Notes under the pieces: generated by a model
What the model was told of the DNA's origin: nothing
Seen by the model: only the letters and a program-made list of their open reading frames with translations
Database searches by the model: none
Shown: positions 1 to 48,951 of the stretch, in pieces
Layout: each line of letters opens with the position of its first letter
Numbering within the stretch: the first letter of the stretch is position 1
Position numbers and translations under genes: made by a program
NCBI GenBank assembly: GCA_964564925.1
Contig: CAZMBY010000004.1
Span: 12,892-61,842 of the forward strand
Length of the DNA stretch: 48,951 nucleotides
Source of the DNA: an uncultured Methanosarcinales archaeon
GTDB lineage: Archaea; Nanobdellota; Nanobdellia; Woesearchaeales; GW2011-AR4
Direction: 5' to 3'

Positions 1-584
1 TGGAAGATGCGCAGATAAAGAAGGTTTCAAACGTCATAAGCAACGAGTCCTGCCGGAAGATTTTAGACTATTTATCTGGCAAGGAAGCGACTGAATCTGA
101 GTTGGCAGAAAAATTGAGTATTCCAATCTCAACCGTCCATTACAATCTGCAGCAGCTGACTGATGCCGGATTGGTTAGCGCCGAAGAATTCCATTACAGC
201 AAGAAGGGAAAGGAAGTGATGCACTACAAGCTGGCGAACAAATACATAATAATAGCGCCAAAGAAGACTTACGGCATAAAAGAAAGGCTGAAAAGCATTT
301 TGCCTGTTGCACTAATTGTTGCTGGGACTGCTGGAATAATTGAATTACTTTCCAAATATATGAACGCTTCAAGGCTAACGATAGAAGCAGCGCCAATGAT
401 GGCAAAAACAGGCGCAATAGAATCGGCAGATTCTGTAATGATGGCTGCTCCGGCTGCTGGGCAAGAGGCAGCGCCTTCAATTTCCTTATTGCCTCAGGAT
501 ATAGCTATATGGTTTTTAATAGGAGCAATATTTGCATTTTTCGTCCACATCGTGATTGATTACATGAGAATTAGAAAGAAATGA
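1..584 (+). CDS. ArsR-type winged-helix transcriptional regulator with C-terminal transmembrane segments (5'-truncated by window)
   Basis: The frame is open from nt 3 (EDAQIKKVSNVISNESCRKILDYLSGKEATESELAEKLSIPISTVHYNLQQLTDAGLV), so TTG at 102 is not the real start. ArsR/HTH_20 pattern, followed by two hydrophobic helices separated by an Ala/Met-rich linker. Confidence 0.8.
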   Translation, partial: EDAQIKKVSNVISNESCRKILDYLSGKEATESELAEKLSIPISTVHYNLQQLTDAGLVSAEEFHYSKKGKEVMHYKLANKYIIIAPKKTYGIKERLKSILPVALIVAGTAGIIELLSKYMNASRLTIEAAPMMAKTGAIESADSVMMAAPAAGQEAAPSISLLPQDIAIWFLIGAIFAFFVHIVIDYMRIRKK

Positions 585-662
585 TGACTTCAACCCAATT
601 CAAAGTCTTAAATATGTATTTATATACAAGTTCATTATCAAATAACTCAAAGAGGTAAAAAA

Positions 663-1931
663 ATGAAAAAGACAAATTACAAAATTTACACATTGATGAG
701 CCTGTTGTTGCTTGTTATCGCAGCATGCGCTCAAAAGCAAACAAACATTCCTGCTGGGGAATACAGCTATGATAATCTCATCAACAACATGAAATCTGCT
801 GGAACAAGTGTTGAGAAAACATCAGAGCTTGATGAAAATTTTTTCGGAACGAAAGGTTATGTGGTAAAGCTCAACAATGCTGATATGCAGATATACCAAT
901 TTGCTAATGAAGCAGATGCGAACAAGGCAGCATCAACAATATCAAAGGATGCCTCAACGATTGGCACAACTATGGTGACATGGATTGATGAGCCTCACAT
1001 CTACAAAAAAGGCAGTATAATCCTGACTTATGCTGGAAAAGATGAAAAAATTAAGAGTTTGCTGGAGAAAGAGCTTGGCTCGGAAATAGCAGGCTCTAAA
1101 TCAACAGTGGAAAAAATAACTAATTTTGAGGAATGTGCTGCTGCAGGCTATCCCGTAGGAGAATCTTATCCAAGGCAATGCTTTGCGCCTGACAAAACAT
1201 TTGTAGAAGAAACTGGAAGCATTTCAAAAACAATTAATACCGGAAAGGGAGAATTAAAATTAGTTTATGATCCTGGCTATGGTGGAAGAGCTTTTTTAAG
1301 TGGAAAATTAGGCAGGTCAACTCCATGCGTAAATTGGGAAGTCATGATAACCAGCACAAAAGACATGCCCACTTCACAAGTCAATATTAACATAAACAGC
1401 AAGAGCACAGCAGAAGTCTGCATTCAGGTTGTAGGAGAGCCGCAGGAAATCAATGAGAAAATAATGAGCGTTTCTGAAAATACAAATTATCGAATTTCAG
1501 TCAATAGCAAAGAAGTATTTTCAGGAAAAATAAATTCAGCCAGGAGTGGAACCGGAATAGTTGAACCGGAAACATCAGAGGGTATCAGCAGCCTGATTGA
1601 TATTCCACTTGAAAGCTATCCATCCTCTCCTGTACCTTCAAGATTTGTCATAGAACACAGGTCTGCTTTGGATGGAAGGACAATTGAAATAAGAACTTTT
1701 GTTGCGGGGACTTTGCTTGGTGAACAAGCCTGCCCTCCTGATAGGGGGGCATGCGCACAGCCAAGGATATGGCTGAATGAAATTACAGGGGCTGACAGAG
1801 ATAGGGAGTATGACTTAATGGTTTTATTGGAAGAGGATGACAACAGCACCTATAAGGTTTATGATAAGCCATTAGTCAAAGGGATTGTCCACGGAAGCAA
1901 ATCCAGCGTTTATGTTGAGAAAACAGAGTGA
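663..1931 (+). CDS. Secreted multidomain lipoprotein, function unknown
   Basis: GAGGT RBS, signal peptide with lipobox-like IAAC, several Cys-paired domains, and the motif ITNFEECAAAGYPVGESYPRQC. Confidence 0.75.
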   Translation: MKKTNYKIYTLMSLLLLVIAACAQKQTNIPAGEYSYDNLINNMKSAGTSVEKTSELDENFFGTKGYVVKLNNADMQIYQFANEADANKAASTISKDASTIGTTMVTWIDEPHIYKKGSIILTYAGKDEKIKSLLEKELGSEIAGSKSTVEKITNFEECAAAGYPVGESYPRQCFAPDKTFVEETGSISKTINTGKGELKLVYDPGYGGRAFLSGKLGRSTPCVNWEVMITSTKDMPTSQVNININSKSTAEVCIQVVGEPQEINEKIMSVSENTNYRISVNSKEVFSGKINSARSGTGIVEPETSEGISSLIDIPLESYPSSPVPSRFVIEHRSALDGRTIEIRTFVAGTLLGEQACPPDRGACAQPRIWLNEITGADRDREYDLMVLLEEDDNSTYKVYDKPLVKGIVHGSKSSVYVEKTE

Positions 1932-1943
1932 TGGAGTGAAAAA

Positions 1944-4289
1944 ATGAAACAAACAAATTTCAAGAATATTATATTGATGGCTGCCTTAACATTGCTAATT
2001 TTGCTTGCTTCATGCAAGACAGACGGCAAAATAATCAAGCCGGGAGAAAAGATTGACGTAAAAATAGCCGAGTTTGAATCGTCCCAGCAGCTGAAGAAGT
2101 TCTCCTCGACTCAGGAAATCAGCGAATTCCTAAAGAAAATCCAGTCGCAAAGCGGTGCAGCTGGTTATTATGGAGATGCAGGCGTGAGAAGCCTTGGAGT
2201 TGCAACAGCAATGGCAGAATCTGCTGCTCCCCAGGCAAAATCTGCAGACTCTGGCAATGTAGCCTCGGATTATTCTCAAACAAATATACAAGTTGAAGGC
2301 GTCGATGAAGCTGATTTTGTGAAAAATGACAATAAATATATCTACATGATTTCCCAGAACAAGCTAGTGATAGTTAATGCCTACCCTGCTGAAGATGCTG
2401 AAATATTATCAACAACAAAGATTGAAGGCAATCCAAGGGACTTGTTTGTCAACAAGGACAGGCTTGTTTTATTTGTTGACGGAAATGACCAAAGCCCTGT
2501 TTTTGAACAATACGATTTCGTGCCAAGGCCAAGGTATGTCTCAAAAACCCATGCCTATGTATATGATATTTCAGACAGGGAAAAGCCAAAGCTTGTCAAG
2601 GATTACAACTTGAAAGGCAATTATTACCAGTCAAGGATGATAGGAGATTATGTCTACTTCATTTCTACAGACTATGCCTATTATTATGGCAATGTAGTTG
2701 ACGTGCCTGTGATAAGGCAAGGCTCAGATATTGTTACCAGGCCGGAAATCTATTATTTTGACAATCCTGAATCCAATTACAATTTCAACACAGTTGCGGC
2801 CTTCAACGTGCTTGAAGACGATGGCAAGATCAATGCAAAGACATTCATGATGGGCTACACAAACACCCTTTATGTTTCGCAAGACAACATCTACATAACA
2901 TACCAAAAAAACCTTCCGTACACATATTATGAAAAGCATAACGAGGAAAGGTTCTATGATGTCGTTGTCCCACTGCTTCCATCGGAAACAAGGAGCAAAA
3001 TCAGCAGCATAAAAAATGACAACAGCTTGAACTCATATGAGAAATGGGATGAAATATCAAATGCATTAGAAGAGATGTACAACAAAATGGAAGAAGGTGA
3101 AAAGACCAAGCTTGTTGAAAAGATTGCGATTGAAATTGAAGATTACGAGGCAAGGATTGAAGTTGAGAGAAGAAAAACAGTCATACATAAGATTGCCATA
3201 AATGAGGGAGAGATTGAATATGTGGCAAAAGGAGAAGTGCCTGGATATTTGCTCAACCAGTTTTCAATGGATGAAAACGGAAAATATTTCAGGGTTGCGA
3301 CGACATTTGAATTTTATGGAGGAGGCGGCATAATTCCAATGATGGCCAAAGCTGTTTCGACGGAAACCTTAGATTCATCAGATGCTGCTGTTGGAAAAAT
3401 CGCTCCAACTATGATAGTTCCTCCACGCCCAAGAAGAGAATTTGTGATGTACAACAATGTGTATGTGCTTGATGAAAAGCTTGGGATTGTTGGAAAATTG
3501 GAGGCTCTTGCCCCTGATGAAAGGATTTATTCAACAAGATTTTTGGGTGACAGGCTCTACATGGTTACGTTCAAGAGGGTCGATCCACTGTTTGTCATTG
3601 ACCTGTCAAATCCGCAAAATCCTGAGGTGCTTGGAGAATTGAAAATACCGGGATTTTCAGATTATCTGCATCCTTATGACGAAGACCACATCATAGGCAT
3701 TGGCAAAGAGACAGAAGGAAATGAGTGGGGAGGAATATCAACAAAAGGAGTTAAGATTGCATTGTTTGATGTTTCAGATGTGAAGAATCCAAAGGAATTG
3801 GACAAGTACGAAATAGGCGACTCTGGAACGGATTCAGAGGCGTTAAGGGACCATAAAGCGTTCCTCTTCAGCAAGAAAAAGAATCTGCTTGTGCTGCCCG
3901 TAACTGAAGTAAAGGGCAAGCTAGAATATGATTCAAAGCTTGGGTATTACAGGCAAAGATACTGGCAAGGTGCTTATGTGTTCAGCGTTTCACCTGAAAA
4001 CGGGCTTGATGTGAAGGGCAAGATAACACACAATGAAGGCGATGAAATCAGGGATTGGTATTGGTATGGCTCGCCAAATTCAGTGAGAAGGTCATTGTTC
4101 ATGGATGACAGACTCTACACAGTGTCCGGAATCAAGATAAAGGCAAATGACCTGAATGACATCAGCAAGGAAATCAAGGAGGTAAAGCTGCCTTACGAGA
4201 CAAATCAATATGATTACCCCGTCTACTATCAAACCAGAATTGGAGTTGCAGAAGGAGGAGCTGGTGCTCCGAATGAAGGGATGGAATAG
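1944..4289 (+). CDS. Secreted beta-propeller domain protein (Beta_propel/COG4880-like)
   Basis: Lipobox LASC plus the family motifs YSQTNIQVEGVDEADFVKND, LLNQFSMDE, ERIYSTRFLGDRLYMVTFKRVDPLFVIDL and GELKIPGFSDYLHP. Confidence 0.9.
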   Translation: MKQTNFKNIILMAALTLLILLASCKTDGKIIKPGEKIDVKIAEFESSQQLKKFSSTQEISEFLKKIQSQSGAAGYYGDAGVRSLGVATAMAESAAPQAKSADSGNVASDYSQTNIQVEGVDEADFVKNDNKYIYMISQNKLVIVNAYPAEDAEILSTTKIEGNPRDLFVNKDRLVLFVDGNDQSPVFEQYDFVPRPRYVSKTHAYVYDISDREKPKLVKDYNLKGNYYQSRMIGDYVYFISTDYAYYYGNVVDVPVIRQGSDIVTRPEIYYFDNPESNYNFNTVAAFNVLEDDGKINAKTFMMGYTNTLYVSQDNIYITYQKNLPYTYYEKHNEERFYDVVVPLLPSETRSKISSIKNDNSLNSYEKWDEISNALEEMYNKMEEGEKTKLVEKIAIEIEDYEARIEVERRKTVIHKIAINEGEIEYVAKGEVPGYLLNQFSMDENGKYFRVATTFEFYGGGGIIPMMAKAVSTETLDSSDAAVGKIAPTMIVPPRPRREFVMYNNVYVLDEKLGIVGKLEALAPDERIYSTRFLGDRLYMVTFKRVDPLFVIDLSNPQNPEVLGELKIPGFSDYLHPYDEDHIIGIGKETEGNEWGGISTKGVKIALFDVSDVKNPKELDKYEIGDSGTDSEALRDHKAFLFSKKKNLLVLPVTEVKGKLEYDSKLGYYRQRYWQGAYVFSVSPENGLDVKGKITHNEGDEIRDWYWYGSPNSVRRSLFMDDRLYTVSGIKIKANDLNDISKEIKEVKLPYETNQYDYPVYYQTRIGVAEGGAGAPNEGME

Positions 4290-4357
4290 GTCTTAACAAG
4301 GATAAGCGATTACGCTTCGCTTCATTTAAATTTTTTCCACTCTTGGGTTGGGGGCTA
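4289..4357. repeat. Short REP/MITE-like relic with CTTGGGTTG end and GCTTCGC hairpin
   Basis: The reverse complement CAACCCAAGAGTGGAAAAAATTTAAAT resembles 31100-31127 (CAACCCAAGTTAAGTGGGAAAAGTAAAT). GCTTCGCTTCAT at 4314-4325 is the reverse complement of 24339-24350. Confidence 0.45.
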
Positions 4358-4403
4358 GAAAAATAAGAGTATTTTTAAATATCAATAGGTAACTAATTAT
4401 AAT

Positions 4404-5342
4404 ATGGCACTTTTTAAAATAAATAATTCAAATGTAATAAAACTATCCACAATAGATTTAGAAAAAGAGAGAAATATTCAGCGATTGTTTGAAAATAATC
4501 TTTTAACTATCCTGAATGTTGATTTTTTAGCCTCAGAATGCAGTACAAGTTTTGGAGGCAGGATAGATACACTAGGCATTGATAAAAATGGTTCACCTGT
4601 TATTGTAGAATACAAGAGAAATCAAAACGATAATATAATCAATCAAGGGTTATCTTATTTAAAATGGCTTCTTGATCACAAAGCTGATTTTGAAATGCTA
4701 TGTCGAAATAAAAATATCAGCCTTGAAATTGATTGGACATCTCCTAGGGTTATATGTGTGGCAGAGAGCTACAATAAATTTGACTTAGATACTGTTGAGA
4801 TTCTTCCGATAAAAATTGAGCTTTTAAGATATAGAATTTACGAAAATGATATTCTATTGGTAGAGTCAGAAACTCAGAAAGCTATCAAAATAAGCACTTC
4901 TAAAATATATCAAAATGAAAATAAAGATAGGAAGATGGTAGAAGCCGGAAAAAAAGCTTGGCAAACTAGACTACAAAAAAATTACACAATAGAAAATCAT
5001 TTAGAAATAGCATCAAATCAAACAAAAGAATTATTTATGCAATTAAAGGCAATGATATCTTCATTAGATGAAGCTATAATAGAAGAAGCCAAAGCCAAGT
5101 ATATTGCCTATAAGCTAACGACAAATTTTGTGGATATTGTCCTTCAAAAAAATGCAATTAAAGCGTTTCTAAATGTACCAAGTGGCAAGCTAAATGATTC
5201 TTTTGGAATTGCAAGAGATCTAAGCAAACCTAAGGCAATTGGACACTGGGGTAACGGAGATTACGAAGTTGTTATTAAAAATGAAGATGAACTAAAGAAG
5301 TTATTCGAGTTAATAAAACAATCTTATAATTATAACAAGTGA
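4404..5342 (+). CDS. PD-(D/E)XK (NucS C-terminal-like) nuclease fused to a DUF5655-like domain
   Basis: GRIDTLGIDKNGSPVIVEYKR nuclease motif, C-terminal IGHWGNGDYEV typical of DUF5655-type proteins, and low GC. Confidence 0.75.
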   Translation: MALFKINNSNVIKLSTIDLEKERNIQRLFENNLLTILNVDFLASECSTSFGGRIDTLGIDKNGSPVIVEYKRNQNDNIINQGLSYLKWLLDHKADFEMLCRNKNISLEIDWTSPRVICVAESYNKFDLDTVEILPIKIELLRYRIYENDILLVESETQKAIKISTSKIYQNENKDRKMVEAGKKAWQTRLQKNYTIENHLEIASNQTKELFMQLKAMISSLDEAIIEEAKAKYIAYKLTTNFVDIVLQKNAIKAFLNVPSGKLNDSFGIARDLSKPKAIGHWGNGDYEVVIKNEDELKKLFELIKQSYNYNK

Positions 5343-5347
5343 TTTAA

Positions 5348-6007
5348 ATGGGAAAGTATTCCAAATTTTTATTACCTGCATCTATTTGTATACTTTTTTA
5401 TTTCATAACTTTCTTAGCATTTAAATATCGAGAAGTATTAAATGATAACAATGGTTTTTTGATGCTTTTGTTTACAGCAATAGTGGCTTTTTCTACAGCA
5501 GTTTATGCCTACTTAACATGGAAACTTGTGGGGGAAACTAAAGAAATGAGGAAAGCTCAAACAGAACCAAATATATCTATAACTGTAGAACCTCGTGAGG
5601 AATGGATAAATTTTATGGATATAAAAATTATGAACATTGGTTCTGGACCAGCTTATGATGTTAAATTTAAGATTGAGCCAGATTTTGAGTTCTCAAAAGG
5701 ACATTTTCTATCTCAAAAGAAAGTAATGAAGGAAATAAATTATTTAGCTCCAAACCAAAAAATTCAATTTTTCTTAACGAGTTTGGCTGAAAATTTCCAC
5801 GAAAAGATGAAAAAGCCATTCAAAATAAGCGCAGAATATAAAAATAAAAGTGATGATTCTTTTAATGAAGATTTTATAATTGATTTTGCTCAATTTGAAG
5901 GGATGTCCCAATTAGGAGAACCACCATTGCATAAGATTGCTAAAAATATTGAAGATATAAAGAGTGATATCCACCATATATCTACTGGTTTTAACAGAAT
6001 AAAATAA
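5348..6007 (+). CDS. Hypothetical membrane protein with two N-terminal TM helices and a soluble beta-rich domain; possibly cut by a premature TAA
   Basis: Hydrophobic N-terminus ending in AVYAYLTWKLVGETKEMRKAQTEP. The frame continues past TAA 6005-6007 as IVYTKKDIEEEQKE. Confidence 0.65.
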   Translation: MGKYSKFLLPASICILFYFITFLAFKYREVLNDNNGFLMLLFTAIVAFSTAVYAYLTWKLVGETKEMRKAQTEPNISITVEPREEWINFMDIKIMNIGSGPAYDVKFKIEPDFEFSKGHFLSQKKVMKEINYLAPNQKIQFFLTSLAENFHEKMKKPFKISAEYKNKSDDSFNEDFIIDFAQFEGMSQLGEPPLHKIAKNIEDIKSDIHHISTGFNRIK

Positions 6008-6083
6008 ATTGTGTATACTAAAAAAGATATCGAAGAAGAACAAAAAGAAATAATGAAAAGGATCAATGATAGTAAAAAGAAAC

Positions 6084-6225
6084 GGCCCCAACCCAGTCCT
6101 TCGGACATTTACTCTGCTTCGCAGAAATTCATTCAATTCGGTGACAATCTTAAAAATATAAAAACGGCTGTCCCGCCGTCCCAAAGTTCGCTTTAACTCG
6201 AAATAAATAGCCGTGGCATATGGCT
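6084..6225. repeat. Hairpin-rich REP-like intergenic element with TTCG loops
   Basis: GTCC-TTCG-GAC, TCTGC-TTC-GCAGA, AAAG-TTCG-CTTT and ACGGCT...AGCCGT; begins with CCCCAACCCA. Confidence 0.45.
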
Positions 6226-6305
6226 TAATTCAATTAATACTGCAAATCTAACAAGAAATCAATTCAGAACCCACAAGTTATCTCTTTTTACATTGATAAT
6301 TCGCT

Positions 6306-6575
6306 CTAAAATTTCCTGCAATACTTTTCATAAAACCGCAAAATCTCTTCGGTTTTTCTTGGATTCAAGGAATAATGTATCTCTCCTGTCTTTTTAGCAG
6401 GCAAAATCCATCCATCTTTTTCCAGCTCCTTCAATGCCTGCTTTGTCATTTTGTCTCCTCTTAGATGAGAAGGCAGCCCATTAAGGATATTTTCAGTGTG
6501 AGAGCCGCCCCATTTTCTCCACTGCACTAACTTTCTTATAATCCTCGCCTTGATACCTTCAACTGTTAGACCCAT
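6306..6575 (-). CDS. Small basic hypothetical protein (possible toxin or winged-helix fold)
   Basis: 89-aa ORF with ATG start, WGGSHTENI motif and KELEKDGWI helix; divergent from a small HTH gene. Confidence 0.6.
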   Translation of the reverse strand: MGLTVEGIKARIIRKLVQWRKWGGSHTENILNGLPSHLRGDKMTKQALKELEKDGWILPAKKTGEIHYSLNPRKTEEILRFYEKYCRKF

Positions 6576-6675
6576 AAAACTAGCATCTTTTTAATTGATA
6601 TATAAATATTCCTTACAATTTTGATACAATATTGTCTTAAAATAGAAATATTTAAATACCAGCTGTGCCGTACTG

Positions 6676-7020
6676 ATGTATAGAAGAAGAATGGAAGCAA
6701 AATCCTTATTCATAGGATTCATGGGAGACTCCCCTATGATTAAAGTATTAGATTACTTATTGACAGAAAGAGAGTTGGATTTCTCAATTACAGATATAGC
6801 GGAAAATTCAGGCATTGGAAGGGCAACTCTATACAGGATATGGGACAATTTGATAAAAAACAGCATAATCATGCATACAAGAAACATTGGAAAAGCAAAA
6901 CTTTTCAGGCTAAACGCATCAAACACAAAAATAAAAAAATTAATTGAAATTTATGATATGCTAATTTTAGAAGAATTAAAAACCAAAGCTAAAAAAGAGG
7001 AAAACCTTGTAGTTAGATGA
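6676..7020 (+). CDS. Winged-helix DNA-binding protein
   Basis: FSITDIAENSGIGRATLYRIWDNL helix-turn-helix plus TRNIGKAKLFRLN wing; TTTAAATA about 19 nt upstream. Confidence 0.75.
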   Translation: MYRRRMEAKSLFIGFMGDSPMIKVLDYLLTERELDFSITDIAENSGIGRATLYRIWDNLIKNSIIMHTRNIGKAKLFRLNASNTKIKKLIEIYDMLILEELKTKAKKEENLVVR

Positions 7021-7086
7021 GATTTGGGTTGGTTCACTTCAGCCCAACTTGAAGCTGACAACACCTTTAAATAGTGACGAGAGATT

Positions 7087-7863
7087 ATGTTGAATTACAT
7101 GGATAAAAAATATTTAACAATTGGAATAACTGCCCTTTTTATATTGATAACATTAATCTCTGGCTGTGTAAATAAGCCTGCAAAAGAAATAATTGATGCG
7201 AGTTCAGCTATAGTTAAATCAGTGGGTGAAACAGAAAGCTCTTTTTTCATTCAAAAAATTAATCCTGACAGTGTTGATGGGCTTTGGTTCGATATATACC
7301 CCATTCAAAGGCCGAATGATCCTGGCACTCCAAAAACATTGCACATAGGAGATGACATAGGCTACGCATGTGAGGGGGTATCGGAAAAGCTCACGAGCAT
7401 TGATTTTTCCGGCCAGAAAGTGACTTTTACTAAGATTATAGGGGAACAACCTGCGGGTGGCTGTCCGATTTGCCTGTCTGGAGATACCCTTATTGACACA
7501 CCATATGGGAATATGAATGTTAAAGAATTAAAGAAAGGAGCATTTGTGTGGACATCTGATAGACTCGGGAATAGACAGTCTGCAATTATCCTAAAAATTG
7601 GCAAAGCGCAGGTTCCACCAACTCATGCAATGGTGCATATCGTTCTTGATAATGGCAAGGAACTATCAGTTTCTCAAGGTCATCCAACAGCCTATGGCAG
7701 AACTTTTGGTGATGTAAAGCCGGATGAAGTTATAGACAACTCATATGTGAAAGCTGTCGAAATTGTTCCATACAATCAAAAATACACATACGATATTTTG
7801 CCTTCTGGTGAAACCGGATTTTATTGGGCTAATGGAATTTTAGTTGGAAGCTCTCTTAAATAA
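7087..7863 (+). CDS. Lipoprotein with C-terminal Hint (Hedgehog/intein-like) domain
   Basis: Lipobox ISGC; Hint block A CLSGDTLI, block B SQGHP and block F/G TYDIL...YWANGILV; no terminal His-Asn. Confidence 0.8.
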   Translation: MLNYMDKKYLTIGITALFILITLISGCVNKPAKEIIDASSAIVKSVGETESSFFIQKINPDSVDGLWFDIYPIQRPNDPGTPKTLHIGDDIGYACEGVSEKLTSIDFSGQKVTFTKIIGEQPAGGCPICLSGDTLIDTPYGNMNVKELKKGAFVWTSDRLGNRQSAIILKIGKAQVPPTHAMVHIVLDNGKELSVSQGHPTAYGRTFGDVKPDEVIDNSYVKAVEIVPYNQKYTYDILPSGETGFYWANGILVGSSLK

Positions 7864-7933
7864 ATAATGATCGCTAGCCACCTTACTCTTATTTTGCTAC
7901 CGATAACTTTGAGCTAAACCTTGCAACACTACA

Positions 7934-9859
7934 CTAAATCTCAGTCTTCACTTTCCTGCTGTCAATATTCTTAGAAACTTTCTTGACAAATTCATCAACA
8001 TTGAAGTCAAAATAAACCTTGTTGTCCATTGTCCGTATTGCTATTGTCTTGTTTTTCTCCTCTTTCTCGCCAATAGTGACTATTAACGGAATCTTGTGGG
8101 CTTGAGCTTCCCTAACCTTGTAGCTTACGCTTTCAGTCCTTGAATCGAGCTCAACCCTGAAATTGTTCTTCTCAAATTTTTCCTTGATTTCTTTGGCATA
8201 TCCATCAAACCTATCGGAAACAGTTAGAATCTTTATCTGGACGGGAGCAAGCCATAAAGGCAGCTTGCCAGAGTAATGCTCGACTAAAATCCCGATGAAC
8301 CTTTCAAGGCTTCCGAGCAAAGCTCGATGAATCATGACAACCTTGTGCTTTGAATTGTCAGCCCCCACATAAGTTGCATCAAACCGCTTGGGCAATTGGA
8401 AATCCAACTGTATAGTGGACAATTGCCAGCTTCTTCCAATAGCATCCTTTATGTGGAAGTCTATTTTTGGCCCATAGAATGCCCCTTCTCCCATCTTTAT
8501 CTCATATTTTATCTCCTTATTTTCAAGCGAATTTTTCAAGCTCTGCTCTGCCTTTTCCCATGTCTTGGTGTCGCCCATGAATTTTTCAGGCCTAGTACTC
8601 AGCTCAACCTTGTATTCGAAGTCAAAAGTCTCATTGAAAATAAATTTAATAAAATCCAGAATCCTGAAAATCTCCTCTTCTATCTGCTCTGGCGCAAGAA
8701 AAATATGAGCGTCATCCTGGGACATTTTTCGGACTCTTGTCAATCCCGCCAACACTCCTGAAAGCTCGTTCCTGTGCAAAGGAGCAAAATCAGCAATTCT
8801 CAAAGGCAATTCACGATAGCTTCTTGATTTTGAATTGTAGATCAGCAGATGCGACGGGCAGTTCATCGGCTTCAGGGCGTAATCTTTGCCCTCTGACTGA
8901 AGAGTGAACATATGTTCCCTGAAATGCTCCCAATGGCCTGAAGTAGTCCACAAGGATTTGTCATACAAAAGAGGTGTTATGACTTCGTGGTACCCCCTTT
9001 TCTTGTACTCTTCCCTGATAAAATTTAAAAGCTGATTATAAATGATAGCGCCTTTGGGATAAAAAAATGGAGCGCCTGGGCTCTCCTCAAAGAAATTGAA
9101 CCACTCAAGCTCTTTTCCAATTTTCCTGTGGTCTCTTTTCTCAGCTTCCTCAACCATCTTCAAGTGGCTGTCAAGCATTGATTTTTCCGGAAAGCTTATG
9201 CCGTAGATTCTTTGGAGCTGCTCGTTGCTTGAGTCGCCTTTCCAGTAAGCAGATGAGATTTTTGTCAGCTTCAATCCCTTCATCCTGCCTGTGTTCGGAA
9301 TGTGCGGGCCCCTGCAAAGGTCAACAAAGTCTCCCTGCTTGTATGCGCTCAAGGGCTGGTTACTTTCAACAAATTCTTTGATAAGCTCAAGCTTGAACTT
9401 ATTCTCCTTGAACATTTTTTTTGCTTCATGCTCATTCAGCTCGAGCCTTTCAACTTTGAAATTCTTATCTGCAATATCCTTCATCCTCTGCTCTAATTTC
9501 AAAAGGTCTTCGGGAGTGAAATGGTGGTTTATTCCAAAATCATAATAGAATCCTTCCTCAACAACCGGCCCTATTGTTGGCTTTGCTTCAGGGAACAAAT
9601 CAACAACAGCATGCGCAAGAAGATGCGCAGTGCTGTGCCTGAATGTTTCAACTCCTTCCTTGTCATTGTATGTAATGATTTGCAGATTTGAATCTTCATT
9701 TATTGGAACAAATAAATCCTTAAGCTTGCCATTTATCCTTGCAATCAACGCATCTTCCCCCAGCCTTTTTCCTATTTCGAATGCAATTTGTCCCGCAGTT
9801 GCTCCTTTTGGAAACTCCTTTACGCTCCCGTCAGGCAATGTTATCTTGATTTTTGACAT
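7934..9859 (-). CDS. thrS: Threonine--tRNA ligase, bacterial type (TGS, tRNA_SAD editing, class II core and anticodon-binding domains)
   Basis: FRHSTAHLLAHAV, DLCRGPH, KPMNCPSH, QDDAHIF, FYGPKIDF, QLDFQLP and HRALLGSLERFIGIL. Confidence 0.97.
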   Translation of the reverse strand: MSKIKITLPDGSVKEFPKGATAGQIAFEIGKRLGEDALIARINGKLKDLFVPINEDSNLQIITYNDKEGVETFRHSTAHLLAHAVVDLFPEAKPTIGPVVEEGFYYDFGINHHFTPEDLLKLEQRMKDIADKNFKVERLELNEHEAKKMFKENKFKLELIKEFVESNQPLSAYKQGDFVDLCRGPHIPNTGRMKGLKLTKISSAYWKGDSSNEQLQRIYGISFPEKSMLDSHLKMVEEAEKRDHRKIGKELEWFNFFEESPGAPFFYPKGAIIYNQLLNFIREEYKKRGYHEVITPLLYDKSLWTTSGHWEHFREHMFTLQSEGKDYALKPMNCPSHLLIYNSKSRSYRELPLRIADFAPLHRNELSGVLAGLTRVRKMSQDDAHIFLAPEQIEEEIFRILDFIKFIFNETFDFEYKVELSTRPEKFMGDTKTWEKAEQSLKNSLENKEIKYEIKMGEGAFYGPKIDFHIKDAIGRSWQLSTIQLDFQLPKRFDATYVGADNSKHKVVMIHRALLGSLERFIGILVEHYSGKLPLWLAPVQIKILTVSDRFDGYAKEIKEKFEKNNFRVELDSRTESVSYKVREAQAHKIPLIVTIGEKEEKNKTIAIRTMDNKVYFDFNVDEFVKKVSKNIDSRKVKTEI

Positions 9860-9937
9860 TTTATGATTCGGTTTTTATTTTGTTTTAAAAAGCTTATTGA
9901 AATCAAAAAAAAACAGATTTAAGGAAATGAGCAGCGT

Positions 9938-10003
9938 TTAAGCTGTTGCAGTTGTAGAAGTTGTGAAAGTGCAGCCAATTCGGCAAAAACTGTCTTGTTG
10001 CAT
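9938..10003 (-). CDS. Putative Thr-rich leader peptide/uORF upstream of thrS (MQQDSFCRIGCTFTTSTTATA)
   Basis: ATG 10003 to TAA 9938. Six Thr codons in the last 10. The ATG lies 24 nt downstream of a minus-strand TTTAAATA box. A T9 tract follows at 9913-9905. Confidence 0.5.
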   Translation of the reverse strand: MQQDSFCRIGCTFTTSTTATA

Positions 10004-10026
10004 GATAGCCAAAATTGCACAATATA

Positions 10027-10084
10027 TATTTAAATGTTTCGCATTAGCTTGCTTAAGCTCCAATTTTTCCGAAACATTTATAAA
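10027..10084. promoter_or_regulatory. Back-to-back divergent BRE/TATA promoters (thrS side and abrB/vWA operon side)
   Basis: CGAAACA-TTTAAATA on the minus strand (10041-10027) and CGAAACA-TTTATAAA on the plus strand (10070-10084), together forming an 11-bp inverted repeat. Confidence 0.65.
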
Positions 10085-10145
10085 TATTAATTTTAATAAT
10101 AATAAAATATATTGTAATTTTATTAAAAATAATAAACTTAATAAC

Positions 10146-10349
10146 ATGGAGCCAAAATTCATTGGGAAAGCCAGGCTGACCAAGCAGGGCCAATTGACCA
10201 TGCCGCAGGAAGCGAGGCAGGATTTAAGAATATCTGCAGAATCTGAAGTTTACTGGTACGAATTCAATGATGTTCTTATACTGGCAAAAGAAATTGTTAA
10301 CCCAAAAGATCTGATTGATGGGGTATTGAATAAAAAAAGAAGGAAGTAA
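10146..10349 (+). CDS. AbrB/MazE/SpoVT-family small DNA-binding protein
   Basis: MEPKFIGKARLTKQGQLTMPQEARQDLRI matches the AbrB pattern. ATG 10146 is preferred over the ORF-track start. Confidence 0.8.
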   Translation: MEPKFIGKARLTKQGQLTMPQEARQDLRISAESEVYWYEFNDVLILAKEIVNPKDLIDGVLNKKRRK

Positions 10350-10350
10350 A

Positions 10351-12225
10351 ATGGTGGCTTTACCTTTCCAGAGGCCCTTGGGGCTGTTGGCTTTGATAGG
10401 GGTAGCTATTTTTGTCTTGCTTTACCTTAGAAGGCCAAAACCCCAGGATAAGGTGATTCCTTCCCTTATGTTCATCATGAAGGACAATAAACGGTCAAAA
10501 CAGTACTCATTCTTCCAGAAATTAATGACTAATCTGCTGTTCTTGCTGCAATTGCTCACAATCTTGGGCTTGTGCCTTGTTGCGGCCGCTCCGTTTGTCC
10601 AATTAAAATATGATGAAACATTGGAAAATACAGTGATAATTTTGGACGTGAGTGCCTCTATGCAGGCAAAAGAGGATGGAGTTTCAAGATTTGACAAAGC
10701 CATAGCAGAAGCAAGAAAGGCTGTGAGCGGCAGGAACACAATAATCATGGCTGAAAATATCCCATTGATTGTTTTGGAAAATGAGAATAGCGAGTTAGCG
10801 CTGGACATCCTTTCAAAGATTAAGCCAAGGGTGTCAACTACAAATCTTGGAGATGCATTGCTCCTTGCAAAGGATATACTTGGCAATAATCCCGGAAGGA
10901 TAGTTGTCTTGAGCGATTTCCTTACAACAGAAGGGCCTGATGTCGAGGTTGTGAAGGCAGCCCTGGCATCAGAGGACAAGATTGTTGATTTTGTGGATGT
11001 GTCAAACAAGGCAAGAAATATGGGCATTGTAAAACTTGAAGTAACTAAATACAACACAAAAGTTTATGTAAAAAATTTTGACAGCGAGCAAAAGCAGACA
11101 ACGATAAAGGTTTTGAAAGACAATAAGTTAATTACCCAGACTGAAGTGAAAATAGCCCCTAATTCCATTGAGAACTTTGTCTTTGACACGCCTGCCGGCA
11201 TATCAAAAGTGGAGCTGGAGCCAAAAGATGATCTTGAGGCTGACGATTTCGCATACATTGCAACTCCGCAAAAAATAAGAAACTCGGTGCTGCTCATAAC
11301 AAATGAAAGATTGAGCAATCTTGAGCATGCCTTGGAAGCTGCCAAGGATGTAGAATTGAATGTCGTGCACCCGCCTGTTCTAGAGATTAATTCAAAAAAA
11401 GAGAGGATAGAGCCTTATTCACATGACATCATCATAGTCTATAAAATCAATAACGCCAACAAAAAGGAAGGGATTCTGCCAGGGGCATTTGATGACATAA
11501 GGAAATATGTTGAAAAAGGCGGCAGTTTGGTCATAGCAGCCCAGGATGACTTGAAGGACATTGACACAAAAGAGCTGCTCCCGGTGGAGTTGAAAAGCAA
11601 AATGAGCAAGACGACAAAAGCCTGCGTCGAAACGATAAATCAAATCACAAAACAGTTTGAAAAAGAGAAATGCTTTACCGCAACATCATCCTATTTCGGA
11701 GCCGAGGCAAAAAAAGGCACAATTACATTTGTGTCTGCGGACGACAAAAGTCCAATAATCGTTTATGGCGAGAACAAGAAAGGCAAGAGCGTCTATTACG
11801 GGCTCATGGATGACTTAAGCGACTTCGAGACTCTGCCTTCCTACCCAATATTCTGGAACTCGCTGATAAATTTCATGGTGGGAACCGAGGACATCAAGGA
11901 CTTCAACTACAAGACTGGAAGGATAGTGACAATTAGCGAGCAAAAAGTAAAGACGCCTTCTTCAAGCATCACAACTTCCAAGCTTATGATGGACGAAGCT
12001 GGAATTTACGAATTCGACAGCAAGAAAATTGCGGTTAACCTTCTTGACGAAAAGGAATCAGACATAAGCATACCAACTAAGATTGAGAAGCAGGAAGAGC
12101 GGGAAAGGCTGCTTGGTAGGGAGAGCAAAGAGCATGATTTCAACATTGAGCTTCCGATACTTCTTCTGGTCCTTGTGCTCATTCTGGCAGAGTTTTTTTA
12201 CATAAAAATAAGAGGTGACTTATGA
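10351..12225 (+). CDS. BatA-domain/vWA membrane protein with a class I GATase-like domain
   Basis: N-terminal BatA motif (LLYLRRPKPQDKVIPSLMFI), MIDAS-like ILDVSASM, a Rossmann-like middle domain and a C-terminal TM helix. Confidence 0.85.
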   Translation: MVALPFQRPLGLLALIGVAIFVLLYLRRPKPQDKVIPSLMFIMKDNKRSKQYSFFQKLMTNLLFLLQLLTILGLCLVAAAPFVQLKYDETLENTVIILDVSASMQAKEDGVSRFDKAIAEARKAVSGRNTIIMAENIPLIVLENENSELALDILSKIKPRVSTTNLGDALLLAKDILGNNPGRIVVLSDFLTTEGPDVEVVKAALASEDKIVDFVDVSNKARNMGIVKLEVTKYNTKVYVKNFDSEQKQTTIKVLKDNKLITQTEVKIAPNSIENFVFDTPAGISKVELEPKDDLEADDFAYIATPQKIRNSVLLITNERLSNLEHALEAAKDVELNVVHPPVLEINSKKERIEPYSHDIIIVYKINNANKKEGILPGAFDDIRKYVEKGGSLVIAAQDDLKDIDTKELLPVELKSKMSKTTKACVETINQITKQFEKEKCFTATSSYFGAEAKKGTITFVSADDKSPIIVYGENKKGKSVYYGLMDDLSDFETLPSYPIFWNSLINFMVGTEDIKDFNYKTGRIVTISEQKVKTPSSSITTSKLMMDEAGIYEFDSKKIAVNLLDEKESDISIPTKIEKQEERERLLGRESKEHDFNIELPILLLVLVLILAEFFYIKIRGDL

Positions 12226-14684
12226 CTTTTATAATCCCTGATTACAGCAAGGTATACTGCCTGTCGAAATATTGTGTCAGGTATTCTTATATTTTGATAG
12301 CGATCATTCCAGTGCTCTTGGTGATATTCTGGTTCACGCGAAAGACGTTTGTGAAATTCACCAACAAGTTTGAGCTTGAGCAATACCTAAAGTCAAAAAG
12401 GACTGACAGAAGGATAATCCTCTTTTTAAGGAGCCTTGCAATAATCTTCCTTATGCTTGCGATAGCGTCACCTTTTGTTCTAGAAAGCAAGACGGTTCCC
12501 GGCGACCCAAGATTGACGATTCTTGTGGACAATTCAAGTTCGATGGTATTATACAACCCGAACATGGCTTACGACCTTTATAAGAAGCTTGAAGGGGTTA
12601 TCCCTGTGAACATAAGGACCATAGCAAATGGAGAATCCTCATCTATCGGAAATGGAATATTGAACAACATTGAGGGAGATGACAATGTTTTGGTCATAAG
12701 CGATGGAGTGAATAATGAGGGCAAACTGCTTGGCGACATAATGCTTTTCGCATCAAACATAAACTCGTCTGTCAGCACATTGAGGATGGACTCATTGAAA
12801 AGCGATGTTGGCGTTACAATCCAAGGCCCGGAAGAGATTATAAAGGACACAGAAGGCGACTTTGCTGTCAAGGTATCTGTTGTTGGAAACAACATTCCTT
12901 ACACTCTGCAGGTTTTTGCAGATGACTCGACTCTGATAATGGAGGAGCAGGCAGTTTCATCAGCAGAGCATATTTTTTCAAGAAAATTCCCGGAAGGGGA
13001 ATATCATAAGCTTACAGCAAAGCTTCTCGATGTTGGCAGCGACGACTATTTCAGCAATAATAATGTCTTCTACAAGAGCGTAAAGATAGTGCAAAGGCCG
13101 AAGGTTCTTTATGTGACTGACGAAAACTCGCCATTGGCAGATCATCTGAACAATATATATGAGCTTGAGGAAACAACAACAATACCGAATGACTTATCAG
13201 GATACATGGCAGTCATCCTCAACGACATCAGGGCAGTAAAAATTGCCTCTTCTGTAAACCAATTAAGCGATTATGTCTCAGACGGGAACGGCCTTATATT
13301 TATCGGCGGAGAAAGCTCATTTGACAGGGGAAACTATAAGGGGAGCTATCTTGAAACTTTGCTGCCTGTCAAAATTGGCGCAAGCGAGGAGCAGAATAAA
13401 AGCGACATAAACATTGTTATTGTCATAGACATATCGCAGGGAACTGAAGACTATATCGCAGTGGAGAAAGCGCTTGCATTAAGTGTTGTTGACAGCTTAA
13501 GCGAGAAAAATAATGTGGGTGCGCTTGCATTTGGCTTTACCCCGTGCCAGGCTTTTGTTATACAAGAGCCAAAGCTCCTGAAGGAAATAAAGAACGACCT
13601 GAAGAATAAAATTTCACGCCTGAAATTTGATGGCCAATCATGCTTTGACATCGGTATACAGGGCGGATTCCAGGTATTGAGCAAAGTTGGCGGCTCCAAA
13701 AACATAATTTTTATTAGTGATGGCAAAACAACATACAACAAGCTAAGGGAGGACACGCTTAACCTCGTCAGGACTGTCAATGCGAAAGGCGTCAAGGTAT
13801 TTGTTGTTGGAATAGGCACAGAAACAGACGCGTTGTCGACCGACAACAACCTATTCCTGGCAAACATAGCAACTCTTGGCGAAGGCATTTACTACAAGGC
13901 AGACGCTTCCAACAAGCTTAAAGTGCAGTTTGGAGACAGGGACGAATCACAAGGGGAGGAATTCTACAACACGCTTGTTCCAATTGACACATCGCATTTC
14001 ATTACCCTCGGAATGGATGATATGCAGGCAACTGTAAGCGGCTATAATTATGCCATTCCAAAGCCTGCAGCAAGGCTTCTTGTGACAACCCACAAAAACA
14101 TTCCAATATTGGTTGTATGGCGCTTTGGGCTTGGCAGGGTAGTCACCTTAATGACGGACGACGGCTTAAAATGGGGAGGCGACTTGCTGACCAAACAGAA
14201 TTCCAAGCTTATTACAAAAAGCATCAATTGGGCCATAGGGGACCTTGGAAGGAAGAAAGCCTATGATGTCAAAATCAGGGACACAGTTATTGGCAAATCC
14301 ACAGGTGTCAATGTCATATCAAGGGATATGCCCCAGGCCTCGGGCCTGTCATTCGCAAAAATCGACACTAATTTATACTCTGCGATACATGAGCCAAAAG
14401 AAACTGGCTTTAAGGAAATCTTAGGAGCGACGTTTGCTGTCAATTACAATGATGAGTATGCAAACCTGGGATTGAACAAGGAGTTCACGGCGCTTGTGCA
14501 AAAAACAGGCGGCAAGATATTCGAGCCTGGCGATATAAACGGAATCCTTGAATTTGTCAAGGCAAAGTCAAAAAGAATAAAAATTGAAAGCCAGGATTAC
14601 AGGTGGCCATTTGCAATCATAGCAATGCTGTTGTTTTTATCAGAAATTGCAATAAGAAGATACAGGGAGAATATCCAGAAATAG
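12222..14684 (+). CDS. vWA domain membrane protein with a GATase-like domain
   Basis: LVDNSSSM and VIDISQG vWA motifs, FISDGK, LPVK GATase-like segment, WRFGLGRV, and TM helices at both ends; ATGA overlap with the upstream gene. Confidence 0.85.
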   Translation: MTFIIPDYSKVYCLSKYCVRYSYILIAIIPVLLVIFWFTRKTFVKFTNKFELEQYLKSKRTDRRIILFLRSLAIIFLMLAIASPFVLESKTVPGDPRLTILVDNSSSMVLYNPNMAYDLYKKLEGVIPVNIRTIANGESSSIGNGILNNIEGDDNVLVISDGVNNEGKLLGDIMLFASNINSSVSTLRMDSLKSDVGVTIQGPEEIIKDTEGDFAVKVSVVGNNIPYTLQVFADDSTLIMEEQAVSSAEHIFSRKFPEGEYHKLTAKLLDVGSDDYFSNNNVFYKSVKIVQRPKVLYVTDENSPLADHLNNIYELEETTTIPNDLSGYMAVILNDIRAVKIASSVNQLSDYVSDGNGLIFIGGESSFDRGNYKGSYLETLLPVKIGASEEQNKSDINIVIVIDISQGTEDYIAVEKALALSVVDSLSEKNNVGALAFGFTPCQAFVIQEPKLLKEIKNDLKNKISRLKFDGQSCFDIGIQGGFQVLSKVGGSKNIIFISDGKTTYNKLREDTLNLVRTVNAKGVKVFVVGIGTETDALSTDNNLFLANIATLGEGIYYKADASNKLKVQFGDRDESQGEEFYNTLVPIDTSHFITLGMDDMQATVSGYNYAIPKPAARLLVTTHKNIPILVVWRFGLGRVVTLMTDDGLKWGGDLLTKQNSKLITKSINWAIGDLGRKKAYDVKIRDTVIGKSTGVNVISRDMPQASGLSFAKIDTNLYSAIHEPKETGFKEILGATFAVNYNDEYANLGLNKEFTALVQKTGGKIFEPGDINGILEFVKAKSKRIKIESQDYRWPFAIIAMLLFLSEIAIRRYRENIQK

Positions 14685-14795
14685 CTGAAATGATTAAATA
14701 AATAAACAAGTAATTAAAACATGCCAGAAATTGAAATGATATCGGATTAGCTCGTTGAAATTTATTGAAATCCACAAAAGCATAAACAGAATAAA

Positions 14796-15320
14796 ATGGC
14801 GGCAATGAAAAGGGATGTGAATGTTGGATTGTTGCTATTGATAGTTGCAGCGCTGCTCATGTTCAGCGGCTTCACTGTGTACTACCAAACCACTTTTAAA
14901 AACCTCTCAGTCACATACCAAAATGAATTGGCAGAGCTTGGTAAAGTGACTAAAGACCTTGAGTCAAAGAGGAGCCTTCTGAATGAAACCAGCGTCCAGC
15001 TTCAGCTTAAGCAGCAGAAGGAAGAGGACTTAAGCAAGAAGTTTACCGACGTGAGATCGGAACGTGACCAGCTAGACACTGACAAAAAAAAGCTTGAGCT
15101 TGACCTTGCAACCACCAAATCAACTTTGTCCAGCACAGAATCAAAATTAACGAGCACACAGAAGCAATTGGAAGATAAGCTCCTTCAGGTTGCTGATTTA
15201 AGCCAGCAGGTGCTGAACCTGAAGGCAGATGTGGACAAATTGCAGGACAAGGTTAATGACTTGGATGATGAAGCCGACTGCTTACGCGATAAACCGGATG
15301 CTGAAGAAGGAAGCTGCTAA
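14796..15320 (+). CDS. Membrane-anchored coiled-coil protein
   Basis: N-terminal TM helix followed by a heptad-rich region and a terminal CLRDKPDAEEGSC. Confidence 0.8.
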   Translation: MAAMKRDVNVGLLLLIVAALLMFSGFTVYYQTTFKNLSVTYQNELAELGKVTKDLESKRSLLNETSVQLQLKQQKEEDLSKKFTDVRSERDQLDTDKKKLELDLATTKSTLSSTESKLTSTQKQLEDKLLQVADLSQQVLNLKADVDKLQDKVNDLDDEADCLRDKPDAEEGSC

Positions 15321-15349
15321 AATTAATTTGTGTGCAGGTGATTATTGAC

Positions 15350-16120
15350 ATGAAACAATTTTCAAGTGTTGTTAAGGAAATCAACAGGACTTTAAACCAG
15401 CTGATATTTTTTGAGAATATTGTAAACACTACTTTGGTTTTTTTAGTGTTTTACCTCATACTATCAATTATTGACTTTAGCCCGCTGCTTGCATTGGTTC
15501 CGGCTTTGGCTTATCTTGCATTCTACTCCTATATGAGTTTCAAGTCGTACAAGCCATTGCTTATCGAAAACAAGTATGCGCCATTGAGGGAGAAGTTAAG
15601 GACAGCAACAGACAATTTGGGAATGCAAAGCCCGATCGTAGATGAGCTCGAGTATGAAGTCACAAGCGAGATGAAAAATGTAGGCCTGTCAATGTTCATC
15701 AACCCAAGAACTTTGTCGTACAAGATATTTGCAGTCATGCTCCTTTCATTCTTGATAATATTCAGCACTACCTTAAACCTCAAGCTTCTGGAGTTTGCAA
15801 GGGATAAGGTTCCTGACATATTTGACACAAGGGGCTTAAAAGGCGTTGGCAACTTTGTCGCGACGAAGCTCAACACAAGCGAAGACATCTATGGCAAGGA
15901 TGACGTTGCAAAACTGGGAGATAACGAGCTGAACATAAGGATAAAGCCTGTCGATTTTAAGGTGAATGTCAAAGAAGAAGGGGAGTCCGAGCAGAGAAAT
16001 TTTGAGACTGTCTTCCCACAGGAGATGATTTTGAAGGAGACAGCTGCTTATCAGGAGGACATCCCTCAGGAGCAGCAGGAGCTTGTAAAGAATTATTTTA
16101 AGAAATTGGCAGAAGGATAG
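15350..16120 (+). CDS. Conserved hypothetical membrane protein of MoxR/vWA loci
   Basis: AGGTG RBS before ATG 15350, three hydrophobic helices, LRTATDN motif, and C-terminal QQELVKNYFKKL. Confidence 0.75.
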   Translation: MKQFSSVVKEINRTLNQLIFFENIVNTTLVFLVFYLILSIIDFSPLLALVPALAYLAFYSYMSFKSYKPLLIENKYAPLREKLRTATDNLGMQSPIVDELEYEVTSEMKNVGLSMFINPRTLSYKIFAVMLLSFLIIFSTTLNLKLLEFARDKVPDIFDTRGLKGVGNFVATKLNTSEDIYGKDDVAKLGDNELNIRIKPVDFKVNVKEEGESEQRNFETVFPQEMILKETAAYQEDIPQEQQELVKNYFKKLAEG

Positions 16121-16259
16121 GGATAAAAAAGATTCAACGCATTGCTAAGGTAAACGTTAAGAAACAGCCCATTAAATGAAAATTATTATAAAATTGAGAA
16201 TTATAAGGAATCCTTTGAAATTGATAGAACTGGCAAACAAAATTTGAGGTGAGATTTAA

Positions 16260-17195
16260 ATGAAGAATTACAAGCAGATTTTTGACGAGCTTCAGAAGGA
16301 AACAGGCAAGATTATTGTTGGGCAGGAGAATGTTGTGGAGCAGATCCTGATTGCGATTTTGTGCGACGGAAATGCGCTGCTGGAAGGCTACCCCGGGCTG
16401 GCAAAGACATTGACTGTGAGGACGCTTGCGCAGCTTATGGACCTGAAGTTCAGCAGAATACAAAACACGCCTGATTTGATGCCGTCGGACATTACAGGGA
16501 CATACATCATTGAGGAAGTGTCCGGCAAGCGCCAGTTCAAATTCCAGCCTGGCCCTATTTTTTCAAATGTGGTGCTTGCGGACGAAATAAACAGGGCGAC
16601 TCCCAAGACCCAGTCCGCTCTTCTGGAAGCGATGCAGGAAAAGCAGGTTACAGTCGGAACAAATACTTTCAAGCTTGATTTGCCGTTCTTTGTTTTAGCG
16701 ACGATGAACCCAATTGAGCAAGAGGGGACATATCCCTTGCCGGAAGCACAGGCTGACAGGTTTTTGCTGAAGATAGCTGTAACCTATCCAACCTATGAGC
16801 AGGAATTGGAGATTGTTGACAGATATGCCGCAGAGGCAAAGGATCACAAATTAAAGGTTATGCTGAACAAAAACCACCTTTTGACACTTCAAGGATTGGT
16901 CAGGCAAGTTCCGATAGCAAACGACATAAAGCAGAGGGCTGTTAAGATTATTCTTGCAACAAGAACCAACAAGGAGGTCGTGCAGTATGGTGCATCGCCA
17001 AGGGCGTCGATAGGCCTGATTTTGGCTTCAAAAGCCAGAGCATTGATCCAAGGCAGGAATCATGTAAGCAACGAAGACTTGAATATACTGGCTTATCCAG
17101 TCTTGAGGCACAGAATCATATTGAACTTCGAGGCTGAAAGGAAAGGCATGACACATGACGATGCAATCAAGCACATATTGGAAAAAGTGAAGTGA
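16260..17195 (+). CDS. moxR: MoxR-family AAA+ ATPase
   Basis: Walker A EGYPGLAKT, RIQNTPDLMPSDITG, Walker B LADEINRATPKTQSALLEAMQE, NPIEQEGTYPLPEAQADRF and GASPRAS. Confidence 0.95.
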   Translation: MKNYKQIFDELQKETGKIIVGQENVVEQILIAILCDGNALLEGYPGLAKTLTVRTLAQLMDLKFSRIQNTPDLMPSDITGTYIIEEVSGKRQFKFQPGPIFSNVVLADEINRATPKTQSALLEAMQEKQVTVGTNTFKLDLPFFVLATMNPIEQEGTYPLPEAQADRFLLKIAVTYPTYEQELEIVDRYAAEAKDHKLKVMLNKNHLLTLQGLVRQVPIANDIKQRAVKIILATRTNKEVVQYGASPRASIGLILASKARALIQGRNHVSNEDLNILAYPVLRHRIILNFEAERKGMTHDDAIKHILEKVK

Positions 17196-17224
17196 GGTCT
17201 AGCTTTTAATCATCATAACTGAAA

Positions 17225-17734
17225 TTGAAAATGAGGTTATCAAGCACAGAGTTGAAAGTAATCTATGCGTGGCCTAATGGCGGCTGGGGTTACCATGTTA
17301 ATCCTGCAATCAAGCCAATTTGCGACAGCCTTGTAAGAAAAGGTGTTATGGAGGTTATTGGTAAGGCTGCATACAAGCCCCTTTTTTGGGAATACATGAC
17401 AAACCATGAGAAAATACCAAGAATGTCAGACAAGTACGGCAAGTCTATCCTGAATAGGCCAATCAATCAACTTGCTCCAGCTGAAAGAAAAATAAAAATT
17501 GAATACCAAAAGCTGCGCGGCAGGAGTTTTTATCTTGATTCGAGGTGTTTTAAATTTTATAGGTATAAGAAACGAACGTGGTGGATAGAGCATGATCCAG
17601 AGTATATTGGCTTGACAAAACAAGGTGTAAAAGAGCACGCAGAATTGATATTAAGGAATAAGCGATTTGTTAGACAGGATAAGGAGGAGTATAGGGATGT
17701 TAGGGATATTGATGATGACGACGGTTTTTTATAA
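17225..17734 (+). CDS. Hypothetical protein inserted between moxR and the DUF58 gene
   Basis: 169-aa ORF (start 17225 or 17231) with no recognisable family; aromatic/basic composition and an acidic tail. Confidence 0.6.
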   Translation: MKMRLSSTELKVIYAWPNGGWGYHVNPAIKPICDSLVRKGVMEVIGKAAYKPLFWEYMTNHEKIPRMSDKYGKSILNRPINQLAPAERKIKIEYQKLRGRSFYLDSRCFKFYRYKKRTWWIEHDPEYIGLTKQGVKEHAELILRNKRFVRQDKEEYRDVRDIDDDDGFL

Positions 17735-17758
17735 TCGTGAAGCAGACTGGAACTGAAG

Positions 17759-18610
17759 ATGATAAACACTCAATTTTTGGACCAATTGACAAGATTTAAT
17801 CTTGTGATAAACAAGAGGGTTACTTCCAATCTTTCAGGCCCTAGAAAATCTGTTTCCGGCGGCCATGGGCTGACTTTCAAGGATTACAGGATTTATGCCC
17901 CTGGAGATGACATAAGGCTGATAGACTGGAGAGTATTCGCAAGGACTGACAACTTGTACATAAAAGTCCATGAAGAGGAAAGAAATTTAACAGTCCACAT
18001 CATAATTGACAGGAGCGCGTCGATGGAGTTTGGCAAGCCAATCAGCAAATTTGATTATGCGTCCATGATAGGTGTGGGATTTGCTTACCTCGCTTTGAGG
18101 GACAATGAAAGGTTCCAATTCTCCACTTTTGCAGACACTTTGGACATCTTCCAGCCGAAACGAGGGATGAGCCACCTTGCAGCTATGGTGCAGCATCTGA
18201 ACTCTATAAAGCCAAAGGGCAACTCCAAGATTGTTGACACAATAAGGCAGTACAAGAAAGTTATTGGAAGCAGGTCCATGCTTGTGCTAGTTTCAGACTT
18301 TCTTGTGAACATTGAGGAGATAAGAGAGGCCTTTTACATGCTTGGCGATCATGACATAAAGATAATACAAGTGCTTGACAGGGTCGAGAAAGAGCTCAAG
18401 ATGGAAGGAGACATGAAGCTTATTGACAGTGAGACAAAAGGAATGTTGAGAACATTCATAAGCCCAAGGCTAAGGATGCAGTACCAGCAGCAGCTCGATG
18501 AGCATTGCTCAAGAATAGAAGAAGTGTGCAACAAGCTGAATGTGCATTATCATCTTGCTATAACAGACACTCCTGTCTTTGACACTTTCTACAAAATATT
18601 GGCCAGATGA
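17759..18610 (+). CDS. DUF58 domain protein (vWA-like MoxR partner)
   Basis: FKDYRIYAPGDDIRLIDWRVFART, IIIDRSASMEFG and VSDFL. Confidence 0.92.
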   Translation: MINTQFLDQLTRFNLVINKRVTSNLSGPRKSVSGGHGLTFKDYRIYAPGDDIRLIDWRVFARTDNLYIKVHEEERNLTVHIIIDRSASMEFGKPISKFDYASMIGVGFAYLALRDNERFQFSTFADTLDIFQPKRGMSHLAAMVQHLNSIKPKGNSKIVDTIRQYKKVIGSRSMLVLVSDFLVNIEEIREAFYMLGDHDIKIIQVLDRVEKELKMEGDMKLIDSETKGMLRTFISPRLRMQYQQQLDEHCSRIEEVCNKLNVHYHLAITDTPVFDTFYKILAR

Positions 18611-18623
18611 ATTAAGGATGTGA

Positions 18624-19877
18624 TCATCCGCCAATCTTGAAGGAATATCCGTATTTTGGGTTGTTTTCCATTATGTGCTCCAATTGCTTGATTCTTTTCC
18701 TGATTTCTTCCTTATTTTTGTGCCCAAGCTCTACCGCTCTCTCATAATTCTTGATCGCATTCGCAAAATCCCTTTTTTTGTCAAATACAATCCCAAGATT
18801 GTAATAGCCAACAGTATTATTGGGATTAAGCTTTATACCCAACATGAGCATATTGATGGCTGAATCATAATTGCCAAGCTTCTCCATGACAGCACCTATA
18901 TTATTATATATTGTGTATTTGTTTGGATTTAATAGCATAGCCTTCACAAGATTTCTATAAGCTTCCTTCAGCATGCCTTTCTTGAAGCAGCAAACTCCCA
19001 AATTCTGGAATGCTTCGCTGCTTCCATTGATTTTTAAGGACTCCTTGTAGTTCTTTATTGCTTCATCATAATCTTTTTGTGCCTCATAAAGGACGCCCAG
19101 CTCGTAAAGCGCCATGCCGTGTTTTGGGTTTAGTTCAACTGCCTTCTTGAGTGAGTTTATTGCTTCTTCAGAATTCCAGTTTTCTTTGAATAAAACCCCT
19201 AATTCAAAATAAGATTGTGAATCAGGATGGCGCTTAACTTTCTTCTTGCAAAGCTCAAGGTAGATGCTTCTTTTTTTCTTTGCTAATTGCGGGTCTGCAT
19301 TCCCGTAATGGCGTATACTGACATTTGCTGTTTTAATCTTTCCTTCTTTCGCTTCTATCGACGGCTCAACAAGCTCATGGACTGTTCCGCTGAATTCATA
19401 GCCTTTCCTGTTCCTGAAAAGCCTGACTATCAAAGAGCCGTACCAGCCAGCGTACTTTTCATCTTTTCCAATGTTGCCATTGACAAACCCTGCAATGGAG
19501 CTTTCATTAGTGTAATTTTTCTGAAGAAATAAAAATGCATCAGCTTCTTTATCGCCAATCATCTCCTTAATTGCCTTTACACTATCTTGCTCTAAGGTTT
19601 CGTCTGCATCGAGCACAAGTACCCAGTCTTTTGTCGCGTGCTTTATGCTTTCGTTCCTGGCCGCAGAAAAATCATCAACCCACTTGAAATCGAATATTTT
19701 TGCACCAACCCTTTTTGCTATATCTTTTGTCTTGTCTGTGCTGCCCGTGTCTACTACAATCAGTTCGTCAACAATTGCTTTTGCGCTGCTTAGGCATTGC
19801 TCTATATTTGCTTCTTCATCCCTGACTATCATGCATAGAGAGACTGTTTTACCTGTTTTTTCCATTTTTTGCTTCAA
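18624..19877 (-). CDS. GT2-family glycosyltransferase with C-terminal TPR repeats
   Basis: SLCMIVRDEE, VVDTGSTD, DDFSAARN, LVLDADE and RLFRN...VHE, followed by TPR helices. The start may be 19865. Confidence 0.92.
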   Translation of the reverse strand: MKQKMEKTGKTVSLCMIVRDEEANIEQCLSSAKAIVDELIVVDTGSTDKTKDIAKRVGAKIFDFKWVDDFSAARNESIKHATKDWVLVLDADETLEQDSVKAIKEMIGDKEADAFLFLQKNYTNESSIAGFVNGNIGKDEKYAGWYGSLIVRLFRNRKGYEFSGTVHELVEPSIEAKEGKIKTANVSIRHYGNADPQLAKKKRSIYLELCKKKVKRHPDSQSYFELGVLFKENWNSEEAINSLKKAVELNPKHGMALYELGVLYEAQKDYDEAIKNYKESLKINGSSEAFQNLGVCCFKKGMLKEAYRNLVKAMLLNPNKYTIYNNIGAVMEKLGNYDSAINMLMLGIKLNPNNTVGYYNLGIVFDKKRDFANAIKNYERAVELGHKNKEEIRKRIKQLEHIMENNPKYGYSFKIGG

Positions 19878-19915
19878 ACAATCTATGATTAAAATATTTT
19901 TCTAATATCCTGCTG

Positions 19916-20992
19916 TCAACCAAAATGGTATTCATCTTTAAGCTTATCGAGCTCTAGTCTTGTGTTGATTGTGTAAGTGTATATGCTATTAACTACGGCT
20001 CCTATGACCGCTTCTGCATTTTTTTTGTCAATCCCTTCTGTCATGACGCAATAAAACAATCTTCTTTCGTCTATGTACATGATGCCGCAGCTATGCAGGT
20101 AATTGTCTGCTTTAGTGTATTTCAATGCAAATTTTTGGGCCACAGTCACATTACCTGGAAGCTCTGCAATTTTATTGATATCAAAAACAGTATCTGTCAG
20201 AAGAGACAGTATATACTCAGAATCCTCAGGCTCAAGAACTGTGGAAAAATAAAGGCTTGAAAACACGTTATACATTGACTTAGGAGTCACAAGCCCTAAC
20301 TCCCTGTCTTCTCCGGGAAAAGTATTGTCTGTGCTGTCTCTGCTATAATAATCAAGGTAGCTGAGCAAGAATGACTTGTCATTTGGATCGACATAATTTG
20401 CCAGAATCTTGAATGCAGTGTCATCGCTTTCTCTCAGCATCTTCTCCATCAGGACGTTTAAAGGCAATTCTTTTGACTGTGTTTTGTATAGGCTGCCATA
20501 TGCGCTTGACCTTAAGGAATCATTTATCGGGATAGGTGTGTCGAGGCTTAATTCCCCGCGCTCCGCCCTCTTCATTATGAGAATTGCTGTGTGGACCTTG
20601 TCCAGGCTTGCAGGAGGATACCCTTTTCTGTAATCCACTCCAATAAGTGCCCCATCTCTCAGATTCTGCATGTAAACAGACATGTTTAGGTTATTCTTTT
20701 TTATAAATGACTCAATGCTAAGCTTTAATGGCGCGTAATTAACAATCATGAAGCTTTTTGGCTCAAGAATACCCGCATACACTCGAGGAGATAAAAGATT
20801 GGTTTTATTATTGATAATGCTCTTGGATTCCTGTCCCCCATTTGTACTTGTAGAGTAATGCAAAAGCGCAGCTAATATAGAGAGCAAGGCTATAATTATC
20901 AAAGATTCAATAATGGCAAGCGATTTCCATTTAATATTCATGATGTTTAGGATAACGAATAAATTATTATAAGTTTTGCCTTTTTGAGGCAA
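19916..20992 (-). CDS. Membrane-anchored serine hydrolase of the class A beta-lactamase/PBP fold
   Basis: SxxK motif (PASLDK), SDD in place of SDN, QKFA in place of KTG, and an N-terminal TM helix. The likely start is ATG 20941. Confidence 0.8.
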   Translation of the reverse strand: MPQKGKTYNNLFVILNIMNIKWKSLAIIESLIIIALLSILAALLHYSTSTNGGQESKSIINNKTNLLSPRVYAGILEPKSFMIVNYAPLKLSIESFIKKNNLNMSVYMQNLRDGALIGVDYRKGYPPASLDKVHTAILIMKRAERGELSLDTPIPINDSLRSSAYGSLYKTQSKELPLNVLMEKMLRESDDTAFKILANYVDPNDKSFLLSYLDYYSRDSTDNTFPGEDRELGLVTPKSMYNVFSSLYFSTVLEPEDSEYILSLLTDTVFDINKIAELPGNVTVAQKFALKYTKADNYLHSCGIMYIDERRLFYCVMTEGIDKKNAEAVIGAVVNSIYTYTINTRLELDKLKDEYHFG

Positions 20993-21110
20993 TTTCTAAT
21001 TAATATATTGGAGGAAAAATATTTAAGGATTCTGTATTTCAATTTATTTTCATATACAAAAATGGCGATATATATACTAAAACATATATTTTTTAGTATG
21101 CGGTAATACC

Positions 21111-21124
21111 AAAAGCTTTAAATA
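21111..21124 (+). promoter_or_regulatory. BRE/TATA promoter of the S-layer gene
   Basis: AAAAGC-TTTAAATA, with a GGAGGTG RBS at 21236-21242. Confidence 0.6.
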
Positions 21125-21250
21125 TGGATAATAATAGATTAGTTGACAAGAACGCTTCATAAGATGCGTATCTACAAAGTATAATATTCATCAGTAATAT
21201 TATACCGTAAGCATAATAAAAAAAATAAAACACTTGGAGGTGTTTAGAAG

Positions 21251-23848
21251 ATGAGATTTCAAAAAGCTATAAAGAGGATGATTGCATTAGGTACAGGAGC
21301 TGTTATGGTTGGCTCTTCAGTGTTTGCAGCAGCAGATTTGGCTAATTTTCCATCACCGTTTGTAAAGGACGGCAAATTCAGCGGAGTTCTAATTGTAGGC
21401 GACAAAGCAGCTGCAGAAGACGTCATCGGGATATCCGATGTCATTTCAAGTTTGCAATTCGCAGCAACAAAGAAAGTTACAACAACAAGTGGAGGAGAAG
21501 TAGCAGTTGAAGGTGATGCTTGGCTAGCCCAGACATCAAACCACTTTGAATTAAGTGAAGATTTGACAGGCTCGTCATCTGGCGGTAATAGGGAAACATT
21601 GAGAAACATCACCTCGTTCATAGACAAAAGCGACCTAAAGGCATTAGCATCAGGAAGTGTAACAAACAACAAAGGAGTTGCTCCTTATAACCAATATCTA
21701 AACTTGTTAGGACCTGGCGCAGCAACTGTGATTGACACAGGCTATGTTGTATACTCAGAAGACGATGAGGACAACCAAGCAGACTATCTATACTTTAAAT
21801 CCGGAAGAGAAATCGGAAGGTATTTGCTTGAATTCACAACAGCATTAGAAAGTGATGTCGATGATTCAGCTGGTTCATCATCTTCAACTGGTTTGTTCTT
21901 GACAGACTTCCAAGATGTTGACTTATTACTATTTGGTAAAAAGTATACCATTGTGACAGCAAAAAGAACAAGTACAAATGGTAAAAACGCAGTTTTAACT
22001 TTGATGGGCGGAGCTGGAAAAGACACATTAGTTGAAAAACAAACAAAGACCTACACAATTGGCGGAAAGGACTATGAAGTGACATTAAACTTCGTTGACG
22101 CTGACGAAGCGCAATTCGTTATCAACGGCCAAACTAGCAGAAAATTAAAAGATGGAGATACAGACAAGCTAGCAGATGGCACAACAATTGGTGTAACTGA
22201 TGTTTTGTACCAAGATTATGCTGGAGGTATCCACAGCGCAACATTCTTTATAGGCGCCAACAAGCTAGAGCTAAAGGATACAGACATAACCGATGTACTT
22301 CACTCCAACAGCCTAAAGGTTGATGATGAGACAATAGATGATGCAACAGTCATCATCGAAGGTACTGATGACAACAGCACTTTCAAGATAAACAAGATAC
22401 ACATCAACATGACTGCTGATGATAACTTCTTTGTTCCAGCAAATAAAAAGTTGAGTGACGCTATCAAAACAGAAGGAGGATCAAGCGCAGAGCCTCAAGT
22501 ATTGTTCACAGAAAACTGGGACATTGAATACAAAGGATTGAAGAAAGTCAACACAGAGAAGATTGCATTGAGGACAAGCGGCTCAAGCCAATACAACTTG
22601 GAATTTATTGATGGAAATGGAAATAAAGTAAGTGTGCCAATTGCCAAGAGCCCAAGCGGTACAGGCTTATTGCATGGTGACACGGACAAGCCATTCCACA
22701 ATAGGGAAAACGCAACAATTTCAAAGGATGCCTACTTTGTTGTGACTGATGGTAGCAGGAAGAGAGGAGAAAGAAAAACATTTATCCTGCAGTACAAAGG
22801 TGCTGACAAAGTAACAGCAGACAACCCCATCTTGAAATTCAAAGATGTAGGAAGCGGCGACACAATTGAGCAAACCTATACTGCATCCACTAGTGGTGGA
22901 TCAGTACAGCTAGCGACATTGAAGATTGGTGGAGCTGACTACAAAGTTTTCAACAACTCTGGGATAACAGCTAATGACTTTAACATCCTAGTTGATATGG
23001 ATGCAGATGGTACGTTGGAAGCAACCTCACCAAATTTGACAACCAACATTACAACAAAGTTTGGTGCAGAAATTGGAATTACAAACCTAACTAGCGATGG
23101 AGAAGGTGTATCCAATGTTATAGTGAGTGTTAAAGCACCAGACGAAAGCAGGGATGGAAGCGCAAGAGACTCATGGGAAAATGTCAGGTCATCTGACTAT
23201 GTAACCAACATAACAGCAGCATCTGGGAAGGTCCAACATGGTGAACTTAATGCATGGACAGGTGGACAGCCAGCAGGTGGTGGAAGGATAAACATGAGAA
23301 CACCATCAGGTGTGACAAACATTGCCTATGGCTACAATGCGTTCGGTGCATTCATAACAAGAGAGACACCAACAAATGATCCAGCAACTTGGTCCATTGA
23401 GTGGCCTGAATCACAAAGATACCCATTGGTGTACATAGCAGCCAAGGGAGCATCTTTTACAGAGACAGGAGCTACAACAACAGACGCAGTTATGGTTCAA
23501 AGAATTGAAGTAGGAGCTGCAAAGCTAGCATCAGAAGTTTCTGATGTCAAGGCTCAAAACACAATCCTCGTAGGAGGGCCATGTGCTAACGCAGCTGCTG
23601 CAACAGTGATGGGCAACCCAACTGACTGTACATCAGGATTTGAGCCAGGTGTTGGCAAGATAGAGTTGTGGGAGCATACCAACGGGAATGTTGCAATGTT
23701 GGTAGCTGGTTACTCAGCATTAGACACAAGGAATGCAGCGCAAGTTGTTGCTAACTACAATGACTACAAAGGCCAATTAAAGGGCATGAAAGTCCAGGTA
23801 AAGAAAGTCAACAACCAATTAACAGTTGCTGCACCAGCAACAGTATAA
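21251..23848 (+). CDS. S-layer protein (DPANN/methanogen-type N- and C-terminal S-layer domains)
   Basis: Signal peptide, AADLANFPSPFVKDG...IVGDKAAAEDV N-domain, NTILVGGPCANAAAA...LVAGYSALDTRNAAQV C-domain, many N-x-S/T sequons, and a strong RBS. Confidence 0.88.
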   Translation: MRFQKAIKRMIALGTGAVMVGSSVFAAADLANFPSPFVKDGKFSGVLIVGDKAAAEDVIGISDVISSLQFAATKKVTTTSGGEVAVEGDAWLAQTSNHFELSEDLTGSSSGGNRETLRNITSFIDKSDLKALASGSVTNNKGVAPYNQYLNLLGPGAATVIDTGYVVYSEDDEDNQADYLYFKSGREIGRYLLEFTTALESDVDDSAGSSSSTGLFLTDFQDVDLLLFGKKYTIVTAKRTSTNGKNAVLTLMGGAGKDTLVEKQTKTYTIGGKDYEVTLNFVDADEAQFVINGQTSRKLKDGDTDKLADGTTIGVTDVLYQDYAGGIHSATFFIGANKLELKDTDITDVLHSNSLKVDDETIDDATVIIEGTDDNSTFKINKIHINMTADDNFFVPANKKLSDAIKTEGGSSAEPQVLFTENWDIEYKGLKKVNTEKIALRTSGSSQYNLEFIDGNGNKVSVPIAKSPSGTGLLHGDTDKPFHNRENATISKDAYFVVTDGSRKRGERKTFILQYKGADKVTADNPILKFKDVGSGDTIEQTYTASTSGGSVQLATLKIGGADYKVFNNSGITANDFNILVDMDADGTLEATSPNLTTNITTKFGAEIGITNLTSDGEGVSNVIVSVKAPDESRDGSARDSWENVRSSDYVTNITAASGKVQHGELNAWTGGQPAGGGRINMRTPSGVTNIAYGYNAFGAFITRETPTNDPATWSIEWPESQRYPLVYIAAKGASFTETGATTTDAVMVQRIEVGAAKLASEVSDVKAQNTILVGGPCANAAAATVMGNPTDCTSGFEPGVGKIELWEHTNGNVAMLVAGYSALDTRNAAQVVANYNDYKGQLKGMKVQVKKVNNQLTVAAPATV

Positions 23849-23885
23849 GGGAACAAATCCCTTAATTTTTCTTTCTTTTTTTATT
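23847..23885 (+). terminator. Hairpin plus oligo-T terminator after the S-layer gene
   Basis: AAGGGA-ACAAA-TCCCTT followed by TTTTTCTTTCTTTTTTT. Confidence 0.65.
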
Positions 23886-23946
23886 ATTATTTTTGTAATA
23901 GGTATATTTAGGAAGGTTAATATAGGAGCCTAAACTCAGTAGCGAT

Positions 23947-24147
23947 ATGAGACTAACAATAGTTCTAGAGCCACAAGAAGAAGGCGGATTTACAGCTTAC
24001 GTACCCTCTTTGCATGGCTGCATCTCGCAAGGGGATACGAAAGAAGAGGCCATTAAAAATATTAAAGAAGCGATTGAATTATATCTGGAACCAGACACGA
24101 ACGAACTTATTGAGTTTAGAGGAGAAAAAGTTATTGTTATAGTATGA
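23947..24147 (+). CDS. hicB: HicB-family antitoxin (short form without a DNA-binding domain)
   Basis: GGFTAYVPSLHGCISQGDTKEEAIKNIKEAIELYL. Confidence 0.9.
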   Translation: MRLTIVLEPQEEGGFTAYVPSLHGCISQGDTKEEAIKNIKEAIELYLEPDTNELIEFRGEKVIVIV

Positions 24148-24522
24148 AAATTCCTCTTATTTCTGGAATTGAGGCTATTAAGAGGCTAAAGAGAGCAGGA
24201 TTTATTGCTACAAGACAGAAAGGATCCCATGTAAGACTGGAAAAATATACAGGTGAGAAAACAATTAAGATTACAGTTCCTATTCATGCTGAGTTAAAGA
24301 AAGGAACTGTCAAAAACCACCCATCACAGATGGATGGCATGAAGCGAAGCTTTATTTAGGAGCACATTGATGGTGGTTTTTGAGCACGCTCGGAATTCCA
24401 CGATAAGATTTGTGGTTGAGTCTACGAAACCACCTATCATAGATAAGGTGGAATTCCGACGTTTAAACAGAATAATCAAAGATGCAGGATTAACATTGGA
24501 AGAATTTGGTGGGTTGAAATGA
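24144..24522 (+). pseudogene. hicA: HicA-family toxin gene interrupted by a 154-bp insertion
   Basis: 24144-24308 encodes MKIPLISG...RQKGSHVRL...ELKKGT. Removing 24309-24462 joins it in frame to LNRIIKDAGLTLEEFGGLK* (24463-24522), giving a normal 74-aa HicA. Confidence 0.88.
24309..24462 (-). mobile_element. Non-autonomous palindromic element, copy 1 (PATE/IS200-IS605-like)
   Basis: Two 12-bp inverted-repeat modules (TCAAAAACCACC/GGTGGTTTTTGA and TCGGAATTCCAC/GTGGAATTCCGA). No TSD. Lies 3' of TTTAA on the minus strand and is homologous to 25821-25962. Confidence 0.8.
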
Positions 24523-24535
24523 ATTTTCGCACGGC

Positions 24536-25759
24536 TTAAATTAGTAATTCGCCTAGGAAAATATTATGTTTTGTCCTCTTTATCCTTAATTTAACCTTTT
24601 GACCTACTCCTTTATGGCAATTTGGAACAGAAATCAGCCTTTCTTTTGATACAGCAAGCATTTCGTTGCCAATCCTTCCAGGCAATACAATTTCCGCCTC
24701 TACGATTTGGCCTTTTTTGAATGGCTTAGGGAGTTCAGGCAACTCTTCAACATTAAAGGCTGATTTATCAAAGATCAGCTTAACATTATGCTTGTCCTCC
24801 AATTCCTTCATTTTTGTGTAAAATGCTTCCATAGGCACAGTATCTACAGGGTTTCTGCCAAATCTGTAGTTAAGCATGTTTTGTATGCCTATAGGGGGGC
24901 AATTCTTGCCAGCTCCTACCTCTTCAGCAAACTTTGCAAGCTTTGGCATTTCATCGTCATTAAATCCAGGCACCCATACAGGCGCAATAATCAAATCCAT
25001 TTTTGTCGGTATATATCTTGCGATGTCCAGCACTTTGTTCAGATTGTACGGATGGCCCGCCAATTTCTGCGCTTTCTCTGGATCGAGAGCATTCAGAGAA
25101 AGGTTGATTCTTGTCAAGCCAGCCTCTGCAAGCTCATCAACGAGCTGCTTGCTCAACAAAGTCCCATTAGTGTCTATAGAGCTTCTTTTCACTCCTTTAA
25201 TTGACATTATACCCCTAACCAATTCAGTCATATCAGCATACAATGTCGGCTCGCCCTGGGCATTGATATGGGCATCAATATCATTGCTTGCTTTGAATTC
25301 TACTATCTTCCTGAGCTCATTGACTAGGTAATCTTTCTCCACAACAAAATCAGTTTTCCTCCTTGAATGTGGCCCTTCATCTACAGAGCAGAAGATGCAG
25401 CTGATGTTGCAGCTGGTTATTGGCTTGACTTCGATGATATTTGTGCCCCTGTCTATCAAGCCGAAATAGTTGGTCCCAATTAGCGGAATTCCAGAAGACT
25501 GGTGGATGTAAATTGTTGTCTTATTGTTCAGCCTGTTCTTCAAGTTTTTAAATGAGTTAAACAGCAGGAATTCAAATTTTCTCCTAGCGCTTTGCTCTGG
25601 TAAATCCTTAAATATTATTGAATTTTTGCGTATTTCGAAAGGGGCAATCTTCCTAAGTTTTTCCTGCTCCAGGTGGAAATAAAACAGCCTAAGGAAGCTC
25701 ACCTTTACCTTGTCATCATGCTCCTCAAAGCTCAGATCCTTAAACAAAAGCTCAGCCAT
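24536..25759 (-). CDS. Archaeal radical SAM protein with C-terminal TRAM-like domain
   Basis: CxxxCxxC motif (CNISCIFC), QGEPTLY, IDTNGTLL and RINLSLNALD; short beta-rich C-terminus. Confidence 0.9.
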   Translation of the reverse strand: MAELLFKDLSFEEHDDKVKVSFLRLFYFHLEQEKLRKIAPFEIRKNSIIFKDLPEQSARRKFEFLLFNSFKNLKNRLNNKTTIYIHQSSGIPLIGTNYFGLIDRGTNIIEVKPITSCNISCIFCSVDEGPHSRRKTDFVVEKDYLVNELRKIVEFKASNDIDAHINAQGEPTLYADMTELVRGIMSIKGVKRSSIDTNGTLLSKQLVDELAEAGLTRINLSLNALDPEKAQKLAGHPYNLNKVLDIARYIPTKMDLIIAPVWVPGFNDDEMPKLAKFAEEVGAGKNCPPIGIQNMLNYRFGRNPVDTVPMEAFYTKMKELEDKHNVKLIFDKSAFNVEELPELPKPFKKGQIVEAEIVLPGRIGNEMLAVSKERLISVPNCHKGVGQKVKLRIKRTKHNIFLGELLI

Positions 25760-25820
25760 AACCCAGAGTATGGATATGCTTATAAAAATATATCGCAGCT
25801 TATAATGAAAAATTATTTAA

Positions 25821-25962
25821 ACATCGGAATTCCACCATCTCTACGAGTGGTGGTCTCATAAACTCGACCACAAATCTTATTGTGGAATTCCGAGTGTGCT
25901 CAAAAACCACGCAATGTAATAGTATATTAATGCCACCGTGTCTATGACCGGTGGTTTTTGAC
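25821..25962 (+). mobile_element. Non-autonomous palindromic element, copy 2 (142 bp)
   Basis: TTTAA|ACATCGGAATTCCAC...GTGGAATTCCGA GTGTGC TCAAAAACCAC...GTGGTTTTTGAC|AG, the same architecture as 24309-24462 in the opposite orientation. Confidence 0.8.
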
Positions 25963-25998
25963 AGAATAAGCCATATTTTTAATATTACAGGTGGGGGA

Positions 25999-26646
25999 AT
26001 GGCACAAGAAGTTGTAATCACTTATGAAACTCTGTTTGAGCTGCTTCAAAGGGAGAAGGAAAGGGTAGACCTGCAAAGGCTGGAGCCTACTTTTTTCACT
26101 GACACAATCAGCTACATAAAAGAGAAGAAAAAGATTCTGGAAGCCAAGAACGAATCGGTTTTTGCCAGCGAAGAAAAGAAAAAGACAGAAAGGCAGCTTG
26201 AGAACATATACAAGATCCTGAAGGAGCTGTATGAGAGAAGGGAAAAGAAGATAATTAGCGTGGCCCTGGACAAGAGCAGGACAAAGTCAAACCTCATAGA
26301 CACAACAGCCTTGTTAAATGAAGAAAAGGTATTTTTTGATGCTGTAACCCATCTTTTGGATGTTTACAGGGAATCCATCCTATACAGCGTGCTGAATGAA
26401 AAGATGCCTTTTATGCAGGAAATTTCAAAAGTAATGCCAAAGCCTAATGAAGACTTTAAAACCGCTTTGGAGCTGAAGAAGGCTGCAAGGCTGGTCAGGT
26501 TTATCTCTCAAGTCCCTAAATTTGTGGGGCCGGAGCTTGAGGAATACGGCCCGTTTGGAGAAGAGGACATAGCGAATTTGCCTGCAGAAATTGCAGAGAT
26601 ACTCATAAGCAAAGGCAAGGTTGAAGAGATCAAGGAAGAGCGATAA
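25999..26646 (+). CDS. gins51: DNA replication complex GINS subunit (Gins51-type, A-domain plus C-terminal B-domain)
   Basis: ITYETLFELLQREK...LQRLEPTFF, YERREKKII and VRFISQVPKFVGPELEEYGPF...IANLPAEIAEILISKGKVEEI. ATG 25999 follows a GGTG/GGGG RBS. Confidence 0.82.
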   Translation: MAQEVVITYETLFELLQREKERVDLQRLEPTFFTDTISYIKEKKKILEAKNESVFASEEKKKTERQLENIYKILKELYERREKKIISVALDKSRTKSNLIDTTALLNEEKVFFDAVTHLLDVYRESILYSVLNEKMPFMQEISKVMPKPNEDFKTALELKKAARLVRFISQVPKFVGPELEEYGPFGEEDIANLPAEIAEILISKGKVEEIKEER

Positions 26647-26660
26647 TTTCCTGTCACCTC

Positions 26661-27698
26661 CTATTCTATTTTCTCAAGTTTTACAGCTTTTGGCAACGGC
26701 ACATAAATATGCTCTATATAAGCGAGCAATGTCTGATGGTTTCTGATTATTTCTGAAAAATAAGTCTTTATCTCCTTCACAGTCGAATGGAAATGCCTGG
26801 GGCTGTCTGCAGCGACATAAAGAAGGAAATCCCACAAACCCAATGTCTTGACAGCCCGCAATATGTAGGGATGTGTTGTGACAAACTGCTTGAACTTCTC
26901 ATCATATTGCTTGTTGAAGGTCTTGACTGCCAGGCTGAAAGTGTACCAATGGTAGTCTAAAGCGCTTAAGTTAGCCAAGATGGTGAATTTTCTGATGACA
27001 TTGCCATCCACCATTTTTTTGATCCTGTAATTGACAGCATCTGCTGTCAAATCAATTTTTTCTGCGATCTTAACTGACGGTGTTCTGCAGTTCTCGCACA
27101 GTTCATTTAAGATTTTCAAATCAAGCTCGTCAAGCTTGATTTCTTTGCCGGTATAATTATCTTCCTCAACTTTATGGCCGCTTTGCTCGTAGAATCTTAA
27201 AGGCAGGTGTATTGAAGTGTAGCCTTTGATGACCTGCATTTTTTCCTTCTCAAAAATAAGCTGCGGGAATCTGCTTGTGATATCTTCAACAATCTGGTCA
27301 AATTCCCTTAAATTCCTCGCAATCAAAACAACCTCGTAATCCCAACGATCGCTGTATTCAATGATATTCTTTACATTTTCATTATTTTTCAGGAATGATA
27401 AAAACTCCTCCTGTTTCTTCTTATCCATCTCGTCTATCAAAAAGAAAATGTGGAATGTTTCATAACCTAACTTTTCAAGATTTATAATCGGAAAAAAGGA
27501 AATTACCACCCCTTCCCGGACGAGCCTTTTTATCCTGTAATCAATAGCGTCCCTGCTAAGCCTGACTTTTTTTGCTATCGCATTCAAAGGCAATCTTGAA
27601 TTCTCAGAGAGCATTGACAGTATTTTTTTATCCTTTAAGTCTATCTTAATCTCAGAAAGCCTCATAGTCTCGGCAATTCTTCCTTTTGGGCGCTCCAT
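26661..27698 (-). CDS. Tandem (duplicated) Lrp/AsnC transcriptional regulator
   Basis: Two HTH units (LDLKDKKIL...NSRLPLNAIAKKVRLSRDAIDYRIKRL and LDELDLKIL...NCRTPSVKIAEKIDLTADAVNYRIKKM), each followed by a RAM-like domain. Confidence 0.9.
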   Translation of the reverse strand: MERPKGRIAETMRLSEIKIDLKDKKILSMLSENSRLPLNAIAKKVRLSRDAIDYRIKRLVREGVVISFFPIINLEKLGYETFHIFFLIDEMDKKKQEEFLSFLKNNENVKNIIEYSDRWDYEVVLIARNLREFDQIVEDITSRFPQLIFEKEKMQVIKGYTSIHLPLRFYEQSGHKVEEDNYTGKEIKLDELDLKILNELCENCRTPSVKIAEKIDLTADAVNYRIKKMVDGNVIRKFTILANLSALDYHWYTFSLAVKTFNKQYDEKFKQFVTTHPYILRAVKTLGLWDFLLYVAADSPRHFHSTVKEIKTYFSEIIRNHQTLLAYIEHIYVPLPKAVKLEKIE

Positions 27699-27898
27699 AA
27701 ATGGAAGTTAGCAAGCAACATTTATAAATTTTTTGATTTTACTGAAATTTAGCTTAAAATTTCATTAGAAAAAAAAATTAAGTAATTTTTAAAATAAAAT
27801 ACGTAAAAATTGGAAATTTCTTCTAAAAATACCTTATTTTAAGGAAAATAGCATAATTACTTTCTTATATAAGCCCGCTTTTCTAATGCGAATATTGG

Positions 27899-28156
27899 GT
27901 GATTAATATGGGAAGACTTAGAAGAGCTATTGGAGCCGTGTACGAGCCTGCAGCCTTAACAGCCGGCGTTTATGGTGCAGCCAAAGGATTGCATGAGAAT
28001 GTGGCCAAAGGCATCAACGGCCTTACAAATGGCAGCTTGGATTCCATAGTGCTAAGCTTTCCTTACATGCTGCAAGGGGCTGCTGAGATTGCGCCTTACG
28101 GCTTGTTAGTCTATGCCCTGATGAAAGGTGGCCGAAGCCTTGTCAGAGGAGGCTAA
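27899..28156 (+). CDS. Small Gly/Ala-rich membrane protein (paralog A)
   Basis: Two hydrophobic segments; shares AGVYGA..G and PY...VY with the next ORF. The start may be ATG 27908. Confidence 0.7.
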   Translation: MINMGRLRRAIGAVYEPAALTAGVYGAAKGLHENVAKGINGLTNGSLDSIVLSFPYMLQGAAEIAPYGLLVYALMKGGRSLVRGG

Positions 28157-28164
28157 CAGGAAAA

Positions 28165-28416
28165 ATGGGATTCGTGCTGCAGAATTTATGCGAGATAACC
28201 CTTTTAGGTGCTGGGGTATACGGAGCCACAAGAGGGTGGAATTCACAGTTGGCTGATAGGATTCACAGAATTTCAGACGGAAGGCTTGAAGAAATCGCAG
28301 ATATGGCACCCAAATATATGCGGCCTTTGGTTTACAAATCCATTGATGTATTACCTTACACTGTTGCAGTATATTGCGCTGTAAATGCTGGCGGAAAATT
28401 GGCAGGTTTGCTCTAG
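28165..28416 (+). CDS. Small Gly/Ala-rich membrane protein (paralog B)
   Basis: AGGA RBS; colinear similarity to 27899-28156. Confidence 0.7.
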   Translation: MGFVLQNLCEITLLGAGVYGATRGWNSQLADRIHRISDGRLEEIADMAPKYMRPLVYKSIDVLPYTVAVYCAVNAGGKLAGLL

Positions 28417-28477
28417 GCTAAAAACCGAAAGATTTAAATATGAATGTTACTACTATAATATAGTAATTAGTCATAAA

Positions 28478-29092
28478 ATGTTTAATTCGGAAAATTCAAC
28501 TGGAATTGCACAAAATAGCAAAAGTCTTGGAATGCTTTATCGCTCAGCTTATGCTCTAATGCTCTTTGCAGCCTGTTCGAGCCCCACTACTGCAAGAATA
28601 GGGGGGGAATTAGCCACTAAGCTTGATAGTGATCCAAAAAATGCCGGCAAAGGAACATACACTCTCAAAATTAAACTTGCTCAAGATGTTCCACCTTTTC
28701 GCCTGAAGCAAGGAGAACCTATGACGCTTATCGTTGATAAAGCTACAATACCGGATCCATATAGAGGTAATCTGGATAAATGCTTAAAACCGTGGTATGG
28801 ATTAGGGGATATTGCATGCACGATAGAAGCTGATGTTTCTGGGAATAAAGACCAAGGGGATAGACCATATCACGCTGACGGGTCTAGAATAAGGAAAGTG
28901 GAAGTGCGAACTCCTGTGGGTAAGGCAGGGAAAGGCCTGTGGGATTTATTAAGAGAAGGCAAGGATACGGCACAGGATTTCTTAAAAAGGCATGAAGTTG
29001 AAGAAAAAGCAAAAGAAATCGGAAAAAGCATCGTCGAGAGCGCGAAAGAAGGAGCAGCATCATTAAAAGAGAAAATAGAAGGCAAGAAATAA
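28478..29092 (+). CDS. Putative lipoprotein, function unknown
   Basis: Own TATA (AAAGATTTAAATA at 28428-28440), lipobox-like FAAC, a Cys pair, and a charged amphipathic C-tail. Start is 28478 or 28532. Confidence 0.65.
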   Translation: MFNSENSTGIAQNSKSLGMLYRSAYALMLFAACSSPTTARIGGELATKLDSDPKNAGKGTYTLKIKLAQDVPPFRLKQGEPMTLIVDKATIPDPYRGNLDKCLKPWYGLGDIACTIEADVSGNKDQGDRPYHADGSRIRKVEVRTPVGKAGKGLWDLLREGKDTAQDFLKRHEVEEKAKEIGKSIVESAKEGAASLKEKIEGKK

Positions 29093-29093
29093 A

Positions 29094-30053
29094 ATGGCAC
29101 GATTTTTTAGAGTAAGAAGGCCACCTGTTACAGGCGCTAATGGAAAGCAGGATGCGGATAAGCATGAGAATAATAGGCGCGGTAGAGTAGCAAAAACAGC
29201 AAAAGCTATTGTGTGGGGTGCTCGTAGCGGAAATGTTGTGGGCTCTGCTTTTGTAGGTTACGAACTTCACACAGTTTCAGGTCCAATATTGGCTTTTATT
29301 TCCCCATCTTACCAGCTTGCAAAAGTAGCGCATGATATGTATAACTCCTTGTTTAGTGGTGATCAACAGCAAGCTATAAAAAATCTTGACAGCATTCTAA
29401 GAGAGGGATCCTTACGCCAAAGCGACCACGCTACTGCTAGGACTTATTTGGATAATTTCATGACTTACAGGCTTGCAGCCACAACTTTTGACAGAGGAAA
29501 AGAAAATGCTGTTGCAGCCGTTGTAAAAGGGAGCGAGGCCGCTAAAAGAATAACTCAGCAGGCACCAACAGCAGAATACACAAAGCCTTTTGAGGACGTT
29601 CATCGTGGTTTACATGACTGGCTCTTGAACACATTTGGTGGAGCAAAAGCTGACGATCCAAAATATATAGATAATTTTGTAAATTTGAATAGATTGAAAG
29701 TAGATGCATATGATACTTTGCAATCAACTTCATCAAAAGTCACGGAAGAAATTGCTAAGCCCAAACCTAATTTAGGCTATGTAGTTAAAGAGATGCAAAC
29801 CTTTAATAAAGCATATGAACTATTAAAGAAAGAAGATGAGGTTGCCAGAGTCGGTGTAGAGAAGGTGGATACAGCTCAATTAAAGACGATGCAGCAACAG
29901 ATTGACTCCATAAAGCCGAGCCAGGGTTGGATTACATTTGATGTGGTATTCCCGACGCTTGCAGCGGGTGCTTTATGTTATATTGTTCATCGTAAATTGG
30001 TAAGACCATTCACTAAGGCTGTATATTTGGCTAGTGGAATATATAAATCATAA
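29094..30053 (+). CDS. Hypothetical alpha-helical protein with hydrophobic segments near both ends
   Basis: 319-aa ORF coupled to its neighbours; C-terminal TM-like FDVVFPTLAAGALCYIV. Confidence 0.7.
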   Translation: MARFFRVRRPPVTGANGKQDADKHENNRRGRVAKTAKAIVWGARSGNVVGSAFVGYELHTVSGPILAFISPSYQLAKVAHDMYNSLFSGDQQQAIKNLDSILREGSLRQSDHATARTYLDNFMTYRLAATTFDRGKENAVAAVVKGSEAAKRITQQAPTAEYTKPFEDVHRGLHDWLLNTFGGAKADDPKYIDNFVNLNRLKVDAYDTLQSTSSKVTEEIAKPKPNLGYVVKEMQTFNKAYELLKKEDEVARVGVEKVDTAQLKTMQQQIDSIKPSQGWITFDVVFPTLAAGALCYIVHRKLVRPFTKAVYLASGIYKS

Positions 30054-30055
30054 AG

Positions 30056-30445
30056 GTGAGGAAAATGGAAGCAAAAATACATCAAGACGTTGTAAAATGT
30101 GAAGCAAATGTATCAATTAGTGAAGTTGCCAAAACTATAAGAGACAAAAAAGTTAGACATGTCTATGTTATTGAGCATAACAAGCTGGTTGGCGTGATAG
30201 GCGGTATAGACATAAACAACAAGGTGGTGGCTGAAGGCAAGGATCCAAAAGCTGTCAAGGTGAAGGATGTGATGAATAAAGCACAATCTGTAACAAAAAA
30301 TCAGGAGCTGGAGTACGCCTATGCAATCATGAGGAATTTCAACACATTTACATGCCCTGTTGTGAATGAAAACAAAGAAATGATAGGTTATTACAAATTT
30401 GCAGAAGTTTGTGAGGCAATAAACAAAAAAATAATGGTGGAATAA
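30056..30445 (+). CDS. CBS domain-pair protein
   Basis: IRDKKVRHVYVIEHNKLVGVIGGIDI, VKDVM and CPVVNENKEMIG. Confidence 0.88.
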   Translation: MRKMEAKIHQDVVKCEANVSISEVAKTIRDKKVRHVYVIEHNKLVGVIGGIDINNKVVAEGKDPKAVKVKDVMNKAQSVTKNQELEYAYAIMRNFNTFTCPVVNENKEMIGYYKFAEVCEAINKKIMVE

Positions 30446-31069
30446 ATGAGCCTGACTGACATAGTATCAAGGGAATTTGCAAGAGCAAAGAATTTTTTGT
30501 TAACTCCAAAAGAGAAACAGGATATGCTTAAATATATCACTCAATACGATCTTAAAGATCACTTTGATAATGTCCCTGAAGAGCAAAAGCAGAAATTATA
30601 CCAAAGGTTAGAGCATCACTTGGACCAAACTATGCTTAAGTATTCTTCTTATCTTGACTCTTGGTCAAACAAGCTTGGAAAATTAGGCGGGATCGGTACT
30701 GTATTGTCAGATGCTTTTGCTTTGTTTGAAAAAATACCTGGTGCTATATACAGCCCATTGCACACGCTTTACGTGATGGGTAAAACAGCAGTAGAGGCTC
30801 CCGGATTCCTGTATTACGCTTTTAAGGAAGGAGATTACTTAGGAATACTTAAGTGGTTAGGTATGAAGCCGTTTGAATTAGCCATACCTCTTTTAGGCCC
30901 TTTGATGGGCACTGGATGGACAGAAAGAATAATCAGGCAAAGAATAATGTACGAGGCCAAGCAGAACTTCCTGAATGAGATTGGAAAATCAGCTGAAGCA
31001 CCATACAAAGCGCTTGACAGGCGTGCCAAGGAAAGGACGGGCTATGCAATAGCCCCGATGTATTCTTAA
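30446..31069 (+). CDS. Hypothetical membrane-associated protein
   Basis: 207-aa ORF directly after the CBS stop codon, with Gly-rich hydrophobic stretches. Confidence 0.7.
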   Translation: MSLTDIVSREFARAKNFLLTPKEKQDMLKYITQYDLKDHFDNVPEEQKQKLYQRLEHHLDQTMLKYSSYLDSWSNKLGKLGGIGTVLSDAFALFEKIPGAIYSPLHTLYVMGKTAVEAPGFLYYAFKEGDYLGILKWLGMKPFELAIPLLGPLMGTGWTERIIRQRIMYEAKQNFLNEIGKSAEAPYKALDRRAKERTGYAIAPMYS

Positions 31070-31096
31070 TTTATTTTATTTTTATCTGCATTTCAG

Positions 31097-31309
31097 GGAC
31101 AACCCAAGTTAAGTGGGAAAAGTAAATCCGTGCCTTTCGGCACAAAGGATACTCGCCCCGCATTGGGCGAAATTTATTATTGATTGAATAATAAATTCCT
31201 AGGCGAGGCTTTGCGCAATGGCAACAAAAGCAAAGCTGAGCACTAAATTATGCCGAAGGCAGATTTATATTTTAAAATTAGTCACCAACACACTTTACTT
31301 GGTCTTACC
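31097..31309. mobile_element. MITE, 213 bp, with imperfect TIRs and a 9-bp TSD
   Basis: GCATTTCAG is directly repeated at 31088-31096 and 31310-31318. The ends GGACAACCCAAGTTAAGTG and (reverse complement) GGTAAGACCAAGTAAAGTG match at 14/19. The interior is a string of hairpins. Confidence 0.8.
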
Positions 31310-31354
31310 GCATTTCAGTAACATTTTTAAACCACCCTCAAATACATTCTTACA

Positions 31355-31663
31355 ATGAAGCTTCCAAAAATCATGAATAGATACTGCCCATACTGTAAGA
31401 AACATACAGAACATACAGTTTCCCTCACAAAGAAGAAGAACCCAGGGAGCCTGACTTATGGCTCAAAAGTGCGGGCTAGAAAAAGAGGACGTGCAAGAGG
31501 AAAGGGAAATCTTGGGAGATATTCAAAGCCGGCAATCAGCAAGTTCAAGATGACCGGCAAGAAATCCACTAAGAAGACAGATTTGAGGTATGAATGCAAG
31601 GTGTGCAAGAAAATTCACTTGCAGAGGCAGGGTTTCAGGGCTAAGAAAATTGAATTCACCTGA
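31355..31663 (+). CDS. rpl44e: 50S ribosomal protein L44e
   Basis: YCPYCKKHTEH...KSTKKTDLRYECKVCKK zinc ribbon. Confidence 0.95.
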   Translation: MKLPKIMNRYCPYCKKHTEHTVSLTKKKNPGSLTYGSKVRARKRGRARGKGNLGRYSKPAISKFKMTGKKSTKKTDLRYECKVCKKIHLQRQGFRAKKIEFT

Positions 31664-31717
31664 GCTGTACTCACGGGCAAATATGATTGAGCAATTGTTG
31701 CCCGTTCGTAATACAAA

Positions 31718-31755
31718 GAAAACCTTACGGTTTTCGAGTGCTCAAAAATCTTTGA
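31718..31755 (+). repeat. Minimal double-hairpin relative of the 24309/25821 element
   Basis: GAAAACC-TTAC-GGTTTTC GAGTGC TCAAAAATC-TTT-GATTTTTGAC AAG, with the same linker and right end as copy 2. Confidence 0.6.
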
Positions 31756-31789
31756 TTTTTGACAAGTAAAGGCAATAATTTATTCTCAA

Positions 31790-33190
31790 TCATTTGTTGC
31801 CTTTACTATATTTGCACTGGTAGACGATGTAGGCTCCTTCTTTTTCGTCATAGAACTGGCTCAGAAATTCGCAATTCTTATTCAGGAAATCCAATACATT
31901 CCCAAAGGACGAAATGCCGTGTGCAGACCTTATTATAAACAAAATGTCCTTTCCCTTGATTCGCTCAAGGACTTTGTCTAAATCTACTTGTCCTGTGGCA
32001 AAAACCTGGTCATTTGTGTCAACAGAATCAAATGCAACTCTCTTATTCGTCAACAATGCCAGCAATGGAACAACTGATCCATCTCCAAAAAGCAAAGTGT
32101 CTTCATTTGAAACTGAATTCACATAATCAACTAGGTCATTGCGCCTTTCAAAACCCGAAAATCCCTCTTTTTCCAGAAATAAGACATCTGCAGCCAAATT
32201 CCATGAAAATATGGACATCAGCAAAAGCACAACAAGACCTTTCCAAACTTTAGCGAAGTCAAGGAGCTTAAGAAGCCTTACAACGCCAAAGCCTCCAATC
32301 ACAGCCAAAAGCGGAAATATTATCGTCAGGTAAAATCCAAAAATCTTGTTAAGGGCCAGCAAAAATGCCAGGTATAACAGGCAAATAATTCCAAACATGC
32401 CTACAGCTTTCCTTTCTTTCACGAATAATGCTAAAATTGCAGATAAAAACAGCAGCCAGTTAAGCTTTACAACATCGAAATATTCCTTGAAATTTGCATC
32501 GTAATCAGGAGTCTTGATCAGGTGAAACTTGTAAGTGTCGTCTATATAGGCACCTTTGGAAATAACGATAAAGAGGATGTTGACAAAAAGAAAAACAATC
32601 AAGAAACCAATCAGCATCCTAAAAGAGTTTTTTTTGTTCGAAAAGAAGAGGGATGCCAACACAAAGGCTATAGGTATCAATACCAAAAATCTCGTGATTC
32701 CGGCAACCCCAAAAAAAATGCCAGCCAGGAAATATTTTTCTTTATTGAAAAAAAGGTAAACGCCGATAATAAAGAACATCGTTGCAATTTCAACTCCGAA
32801 TGAAAAAGCAGAATTGAACATGGTGCTGTAAGCAAACAAAAACAGCAAGCTTGAGACTGCAGCTTCTGCAGCGCCAAACCTGTCTTTTGCTATCCTAAAC
32901 ACAAAATATGAAGTTATCAGCGTTGAAGCCAATGCCAAGGATTTTAAAAAGACAATATTAAATCCAAATATCCTGTAAATAATTGACATCAGGTAAATTT
33001 GCAAAGGGGGGTGTGCAAAGAAGAAGTCCCTGTACGGCAGCATTCCTTCCGCGACAAGCCTGCCCATGTAGTAATACACATTCTCATCCCCTGGCTGAAC
33101 TGTGACAAGTCCTTTTATCGCAATCAGGATGAATGCAGCTAAAAAAGCAAAGAGAAAAAAATAAGCCGATTTGGCATTTAGTTTCGACAT
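31790..33190 (-). CDS. Multi-TM GT-C fold glycosyltransferase (ArnT/GT39-like)
   Basis: PGDENVYYYMG...GMLPYRDFFFAHPPLQIY early loop and about 11 TM helices. ATG 33190 is preferred as start. Confidence 0.82.
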   Translation of the reverse strand: MSKLNAKSAYFFLFAFLAAFILIAIKGLVTVQPGDENVYYYMGRLVAEGMLPYRDFFFAHPPLQIYLMSIIYRIFGFNIVFLKSLALASTLITSYFVFRIAKDRFGAAEAAVSSLLFLFAYSTMFNSAFSFGVEIATMFFIIGVYLFFNKEKYFLAGIFFGVAGITRFLVLIPIAFVLASLFFSNKKNSFRMLIGFLIVFLFVNILFIVISKGAYIDDTYKFHLIKTPDYDANFKEYFDVVKLNWLLFLSAILALFVKERKAVGMFGIICLLYLAFLLALNKIFGFYLTIIFPLLAVIGGFGVVRLLKLLDFAKVWKGLVVLLLMSIFSWNLAADVLFLEKEGFSGFERRNDLVDYVNSVSNEDTLLFGDGSVVPLLALLTNKRVAFDSVDTNDQVFATGQVDLDKVLERIKGKDILFIIRSAHGISSFGNVLDFLNKNCEFLSQFYDEKEGAYIVYQCKYSKGNK

Positions 33191-33460
33191 GAAGCTAATC
33201 TTATTTGAATATATATAATTTTTATTGTTTTTTGAGGGGGCTTTGTGTAAAAAGTCGTCCTTAGTTTGTTTTGGCATCAGTTCGCATGTAATTTTGCAGT
33301 TGATAGCAAAAATTCCCATTGCAATTTCCTTTTTGCTGAAATTGTTGGTATGTAATGCTCACAAATAAAGATGCCAAAACCACATTTTACACAAAGCCTT
33401 TTGAGGGGAAAGGTATATAAATGGCAGAAAATTACTTCTGCCCCATAAGAAGGTGGAAAA

Positions 33461-33646
33461 ATGACAAGAATCAGGGATCCAACAAGCAAATTCATAAAAA
33501 TAAGATGCCCTAAATGCAAGAATGAGCAAATAACCTTTGGAAAAACATCCACTGTTGTCAGTTGCCTGGTTTGCGGAAAGGCTCTTGCAGAGCCGACTGG
33601 CGGTAAAAGCAGGATCAAAGCCAGAATACTAGAGGTACTGGAATAA
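33461..33646 (+). CDS. rps27e: 30S ribosomal protein S27e
   Basis: SKFIKIRCPKCKNEQITFGK...VSCLVCGKALAEPTGGK; AGGTG RBS. Confidence 0.96.
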   Translation: MTRIRDPTSKFIKIRCPKCKNEQITFGKTSTVVSCLVCGKALAEPTGGKSRIKARILEVLE

Positions 33647-33655
33647 GTGCCCAAA

Positions 33656-34432
33656 ATGCTTTTTAAAAAACATGGCTTTCCAGAAGAAGGGGAATCAGTT
33701 CTATGCACCGTAACAAGCGTGCAATACCATTCTGTTTTTGTTGACCTGGACGAATATGGCAAATCCGGCTTAATCCATATCTCTGAGGTTTCTCCCGGCA
33801 GGATCAGGAATATAAGGGACTTTGTGAAGGAAGGAAAAAAAGTTGTATGCAAGGTCCTTAGGATAAACGAGGAGAAAGGCTACATTGACCTGTCTCTGCG
33901 AAGAGTTAACGAGTCTGAAAAAAGAAGGAAAATTGAAGACATCAAGAAGGAGCAGAATGCAGAAAAAATCGTGGAGATTGCAGCCAAGAAAATCGGCCTA
34001 AAGACTGAAGAATTTTATGCTGAGCTTTCCGCGAAGATAAATAAAAGGTATGCTTCTGTGCATGAATTTTTTGAAGAATGCTCAAAAGATGAAAGTTTGC
34101 TGCAAAATCTCGGAATAGATAAAGATCGCCTGAAGCTGCTTGATGAAACGATAAAGCAGAGGATCAAGCCAACAGAAGTTGAAATAAAAGGCAAGCTTAA
34201 GATAACAACATATGCGCCTAACGGCATTGACATCATAAAGGATTCTCTGAAGAAGGCAGAACAGTCCGCAGACAACAGGATAGGCATAAATTATCTTGGC
34301 TCTGGGCTTTACCGGTTTAAAGTCAAGGCGTCCGATTACAAGGAGGCTGAGAAACTCATGAAAAATGCAGTTGAAACTGCAGTTGGTTACATTACAAAGC
34401 ATGCGGGCCTTGCAGAATTCAATCGGGAATAA
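33656..34432 (+). CDS. eif2a: Translation initiation factor aIF-2 subunit alpha
   Basis: FPEEGESVLCTV, S1 domain GLIHISEVSPGRIRNIRDFV, GYIDLSLRRV and YLGSGLYR. Confidence 0.95.
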   Translation: MLFKKHGFPEEGESVLCTVTSVQYHSVFVDLDEYGKSGLIHISEVSPGRIRNIRDFVKEGKKVVCKVLRINEEKGYIDLSLRRVNESEKRRKIEDIKKEQNAEKIVEIAAKKIGLKTEEFYAELSAKINKRYASVHEFFEECSKDESLLQNLGIDKDRLKLLDETIKQRIKPTEVEIKGKLKITTYAPNGIDIIKDSLKKAEQSADNRIGINYLGSGLYRFKVKASDYKEAEKLMKNAVETAVGYITKHAGLAEFNRE

Positions 34433-34434
34433 AA

Positions 34435-34608
34435 ATGAAACATATTTTGAAATGCACCAATTGCCATAAATACACAATGAAAGAAACCTGTGATTGCGGC
34501 AGCAAGACAATAGTCGCGCGCCCATTAAAATACAGCCCACACGACAGGATGACTTCTTACAGGAGACAGGCAAAGGCAGAGGATTACAGGAACAGGGATT
34601 TAATATGA
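34435..34608 (+). CDS. nop10: H/ACA RNP protein Nop10 (missing from the ORF track)
   Basis: Translated by hand as MKHILKCTNCHKYTMKETCDCGSKTIVARPLKYSPHDRMTSYRRQAKAEDYRNRDLI*. Zinc knuckle, P.kYSP.D motif and canonical position after aIF2-alpha. Confidence 0.92.
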   Translation: MKHILKCTNCHKYTMKETCDCGSKTIVARPLKYSPHDRMTSYRRQAKAEDYRNRDLI

Positions 34609-35408
34609 GAGAAGGCTATTGGAAGATCATCCAGATTGGCAAAGCTCCAAAGCTGAACAATCCAGTTTTTATTGAAGGTTTGCCGGGCATAGGAAATGTC
34701 GGGAAAGTTGCAGTTGATTTTCTTATAGACGAGCTTAAAGCCAAGAAATTGTACGAGATAACTTCTTACACATTTCCCCATTCAGTCTTTGTGAATGAAG
34801 ACAATATTGTGGAACTGCCGATTGTTGAGGTTTTTTATAAGCAGTTTGGCGGCAAGAGGCCTGACCTTTTGCTGCTTGGAGGGGATGTACAGCCCATTGA
34901 CGAGGTAAGCTCCTACGAGTTTTCAGAAAAGATTCTTGATATAGTTGAGAAGTTCAACGGGAAAGAGGTGATAACTTTGGGCGGCATAGGACTCGCTGAA
35001 ATTCCAAAAAAGCCAAAGGTTTATTGCACCGGTAACACAAAAAAGATAATAGACAAGTACAAAAGCGAGCTTGTGAGCGATAAGATTTATGGAGTTGTAG
35101 GCCCTATTGTGGGGGTATCCGGGCTTCTGCTTGGCTTGGCTTCAAGAAGAAACATTCAAGCAGTCTCTTTCTTGGCAGAAACTTATGGCCATCCTATGTA
35201 CCTTGGAATTAAAGGAGCAAAAGAAATCCTGAAAGTCCTAAACCAGCAGCTGAAGCTTGAGCTCGACATAAACAAATTGGATAAGGAAATCAAAGACATT
35301 GAAAATGAGGTTTTGAAAAAGACAGAGCAGTTAAGTGAAGTCTCGAAGCAGTTTGCATTGAAAAAGCTCCAGAAAAAATTTGGCAAGGACGTGGATTATA
35401 TCGGGTAA
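34605..35408 (+). CDS. PAC2-family proteasome assembly chaperone
   Basis: FIEGLPGIGNVGKVAVDFL, LLGGDVQP and GPIVGVSGLLLG. ATG 34605 overlaps the nop10 stop (ATGA). Confidence 0.9.
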   Translation: MREGYWKIIQIGKAPKLNNPVFIEGLPGIGNVGKVAVDFLIDELKAKKLYEITSYTFPHSVFVNEDNIVELPIVEVFYKQFGGKRPDLLLLGGDVQPIDEVSSYEFSEKILDIVEKFNGKEVITLGGIGLAEIPKKPKVYCTGNTKKIIDKYKSELVSDKIYGVVGPIVGVSGLLLGLASRRNIQAVSFLAETYGHPMYLGIKGAKEILKVLNQQLKLELDINKLDKEIKDIENEVLKKTEQLSEVSKQFALKKLQKKFGKDVDYIG

Positions 35409-35463
35409 CCATTCCGAAATGTTTAAATATGCCTCTTAGTCTTGACATTCTATTCAAAAGGGC

Positions 35464-36738
35464 GTGGCGAACTTGGATTCTAAAATTGAAAAAATCAGAG
35501 CAAGAGAAGTTCTCGACTCAAGAGGTAACCCCACTGTTGAGGCCAGCTTGTTTGCAGGCAACGAATGTTTTTCAGCGATTGTGCCCAGCGGCGCTTCAAC
35601 AGGGGTGCATGAAGCGCTTGAATTGAGAGATAGCGGCAAAAGATACAACCGGAAAGGCGTTCTGAAAGCTGTCAACAATATCAATGCGATAATATCCAAA
35701 AAAATTATTGGTATGGGCTGCACAGGCCAAAGCAAGATAGATGAAGCAATGAAAAATCTTGATGGAACAGAGAACAAGACAAAGCTTGGCGCGAACTCAA
35801 TTCTTGCAGTCTCCATGGCAGCATGCATGGCAGGAGCACATTGCTCCCGCAAGAAATTGTATGAGCACATCCACTCATTGTCAACTTCACAAAAAATGAA
35901 TTTGCCGCAGCCTCAGATGAACCTGCTCAACAGCGGAAAGCATGTCGGCGTCGAAAATGACATACAGGAGCACATGATAATCCCTGCTGGCTTCAGGAAT
36001 TTTAGTGATGCCTTAAGGGCAGGCGTTGAAACTTACCATGCATTGAAAAATATTTTGAAGAAGAAGTATGGGGTGAAAGCGATATTGCTTGGCGACGAAG
36101 GCGGATTTTCTCCGCCTATAGAAAATGTGGAAGAAAGGCTTGAGCTGTTGATGCTTGCCATCAGGGAAAGCGGCTATGGAAATAAAATAAAACTGGCTAT
36201 TGACTGCGCCTCATCCGAATTTTACAGTCAGAAAAATCAAAAATATAAAATCCTAAATAAGGAGTTTGCTAAAGGAGAATTAGTTGATTTCTATAAAAAT
36301 CTAACAGCGAAATTTCCAATCATTTCAATTGAAGATGGATTTTCGCAAGACGATTTTGACGGATGGGTGATGCTGAATAAAGAGCTGGGAAATAAAATCC
36401 AGATTGTAGGCGATGACTTACTGGTCACAAATATCAAGAGGATTGATAGCGCCATCAAACAGAAAGCGTGTAACGCTTTGCTTCTAAAAATGAACCAGAT
36501 TGGGACAGTTTCAGAGTCAATAGAAGCTGCAGATTTGGCATCCAAAAACAGATGGAATGTCGTGGTAAGCCATAGAAGCGGCGAAACTGAGGACAGCTTT
36601 ATTGCTGACCTGGTTGTTGGAATTGGCGCAAAACAGAGCAAGTTTGGAGCCCCTGCAAGGAGTGAAAGGACTGCAAAATACAACAGGCTTTTGAGGATTG
36701 AGGAAGAGCTTGGAAGCAAGGCAAAGTTTGCAAGATAA
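35464..36738 (+). CDS. eno: Enolase
   Basis: REVLDSRGNPTVE, VPSGASTG, GDEGGF, VGDDL, LLKMNQIG, SHRSGETED and RSERTAKYNRLLRIEEEL. Confidence 0.96.
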   Translation: MANLDSKIEKIRAREVLDSRGNPTVEASLFAGNECFSAIVPSGASTGVHEALELRDSGKRYNRKGVLKAVNNINAIISKKIIGMGCTGQSKIDEAMKNLDGTENKTKLGANSILAVSMAACMAGAHCSRKKLYEHIHSLSTSQKMNLPQPQMNLLNSGKHVGVENDIQEHMIIPAGFRNFSDALRAGVETYHALKNILKKKYGVKAILLGDEGGFSPPIENVEERLELLMLAIRESGYGNKIKLAIDCASSEFYSQKNQKYKILNKEFAKGELVDFYKNLTAKFPIISIEDGFSQDDFDGWVMLNKELGNKIQIVGDDLLVTNIKRIDSAIKQKACNALLLKMNQIGTVSESIEAADLASKNRWNVVVSHRSGETEDSFIADLVVGIGAKQSKFGAPARSERTAKYNRLLRIEEELGSKAKFAR

Positions 36739-36801
36739 GGTCTTAATTTTGTTACTACTTTATAATAGAAATATTTAAAAATCAACTTCTATTATTCAAT
36801 C

Positions 36802-37824
36802 GTGTTTTTCATGGATGAGCTTCAATCAATGGTGGATGGTGAATTTCGAAGACTTGGCATCGCAAATGGTATTCTTCAAACAGAGCTCTTGCACAGGGTT
36901 TTTGAAGACTTATTTCAGCTTGACCTTAGCCCAATTCTAACGGAAAATTCCGGCAAATTGATTGCCTCAGTAAGAATTAATCCGGAACCAGGCATTGCTA
37001 ACTTTCAAGAGTTCGGCCCTTTTGCCGATCAATATCCCTCGTTGCTGGGAATTTCTGGCCGCTTAAAAGAGCAGATGCTGGAACATTGTGATTCATTTCA
37101 ATTTGAGGCTATTTATGCAGACCCAACCCCATCAACTCGAAAAAGAGTTTTTAAATATCATGAGCCGGAGGCTTTGACGCTGAACCTAAGAAAAACCAAA
37201 CTATTTCTTTCAAGCGGATTGGTTGCAGCCGTTGTTGGCAGCTCGATTCCTGCAGGCATATCAGCAGGACTCGGTAATTTGCCATCGATAGCTTCAAATG
37301 CTTATTATAATATTGGACAGAATGTTGTTGTTTGGGGGATTGGTGCTTTGGCAGCAACAGTTGCTTGGGTTGCTGTTCCATTATTAATCAGAGCTTTTAG
37401 AAGCCAAAGAAAAGAATTCATAAAATATAGGAAAGGCCTTGGCATAGAGTGGATAATTGAGGATGAAGTCAGGTTAGGAAGAGAATATGATAGGTTCAAG
37501 CCTAAGAAAGAAAATGAATCTGGTGATTACACTGGGCAATTTGACAGATATTCCCTAAAACCATTTTGGAAAAAAGGCATTGACCTAAAAACATATCTTG
37601 AAAAGAATCCGGATAGGCTTTTTTATGTTGAAATTGGAGATAATCAGCGCACATCAGTTATTTTGACAGCTGAATTTATAGTGGGCATGTATGGCAGAAA
37701 CTACAAAACTAGAATAGTACAAAGCTATCAAGCAACAGATCCCTTGACTGCTCCAAAAAGTTTCATAGACAGAAGACATTACAAACTAGGTTCTGACAGT
37801 AAGCAGACTTTGGTTAGCCCCTGA
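36802..37824 (+). CDS. Hypothetical membrane protein with two central TM helices
   Basis: 340-aa ORF with a central hydrophobic hairpin; no family recognised. Confidence 0.65.
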   Translation: MFFMDELQSMVDGEFRRLGIANGILQTELLHRVFEDLFQLDLSPILTENSGKLIASVRINPEPGIANFQEFGPFADQYPSLLGISGRLKEQMLEHCDSFQFEAIYADPTPSTRKRVFKYHEPEALTLNLRKTKLFLSSGLVAAVVGSSIPAGISAGLGNLPSIASNAYYNIGQNVVVWGIGALAATVAWVAVPLLIRAFRSQRKEFIKYRKGLGIEWIIEDEVRLGREYDRFKPKKENESGDYTGQFDRYSLKPFWKKGIDLKTYLEKNPDRLFYVEIGDNQRTSVILTAEFIVGMYGRNYKTRIVQSYQATDPLTAPKSFIDRRHYKLGSDSKQTLVSP

Positions 37825-37863
37825 CATAATTTTCAATAAATTTAAATAAAAAGATATTTCTGT

Positions 37864-38619
37864 TTGATTATGATAAAACTTGTGCTGTTGCGCCATGGAG
37901 AAAGCGTCTGGAACAAGGAAAACAGGTTTACAGGCTGGACTGATGTCCCCCTGACCAAAAAAGGGCAGGAAGAGGCAAAGGAAGCAGGAATTGTTCTCAA
38001 GAAAGAGGGTTACAAATTTGATACGGTGTTTACAAACGTTTTGCAGAGGGCAACAGAAACCACAATAATTGTCCTTAAAGGAATGGGTCTGGAAAACATT
38101 TCTGTAAATGAGTCATGGCGCCTTAACGAAAGGCATTATGGCGCGCTTCAGGGCCTGAACAAATCGGAGATGGCAGCAAAATACGGCGAAGGGCAAGTTC
38201 TCAAATGGAGAAGGAGCTATGACATAAGGCCGCCTGCGCTTGACAAAAAAGACAAAAGGTGGCCAGGCAACGATGAAAAGTACAAGGGCTTGGATGAAAA
38301 ATTTCTGCCGCTGACAGAATCGCTTAAGGACACAATCGCAAGAGTCATCCCTTACTGGAACGAGGTGATTATTCCGGAGCTGAAAAAGAGGAAAAAAGTG
38401 CTGATTTCAGCAAGCGGAAATTCCTTGAGGGCGCTTGTAAAAATACTTGAAAACATGCCTGAAGATGAAATAGTTTCCTTTAACATCCCAACAGGCGTTC
38501 CTCTTGTCTTCGAGCTTGATGATGAACTAAAGCCTCTAAAGCATTATTTCCTTGGCAATCCAAAGGAAATTGAAACAAAAATGCGGGCCGTTGCTGCACA
38601 GGGAAAAGCTAGTAGATAG
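37864..38619 (+). CDS. gpmA: 2,3-bisphosphoglycerate-dependent phosphoglycerate mutase
   Basis: [43 protein letters not shown] and SGNSLRAL...IPTGVP. Start is 37864 or 37870. Confidence 0.95.
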
Positions 38620-38657
38620 CTAATAAACTTCTCATGCACTTGCAGAAATTTCGGAAA

Positions 38658-39065
38658 TTAATCAATGCATAGAATGCCGTCTACTTTCCCTTGAGTCACT
38701 ATTGGAAAGCAGCCGAATACTGATTTAGAAGATGTGCATTTGCCTGTTGCAGACACAGCTTGGCCTCTTAAAACCTTGTCGTTGTCTTCCTTAGACAATT
38801 CAGCAACGCAAGAGCCTTCGCACTCGCTTGAGTCAGAGCACTCTTTTCCAGCATCAGAAGCAGGCAAGACACATTTTTCTATGGGCGATATGCCAAACGC
38901 AGCCCAAGTCCCCCCTGTTGCCTCGCAAGACGCTTTTGTATTAGGCACTGTTTCGGCATCAGGTGTGCCTTTGTCTACATTGTCTTGAACTTCCTGTTTT
39001 TCGCAACTAGCCACAAAAGCAAAAAGCACCAATAGGCTTAATGCGTAAAAAGCATGATTTTTCAT
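38658..39065 (-). CDS. Small Cys-rich lipoprotein
   Basis: MKNHAF...FVASC lipobox and eight further Cys residues (SCEATGGTW...CVLPASDAGKECSDSSECEGSC...GKCT...FGC...LCID). Confidence 0.75.
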   Translation of the reverse strand: MKNHAFYALSLLVLFAFVASCEKQEVQDNVDKGTPDAETVPNTKASCEATGGTWAAFGISPIEKCVLPASDAGKECSDSSECEGSCVAELSKEDNDKVLRGQAVSATGKCTSSKSVFGCFPIVTQGKVDGILCID

Positions 39066-39126
39066 ATTAATGATGATTGATGCAACATAAATATATAAAT
39101 ATTTGCAAAAATTGGCATGTTCTTGC

Positions 39127-40068
39127 TCACTTTTGCCTGTAGAACTTTGCTGCATCCTCTGGCATAACAGAATTTATAAGTGCATTAGTTGATAGCTCGA
39201 AGCCGCCCCATGTGGCCAGTCTTGGGGTAATTTCAATATGGAAATGCAGGTTTTCTTTCTCAGGTGAATAATGTATGAAAAAATTATAGGATGCATTTAT
39301 TGTCTTCAGCTTTGCAATAATCTTTTTCAGTGCAAGCGCCAAGCCCTGTAATTCCGGCCCTTCAAGCTCTTCCATTGAAGTCCTGTGGTTTTTGACAAAA
39401 ATCCAGGCTTCATAATTAAAGCGCGAGGCAAATGGCGCGAATGCTATTACGCTTTCATTTTCAAATATTTTTCTTTTTGATTTTGACTCGGCCTTTATGA
39501 TATCGCAAAACGGGCATTTCTTATGCTTTTTGACTGCATCAATCTCTTCCTTGACAAGGCTTGGGACTTGCGGCAATGCGATTACTTGCGTGTGGCTGTG
39601 CAATAAGGATGTCCCGGCTTCTTTGCCATGGTTCTTAAAAACATCAACATAGCGTATCCCTTTCAATTTGCTTAATTCCCTAATCCTGAATTTGCAGACT
39701 TCAAGCAATTCCCCCAAATGCTGGACTGGCAAATCAGCAAGCTGCGATTTGTGGTGCGGCGTTTCCACGATGACTTCATGCACTCCATATGAATAGCCTT
39801 GAGAAAAAAACTTCTTGGACCTCAAGCCTGCAGCTACCTTTTTATCCACAGCAGGGAATTTATTAAGGAACCACCTTATCTTCCAGCTGCCCTTGTATTC
39901 AACCCTGCCGATTTCCGGAGGCGTCAAGTGCTCGCTTGATGGGCAGAAAAAGCAGGTTTTTTTGCCGTCTTTAATCTCCATGCTTTTTATTTCGCGCGGC
40001 CTTTCTTTCCTTTCAGTGGCGTAATAAACCCACCTGTCAAGTATGTAGTCCTTCCTCAAGATTCCCAT
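39127..40068 (-). CDS. galT: Galactose-1-phosphate uridylyltransferase (GalT/HIT family)
   Basis: CFFCP, NKFPA, GVHEVIVETP, FKNHGKEAGTSLLHSHTQ (HxHxQ) and HFHIEITPR. ATG 40068 is preferred as start. Confidence 0.92.
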   Translation of the reverse strand: MGILRKDYILDRWVYYATERKERPREIKSMEIKDGKKTCFFCPSSEHLTPPEIGRVEYKGSWKIRWFLNKFPAVDKKVAAGLRSKKFFSQGYSYGVHEVIVETPHHKSQLADLPVQHLGELLEVCKFRIRELSKLKGIRYVDVFKNHGKEAGTSLLHSHTQVIALPQVPSLVKEEIDAVKKHKKCPFCDIIKAESKSKRKIFENESVIAFAPFASRFNYEAWIFVKNHRTSMEELEGPELQGLALALKKIIAKLKTINASYNFFIHYSPEKENLHFHIEITPRLATWGGFELSTNALINSVMPEDAAKFYRQK

Positions 40069-40189
40069 TTCAAGCAAACTCTGAATCCACTTATTTAAAC
40101 TTTTTGAATTTAAGCAAATGTTGCTGTAACATCCTCCTTGGTGCAGAGATTGCACTATTTTAAATAAATTTAAAAATATCAGGATAAAA

Positions 40190-40861
40190 ATGCAAAATAT
40201 GGATTTAAAGTCAATAAGAGAGAGAATACCCAAAGAGTTGTACGAAGTTCTTGAAAAAGAGATAAGAGTATTGCGCCCAGCTCAAGAAAAATCAATCAAG
40301 AAAGGGCTTTTGGAAGGGACGAACTTATTAGTGTGCACTCCCACCGCTTCAGGAAAAACATTGATAGCGGAGCTGGCATCCCTGAAATCAATATTAGATG
40401 GCAAAGGAAAAGCAGTTTATATTGTTCCATTAAAGGCATTAGCTTCTGAAAAGTACAGGGACTTCAAGCGGAGATATGACAAAATTGCCAAGATTGCCTT
40501 GTCTATAGGTGACATAGACTCTGCAGATCCTTATCTTGCGGACTATGACCTAGTATTTACAACATCTGAAAAGCTTGATTCATTGACAAGGCATAACGCG
40601 GCTTGGCTTTCAAGCATTGCAACAGTAGTTGTTGACGAGATACATCTGTTGAATGATTCTGAACGGGGGCCTACGCTCGAAATCCTGCTGACAATCCTAA
40701 AGCAGCTTTTGAAAAATGCGCAGTTTATAGGCTTAAGCGCAACAATCGGAAATGCCGAAGAGCTTGCAGAATGGCTCGATGCCGAGCTGGTTGTTGACGG
40801 CTGGCGTCCAGTGCAATTGCATAAAGGGGTTTATTTGGACGGCGAAATTGAGTTTTTTTGA
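40190..40861 (+). CDS. Ski2/Hel308-like DExH helicase, N-terminal RecA1 domain only
   Basis: LRPAQ, TPTASGKT, VPLKALASEK, TSEKLDS, VVVDEIH, GLSATIGN and WRPVQL. The ORF ends after 223 aa with no motif IV-VI. Confidence 0.85.
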   Translation: MQNMDLKSIRERIPKELYEVLEKEIRVLRPAQEKSIKKGLLEGTNLLVCTPTASGKTLIAELASLKSILDGKGKAVYIVPLKALASEKYRDFKRRYDKIAKIALSIGDIDSADPYLADYDLVFTTSEKLDSLTRHNAAWLSSIATVVVDEIHLLNDSERGPTLEILLTILKQLLKNAQFIGLSATIGNAEELAEWLDAELVVDGWRPVQLHKGVYLDGEIEFF

Positions 40862-40866
40862 AATTA

Positions 40867-41172
40867 TCAAAGCTTTAATCTTTTGATCAATTCATTGACT
40901 AAACTTTTCTTTTTATCAGCCGACAATGAGAATAGGTACTTCTTGACCATTCTTTCTGAAATCGTGAATATATAATTGATTTTAATGATGCTGTCTTTAA
41001 ATGCTCCCTCTTTCTTGGTTAAAGGGATACCCTCCATCCTCAAATTGCTTGTAATGCCTGCAACTACAATGTTGCCATACTCTTCAAATAGGACAACTGC
41101 AGGCCTGACTTTAACCTCAAAAGTATCCGTAAATTGGATGTGTGCAAGGATTACATCTCCTGTTTTATGCAC
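40867..41172 (-). CDS. PemK/MazF-family toxin
   Basis: GDVILAHIQFTD..EVKVRPAVVL...IVVAGITS...DSIIK. GTG 41172 overlaps the antitoxin stop. Confidence 0.82.
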   Translation of the reverse strand: MHKTGDVILAHIQFTDTFEVKVRPAVVLFEEYGNIVVAGITSNLRMEGIPLTKKEGAFKDSIIKINYIFTISERMVKKYLFSLSADKKKSLVNELIKRLKL

Positions 41173-41392
41173 TTTCCCAAGCCTCATCCTCTTTGTTGTT
41201 CCATAACTCTTTCATCTTGGCTTGTTGGATTTTGTGCAAGAACTCGTCATAAGTGTTATTTTTCTTAACTTCCAAAAACAAGGATACTGCTTTGTCCAAA
41301 AGCTCGTTATATGTCTGCCGCGGGTACTCCTTCGCTTTTTTCAATTTGTCTATTACTTTTTTATCAAGCTGTATTGTAGTTACTTCCGACAT
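41165..41392 (-). CDS. Putative antitoxin (RHH-like N-terminus, acidic/Trp C-terminus)
   Basis: TTIQLDKKVIDKLKKAKEYPRQTYNELL and ELWNNKEDEAWE; directly upstream of the PemK-like gene. Confidence 0.75.
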   Translation of the reverse strand: MSEVTTIQLDKKVIDKLKKAKEYPRQTYNELLDKAVSLFLEVKKNNTYDEFLHKIQQAKMKELWNNKEDEAWESA

Positions 41393-41536
41393 ATATAATC
41401 ACCTATACATTGCTTATACACTAGTTATATATAAATGTTTCTGCTCCTGTGAAGAATGATTTAGCTTGATGGATTGAGTTTTATCAGAATTGAAATCTTT
41501 GATAGCCTTAAATATTAGACAATTAAATGATGATTT

Positions 41537-41881
41537 ATGACAGTTTATGTTCCACCTATGCGGTTTTATTTGGGCTGTTTGCAGTTGCCTGTAATTTTTA
41601 GTCTAATAGGGATTTTCTTAATTTTTGTAAAAACCACAGAGCGAAAATTAAATTCTTTCATTCAAATTGCTCTCATCTTATCATCAATATTTTTTATCTT
41701 TTTTTCTAAGGCTCTAATACTTGCAGGATGGGGATTTGTGTTCTATACCCCATTAATTGGGATATTATCAGCAATATTTCTGAATAATAATCACCTAATT
41801 AAATATGTAAAATTTTATGGTGGTACACTGATTATTGCTGGAATTTCAGTGGTTTTGCAAAATTCTAGAATCTTTTTTTAA
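41537..41881 (+). CDS. Hypothetical small membrane protein (low GC)
   Basis: 114 aa, almost entirely hydrophobic. Confidence 0.5.
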   Translation: MTVYVPPMRFYLGCLQLPVIFSLIGIFLIFVKTTERKLNSFIQIALILSSIFFIFFSKALILAGWGFVFYTPLIGILSAIFLNNNHLIKYVKFYGGTLIIAGISVVLQNSRIFF

Positions 41882-43272
41882 CCCAGCCCCAAATTCTTGA
41901 CTATAATCTCTGAATCAAAACGCTTCAAATCTGAATAATTCTGCCCAGTTCCCAAGTATATAATCGGTTTTTTTGTAACATAAGAAACTGATATTGCCGC
42001 TCCACCCTTTTCATCAACATCAGCTTTAGCTAGTATTATTGCATCTATACCTACTGCTTCATTAAATTCGGTTGCTTGATTTACACAATCATTTCCTGCA
42101 ATTGATTCACCCACAAAGATTTTAAGGTCTGGTTTAGTTACTCTAGTGATTTTTTTAAGCTCGTCAATTAAATTTTGATTTGAGTGCATCCTTCCTGCGG
42201 TGTCGATAAGCACAACATCTATGTTCTTTGCCCTTGCATGCTTTATCGCATCAAATGCGACAGCAGCCGGGTCAGAGCCGTAATCGTGCTTTATCAGCTT
42301 GATTCCAATTTTGTCTGCATGAAGCTGCAGCTGCTCTATTGACGCCGCCCTAAAAGTGTCAGAAGCTGCCAGGACGGAAGACATATTCATCTCCTTCAGC
42401 ATGTAGGCAATCTTTGCAATGCTTGTTGTTTTTCCGCTTCCATTGATGCCGAAGAAGGCGATTACATATGGCTTTTCCTTTTTTCCCTTGATTTCCTCGA
42501 TCAAATCTAAGCCGCTTGTTTGAAACAGGCTTTCAATCGAGCCTTTCAAAGTCTCCTCTACAGTCTCCTCAACCTTGGTCCTTCTGATGGGCTTTTCCAC
42601 AAGCTCTTCCTTCAGGTCATCCTTTATTTTTTCAATCACTTCAACAGCGACGTTGTTTTCCATAAGGGCCAATTCCAGCTCCCAGAACAATTTTTCAAAT
42701 TGCCCTTCGTCTATCTTCGTTGTTATTATCCTTTCTTTGATTGACGCAAAAAACCCCTTTTTTTCAGGCTCTTCCTTTTTAGTAATAATCGGCTTTTCCT
42801 GAGGTCTTGGCTTGATGTCTTCTTTCTTTATTTCAACACGATGCTTCCTTTCCTCAAGCTTTTCCTCAATTTCAACCTTTTCTTCCTTTTTTTCAGGCAA
42901 CTTTGCTTTGGCTTCAGATTTTTTATATTCTGGTTTTTCTTTTTTGATTTCTACAGGCTGTTGTATTTCCTTTGGCTTTTTTTGCTCTTTATGCTCAATT
43001 ATTTTTGCATGCTCTTTAACTCCTGCTTCTGATTTTCTCTGAGGCTTTTTTTCAATTTCAGGTTTTCCTTCCGGCTCCTTCCTTTCTTCTTCAATAACTT
43101 CTTCCTTTCCGACAATTCTCTCCTTCAGCTTGGCAAAAAACCCTTTTTCTTGTTTTTTTTCCTCTTCAGCAGGCTTCTCGATTATTTTTTCCTCTACCTT
43201 GCCTTCTTTCTCAACGCCCTCAGAAATCTTCGATATTGCGCTTTTCAGCTTTTCCTTTAAAAATTTAAACAT
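41878..43272 (-). CDS. ftsY: Signal recognition particle receptor FtsY
   Basis: GINGSGKTTSIAK, DTFRAASIEQL, DTAGR, KADVDEKGG and GTGQNYSDL; long K/E/P-rich N-terminal region. Confidence 0.96.
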   Translation of the reverse strand: MFKFLKEKLKSAISKISEGVEKEGKVEEKIIEKPAEEEKKQEKGFFAKLKERIVGKEEVIEEERKEPEGKPEIEKKPQRKSEAGVKEHAKIIEHKEQKKPKEIQQPVEIKKEKPEYKKSEAKAKLPEKKEEKVEIEEKLEERKHRVEIKKEDIKPRPQEKPIITKKEEPEKKGFFASIKERIITTKIDEGQFEKLFWELELALMENNVAVEVIEKIKDDLKEELVEKPIRRTKVEETVEETLKGSIESLFQTSGLDLIEEIKGKKEKPYVIAFFGINGSGKTTSIAKIAYMLKEMNMSSVLAASDTFRAASIEQLQLHADKIGIKLIKHDYGSDPAAVAFDAIKHARAKNIDVVLIDTAGRMHSNQNLIDELKKITRVTKPDLKIFVGESIAGNDCVNQATEFNEAVGIDAIILAKADVDEKGGAAISVSYVTKKPIIYLGTGQNYSDLKRFDSEIIVKNLGLG

Positions 43273-43310
43273 TTTAGTGAATCGTGACTATTTATCTTTC
43301 CCACATCGGC

Positions 43311-44114
43311 TTATTTTTTTATTATGCAGCTATCACCGATTTTTACCATGTGCTGCTTAGAAAAATTTCCCATGTTATTGGCAAGTTCCATTCTGCCATA
43401 ATCATCTTTGATTATTAAAGGTTTTTCTTTTCCTGCATCGCCAAAAGTTGTCAAAAAAGGCACCTTCAATGTTTTCCTGGCAAAATTTACAGCAACAATG
43501 TCGCCTTTTTTCACATTAAACTTGTCCCAAATGTCATGCATGATATTCAGATGCAGAGATCCAAACTTGTTAATAGATATGACTTTTGCATGAATTTCAT
43601 TTTTTACCGCCTTTGCCTCTTCATATGGCGCTTTCACCAAGTCATTTGAATTTAACTTTTTTCCGAACTTTTCAATTTTGACCCCTTTCGATAAATATGC
43701 GGCTGCCGGCACAAATATATCTCTTCCGTGAAATACAGGCGAGACCGGCTTTTTCATGTATTTTTCATTTGTTATCTCAACAATTTTTTTTATGCCGCCC
43801 AAAACTGCAGTTGCAGGCAATAGGACTCCATTGTCCGGACCTATCAAAAAATCGCCTCTTCCTGCCTCTATAATGATGGGTTTTCTTCTTGTTCCCACAC
43901 CAGGATCCACAACACAAACATGAAATCCGACAGGCATGCAGCTTACTGTCTCCATTGTTCTTGCCGCATAAAACAGGTCAAAGTCAGGCAGGCCATGCAT
44001 CAAATGGATCACATGGGCATCCGGATTAATCTCTAAAGCAACTGATTCCATAATTCCAGTGCCCTGGCTTTGGACTCCGAAATCGCTTGTTAAAGTAATA
44101 AATGGCCTCTTCAT
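43311..44114 (-). CDS. SAM hydroxide adenosyltransferase (DUF62/SalL-FlA superfamily)
   Basis: TLTSDFG, VVDPGVGTRR, GPDNGVL and FHGRDIF; the Asp/Arg/His pattern of the hydrolase branch is present. Confidence 0.9.
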   Translation of the reverse strand: MKRPFITLTSDFGVQSQGTGIMESVALEINPDAHVIHLMHGLPDFDLFYAARTMETVSCMPVGFHVCVVDPGVGTRRKPIIIEAGRGDFLIGPDNGVLLPATAVLGGIKKIVEITNEKYMKKPVSPVFHGRDIFVPAAAYLSKGVKIEKFGKKLNSNDLVKAPYEEAKAVKNEIHAKVISINKFGSLHLNIMHDIWDKFNVKKGDIVAVNFARKTLKVPFLTTFGDAGKEKPLIIKDDYGRMELANNMGNFSKQHMVKIGDSCIIKK

Positions 44115-44155
44115 TTGAAATTGACAATCAAGATTATCTTAACTAAGAAGTTATC

Positions 44156-44566
44156 CTATGAAACCAAGCTCTGCAACTGCATTTCAAGCTGTGCAGCGCG
44201 GCTTGTCATATTTTCCAATTCGCCTATCATCTGCTTTTGTACCTTCTTCAGCTCCTCAATCTGGTTTTGGATAAGCCTTTTTGCTGAGGCTGTGTTTTTT
44301 GTGACAGCGACATTTGCTCCGACATTAATGAGAAATTCTGAATTGTCCTTGATGTTTGCCTTGACAAATATGCCAGAGCTTAATGGAACCAGGATATCTG
44401 TGCCAACCTTAATCTTGTTAAACTCATCCAGGCTGTTGCCTGTCGCGTGCAGCTCCATGAGCTGGCTTGTCAATGCCTCCAGCTGCCTTTGCATTTGCTT
44501 TATGTGCTTCTCAATCACCTGGAACTCCATATACAATTCCTGTGCCTTCTTCTCGTTTTCTTCCAT
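44156..44566 (-). CDS. pfdA: Prefoldin subunit alpha
   Basis: Coiled coils flanking ILVPLSSGIFVKANI...FLINVGANVAV. Confidence 0.93.
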   Translation of the reverse strand: MEENEKKAQELYMEFQVIEKHIKQMQRQLEALTSQLMELHATGNSLDEFNKIKVGTDILVPLSSGIFVKANIKDNSEFLINVGANVAVTKNTASAKRLIQNQIEELKKVQKQMIGELENMTSRAAQLEMQLQSLVS

Positions 44567-44568
44567 GG

Positions 44569-45543
44569 TTATCTCAGCTTCCTCTCGAGTTTTCTGTACA
44601 TCTCCTCATAAACAACTCCCATCGGCAGGCCTTCATGCGTTCTCTTGACTGTCTCTGCAAGCAATGGGGCAATGGAAATTACTTTCAGCTTATCTGTCAT
44701 TTTTTCTTTTGGTATCTCTGTGGTATTAGTCACAACCACTTCCTTAAGCTTTGACTTGCTTATCCTCTCTGTTGCAGGGTCTGACAAAACGCCATGGGTT
44801 GCAAGCGCGTAAACCTCGTTTGCCCCGAACTTCATCAAGATGCTTGCCGCTTCGGTTATTGAGCCTGCTGTGTCTATGATATCGTCAACAAGAAAAGCTG
44901 ATTTTCCCTTGACATCCCCAATCACATTTTCCACTTGAGCAACATTCTGCTCCGGCCTTCTCTTGTCAATAATCGCAATCGGGGCATTCAAAACTTTTCC
45001 AAATGACCTTGCCCTTGCCGCTCCCCCTGCATCAGGGCTTACAATGACGATATCCCTAATCTTCTTTCCAGCAATATAATCCGCAAACAAGGGTATGACA
45101 TCAAGATTATCGCTTGGTATGTCGAAAAATCCCTGCACCTGCGGGACATGAAGGTCAAAGATGATCACTCTGTCAGCTCCAGCTGTCTGTAACATGTTTG
45201 CAATAAGCTTTGCTGTTATCGGCTCGCGCGGCTTTGATTTTTTGTCCTGCCTGCAATATCCATAATATGGGATTACAGCAGTTATCTTGTCCGGGGAAGA
45301 GCGCTTTAACGCGTCAATCATTATCAACAGTTCCATCAGGTGCTGGTTTGAATCAGGAGAAGTTGGCTGTATGACATAAATATCACAGCCTCTCACGCTT
45401 TCAAGAACCCTGCAATAGATTTCGCCATCATGAAATCGCTTGATTTCGACAGGAGTCAATGGCACTTTGAGGATCTTCGAAACTTCCTCAGCAAGCTTCC
45501 TGTTCGCAGTCCCTGATATCAATTTGAAGTGTTCCTTAATCAT
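44569..45543 (-). CDS. prs: Ribose-phosphate pyrophosphokinase
   Basis: FHDGEI, VIPYYGYCRQDKK, DLHVPQVQGFF, VSPDAGG, IDKRR and VDDIIDTAGS. Confidence 0.96.
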   Translation of the reverse strand: MIKEHFKLISGTANRKLAEEVSKILKVPLTPVEIKRFHDGEIYCRVLESVRGCDIYVIQPTSPDSNQHLMELLIMIDALKRSSPDKITAVIPYYGYCRQDKKSKPREPITAKLIANMLQTAGADRVIIFDLHVPQVQGFFDIPSDNLDVIPLFADYIAGKKIRDIVIVSPDAGGAARARSFGKVLNAPIAIIDKRRPEQNVAQVENVIGDVKGKSAFLVDDIIDTAGSITEAASILMKFGANEVYALATHGVLSDPATERISKSKLKEVVVTNTTEIPKEKMTDKLKVISIAPLLAETVKRTHEGLPMGVVYEEMYRKLERKLR

Positions 45544-45827
45544 GCAAACCCCTGCATGCAGAAAGATTGCGCCTTTAAAAAGATTTCGTGTTTTTGAGGA
45601 ATTTAGGTGTGGTGGCTATAGATTCATAATGAAGTGATTTTTATTTATTAACTTTTTTTATATTTGATACTATTCAGTTATCGGCAGATGGTTGGATTAA
45701 TACAAAATCTTGCGATTTGATGATTGATTTTTAGTCGAGAAGATAATAACAAAACCAATAAATTATCAAAAAATTGGCTATATGCCGAAGAATAAGAAGT
45801 ATCAGCTATAGTTATATATGCAGTTTT

Positions 45828-46610
45828 CTATTGATTTGGCACTGCTTGTACTTCTTCAGCCTTTCCTTCAACTTTAGGCTCTTCCTTTTTCTTCAGCAAA
45901 ACCTCTATCTCCCCAAAGGGAGTGTCCTGGACAAGCTCAATCTTATTCTGCTGCGCCAGATGCAACAGCGGAATAAATGTATGTACTTTGTCTTCCTTTG
46001 ATTGGGAAGGCAATAATTTTGAAAAAGTCAGCTTACCCTGGATTGCGTTAAGGAAGAAACCCTTGATTTTGCCATACACTTCCCTGATTATCTCTGTCAT
46101 CTCTTTTCTCTTCTTTGGAGCCTCAAGATTGAGCGGAGGTATAGAATGGAGCAGCCTTCTCTTTTTGACTTCCAATGCCCTCTCCAAAGCTTCCACAAGG
46201 TCAAATATGGAGACTTTTCTCTTTCTTGGCTGTGGCGTCCTTGGTATCAAAGTCGGGATTTCCTCCAATTTAGGTATTGCGCCAGTTTCTTCAAAGCTCA
46301 GCTCTTCCAGCTCCTCTTCTACGCCTACAAGCAGCTTGTCCAGCTCGCTTAAGTCCTCGCCAACAAGCTTATTTGACTTCATTTTCAGGAGAATGGCTGC
46401 TGCAAGCAAAACCTTGCCGGAAACCCTGAAATCATGCTCTTTAAGGGTTCTGAGCATTTCAATGTATTCCTGCGCAATAACACTCACATCGATATCCCAT
46501 GGGTCCATCTGCTCGCTTTTGACCAGCTCGTAGATTATGCTCTGCCAGGTGATTTCATCAGCTTTGGAAAAAATTATATTAAAAATTCTGTCGTGAGGAT
46601 CCATGTGCAT
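45828..46610 (-). CDS. scpA: Segregation and condensation protein A (kleisin)
   Basis: MDPWDIDVSVIAQEYI, SGKVLLAAAILLKMKS and TFIPLLHLAQQNKIELVQDTPFGEI. Confidence 0.92.
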   Translation of the reverse strand: MHMDPHDRIFNIIFSKADEITWQSIIYELVKSEQMDPWDIDVSVIAQEYIEMLRTLKEHDFRVSGKVLLAAAILLKMKSNKLVGEDLSELDKLLVGVEEELEELSFEETGAIPKLEEIPTLIPRTPQPRKRKVSIFDLVEALERALEVKKRRLLHSIPPLNLEAPKKRKEMTEIIREVYGKIKGFFLNAIQGKLTFSKLLPSQSKEDKVHTFIPLLHLAQQNKIELVQDTPFGEIEVLLKKKEEPKVEGKAEEVQAVPNQ

Positions 46611-46723
46611 TTTTTAGTGCCGATAATATATAAATTTATTCATTATAGAGAGGTAACCGTACTCTGTTTAACCTGTGGGTGATGTTTTTGCTTGTCTAAT
46701 TCGGGTGATTGGAGGATAAACAA

Positions 46724-46987
46724 ATGATTAAACCGATAACTTTAAATTTGCAAAGTTTAATAGATATCCATATGAGGAAGAAATTTTTGGATAGATTAGA
46801 AAACAAACAATTTGCTACTCACTTAATGATATTAGCATTAGTTCTTCTATTCTCTATTGTCTTAATTATGTATTTAATTGCCTCATGGAATTCCCCTGAT
46901 AAAATCTATAATATACTCATAAACATAATAACTTTAGTAGCTGGTTTCATAGGCGGAAAAGCTTTGAGTGGAAAAGAAAATGATTAA
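46724..46987 (+). CDS. Small membrane protein (low GC)
   Basis: GGAGG RBS before ATG 46724; two TM helices. Confidence 0.6.
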   Translation: MIKPITLNLQSLIDIHMRKKFLDRLENKQFATHLMILALVLLFSIVLIMYLIASWNSPDKIYNILINIITLVAGFIGGKALSGKEND

Positions 46988-47111
46988 ACTAAATAAAATT
47001 CAAGGAATACTAATTATGTTGGGGGCATTAGTTGGTGTTATGGTGGATGGTATTACAGCAATAGTCATTGGTATAATATTAGGATATTTAATAGGAAAGG
47101 TAATGAAATGA
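46980..47111 (+). CDS. 43-aa Gly-rich membrane peptide (not in the ORF track)
   Basis: Translated by hand as MIKLNKIQGILIMLGALVGVMVDGITAIVIGIILGYLIGKVMK*; overlaps both neighbours. Confidence 0.55.
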   Translation: MIKLNKIQGILIMLGALVGVMVDGITAIVIGIILGYLIGKVMK

Positions 47112-47311
47112 TTAAAAAAGAAAGATGGTTAATATTTACTATAATTTATTCTATTTTTGTATTAGTTATAGTATCATTAATATTTTTTAAGCAAAAGTTA
47201 AACTTAACTCCTTTTCAATATAAAGCCACATTGTTTATTCTATTTTATCTTTTCAGTTTTTTCATTGTATTTTATTTTGTTAATTTTTTAAGGAAAAAAA
47301 AGAAAAGATAG
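47108..47311 (+). CDS. Small membrane protein (low GC)
   Basis: ATGA overlap with the preceding ORF, two TM helices and a basic tail. Confidence 0.55.
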   Translation: MIKKERWLIFTIIYSIFVLVIVSLIFFKQKLNLTPFQYKATLFILFYLFSFFIVFYFVNFLRKKKKR

Positions 47312-47312
47312 T

Positions 47313-47417
47313 TTATTTCAAACTTAACTTCAACAATGAAAGCCATCTATTGCGACCTAAAACATCATTCTCACAAAATTGTGCTGGTGTTAACCCTTTA
47401 AGTTTCGGATAGATATA
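47313..47417 (-). pseudogene. Possible C-terminal remnant of a DDE integrase/transposase
   Basis: The open stretch YIYPKLKGLTPAQFCENDVLGRNRWLSLLKLSLK* resembles the tail pattern YN.IRPH..L.G.TPAE......LG.NRW..LI of archaeal rve/IS6-like transposases. It has no start codon and an upstream in-frame TGA. Confidence 0.45.
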
Positions 47418-47573
47418 TCATATAACATATATACTAGGGTATACAATACTTCTCTAAATAAACAATATATTTATAAATAAGCAGTGTTCAATATGAATTA
47501 TTATGATATCGGGGATAGATACTCCCGTGAAATATGGGAGTATTTAAATATCCCTTAAAATTCTCGTTTTTCT

Positions 47574-48389
47574 ATGAAAGCAATGTTATTTAATGATAAG
47601 GATAATTTTGATGGTTGTATTCGTGCTTTAAATAGGGGCAAAGATGAAGGCAACAAAAGATTTTTTAAATTGGATAAGTGCCATGAACTTATATTCAAAA
47701 AGATTTCTTCTTTGCATGATTGGAGTTCTGGAGAAATTAAATTAGTTAGGACTTATATTTATACAGGAAGATATACTTCAAAAATCTTGGAATCTCATAA
47801 GAAATATTGTAATTTTCAGATAAAGCGGTTTAGTGAATTAATAGACAAGGAAGATGCCTTGTTGGGAGAGATTGCAAAACATAACCTCCCTACTACATTA
47901 AAAAATAAAGTAGATGACCATGTAACTAATGTAAAAGCTCATTTTCAAAAGCAAAAAGAAGATTACTTAAAAAACCTTGATAAACAAAAAAGAAAATCCA
48001 ATGGACAAAAAGTGATGTTTGACATAATAGAAAGAATGGAATTTGCACAACTTAAAACAACCCCCTTAAAGCATGCAACTGGGGTCATCTACCAAAAGGG
48101 AGTTGATGTTCAATTAGCAACAGACCTTGTCCATTTTGCACATTGCAACTCTTATGATATTGCAGTAATTTTAGGAGGGGATACTGATTTAATTGAATCA
48201 GTTAAATTAGTAAGAAAAAATTTAGGAAAGATTGTCATAATTGCAGCATATTTTGATGAAGACCCGTTGATAAGTTCAATATCACCAAAATTAATAGAAC
48301 AAGCCGATTACTTTATTAATCTTAAAGATTTGACTAATGCAGAAATAAATTCTATATCTGAACCAATGAGACCAAAAACAATTAAATAA
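47574..48389 (+). CDS. NYN (LabA/DUF88, PIN-fold) ribonuclease-like protein
   Basis: N-terminal acidic motif, YTG, QKGVDVQLATDL, GGDTDL and ADYFINL; helical insertion in the middle. Confidence 0.85.
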   Translation: MKAMLFNDKDNFDGCIRALNRGKDEGNKRFFKLDKCHELIFKKISSLHDWSSGEIKLVRTYIYTGRYTSKILESHKKYCNFQIKRFSELIDKEDALLGEIAKHNLPTTLKNKVDDHVTNVKAHFQKQKEDYLKNLDKQKRKSNGQKVMFDIIERMEFAQLKTTPLKHATGVIYQKGVDVQLATDLVHFAHCNSYDIAVILGGDTDLIESVKLVRKNLGKIVIIAAYFDEDPLISSISPKLIEQADYFINLKDLTNAEINSISEPMRPKTIK

Positions 48390-48501
48390 GTTTCTAAATA
48401 GTATCTCACCCACAATAGACACCTTATTCTATCACCCGAGATTTAGACAGAGTTGGTAACCGAAAACTATATAAACCAGCTAGCCAAAAGATGAACTATC
48501 G

Positions 48502-48798
48502 GTGGGAATTATCAAGCTGTCTAAACACGACAAGTATGTTTTAGAGCTGAGCAATAAGATAAGGCATAACTATGATTCTGTGTCTATGAATGTCCCGTTG
48601 AAGCATGCGAAGCGCTCTTTGGGAGAGATTGATGTGATTGCAAAGAAAGGTGACAGATTTGACATATACGAGGTTAAGTGCTCATACAGGATTTTGAAAG
48701 CCAAGAAGCAGCTGAACAGGGTTAAAAAATACCTCAACCTAAAGAATGCAAGGAGCTATTTCTACTGCGGGAATTCAAGGTTGCTTGTTGCCGTTTAA
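48502..48798 (+). CDS. Small PD-(D/E)XK nuclease (YraN/Hjc-like)
   Basis: GEIDVIAKKGDRFDIYEVKCS; TATA-like AAAACTATATAAA upstream. Confidence 0.75.
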   Translation: MGIIKLSKHDKYVLELSNKIRHNYDSVSMNVPLKHAKRSLGEIDVIAKKGDRFDIYEVKCSYRILKAKKQLNRVKKYLNLKNARSYFYCGNSRLLVAV

Positions 48799-48842
48799 TT
48801 CAAAAGGTTTTTATAGGTTTTATCAATACGTTTCTTTCCTTT

Positions 48843-48951
48843 GGGCTCGTAGTCTAGCGGCTATGACGTCACCCTTACAAGCCGCAGGTTAAATTTTATT
48901 TAACCATTTTACGAAAGGTGAAGGTCACCAGTTCGAATCTGGTCGGGCCCA
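48843..48951 (+). tRNA. trnV: tRNA-Val(TAC) with a ~36-nt anticodon-loop intron (about 48880-48915)
   Basis: Acceptor GGGCTCG/CGGGCCC-A, D arm GTC/GAC, anticodon stem TCACC/GGTGA with CT-TAC-A, and T arm ACCAG-TTCGAAT-CTGGT. The intron contains the hairpin GGTTAAA/TTTAACC. Confidence 0.9.

What the first reader, a model, noticed from the sequence alone, without database searches (positions are those of the whole stretch)
9860..10041. Candidate threonine-sensing leader peptide (attenuator-like uORF) upstream of an archaeal thrS
Seen: a 21-codon minus-strand ORF (10003-9938, MQQDSFCRIGCTFTTSTTATA) with six Thr codons, alternating ACT/ACA, in its last ten positions. Its ATG lies 24 nt from a BRE/TATA that mirrors the opposite-strand promoter, which fits a leaderless transcript. 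A CAGC/GCTG hairpin spans the stop, and a U9 tract lies 25 nt later. That tract (CUGUUUU) could alternatively pair with AAGACAG or AACAG in the uORF. thrS starts 78 nt after the stop. Established: cognate-codon-rich leaders control bacterial thr biosynthesis (thrL) and an aminoacyl-tRNA synthetase operon (pheM-pheST), and oligo-U tracts terminate archaeal transcription. Inference: ribosome stalling on Thr codons modulates read-through into thrS. I know of no described equivalent in DPANN. Caveat: a second TATA-like TTTTAAAA (9890-9883) also lies 24 nt before the thrS ATG, so thrS may have its own promoter and the uORF transcript may only add to or occlude it.
Basis: partly seen in the sequence, partly recalled or inferred. 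Interest (0 to 1): 0.78.

Follow-up and report, generated by a model that had tools for sequence, protein, structure and literature searches.

The report
Threonine-rich leader ORF upstream of thrS
A tiny gene packed with threonine codons sits just upstream of the threonyl-tRNA synthetase gene in a whole clade of Woesearchaeota, and looks like a ribosome-based threonine sensor of a kind so far described only in bacteria.

Summary
The 21-codon ORF (10003-9938, minus strand; MQQDSFCRIGCTFTTSTTATA) is as described. An equivalent ORF lies upstream of thrS in 22 distinct Woesearchaeota loci whose ThrRS is 62-100% identical to the window's.

- **Thr run:** every copy ends in a Thr/Ser run (consensus ..TTSTTTTTA*).
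- **Reading frame:** the N-terminal part is poorly conserved, yet the frame stays open in 16 of 16 loci tested.
- **Promoter:** a BRE/TATA (GAAAGN-TTTAAATA) ends 22-24 nt before the ATG in at least 20 of 22. That is the spacing of leaderless genes in this genome.
- **Downstream:** a weak hairpin holds the stop codon in its loop, and a T-rich tract follows in most loci.
- **thrS promoter:** a second conserved TATA ends 22-26 nt before the thrS ATG, and thrS has no Shine-Dalgarno. So thrS has its own leaderless promoter.

**Best reading:** a cis-acting, ribosome-mediated sensor of charged tRNA-Thr.

**Not settled:** the output step. It could be read-through of the oligo-T tract or occlusion of the thrS promoter.

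I found no Rfam family and no archaeal precedent in the literature searched. All function is inferred; nothing was tested experimentally.

The parts
10027..10042 (-). First promoter (P1): BRE-like GCGAAACA plus TATA box TTTAAATA (10034-10027). It ends 23 nt before the uORF ATG.
   Evidence: (G)AAAGN-TTTAAATA ends 22-24 nt before the uORF ATG in 14 of the first 16 loci, and L006 has TTTATATA + 22. The same holds in L011, L028, L029, L035 and L036. L027 has TTTATATA + 21. A spacing of 22-23 nt is typical of leaderless genes in this window.
9938..10003 (-). Leader ORF: 21 codons plus TAA, MQQDSFCRIGCTFTTSTTATA.
   Evidence: Homologous ORFs of 21-28 codons occur in 22 loci. The frame is open in 16 of 16 in the non-conserved part, against 2 of 16 and 5 of 16 for the other two frames.
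9941..9970 (-). Thr-codon run: ACT TTC ACA ACT TCT ACA ACT GCA ACA GCT (6 Thr, 1 Ser, 2 Ala).
   Evidence: The clade consensus is ACT ACT TCT ACA ACT ACA ACA ACA GCT. There are 3-8 Thr in the last 10 codons, and ACA at position -2 in 21 of 22.
9932..9945 (-). Small hairpin CAGC / GCUG with the stop codon (9940-9938) in its loop.
   Evidence: -4.7 kcal/mol, z -1.7. Relatives have a two-tier version, AACAA-CAGCU / AGCUG-(CUCA)-UUGUU. In alignment A4, 85.5% of cells pair and covariation is marginal. The window lacks the outer stem.
9905..9913 (-). T9 tract, a candidate archaeal oligo-T termination or pause signal. It lies 24 nt after the stop.
   Evidence: Runs of at least 4 T start between +11 and +47 after the stop in 18 of 19 main-clade loci; in most the main tract starts at about +22 to +36. 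L009 has none. The three loci of the ORF90 subclade have no run of 5 or more T.
9883..9891 (-). Second promoter (P2): TATA-like TTTTTAAAA, 23 nt before the thrS ATG. This is thrS's own, probably leaderless, promoter.
   Evidence: The conserved block TTCAAYAAAATATATAAAYC ends 22-26 nt before the thrS ATG in about 12 of 19 main-clade loci. thrS has no SD, whereas leadered genes of the window have one. L004 and L013, which have long 5' UTRs, carry AGGTGA.
7934..9859 (-). thrS, threonyl-tRNA synthetase (641 aa, bacterial-type domain order).
   Evidence: (TGS, tRNA_SAD, tRNA-synt_2b, HGTP_anticodon).
10070..10084 (+). Divergent BRE/TATA (CGAAAC-ATTTATAAA) for the opposite-strand AbrB/MazE-like gene (10146-10349). 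It lies back to back with P1.
   Evidence: The element is conserved in loci that keep this neighbour. The uORF stays with thrS where the neighbour differs (L001, L002, L006, L009, L010).

Best explanation
The element is a conserved, cis-acting leader ORF that reports the supply of charged tRNA-Thr to the thrS locus.

**Proposed sequence of events**
1. A strong BRE/TATA (P1) starts transcription at the A of the uORF ATG, giving a leaderless mRNA.
2. A ribosome loads at the 5' end and follows RNA polymerase through 21-28 codons.
3. The last 9-10 codons are mostly ACA/ACU Thr codons.
4. These last Thr codons form the 5' arm of a weak hairpin. The stop codon sits in its loop. An oligo-T tract follows about 5-10 nt after its 3' arm.
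5. When Thr-tRNA-Thr is plentiful, the ribosome reaches the stop and leaves. The hairpin forms, and P1 transcription ends at the T tract just upstream of the thrS promoter P2.
6. When Thr-tRNA-Thr is scarce, the ribosome stalls on the Thr run and keeps the hairpin open. More polymerases then run through the T tract into thrS, adding to P2-driven expression.

**Shown:** the anatomy, its conservation, its exclusive link to thrS, the maintenance of the open frame, and the promoter spacing.

**Inferred:** that it is transcribed and translated, that ribosomes stall there, that the T tract terminates, and the sign of the response.
For: 1. A Thr-run ORF lies upstream of thrS in 22 distinct loci. It remains when the upstream neighbour changes.
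2. It is the only clear hit when 256 kb of window and loci are scanned for a TATA, an ATG at the right spacing and a small ORF with an amino-acid run. The other hits were weak Leu, Ser, Lys or Ile runs or the antisense of this same element, and no other amino acid gave a conserved run ORF.
3. The TATA ends 22-24 nt before the uORF ATG in at least 20 of 22 loci (L027: 21 nt; L001 has no TATA in this position). This matches leaderless genes in the same genome.
4. The frame is open in 16 of 16 loci across the poorly conserved N-terminal part. The product of shuffle probabilities is about 5e-10, uncorrected for relatedness. The other frames are open in 2 and 5 of 16.
5. Thr-richness is kept while individual positions change to Ala, Ser, Ile, Asn or Val, and insertions and deletions are whole codons.
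6. The stop codon lies in the hairpin loop in nearly all loci. Variants keep a hairpin by different routes: L007 CAGCC/GGCUG, L003 and L009 AACAGC/GCUGUU, L005 GCAGCU/AGCUGC, L018 GCGAC/GUUGC, L023 CAGCA/UGCUG.
7. A T-rich tract starts mostly about 22-36 nt after the stop. A ribosome at the stop would therefore sit almost against a polymerase on the T tract (plus geometry, which is inference).
8. In a sister subclade the same uORF heads a leadered mRNA. There the Thr/Ser codons are predicted to pair with the SD of the next ORF, as in the tested mycobacterial polycysteine leaderless sORFs.
Against: - thrS has its own conserved, probably leaderless promoter and no SD. Read-through P1 transcripts may be poorly translated, so the output step is doubtful.
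- The hairpin is weak: -4 to -12 kcal/mol, z from -3.7 to +1.0.
- RNAalifold gives no consensus structure, and covariation is marginal.
- No antiterminator alternative is conserved.
- Archaeal polymerases are known to terminate at oligo-T without a hairpin. How a ribosome would modulate this is not established.
- Stalls at the first one or two Thr codons of the run would leave the hairpin free, so the sign is ambiguous.
- In L017, L023, L011, L028 and L035 the uORF lies 300-600 nt from thrS with other ORFs between.
- In the closest relative (L027, 90% ThrRS identity) the run has decayed to 3 Thr and the hairpin is gone.
- There are no expression data.
Confidence: 0.4

Rival explanations
1. Same Thr-tRNA sensor, opposite wiring.

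- Read-through from P1 across P2 represses thrS. It occludes the promoter and yields leadered thrS RNA without an SD that is poorly translated.
- A ribosome that keeps pace with the polymerase suppresses termination at the T tract. It does this by blocking the hairpin and the access of the termination factor FttA.
- A ribosome stalled early in the Thr run uncouples from the polymerase. Termination then becomes efficient, P2 is freed and thrS goes up.
For: - P2 is conserved and correctly spaced for leaderless thrS mRNA, and thrS lacks an SD in a genome that uses SDs.
- The T tract ends only about 10-20 nt upstream of the P2 BRE/TATA.
- Translation-dependent polarity, attributed to FttA, is documented in Archaea (PMC12548453, citing Santangelo 2008 and Sanders 2020).
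- Stalls at the first Thr codons (about -27 to -22 from the stop) would leave the hairpin free to form. This is geometry, and so inference.
Against: - Promoter occlusion by an upstream leader ORF has no described precedent for an aaRS.
- It does not explain the loci where 300-600 nt and other ORFs separate the uORF from thrS.
- There are no data on FttA in DPANN archaea.
Confidence: 0.2
2. An independent small gene that merely stays next to thrS. It would be a short transcription unit with its own promoter and oligo-T terminator. It would encode a Thr-rich micropeptide or a small or dual-function RNA. It would act in trans or in an unrelated process.
For: - It has its own strong promoter and a T tract, and thrS has a separate promoter.
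- The unit survives insertions that move it 300-600 nt from thrS.
- The N-terminal part shows weak amino-acid similarity: hydrophobic residues and an Asn near position 10.
- Bacterial attenuator RNAs and leader peptides can act in trans (PMC6614838 and PMC7298713, listed).
Against: - A Thr run next to the Thr-tRNA synthetase gene is the signature of cognate-codon sensing.
- Linkage to thrS is kept in 22 of 22 loci although the other neighbours vary.
- Individual residues of the run are not conserved; only the Thr-richness is.
- No modifying-enzyme or transporter genes are linked.
- The peptide is too short and too variable for a folded protein.
Confidence: 0.2
3. The conserved block is an RNA or DNA operator and the ORF is secondary. 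One version: ThrRS binds the UUGU-containing 3' arm or an anticodon-like loop, as in E. coli thrS autoregulation. Another version: a transcription factor binds ACAACTACAACAACAGC upstream of P2.
For: - Synonymous sites in the run are unusually uniform. ACC plus ACG make up 4% of Thr codons there, against 20% genome-wide.
- CUCAUUGUU is conserved outside the ORF.
- In the ORF90 subclade the leader carries a 5-bp stem capped by C(U/C)UGUAA. This loop resembles a tRNA-Thr(UGU) anticodon loop.
Against: - It does not explain the ATG placed exactly at the predicted transcription start in at least 20 of 22 loci. Nor does it explain the open frame through non-conserved sequence.
- No anticodon-like loop exists in the window's own leader.
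- The hairpin loop is UUAAAC or UAAA, not an anticodon loop.
- The anticodon-like loop rests on three sequences.
Confidence: 0.08

Closest known systems
Ribosome-mediated transcription attenuators of enterobacteria (thrL of the thr operon; pheM of pheST; trpL, hisL)
   Same: [quoted passage not shown] A U/T tract lies downstream of a hairpin that overlaps the end of the leader ORF.
   Different: - The setting is archaeal (TBP/TFB promoter, leaderless start).
- There is no GC-rich intrinsic terminator.
- There is no conserved antiterminator.
- The regulated gene has its own promoter between the leader and the gene.
- There is no Rfam leader match.
Mycobacterial polycysteine leaderless short ORFs (Ms5788A type; bioRxiv 10.1101/834739)
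   Same: A leaderless sORF is the first cistron. A run of cognate codons sits at its 3' end. It senses charged tRNA through ribosome stalling. In the ORF90 subclade (L011, L028, L035) the codon run is predicted to pair with the SD of the next ORF, as in Ms5788A.
   Different: - The organism is an archaeon.
- The amino acid is Thr, and the target is an aaRS rather than a biosynthetic operon.
- In the window and the main clade there is no SD to sequester. A T tract and a second promoter intervene.
E. coli thrS translational operator (tRNA-Thr anticodon-arm mimics bound by ThrRS)
   Same: The same gene is regulated, and the ThrRS is of the bacterial type. A sister subclade has a hairpin whose 7-nt loop reads C(U/C)UGUAA.
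   Different: - No anticodon-like loop is present in the window's leader.
- The element here contains a maintained ORF.
- No operator lies next to the thrS start.
T-box riboswitches upstream of thrS in Firmicutes
   Same: They sense uncharged versus charged tRNA-Thr to control read-through into thrS.
   Different: There is no T-box match in Rfam, even at E<=10. No specifier loop or T-box sequence is present. The sensing proposed here goes through the ribosome.
pyrBI / pyrE attenuators of E. coli (ribosome-polymerase coupling without an antiterminator)
   Same: A single hairpin overlaps the end of the leader ORF. The ribosome itself is the anti-terminator, and the outcome depends on how closely the ribosome follows the polymerase at a U-rich site.
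   Different: The signal there is UTP-dependent polymerase pausing, not codon-specific ribosome stalling. Those systems also use a bacterial intrinsic terminator.

Membership tests
Leader-peptide transcription attenuator (trp/thr/pheST type) | Short leader ORF enriched in codons cognate to the regulated gene | tested here: met
   Six Thr in the last 10 codons in the window, and 3-8 in 22 loci. Thr makes up 5.3% of codons genome-wide.
Leader-peptide transcription attenuator (trp/thr/pheST type) | Leader ORF lies in the 5' leader of the only transcript of the regulated gene | tested here: not met
   A conserved second BRE/TATA ends 22-26 nt before the thrS ATG, and thrS lacks an SD. This rests on sequence inference; no transcript data are available.
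Leader-peptide transcription attenuator (trp/thr/pheST type) | Intrinsic terminator (stable hairpin directly followed by a U tract) between leader ORF and gene | tested here: not met
   No terminator-like site by the consensus scan. The hairpin is weak and lies 5-10 nt from the T tract. An archaeal oligo-T signal (T9) is present.
Leader-peptide transcription attenuator (trp/thr/pheST type) | Mutually exclusive antiterminator structure | tested here: not met
   RNAalifold finds no consensus structure. The window's P1 RNA has z -0.03. The N-terminal uORF sequence is not conserved.
Leader-peptide transcription attenuator (trp/thr/pheST type) | Expression responds to charged cognate tRNA through ribosome stalling | not testable with these tools
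   This needs reporters, ribosome profiling or transcript-end mapping.
Leaderless cognate-codon sORF translational attenuator (mycobacterial polycysteine type) | sORF begins at the transcription start (leaderless) | tested here: met
   The TATA ends 22-24 nt before the ATG in at least 20 of 22 loci, the same spacing as other leaderless genes here. This is inferred from spacing, not from mapped 5' ends.
Leaderless cognate-codon sORF translational attenuator (mycobacterial polycysteine type) | Codon run at the 3' end pairs with the SD of the downstream gene | tested here: not met
   The window's thrS has no SD. The pairing UACUUCUA / UGGAGGUA is predicted only in the ORF90 subclade, from three sequences and without covariation.
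ThrRS operator (tRNA-Thr mimic, E. coli thrS type) | Anticodon-arm-like hairpins next to the ribosome entry site of thrS | tested here: not met
   The window has none. A C(U/C)UGUAA loop occurs only in L011, L028 and L035, about 100 nt before another ORF's SD.
T-box leader | Match to the T-box covariance model, specifier loop and T-box sequence | tested here: not met
   cmscan of 9700-10300 at E<=10 gives only sub-threshold, unrelated hits.

The most novel reading that the evidence does not exclude
This would be the first amino-acid-sensing leader peptide in Archaea. A leaderless, Thr-codon-rich ORF would have its translation, coupled to a eukaryote-like RNA polymerase, decide what happens at an oligo-T tract just upstream of the thrS promoter. 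That would be feedback control of an aminoacyl-tRNA synthetase by its own product, charged tRNA-Thr, in DPANN archaea. A sister subclade would use the same uORF as a translational attenuator that sequesters an SD, possibly combined with a tRNA-Thr anticodon-loop mimic.
Probability: 0.5. Interest if true: 0.85.

Novelty: new variant of a known kind. Interest (0 to 1): 0.76.

Why it matters
Cognate-codon leader peptides are a textbook bacterial device. They depend on coupled transcription and translation and on hairpin-dependent terminators. Archaea couple transcription and translation too, but they use a eukaryote-like polymerase that terminates at oligo-T and through FttA. To my knowledge, and in six full-text searches, no leader-peptide sensor has been described for them.

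A conserved Thr-run leader ORF at thrS would give a concrete, testable case of ribosome-mediated gene control in Archaea. It would also give the first hint of how aaRS levels are tuned in DPANN organisms. These organisms are generally described as lacking most amino-acid biosynthesis and depending on imported amino acids (my own knowledge, not tested here).

It also offers a natural system for asking whether a trailing ribosome can change termination by an archaeal RNA polymerase.

Tried and rejected
- **RNAalifold on the main-clade alignment A1:** no consensus structure.
- **Named two-tier hairpin on A4:** 85.5% of cells pair against 83.9% in shuffles, and covariation is marginal. The structure is compatible but not proven.
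the full P1 RNA of the window has z -0.03, and the N-terminal part is not conserved. Rejected.
- **Bacterial promoter and terminator scan:** no terminator found. The sigma-70 hits are irrelevant in an archaeon.
- **Rfam at E<=10:** only sub-threshold, unrelated hits on the window leader and on the L028 leader.
- **30-mer consensus elsewhere in the window:** none.
- **20-mer in IMG/VR:** four hits, all inside Thr- or Ala-rich coding or coding-like sequence, with no uORF context and no thrS nearby. Irrelevant.
- **Scan of 256 kb (window plus loci) for other leaderless small ORFs with amino-acid runs:** only the Thr uORF and its antisense artefacts stand out. No other aaRS gene lies in the window, so generality across aaRS genes could not be tested.
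- **RiPP precursor idea (Ser/Thr-rich core):** rejected, because no modifying enzymes are linked.
- **Rare-codon idea:** rejected, because ACA and ACT are the commonest Thr codons.
- **Pfam on the inserted ORFs (ORF90, L017 fragment):** no hits.
- **Last look-ups for more ORF90-subclade members:** L041 has no upstream DNA and L042 has no uORF.
Full report
**1. The observation**

- The minus-strand ORF runs from 10003 to 9938 and encodes MQQDSFCRIGCTFTTSTTATA.
- Its last ten codons are ACT TTC ACA ACT TCT ACA ACT GCA ACA GCT.
- TTTAAATA (10034-10027), preceded by GCGAAACA, ends 23 nt before the ATG.
- CAGC (9945-9942) can pair with GCTG (9935-9932), with the TAA in the loop.
- A T9 run lies at 9913-9905.
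- TTTTAAAA (9890-9883) lies 23 nt before the thrS ATG at 9859.

The downstream gene is a complete ThrRS with TGS, tRNA_SAD, class II core and anticodon-binding domains.

The window is archaeal. It has an S-layer_C protein, Gins51, aIF2-alpha, PAC2 and an intron-bearing tRNA. The closest public ThrRS sequences are labelled Woesearchaeota.

The opposite-strand neighbour (10146-10349) is a 67-aa AbrB/MazE-like protein. It heads a BatA-VWA-MoxR-DUF58 cluster.

**2. Is it more than chance?**

In the window alone the case is only suggestive. Of 396 small ORFs, 10 have at least 6 of 10 identical residues, and none of them is Thr. Shuffled windows gave none with 6 Thr.

The comparative test is decisive. 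I fetched thrS loci from species-representative genomes, from metagenomes and by exact-protein look-up.

A small ORF ending in a Thr/Ser run lies upstream of thrS in 22 distinct loci. Their ThrRS is 62-100% identical to the window's. Examples:
- MSKKSAVSNKKILTDSTTTTTA
- MANIVLLLLDIIFNTTSTTSTTTTTA
- MKILILLMAEHSTLKLTTSTTTTTTA
- MKNLISSLVNLFLNTNSTTSTTTNTA

Loci with more distant ThrRS lack it (L030-L034 and L042 at 58-63%, L025 at 44%). Three of these (L030, L032, L033) keep the AbrB-like/BatA neighbour.

L008, L013 and L020 end too close to thrS to tell. The uORF stays with thrS where the upstream neighbour differs (L001, L002, L006, L009, L010).

Apart from weak Leu, Ser, Lys or Ile runs, only this element and its antisense shadow stood out.

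**3. Evidence that it is transcribed from its own promoter and translated (inference from sequence)**

(G)AAAGN-TTTAAATA ends 22-24 nt before the uORF ATG in 14 of the first 16 loci, and L006 has TTTATATA + 22. The same spacing holds in L011, L028, L029, L035 and L036. L027 has TTTATATA + 21, and L001 has no clear TATA.

The same 22-23 nt spacing is seen at many first genes of the window. Leadered or operon-internal genes instead carry GAGGTGA-type Shine-Dalgarno sites. The uORF is therefore most likely the start of a leaderless mRNA.

The N-terminal two thirds of the peptide are poorly conserved. Yet the Thr frame is open in 16 of 16 loci, against 2 of 16 and 5 of 16 for the other frames. The product of per-locus shuffle probabilities is about 5e-10. 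This figure is not corrected for shared ancestry.

Within the run, single positions change to Ala, Ser, Ile, Asn or Val, and length changes are whole codons. Thr-richness persists all the same.

The Thr codons used are ACA and ACT, the commonest Thr codons of the genome. ACC plus ACG make up 4% of Thr codons in the run, against 20% genome-wide. This fits an added RNA-level constraint or simply shared descent.

**4. What follows the uORF**

*Hairpin.* The clade consensus is ...ACU UCU ACA ACU ACA ACA ACA GCU UAA AAGCUG CUCA UUGUU. It folds into a two-tier hairpin: AACAA-CAGCU, loop with the stop codon, then AGCUG, a CUCA bulge and UUGUU. The last Thr codons form the 5' arm.
- The hairpin is weak: -4 to -12 kcal/mol, with z from -3.7 to +1.0 against dinucleotide shuffles and a median near -1.7.
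- RNAalifold on a MAFFT alignment returns no consensus structure.
- With the structure named on alignment A4, 85.5% of cells pair against 83.9 +/- 0.8% in shuffles (36 of 500 reach the observed value). Only 3 pairs and 5 cells show double changes (12 of 500).
- Several sequences keep a hairpin by a different register (L003, L005, L007, L009, L018, L023).
- My conclusion is that the hairpin is plausible but not proven. The window has only the 4-bp inner stem.

*T tract.* Runs of at least 4 T start between +11 and +47 after the stop in 18 of 19 main-clade loci, and L009 has none. In most loci the main tract starts at about +22 to +36. The window has T9. From published work on archaeal termination, oligo-T tracts are the archaeal intrinsic termination signal. 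I did not test this here.

*Second promoter.* The conserved block TTCAAYAAAATATATAAAYC follows. Its TATA ends 22-26 nt before the thrS ATG in about 12 of 19 main-clade loci. thrS has no SD there. In L004 and L013, which have long 5' UTRs, an AGGTGA appears. So thrS has its own, mostly leaderless, promoter (P2).

**5. Other architectures**

- **L017 and L023.** A decayed P-loop-kinase-like ORF has been inserted between the uORF unit and thrS.
- **L011, L028 and L035 (the ORF90 subclade).** The uORF is followed by a conserved leader of about 160 nt with no run of 5 or more T. Then come a GGAGG SD and an 81-97-aa ORF of unknown family. Only then come a TATA and thrS.
  - RNAalifold on these three leaders gives -27.5 kcal/mol.
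  - It pairs the Thr/Ser codons UACUUCUA with the SD region UGGAGGUA.
  - It also predicts a long hairpin capped by a 5-bp stem whose 7-nt loop reads C(U/C)UGUAA. This resembles a tRNA-Thr(UGU) anticodon loop.
  - With three sequences and no covariation on the SD helix, this is a lead and not a result.
  - It shows that in one lineage the same uORF heads a longer mRNA, in the layout of the tested mycobacterial polycysteine leaderless sORFs (bioRxiv 10.1101/834739).
- **L027 (90% ThrRS identity, the closest relative).** The run has decayed to TTSAATA and the hairpin is lost. The element may therefore be relaxing in the window's immediate lineage.

**6. Mechanism**

The well-supported core is a Thr-codon-rich, probably leaderless leader ORF, genetically tied to thrS, that reads charged tRNA-Thr through ribosome speed. 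I put this core at about 0.6, summed over its two wirings.

*Geometry (inference).* A ribosome with the stop codon in its A site would protect to about +12. A polymerase at the end of the T tract holds roughly the last 15 nt of RNA. The two would therefore be nearly in contact, which suits a coupling-dependent decision.

*Wiring I favour (0.4).* Stalling on the Thr codons that form the 5' arm keeps the hairpin open and lets P1 transcription pass the T tract into thrS.

*Wiring with the opposite logic (0.2).* A closely following ribosome suppresses termination. Read-through occludes P2 and makes poorly translatable RNA without an SD. Stalling early in the run uncouples the ribosome and allows termination. 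Translation-dependent polarity in Archaea is attributed to FttA (PMC12548453). P2 is then freed.

Sequence alone cannot choose between these. The absence of an SD at thrS is the main argument against the first. The lack of any precedent is the main argument against the second.

*Lesser rivals.* An independent small gene or dual-function RNA (0.2). An RNA or DNA operator with an incidental ORF (0.08).

**7. Comparison with known systems**

The element works like a bacterial leader-peptide attenuator (thrL, pheM-pheST). But it fails three defining features of that family: a single transcript, an intrinsic terminator and an antiterminator. It should not be filed as a member.

It shares the leaderless start and the 3'-terminal codon run with the mycobacterial polycysteine sORFs. 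In the window it lacks their SD-sequestering helix.

It is not a T-box and matches no other Rfam family. It has no E. coli-type ThrRS operator.

Six full-text literature searches found no archaeal leader-peptide sensor, and I know of none.

I rate it a new variant of a known kind: a known principle in a domain with different transcription machinery and a tandem-promoter layout.

**8. Limits**

- All sequences come from metagenomes.
- There are no transcript, ribosome or reporter data.
- The statistics on the open frame and on pairing are inflated by relatedness.

Noticed in passing
L011:2430-2641, L028:1972-2170, L035:168-359: In a sister subclade the Thr uORF is followed by a conserved leader of about 160 nt. 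RNAalifold pairs the Thr/Ser codons (UACUUCUA) with the SD (UGGAGGUA) of the next ORF. It also predicts a long hairpin capped by a 5-bp stem with loop C(U/C)UGUAA, which resembles a tRNA-Thr(UGU) anticodon loop. This may be a translational attenuator plus a ThrRS operator mimic. It rests on only three sequences.
   Followed up: partly
L028:2168-2440, L035:357-650, L011:2687-2932: An 81-97-aa ORF of unknown family (no Pfam hit), with its own GGAGG SD, sits between the uORF leader and thrS in that subclade. In L011 its N-terminus looks frameshifted.
   Followed up: partly
L017:~949-1152 and L023:~1790-1930: Short, apparently decayed P-loop-kinase-like ORFs (MPKTKM..GMxYxGKST) have been inserted between the uORF unit and thrS. 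Each follows a copy of the P2-like TATA.
   Followed up: no
L027:2290-2500: The closest relative (ThrRS 90% identical) has a degenerate leader ORF (MELLMDFYKIKIELTTSAATA, 3 Thr) and no stop-spanning hairpin (z +0.97). This hints at relaxed selection near the window's lineage.
   Followed up: partly
L033:2290-2440, L032:2380-2450, L012:~1390-1460, L018:~10-130, L029:2220-2300, L027:2240-2320: Hairpin-rich inserts, some tandemly repeated, lie between the divergent AbrB-like promoter and the thrS side of the intergenic region. An example is CGAAAATCAAAGATTTTCGAAGCCCAAGAAATCTTTGATTTCTGCTGG. They could be small mobile palindromes or structured RNAs.
   Followed up: no
window 48843-48951 (+): An intron-containing tRNA preceded by AAAGGTTTTTATA. 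Rfam finds it (54 bits), but default ARAGORN misses it. With introns allowed, ARAGORN calls Ser(UGA) after removing a 36-nt intron. That is doubtful for a 75-nt tRNA, so the anticodon assignment is unresolved.
   Followed up: partly
window 10146-18610 (+): A divergent cluster runs AbrB/MazE-like (67 aa), BatA-VWA-DUF7406/7/8, VWA/GATase1-like, DUF7502, MoxR AAA_3 ATPase and DUF58. The pairing of thrS with the AbrB-like and BatA genes is conserved even in clades that lack the uORF (L030, L032, L033, L036).
   Followed up: no
L004:2930-3000, L013:60-143, L009:2950-2997: Some thrS copies have longer 5' UTRs with a hairpin just before the ATG (AAAAATCAC...GTGATTTTT). In L004 and L013 this hairpin embeds an AGGTGA SD. 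It may be a separate translational control.
   Followed up: no
window 9938-10201 (-): The uORF frame is open upstream to an ATG at 10201 (87 codons). It runs through the promoter region and antisense into the AbrB-like gene. It is not conserved in relatives and is an ORF-caller trap.
   Followed up: yes

What the first reader, a model, noticed from the sequence alone, without database searches (positions are those of the whole stretch)
24144..24522. hicA toxin split cleanly by the structured element, with precise excision restoring a 74-aa toxin
Seen: deleting 24309-24462 gives ...ELKKGT-LNRIIKDAGLTLEEFGGLK* in frame, with no scar and no other lesions, and hicB is intact. As it stands the gene yields a 71-aa product with 16 foreign C-terminal residues. 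Established: HUH (Y1) transposases of IS200/IS605 excise precisely and reseal the donor site. Inference: either simple recent inactivation, or a reversible switch in which excision reactivates a toxin.
Basis: partly seen in the sequence, partly recalled or inferred. Interest (0 to 1): 0.62.

Follow-up and report, generated by a model that had tools for sequence, protein, structure and literature searches.

The report
Small mobile element disrupts hicA toxin
A 154-base hairpin-rich mobile element has landed, without any scar, inside the toxin gene of a HicB/HicA toxin-antitoxin pair in a groundwater Woesearchaeota genome; it looks like an ordinary, recent gene knock-out, and nothing shows that it works as a reversible switch.

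Summary
Removing 154 nt (24308-24461, or 24309-24462 because of a 1-nt T ambiguity) rebuilds a 74-aa HicA. That protein matches Pfam HicA_toxin end to end and is 99% identical to intact HicA proteins in other Woesearchaeota. Their DNA is colinear with the window and breaks exactly at GGAAC|TTTAAAC.

The insert belongs to a repeat family of 75-199 nt. I found 25 copies in DPANN archaeal MAGs and metagenomes. They have no target duplication and no terminal inverted repeats. Two stem-closed modules show compensatory changes, and TTTNAA abuts one end in 21 of 25 copies. This anatomy is PATE-like (IS200/IS605-type), but no transposase partner was found.

The cut falls inside the invariant KKGT|L motif, in the C-terminal helix, so the 71-aa product is probably dead. 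hicA shows no decay (dN/dS about 0.03) and the interrupted allele is a singleton among 15 billion proteins, so the insertion is recent and private.

Empty-site contigs occur in all four groundwater runs, but only at 90-95% identity and in other genomic contexts. None appears at 99%. The reversible-switch idea is possible in principle but has no support.

The parts
23947..24147 (+). hicB antitoxin gene. It is 66 aa, has the N-terminal HicB-like domain only, and overlaps hicA by 4 nt (ATGA). The ORF is intact but carries a private P23H change.
   Evidence: Pfam PF15919 at 41.3 bits. Alignment with six relatives. Singleton protein cluster.
24144..24307 (+). 5' fragment of hicA, codons 1-55. The last base of codon 55 is the ambiguous T at 24308. 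The fragment holds the invariant catalytic-region motif G27-S28-H29.
   Evidence: Colinear with intact relatives up to 24308.
24144..24359 (+). The ORF as it now stands: 71 aa, made of 55 HicA residues plus 16 element-encoded residues.
   Evidence: Singleton cluster on one contig.
24308..24461 (+). Copy A of the 154-nt non-autonomous element (equivalently 24309-24462). Module 1 runs from about 24308 to 24387 (TGTCAAAAACCAC ... GTGGTTTTTGAGCA). Module 2 runs from about 24388 to 24461 (CGCTCGGAATTCCAC ... GGTGGAATTCCGACG).
   Evidence: The boundaries come from the empty sites of relatives and from 23 full-length copies. Folding. Covariation.
24462..24467 (.). TTTAAA target hexamer abutting the module-2 end. 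It is present, uninterrupted, in every intact relative hicA (GGA ACT TTA AAY).
   Evidence: TTTNAA sits at this side in 21 of 25 copies.
24462..24522 (+). 3' fragment of hicA, codons 56-74 plus the stop codon. It encodes most of helix alpha2 and the C-terminal helix.
25822..25963 (-). Copy B of the same element family, 142 nt. It lies in the divergent spacer between the radical SAM gene and the GINS gene. Its TTTAAA is at 25816-25821.
   Evidence: The same spacer is only 34 nt in the relative L030.

Best explanation
A hicBA toxin-antitoxin cassette sits between the S-layer gene and the radical SAM gene in this Woesearchaeota lineage. Its toxin gene was then hit by a 154-nt non-autonomous, palindrome-rich mobile element.

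Shown: the element inserted at a TTTAAA inside codons T55-L56-N57. It made no target duplication and removed no bases. This shifts the frame and cuts off most of helix alpha2 and the C-terminal helix of the alpha-beta-beta-beta-alpha HicA fold.

Inferred: the 71-aa product is inactive, leaving an orphan HicB.

The anatomy of the element fits single-strand 'peel-and-paste' transposition by a Y1 HUH transposase supplied in trans, that is, a PATE of the IS200/IS605 type. It has no TIR and no TSD, it has stem-loops at both ends, and one specific end always abuts TTTNAA. This mechanism is inferred and not shown. Under it, scarless excision is chemically possible, so reversion could happen. Nothing indicates that reversion is used or selected as a switch. 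The event is a recent, private knock-out of a dispensable toxin gene.
For: Precision of the insertion and rebuilt full-length HicA.

Position of the cut. K52 K53 G54 T55 L56 R58 I59 are invariant in 25 homologues. The AlphaFold model of the 99%-identical P0002 (pLDDT 89.7) places helix 53-62 and helix 67-71 after the three strands. PDB entry 1WHZ aligns over residues 10-72.

Recent and private event. dN/dS for hicA is 0.024-0.068 against intact relatives, the same as among the intact genes. The interrupted HicA is a singleton cluster on one contig. The nearest syntenic relatives, L030 and L031, have no hicBA at this locus.

Mobile-element family. There are 25 copies in the window, 4 metagenome contigs and 19 MAG contigs of Woesearchaeota, Aenigmatarchaeota and other DPANN bins. 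The ends are conserved, TGTCAAAAACCAC and GGAATTCCGAYG. TTTNAA flanks one side in 21 of 25 copies, and the other flank has no consensus and is never duplicated. Nine base pairs show compensatory changes. Summed word depth of the core is 500-2200, against 5-8 for the unique flanks in the same runs.

Most copies are intergenic. Only 2 of 23 full-length copies are in genes, as expected if genic insertions are harmful.

No same-strain empty allele. The joint 24307>24462 is seen at 90% likeness in four runs but not at 99%.

Literature. PATEs are defined as lacking ITRs and target duplications and having near-terminal palindromes and a 4-6-bp targeting sequence (PMC3119063). TnpA makes scarless donor joints (PMC10055086).
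Against: No TnpA or TnpB was found, and no full-length element with these ends. In 31 loci no solo ends lie 0.5-2 kb apart. In four metagenomes every contig crosses the centre of the element without a break.

The closing stems reach the very first and last nucleotide. In IS608, from my own knowledge, linkers separate the hairpins from the cleavage sites.

The variable N of TTTNAA shows no covarying 'guide' position in the element (inspection).

Inactivity of the truncated HicA is inferred from the fold and was not tested.

Only assembled contigs were available, and these drop rare variants, so low-frequency excision in the population cannot be excluded.

Confidence: 0.72

Rival explanations
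1. Reversible switch. A Y1 TnpA elsewhere in the genome excises the element precisely under some condition, for example stress. This restores an active HicA, so hicA::element acts as a conditional toxin gene.
For: A precise, scarless insertion is the kind that IS200/IS605 TnpA can reverse; a lacZ- to lacZ+ switch by TnpA excision has been shown experimentally (PMC10055086). hicA has no second lesion. hicB is kept as an ORF.
Against: No empty allele appears at 99% identity in four runs. The empty contigs differ by 4-5% and continue into other contexts. No transposase was found. The lack of decay is explained equally well by recency, since the allele is a singleton. Where TnpB is present, it cuts donor joints and so opposes reversion. 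HicB carries a private P23H change in a conserved motif, so a revertant might be poorly neutralised and would then be selected against.
Confidence: 0.08
2. Removal at the RNA level. The element is cut out of the hicBA transcript and the exons are joined, either by self-cleavage or by the archaeal splicing machinery. Insertions in genes would then be silent and HicA would still be made.
For: The consensus fold pairs both element ends with the centre (T1:A82, G2:C81 | C83:G159, R84:Y158). This places the two exon ends side by side. Both genic insertions, in hicA and in the polymerase of L024, are in the same sense orientation. A copy of the element is present in a metatranscriptome contig. Archaeal IS605-derived RNAs are processed and circularised by unknown routes (PMC12558985).
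Against: There is no Rfam match, including introns and ribozymes, even at E = 10. By inspection there is no bulge-helix-bulge motif at the junctions. Group I rules (U before the 5' site, G as last intron base) would leave one U too many. The two strands fold equally well (p = 0.26), which points to DNA palindromes and not to a strand-specific RNA. Of 23 full-length copies, 21 avoid genes. No RNA data exist for this organism.
Confidence: 0.03
3. Assembly chimera. The repeat was wrongly joined into hicA when the MAG was assembled.
For: The element is a high-copy repeat in these samples, and contigs fragment around it.
Against: Independent Logan contigs at 100% identity span the left junction (X1 24252-24419, X4 24295-24402) and the right junction (X1 24438-24491). 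The window's hicA has its own synonymous variants on both sides of the insert.
Confidence: 0.02
4. The truncated HicA is still functional, or has a new function, with the element-encoded 16-residue tail.
For: The N-terminal fragment keeps the invariant G-S-H motif and shows no nonsynonymous change.
Against: It lacks 7 of the 10 residues of helix 53-62 and the whole last helix of a 74-residue single-domain fold. The lost segment holds invariant residues. The allele is a singleton.
Confidence: 0.04

Closest known systems
PATEs (palindrome-associated transposable elements), the non-autonomous derivatives of IS200/IS605 elements first catalogued in Haloquadratum walsbyi (PMC3119063)
   Same: Too short to encode a protein. 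No terminal inverted repeats and no target duplication. Palindromes at both ends. A short specific sequence always abuts one end. Copies vary in their cores while the termini are conserved.
   Different: No IS605-type transposon with matching ends was found. The two modules are nested three-way palindromes. Their closing stems include the terminal nucleotides and pair with a conserved central linker. The hosts are DPANN archaea.
IS605 / IS608 / ISDra2 'peel-and-paste' transposition by Y1 HUH TnpA (PMC10055086; PMC3597680)
   Same: Insertion next to an AT-rich penta- or hexanucleotide; from my own knowledge, IS605 itself uses TTTAA. There is no TSD, and the donor site is exactly the uninterrupted sequence seen in relatives.
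   Different: The transposase, the ssDNA intermediate and the guide-to-cleavage-site pairing were not observed here. The spacing between hairpin and cleavage site differs from IS608.
Insertional inactivation of toxin-antitoxin toxin genes by IS elements or MITEs (general knowledge)
   Same: The toxin gene is disrupted while the antitoxin ORF remains, which is a common path of TA decay.
   Different: Here the event can be resolved to the nucleotide, because near-identical intact cassettes exist in relatives.
IStrons: IS605/IS607-family transposons fused to group I introns that splice out of host transcripts (bioRxiv 10.1101/2023.11.20.567912)
   Same: A transposon inside a gene whose removal would restore the reading frame.
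   Different: The element is only 154 nt, has no intron match in Rfam, and its junction bases do not fit group I rules. The IStron comparison is a concept only and is not supported here.
REP / REPIN elements mobilised by RAYT (Y1 HUH relatives)
   Same: High-copy, mostly intergenic palindromic units arranged as doublets.
   Different: The two modules here are in tandem and differ from each other; they are not an inverted doublet. RAYTs are known from bacteria (my own knowledge), and none was sought or found here.

Membership tests
HicA toxin (PF07927), for the gene once the insert is removed | Full-length match to the HicA_toxin profile | tested here: met
   66.2 bits over profile positions 3-58 of 58 after joining the flanks. 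As it stands, 53 bits over positions 3-51.
HicA toxin (PF07927), for the gene once the insert is removed | Conserved G-S-H catalytic-region motif and an alpha-beta-beta-beta-alpha (dsRBD-like) fold | tested here: met
   G27 S28 H29 are invariant in 25 homologues. The AlphaFold model has H8-17, E21-26, E29-35, E40-46 and H53-62. PDB entries 1WHZ and 5YRZ (HicA) match.
HicA toxin (PF07927), for the gene once the insert is removed | Adjacent hicB antitoxin gene | tested here: met
   hicB at 23947-24147 matches PF15919 and overlaps hicA by 4 nt.
HicA toxin (PF07927), for the gene once the insert is removed | RNase activity or growth arrest that HicB neutralises | not testable with these tools
   This needs expression assays.
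PATE / IS200-IS605-type non-autonomous element | No target-site duplication | tested here: met
   The empty sites of six relatives, joined with the window flanks, leave no repeated or missing base. No flank repeats are seen in 25 copies.
PATE / IS200-IS605-type non-autonomous element | No terminal inverted repeats; palindromes at or near both ends | tested here: met
   The ends TGTCAAAAACCAC and GGAATTCCGAYG are not inverted copies of each other. Each closes its own stem.
PATE / IS200-IS605-type non-autonomous element | A specific 4-6-nt target always abuts the same end | tested here: met
   TTTNAA lies next to the module-2 end in 21 of 25 copies, 13 of them TTTAAA. The other flank has no consensus.
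PATE / IS200-IS605-type non-autonomous element | Too short to encode a transposase | tested here: met
   75-199 nt.
PATE / IS200-IS605-type non-autonomous element | Ends shared with an IS200/IS605 element encoding TnpA (Y1 HUH) and/or TnpB in the same or related genomes | tested here: inconclusive
   None was found in 31 fetched loci, and no contig is interrupted at the centre of the element in four metagenomes.
PATE / IS200-IS605-type non-autonomous element | Base pairing between the cleavage site and an internal guide, with a strand-specific ssDNA intermediate | tested here: inconclusive
   No element position covaries with the N of TTTNAA (inspection). There is no strand bias in folding energy. 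The intermediate cannot be observed with these tools.
Archaeal BHB intron or self-splicing intron | A bulge-helix-bulge motif at the two junctions, or a match to a group I / group II intron model | tested here: not met
   No Rfam match at gathering score or up to E = 10. The junction sequences do not form a 3-nt bulge / 4-bp helix / 3-nt bulge arrangement (inspection).

The most novel reading that the evidence does not exclude
The element is removed from hicA on demand. Removal could be at the DNA level, by a regulated Y1 transposase, or at the RNA level, helped by a fold that places both junctions side by side. A dormant toxin gene would then be re-armed. Alternatively, outward transcripts from the element, which are antisense to hicA and lie next to a TTTAAA motif, could guide a TnpB-type nuclease against incoming intact hicBA cassettes.
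Probability: 0.05. Interest if true: 0.8.

Novelty: new member of a known kind. Interest (0 to 1): 0.27.

Why it matters
This is a clean, nucleotide-resolved case of a scarless insertion by a small hairpin element in a DPANN archaeon, with the ancestral empty site preserved in relatives. It fixes the element's exact boundaries (TGTC...CGAYG) and its target (TTTNAA). That is useful for annotating a repeat family that is abundant in groundwater DPANN genomes and would otherwise be read as 'structured intergenic RNA'. For toxin-antitoxin biology it is an ordinary example of toxin loss that leaves an orphan antitoxin. If regulated excision were shown, it would be a new kind of conditional toxin, but nothing here points that way.

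Tried and rejected

2. The first genome contigs pattern was too strict and found nothing. A shorter core pattern found 19 loci. The viral contig scan found nothing.

3. Search for a full-length element. No solo ends lie 0.5-2 kb apart in 31 loci. The L027 relic at 1655-1720 is a truncated copy next to ordinary genes. A match to the end motif at window 39397 lies inside a coding gene and is chance. Laying contigs on the centre of the element showed no interruption.

4. Same-strain empty allele. The joint seen at 90% likeness disappears at 99%. The one loose end at 24462 carries AAGGGAAC, the relatives' variant.

5. RNA-level evidence. Only one metatranscriptome run holds any related sequence. 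That is another copy of the element, not hicA.

6. Strand of a putative functional RNA. Folding energies of the two strands do not differ across 23 copies.

7. Rfam searches at gathering score and at permissive thresholds found nothing relevant.

8. Group I and BHB splicing rules were checked by eye against the junctions and rejected.

9. A literature search for IS605/TnpB in DPANN archaea gave nothing specific.

Full report
WHAT IS THERE

The region holds a two-gene hicB-hicA cassette. hicB runs from 23947 to 24147 and hicA starts at 24144. As it stands, hicA is open only to 24359. That gives 71 aa: 55 HicA residues plus 16 unrelated ones. Removing 154 nt gives a 74-aa protein. The joined protein matches Pfam HicA_toxin over the whole profile (positions 3-58 of 58, 66.2 bits). 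The interrupted ORF loses the last seven profile positions (53 bits).

A search of 5.8 billion protein clusters found hundreds of 74-aa HicA proteins. The best are 99% identical, and several are labelled Candidatus Woesearchaeota. I fetched six of their loci, L005-L010. At the DNA level they are 86-88% identical to the window over the cassette. The alignment stops at 24308 and resumes at 24462 with a one-base overlap. All of them read GGAAC TTTAAA at that point. So the insertion is exact to the nucleotide, with no duplication and no loss.

IS THE INSERTION REAL?

Contigs that Logan assembled independently from four public groundwater runs match the window at 100% across the left junction (X1 24252-24419, X4 24295-24402) and the right junction (X1 24438-24491). 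The hicA halves also carry the window's own synonymous variants. An assembly chimera is unlikely.

WHAT THE INSERT IS

A second copy lies at 25822-25963 on the minus strand, between the radical SAM and GINS genes. Pattern scans found four metagenome contigs and 19 contigs of DPANN MAGs: Woesearchaeota, Aenigmatarchaeota and bins labelled Methanosarcinales. There were none in viral contigs.

The 23 full-length copies are 75-199 nt long. They share:
- the left end TGTCAAAAACCAC;
- a central GGTTTTTGAGCACRCTCGGAATTCCA;
- the right end GGAATTCCGAYG.

The right end abuts TTTNAA in 21 of 25 copies (TTTAAA in 13).

The element folds far better than shuffled sequence (z = -5.8 as RNA, -6.2 as DNA). 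RNAalifold on 16 copies predicts 41 pairs, 9 of them with compensatory double changes. One of these is R84:Y158, a pair next to the very end of the element. The fold consists of two stem-closed modules. The first and last nucleotides pair with the conserved centre (T1:A82, G2:C81 | C83:G159).

The two strands fold equally well (14 of 23 copies favour the plus strand, p = 0.26). Rfam has no match. In the four groundwater runs the summed word depth of the core is 500-2200, against 5-8 for the unique flanks. The family is therefore abundant in these communities.

MECHANISM

Taken together, the features are: no TSD, no TIR, end-proximal palindromes, one end always next to a short AT-rich target, and too short to code. 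This is the definition of PATEs, the non-autonomous relatives of IS200/IS605 elements (PMC3119063). TnpA of that family excises a single strand and reseals the donor without a scar (PMC10055086).

I therefore think the element most likely moves by a Y1 HUH enzyme supplied in trans. I put this at about 0.55-0.6, because the defining partner was not found. No solo ends occur 0.5-2 kb apart in 31 loci. Every contig in four metagenomes crosses the element's centre without a break. The stems that reach the terminal nucleotides also differ from IS608 as I know it.

CONSEQUENCE FOR HicA

The cut lies between T55 and L56, inside a run of invariant residues (K52 K53 G54 T55 L56 R58 I59). An AlphaFold model of the 99%-identical P0002 (pLDDT 89.7) gives helix 8-17, strands 21-26, 29-35 and 40-46, helix 53-62 and helix 67-71. 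PDB entry 1WHZ aligns over residues 10-72. The interrupted product keeps the G-S-H motif but loses most of helix 53-62 and all of the last helix. Loss of function is the likely outcome. This is an inference.

AGE AND HISTORY

- hicA dN/dS against intact relatives is 0.024-0.068, no higher than among the intact genes themselves. No relaxation is visible.
- The interrupted HicA and the window's HicB variant are each singleton clusters on a single contig among about 15 billion proteins.
- The closest genomes sharing the surrounding synteny (radical SAM protein 84% identical; L030 and L031) have no hicBA between the S-layer and radical SAM genes.
- Near-identical hicBA cassettes sit in at least four other genomic contexts.

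So a mobile hicBA cassette arrived at this locus and was then hit by the element, or it arrived already hit. Either way the event is recent.

THE SWITCH IDEA

A joint skipping exactly 154 nt (24307>24462) is present in all four runs at 90% likeness, at depth 13-94 against 4-8 for the window's own contigs. Those contigs differ from the window by about 4-5%, and they do not continue into the window's downstream sequence. At 99% likeness the joint is gone. The single loose end at 24462 carries the relatives' AAGGGAAC variant. These are other hicBA cassettes, not revertants.

No RNA data exist for the organism. The one metatranscriptome hit is a different copy of the element.

Of 23 full-length copies, only two lie in genes: this one, and a 75-nt minimal copy inserted in frame, without a stop codon, in the IMS domain of a Y-family polymerase (L024). 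The rest are intergenic. This suggests that genic insertions are normally harmful and are not silently removed.

Reversion is chemically plausible if a TnpA exists. A selected switch, or RNA-level removal, has no support. Because only contigs could be examined, rare excision is not excluded.

VERDICT

The IS200/IS605 attribution is reasonable but unproven. The switch is speculative. This is a new member of a known kind of event and of modest interest. The more interesting object is the element family itself, which is the subject of a separate finding.

Noticed in passing
L005 2605-3100; L006 140-635; L007 44-543; L008 5753-6244; window 23903-24526: The hicBA cassette behaves as a discrete unit of about 620 bp. 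Homology of 86-94% nt among loci starts about 40 nt before hicB and ends a few nt after the hicA stop, and the surrounding genes all differ (glycosyltransferases, DnaJ and others). In L005-L008 the cassette is bracketed on both sides by a direct repeat, ATTAGACGAAAnTTTT. The window copy lacks this repeat.
   Followed up: partly
L030 3478-7538; L031 4001-9214: The closest syntenic relatives (radical SAM protein 84% identical) have no hicBA between the S-layer and radical SAM genes. The cassette is therefore an acquisition in the window's lineage.
   Followed up: yes
window 24013-24015 (HicB codon 23): HicB has His where all six relatives have Pro, in the SLPGC motif. The HicB protein is a singleton cluster. 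This may reflect relaxed constraint on an orphan antitoxin.
   Followed up: partly
L024 77-151 (minus strand): A 75-nt minimal copy of the same element sits in frame and without a stop codon inside the IMS domain of a Y-family DNA polymerase gene. It adds 25 residues just before the SVDEAYLD motif. Removing it restores a contiguous Pfam match. It has the same sense orientation as the hicA insertion.
   Followed up: partly
window 25760-25998: Copy B fills most of the divergent spacer between the radical SAM and GINS genes. The spacer is 239 nt here and 34 nt in L030, so copy B may affect both promoters.
   Followed up: no
window 24308-24461 and alignment A2: The first and last nucleotides of the element pair with the conserved central linker. 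An end-to-end joined (circular) form would therefore be an almost continuous rod with two branched arms. Each module also ends in a hairpin followed by T5 on one strand or the other, which is terminator-like in archaea.
   Followed up: partly
window 31673-31764 (minus strand): A short sequence, TGTCAAAAATCAAAGATTTTTGAGCAC followed by a second small hairpin, looks like a collapsed relative of the element.
   Followed up: no
L027 1655-1720: A truncated copy keeps only the inner part and right end of module 2. It still abuts TTTAAA and lies between an RNA cyclase-like gene and a surface protein gene.
   Followed up: partly
run X21 (soil metatranscriptome), laid on window 24373-24467: A 235-nt contig at depth 36 in an RNA library holds a 96%-identical module 2 with a different module 1. 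This points to transcription of some copies, or to DNA carry-over.
   Followed up: no
window 48843-48951: A tRNA gene spans 109 nt for a 71-position model, so it contains an intron, as expected for an archaeon.
   Followed up: no

What the first reader, a model, noticed from the sequence alone, without database searches (positions are those of the whole stretch)
24309..25962. Family of small, covarying, multi-hairpin elements inserting 3' of TTTAA without TSD (PATE-like or orphan guide-RNA cassette)
Seen: two copies in opposite orientation (154 and 142 bp) share the frame TTTAA|AC(G/A)TCGGAATTCCAC...GTGGAATTCCGA-G(C/T)GTGC-TCAAAAACCAC...GTGGTTTTTGAC|AG. Internal stems covary: GTGGTT/AACCAC versus GTGGTC/GACCAC, and triloop hairpins ATC-ATA-GAT, ATC-ACA-GAT, GTC-ATA-GAC and CTC-GTA-GAG. 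Loops diverge, so selection appears to act on structure rather than sequence. No transposase is encoded in the window. Established: IS200/IS605 elements insert 3' of a short AT-rich motif without TSD and have subterminal hairpins. From my recollection, TTTAA is the reported TAM of a Sulfolobus TnpB. Their right ends encode omega-RNA whose guide is the flanking DNA. Inference: a non-autonomous IS200/IS605 derivative, possibly still producing a structured RNA that would guide a trans-encoded TnpB to the empty allele. TTTAA targeting would also bias insertion toward archaeal TATA boxes, and copy 2 sits in the divergent promoter region between the radical SAM and GINS genes.
Basis: partly seen in the sequence, partly recalled or inferred. 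Interest (0 to 1): 0.75.

Follow-up and report, generated by a model that had tools for sequence, protein, structure and literature searches.

The report
Tiny hairpin-pair mobile DNA in DPANN archaea
The two look-alike 142- and 154-base segments are copies of a small, gene-less jumping DNA element that is widespread in tiny DPANN archaea, slots in right after the motif TTNAAA without duplicating the target, and has knocked out a toxin gene here; which enzyme moves it is still unknown.

Summary
The window holds two copies: 24308-24461 (minus strand, 154 nt) and 25822-25963 (plus strand, 142 nt). They belong to a family with at least 56 independent insertion sites in DPANN archaeal MAGs and groundwater or sediment metagenomes.

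- **Mobility.** It is proven by natural empty sites. Copy 1 splits a hicA toxin gene, and removing exactly 154 nt restores a 74-aa HicA that is 99% identical to intact homologues.
- **Target.** The element reads 5'-CATCGG...TTTTTGACA-3'. It inserts 3' of TTNAAA (49 of 56 sites against 0.4% background) with no target-site duplication.
- **Architecture.** It is two hairpin domains joined by an invariant linker, CGAG-TGTG-CTC. Inner hairpins covary strongly, whereas the closing stems, termini and linker are conserved in sequence.
- **Size range.** Relatives run from 54 to 252 nt, and several are nested precisely inside one another.

By elimination, no TSD, no terminal inverted repeats and no shared core point to a single-strand HUH-type (IS200/IS605-like, PATE-like) non-autonomous transposon.

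No TnpA, TnpB or cargo-bearing copy with these ends was found, so membership of that family is unproven.

The guide-RNA (omega-RNA) idea has no support, for four reasons:
- there is no Rfam match;
- some members are only 54-77 nt;
- a T5 run precedes the 3' end;
- both strands fold equally well.

The parts
24308..24461 (-). Copy 1 of the element (154 nt), reading 5'-CGTCGGAATTCCAC...GTGGTTTTTGACA-3' on the minus strand. It is inserted antisense inside hicA.
   Evidence: Removing exactly these 154 nt restores hicA.
24462..24467 (-). Target hexamer TTTAAA immediately 5' of copy 1. It is part of the original hicA sequence.
   Evidence: Intact hicA alleles read GGAACTTTAAA(C/T)AGAAT. Flank logo.
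24144..24522 (+). hicA toxin gene split by copy 1. The halves are 24144-24307 and 24462-24522, and the insertion creates a premature stop.
   Evidence: The reconstructed 74-aa protein covers Pfam HicA_toxin positions 3-58 of 58.
23947..24147 (+). hicB antitoxin gene, intact, overlapping the hicA start.
25822..25963 (+). Copy 2 of the element (142 nt), reading 5'-CATCGGAATTCCAC...GTGGTTTTTGACA-3'. It is intergenic.
25816..25821 (+). Target hexamer TTTAAA immediately 5' of copy 2.
25824..25893 (+). Domain 1 of copy 2. Its closing stem is TCGGAATTCCAC (25824-25835) paired with GTGGAATTCCGA (25882-25893). It encloses hairpin 1a (25832-25853, CCACCATCTC-TAC-GAGTGGTGG) and hairpin 1b (GTGGTC...GACCAC).
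25894..25899 (+). Linker GTGTGC. Its TGT pairs with the flanking A plus the 5'-terminal CA. The linker is near-invariant across the family.
25900..25961 (+). Domain 2 of copy 2. Its closing stem is TCAAAAACCAC (25900-25910) paired with GTGGTTTTTGA (25951-25961). It encloses a variable hairpin and hairpin 2b (25933-25954, CCACCGTGTC-TAT-GACCGGTGG). A T5 run lies at 25955-25959.
25962..25963 (+). Unpaired 3'-terminal CA. The last six bases, TTGACA, resemble the target TTNAAA.
   Evidence: 55-56 of 56 copies.
24536..25759 (-). Radical SAM gene bracketed by the two inverted copies. It is a neighbour, not part of the element.
   Evidence: The syntenic relative L070 has the gene without copy 2.
25999..26646 (+). 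GINS51 gene, starting 36 nt downstream of copy 2. It is a neighbour.

Best explanation
These are two copies of a non-autonomous DNA transposon family of DPANN (Woesearchaeota-type) archaea. It is most likely moved in trans by a single-strand-specific HUH (Y1, IS200/IS605-like 'peel-and-paste') transposase, which would make it a PATE-like element.

**Shown**
- The element is a gene-less 54-252-nt unit, 5'-CATCG[hairpin domain 1]CGA-GTGTGC-TC[hairpin domain 2]GA-CA-3'.
- It inserts precisely 3' of TTNAAA and duplicates nothing.
- It is polymorphic between close relatives.
- It occurs as 97-99% identical copies at different sites.
- It nests inside other copies.

**Inferred**
- The invariant parts are the cis sites read by the enzyme on folded single-stranded DNA. 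These are the termini, the feet and closing stems of the two hairpins, and the linker, whose TGT pairs with the flanking A and the 5'-terminal CA.
- The enzyme cuts after TTNAAA on the left and after the look-alike TTGACA on the right.
- It releases a single-stranded circle and pastes it after another TTNAAA.
- The inner hairpins only need to stay hairpins, hence the covariation.

In the window, copy 1 has inactivated the hicA toxin gene. Copy 2 sits harmlessly upstream of both divergent promoters.
For: **Mobility and exact limits**
- The reconstructed HicA has more than 100 homologues of exactly 74 aa, the best at 99% identity.
- Intact hicA DNA differs from the window only by the 154-nt block.
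- A 77-nt copy in a dinB gene (L019) leaves a gapless match to Dpo4 residues 3-121 once 75 nt are removed.
- Four nested insertions reproduce the uninterrupted host sequence exactly.
- The syntenic relative L070 lacks copy 2 and carries its own copy at a site that is empty in the window.
- Copies at different sites are 97-99% identical.

**Target**
- 49 of 56 sites are exact TTNAAA, against 0.41% background. The 3' flank is random.

**No TSD, no TIR, no shared core**
- This excludes DDE, serine, tyrosine and IS110-type mechanisms.

**Two-hairpin architecture in direct orientation**
- Hairpins 1a and 2b resemble each other (CCACC-N3-TCTATGA-N3-GGTGG-TTT). The right-end hexamer TTGACA resembles the target.

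**Structure**
- The 5'-terminal dinucleotide is always complementary to the linker: CA:TG in 51 copies, CG:CG in 2, plus TG:CA and CC:GG in variants.
- The element folds strongly as ssDNA.

**Context**
- IS200/IS605 is the most widespread archaeal IS family, and Nanobdellota carry all 27 annotated IS families (PMC13343696).
- TTTAA is the left-end motif of Sulfolobus tnpA+tnpB elements (PMC10640517).
- Gene-less PATE-like relatives of IS200/IS605 are documented (PMC10055086).
Against: - No autonomous partner was found. None of 24 genome hits or about 44 genuine metagenome hits carries cargo between the ends.
- There is no TnpA (tblastn) and no TnpB motif in about 0.5 Mb of surrounding DNA.
- There is no similarity to a Sulfolobus tnpA-tnpB element.
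- The left hairpin begins 2 nt from the end, and the cleavage point lies at the base of a helix. In IS608 a 19-nt spacer carries a guide tetranucleotide.
- The two hairpin closing stems differ in sequence.
- The two window copies, 1.4 kb apart, are in opposite orientation, and only 58 of 89 flanking genes are co-oriented. A strong lagging-strand bias is therefore not evident.
- The nested 54-56-nt relatives sit after GTC, GAG, GTT and GCA, not after TTNAAA.
Confidence: 0.55

Rival explanations
1. The element is a non-autonomous member of a different or still-undescribed transposition system. Candidates are a rolling-circle Y2 HUH (IS91-like) enzyme, a domesticated single-copy RAYT-like enzyme that spreads hairpin units as REP/REPIN elements do in bacteria, or an unknown DPANN enzyme that recognises the CATCG / CGAGTGTGCTCG / CGACA hairpin-pair signature.
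For: - No IS200/IS605 gene with these ends was found.
- The hairpins are terminal rather than subterminal, and the invariant linker and 5'-end-to-linker pairing have no described counterpart.
- The units are extremely small (54-56 nt) and nest in one another at non-TTNAAA sites.
- No paper in the held library mentions the motif in this context.
Against: - Both ends are precise in all 56 copies. One-ended or run-on products, which are typical of rolling-circle elements, were not seen.
- No recurrent candidate gene neighbours the copies.
- RAYT/REP systems are known only from bacteria (own knowledge).
Confidence: 0.27
2. The element is an orphan guide-RNA cassette: its right half is transcribed into an omega-RNA-like scaffold that reads into the flank and guides a trans-encoded TnpB to cut the empty allele (TAM = TTNAAA).
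For: - The TTTAA TAM of an archaeal TnpB is real (PMC10640517).
- PATEs that encode omega-RNAs used in trans have been proposed for bacteria (PMC10055086).
- The right-hand gene is co-oriented with the element in 30 of 41 cases.
Against: - No Rfam family matches even at E <= 10.
- Complete family members of 54-77 nt are too small for known omega-RNA scaffolds.
- A T5 tract, an archaeal termination signal by own knowledge, lies 4 nt before the 3' end, so a transcript would tend to stop before any guide.
- Top and bottom strands fold equally well (-53.3 against -54.2 kcal/mol; 141 against 171 G-U pairs), so there is no sign of selection on one transcribed strand.
- No TnpB was found.
Confidence: 0.08
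3. The copies are mainly exapted host elements, such as transcription terminators or insulators (hairpin plus T5) or protein-binding palindromes. They would be kept for that role rather than as selfish DNA.
For: - About 43-54 of 56 sites are intergenic.
- Many copies lie 0-80 nt after a co-oriented stop codon.
- The top strand carries a hairpin followed by T5.
Against: - Copies interrupt genes (hicA, dinB).
- Presence differs between close relatives.
- Both orientations occur.
- TTNAAA naturally overlaps TAA stop codons and TATA-like boxes, which alone explains the placement.
Confidence: 0.08
4. The repeats are a stationary structured non-coding RNA gene family, or a chance repeat, and not mobile DNA.
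For: Strong predicted structure and covariation.
Against: Precise filled and empty alleles are seen in two protein-coding genes and in four nested cases. There are 56 unrelated flanks.
Confidence: 0.02

Closest known systems
PATEs (palindrome-associated transposable elements) and other gene-less derivatives of IS200/IS605, described in Haloquadratum (PMC3119063) and Geobacillus stearothermophilus (PMC10055086)
   Same: - Gene-less and about 100-250 nt long.
- Asymmetric ends, each with a hairpin.
- Inserted 3' of a short AT-rich motif without a TSD.
- Presumed to be mobilised in trans.
- Multiple copies per genome.
   Different: - No autonomous element shares these ends.
- The hairpins reach the termini (2 nt from each end).
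- An invariant CGAG-TGTG-CTC linker pairs with the 5' end.
- Members can be as small as 54 nt and nest in each other.
- The host range is DPANN archaea.
IS608 / ISDra2 (IS200/IS605 family, Y1 HUH TnpA, single-strand 'peel and paste'); features given from own knowledge of the published work
   Same: - The target motif lies 5' of the left end (TTAC, TTGAT; here TTNAAA).
- No TSD.
- The right-end terminal motif resembles the target.
- Function depends on folded single strands.
   Different: - IS608 has subterminal hairpins of near-identical sequence, with a guide tetranucleotide at the 5' foot and 19-nt and 10-nt spacers to the cleavage sites.
- Here the closing stems differ (GGAATTCC against CAAAAACC) and there is no spacer on the left.
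- No tnpA or tnpB is present.
Sulfolobus islandicus / S. solfataricus IS200/IS605 elements with SisTnpB1 (PMC10640517)
   Same: An archaeal host and a TTTAA motif at the left end, which is also the TnpB TAM.
   Different: There is no detectable sequence similarity between the DPANN element profile and a S. solfataricus tnpA-tnpB locus. The Sulfolobus elements encode both proteins and an omega-RNA.
REP / REPIN elements mobilised by RAYT (bacterial domesticated Y1 transposases); own knowledge
   Same: Very small hairpin units, spread in intergenic DNA, with no coding capacity. The enzyme is encoded elsewhere.
   Different: - REPINs are inverted doublets with a 5' GTAG-type motif and are bacterial.
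- Here the two hairpins are in direct orientation, the target is defined, and the junctions are precise.
Classical MITEs derived from DDE transposons
   Same: Small, non-autonomous, structured and multicopy.
   Different: MITEs have terminal inverted repeats and target-site duplications. Both are absent here.

Membership tests
IS200/IS605 (PATE-type non-autonomous member) | Insertion immediately 3' of a short specific motif, with no target-site duplication | tested here: met
   TTNAAA^ is found at 49 of 56 sites. Empty and filled alleles of hicA and dinB show no duplication.
IS200/IS605 (PATE-type non-autonomous member) | Asymmetric ends without terminal inverted repeats, with a hairpin near each end in the same strand polarity | tested here: met
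   The ends are 5' CATCGG... and ...TTGACA 3'. Hairpins 1a and 2b share CCACC-N3-TCTATGA-N3-GGTGG.
IS200/IS605 (PATE-type non-autonomous member) | Subterminal hairpins with a guide tetranucleotide at the 5' foot that pairs with the cleavage sites (IS608 model) | tested here: inconclusive
   The left closing stem starts 2 nt from the end, and the linker TGT pairs with A^CA across the cleavage point. No convincing guide/cleavage-site pairing could be derived.
IS200/IS605 (PATE-type non-autonomous member) | An autonomous relative with the same ends encoding a Y1 TnpA (PF01797) and/or TnpB | tested here: not met
   - None was seen among 24 genome and about 44 genuine metagenome hits.
- There is no TnpA or TnpB in about 0.5 Mb of flanks.
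- A TnpA profile search returned no DPANN protein among the best 120.
- The search space was limited, since whole MAGs could not be scanned.
IS200/IS605 (PATE-type non-autonomous member) | Orientation bias (top strand on the lagging-strand template) | tested here: inconclusive
   The window copies are in opposite orientation. 58 of 89 neighbouring genes are co-oriented. Replication direction is unknown.
TnpB omega-RNA (right-end guide RNA) | Structured scaffold matching a described omega-RNA family | tested here: not met
   No Rfam match at gathering score or at E <= 10. Members of 54-77 nt exist.
TnpB omega-RNA (right-end guide RNA) | Transcript that runs through the right end into about 16-20 nt of flank | not testable with these tools
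   This needs RNA data. A T5 run 4 nt before the end argues against efficient read-through.
DDE-type MITE | Terminal inverted repeats plus a target-site duplication | tested here: not met
Serine (IS607), tyrosine or IS110-type site-specific insertion | An identical core (2 bp or more) at both junctions and in the empty site | tested here: not met
   The empty site TTTAAAGTTCC shares at most one A with the junctions.
REP/REPIN-RAYT | Inverted doublets of REP units, with a RAYT gene flanked by them | tested here: not met
   The hairpins are in direct orientation. No Y1 gene lies near any copy.

The most novel reading that the evidence does not exclude
The copies belong to a DPANN-specific superfamily of ultra-small (54-250 nt) hairpin-pair single-strand transposons. 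It is defined by CATCG-stem-CGAGTGTGCTCG-stem-CGACA, and its members insert precisely into genes, intergenic TTNAAA sites and each other's loops and linkers. The enzyme that moves them would not be a canonical IS200/IS605 TnpA. It could be a domesticated or novel HUH-like protein, or something undescribed, and it would recognise a helix that spans the cleavage site.
Probability: 0.27. Interest if true: 0.75.

Novelty: new variant of a known kind. Interest (0 to 1): 0.55.

Why it matters
DPANN archaea have tiny genomes and are usually thought poor in mobile DNA. Here, a family with dozens of precise insertions across Woesearchaeota-type and Aenigmatarchaeota MAGs shows active, very compact selfish DNA that can inactivate genes such as a HicA toxin and a Y-family polymerase.

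The exact empty and filled alleles, the strict TTNAAA target and the invariant cis motifs give a ready substrate definition for finding and testing the responsible enzyme.

If the enzyme is an IS200/IS605 TnpA, the family extends that mechanism to hairpins that reach the termini. If it is not, the family points to a new transposition system.

The target overlaps TAA stop codons and TATA-like boxes, so the elements may also shape gene boundaries and promoters in these organisms.

Tried and rejected
**Searches that found nothing**
- Rfam at gathering score and at E <= 10 gave nothing at the element.
- A regex for the TnpB zinc-finger/RuvC-III signature and for the Y1 HUH...Y motif gave no hits in the loci.
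- tblastn with four TnpA proteins found only noise. The best hit, in L060, is a leucyl aminopeptidase.
- Clustering all ORFs around the copies to find a recurrent enzyme yielded only toxin-antitoxin genes, Lrp and housekeeping genes.
- A viral-contig scan for the LE-linker pattern returned only random GC-rich coding hits.
- A TnpA profile search of the protein database returned Sulfolobales, Helicobacter, Deinococcus, Alicyclobacillus and unnamed metagenome proteins. One of the unnamed proteins (P0184) proved to lie in a bacterial context.
- Comparison with a S. solfataricus tnpA-tnpB locus showed no similarity.
- A search for an RE-LE circle or tandem junction in held DNA found none.

**Comparisons that were uninformative**
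- Intergenic alignment with the syntenic relative L070 was too diverged for base-level empty sites. It did show presence/absence polymorphism.
- A strand-asymmetry test (top against bottom strand folding) showed no preference.

**Readings rejected on the empty-site evidence**
- DDE-type MITE.
- Serine, tyrosine or IS110 site-specific insertion.
- BHB intron.
- Integron attC-like cassette.
- Retro-element.

**Other**
- The radical SAM gene bracketed by the two inverted copies was considered as a RAYT-like arrangement. It was rejected because it is an ordinary radical SAM protein and the relative L070 lacks copy 2.
Full report
**What is in the window.**
- Copy 1 lies at 24308-24461 on the minus strand (154 nt). 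Copy 2 lies at 25822-25963 on the plus strand (142 nt).
- They share the ends and the central junction exactly and differ mainly inside the hairpins.
- A profile built from 41 relatives finds only these two places in the 49-kb window (E = 2e-34 and 2e-33).
- Both fold much better than shuffled controls. As RNA the z-scores are -5.0 and -5.8. As single-stranded DNA they are -5.9 and -5.5.
- The surrounding genes are ordinary chromosomal genes of a Woesearchaeota-type DPANN archaeon: an S-layer protein, hicB/hicA, a radical SAM protein, GINS51, an Lrp-type regulator, enolase and FtsY.
- The HicA protein is 96-99% identical to proteins labelled Candidatus Woesearchaeota.

**The family.**
- One exact-pattern scan of species-representative genomes gave 24 loci in Woesearchaeota and Aenigmatarchaeota MAGs and in MAGs labelled 'uncultured Methanosarcinales'.
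- One scan of metagenome contigs gave 50 loci, about 44 of them genuine.
- After removing duplicates there are 56 distinct insertion sites.
- Lengths run from 77 to 252 nt, with a mode near 140-148 nt.
- Several contigs end inside a copy, as expected for a repeat that breaks assemblies.
- Copies at different sites in one sample or MAG can be 97-99% identical (L031/L040 and L004/L007). Others are 80-90% identical. Spread has therefore been both recent and old.

**Proof of mobility and exact limits.**
- Copy 1 interrupts hicA. Joining the two halves after removing 154 nt gives a 74-aa protein.
  - That protein has more than 100 database homologues of exactly 74 aa, the best at 99% identity.
  - It covers the Pfam HicA model end to end.
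- Intact alleles fetched from four contigs read GGAACTTTAAA(C/T)AGAAT. The window reads GGAACT-[154 nt]-TTAAACAGAAT.
- On the element's strand this is TTTAAA^[CGTCGG...TTTTTGACA]^GTTCC. Nothing is duplicated.
- One A is ambiguous, because the element ends in A and is preceded by A.
- A second case is the 77-nt copy in L019, which sits antisense in a Y-family polymerase gene. Removing 75 nt gives a fragment that aligns without a gap to Dpo4 residues 3-121 across the junction.
- Four nested insertions resolve the ambiguity. In each, deleting CATCG...GACA (or the variant TGTCG...GACA) restores the sequence seen in uninterrupted host copies.
- A syntenic relative of the window (L070, 76-81% protein identity) lacks copy 2. 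It carries a copy at a site that is empty in the window.

**Target.**
- Over the 56 sites the six bases before the element are T (54), T (53), N, A (54), A (56), A (56). The 3' flank shows no conservation.
- Exact TTNAAA occurs at 49 of 56 sites, against 0.41% of positions in the same loci. The other seven differ by one base.
- The last six bases of the element, TTGACA, fit TTNA(A/C)A. The two presumed cleavage sites therefore resemble each other.
- Between 43 and 54 of the 56 sites are intergenic, depending on how marginal spanning ORFs are judged. Many lie 0-80 nt after a stop codon or just upstream of a start.
- TTNAAA overlaps TAA stop codons and TATA-like boxes, which explains this placement.
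- Copy 2 lies upstream of both divergent promoters' TATA-like boxes and separates neither from its gene. This is a reading of the sequence, not a test.

**Anatomy.** All members read CA-[TCG...CGA]-GTGTGC-[TC...GA]-CA.
- In the main family, domain 1 is closed by TCGGAATTCCAC/GTGGAATTCCGA. Domain 2 is closed by TCAAAAACCAC/GTGGTTTTTGA.
- On a MAFFT alignment of 41 copies that was not fitted to any structure, a 35-pair model gives the following:
  - 96.4% of cells are paired, against 31-51% when partners are slid.
  - 66 double-change cells are seen, against 15 +/- 4 in shuffles (0 of 500 reach it).
- The closing stems hardly vary, so they say little about structure and point to sequence-specific recognition. 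They do carry rare compensatory changes (A:U to G:C at two positions).
- The inner hairpins 1a and 2b carry compensatory changes at 8 of 10 pairs.
- Hairpins 1a and 2b resemble each other (CCACC-N3-TCTATGA-N3-GGTGG-TTT) and lie in the same polarity near the two ends.
- The 5'-terminal dinucleotide is always complementary to the linker: CA:TG in 51 copies, CG:CG in 2 (including window copy 1), TG:CA in a second family and in one mini type, and CC:GG in L026.
- The left helix therefore runs to the very end of the element, and with the flanking A across the insertion point.
- Alternative pairings of the repeated CCAC/GTGG blocks exist.

**Small and nested relatives.** Longer copies contain precise insertions of 54-56-nt units with the same plan, for example CATCG-AAAATC-AAA-GATTTT-CGAGTGTGCTCG-AAAATGC-GAA-GCATTTAT-CGACA.
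- Positions seen are the loop of hairpin 2b (L058, L064, L036), the linker (L046), the domain-2 stem in reverse orientation (L067), and before ATGCCACC (L029, L008).
- Solo relatives with other stems occur at L004:908-1002 and at L044 (minus strand).
- A second full-size family (TGTCGGAAATTT...CCGAGCATGCTCAAAAACC...GGTTTTTGACA) occurs in L055, L056 and L078, again after ...AAA.
- The nested units follow GTC, GAG, GTT or GCA, so target choice differs among subfamilies.

**Which mechanism.**
- The empty sites exclude DDE transposases, which would leave a TSD and need TIRs.
- They also exclude serine, tyrosine and IS110-type recombinases, which would leave a shared core at both junctions.
- Retro-elements are excluded as well.
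- What remains among known systems is HUH-type single-strand transposition. IS200/IS605 is the obvious candidate for four reasons:
  - it inserts 3' of a short motif without a TSD;
  - it uses folded ends;
  - it is the most widespread IS family in archaea, and Nanobdellota carry all 27 annotated IS families (PMC13343696);
  - it has a TTTAA left-end motif in Sulfolobus (PMC10640517).
- Gene-less PATE-like derivatives are documented (PMC10055086).

**What is missing.**
- No copy carries cargo.
- No TnpA or TnpB was found around any copy.
- No recurrent candidate gene neighbours the copies.
- The viral scan was empty.
- The TnpA profile search returned no DPANN protein.
- A Sulfolobus tnpA-tnpB locus shows no similarity.
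- The geometry differs from IS608: the hairpins are terminal, there is no left spacer, and the closing stems are dissimilar.
- I therefore file it as 'works like an IS200/IS605 PATE', with membership unproven.

**The guide-RNA idea.** The concept exists for bacterial PATEs (PMC10055086). Nothing here supports it.
- There is no omega-RNA-like Rfam match.
- Complete members are only 54-77 nt.
- A T5 run lies 4 nt before the 3' end.
- The two strands fold equally well: means are -53.3 against -54.2 kcal/mol, and G-U pairs number 141 against 171.
- The covariation is thus as well explained by DNA hairpins as by RNA.
- It cannot be excluded without RNA data.

**Verdict.** This is a real and well-defined family of very small non-autonomous mobile elements of DPANN archaea. 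Its mobility, target and cis-architecture are established here, and its transposase is not. It appears undescribed in the searchable literature.

Noticed in passing
window 24144-24522: The hicA toxin gene of a hicBA pair is inactivated by copy 1, while hicB stays intact. Intact alleles at 96-99% identity exist in related populations.
   Followed up: yes
L019 75-151: A minimal 77-nt copy lies antisense in a dinB/Dpo4-like gene. The 75 inserted bases are in frame and contain no stop codon, so the gene stays open with 25 extra codons next to the catalytic SxDEAY motif.
   Followed up: partly
L004 3026-4043: A MazF/PemK-like and AbrB/MazE-like gene pair is bracketed by two copies in the same orientation, an arrangement that could move as a composite. 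AbrB-type antitoxin genes also lie within about 160 nt of copies in L050/L054 and L028.
   Followed up: partly
L058, L064, L036, L046, L067, L029, L008, L025: Precise nested insertions of 54-56-nt hairpin-pair units lie inside larger copies. One is in reverse orientation. Their sites are not TTNAAA.
   Followed up: partly
L055:717-838, L056:240-332, L078 (minus strand):8808-8901, L026 (minus strand):1321-1416: A second full-size family and a variant share the right end and the ...AAA^ target. Their left stems differ, and the 5' dinucleotide and linker have swapped in a compensating way.
   Followed up: partly
L014 1-260 and L018 5273-5410: Two contigs of one Aenigmatarchaeota MAG share the left flank and domain 1 of a copy, then diverge after CTCAAAAAC. 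L014 continues into sequence resembling the left-flank gene. This may be an assembly fork or a recombination between paralogues.
   Followed up: no
L010, L021, L039 (and other 'binchicken' MAG loci): MAGs titled 'uncultured Methanosarcinales' share several syntenic genes with a Woesearchaeota MAG, so those organism labels look unreliable.
   Followed up: no
window 48843-48951: An Rfam tRNA hit spans 109 nt for a 71-position model and runs to the window end. ARAGORN found no tRNA there. It may be an intron-containing archaeal tRNA.
   Followed up: no
window 663-1931 and 36802-37824: Two large ORFs (422 and 340 aa) have no Pfam match at E <= 0.001.
   Followed up: no
L004 978-2893: Two adjacent paralogous genes of unknown function (312 and 326 aa, shared C-terminal ...DGPALAVVASRAK) lie between a solo mini-element and a full copy.
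   Followed up: no
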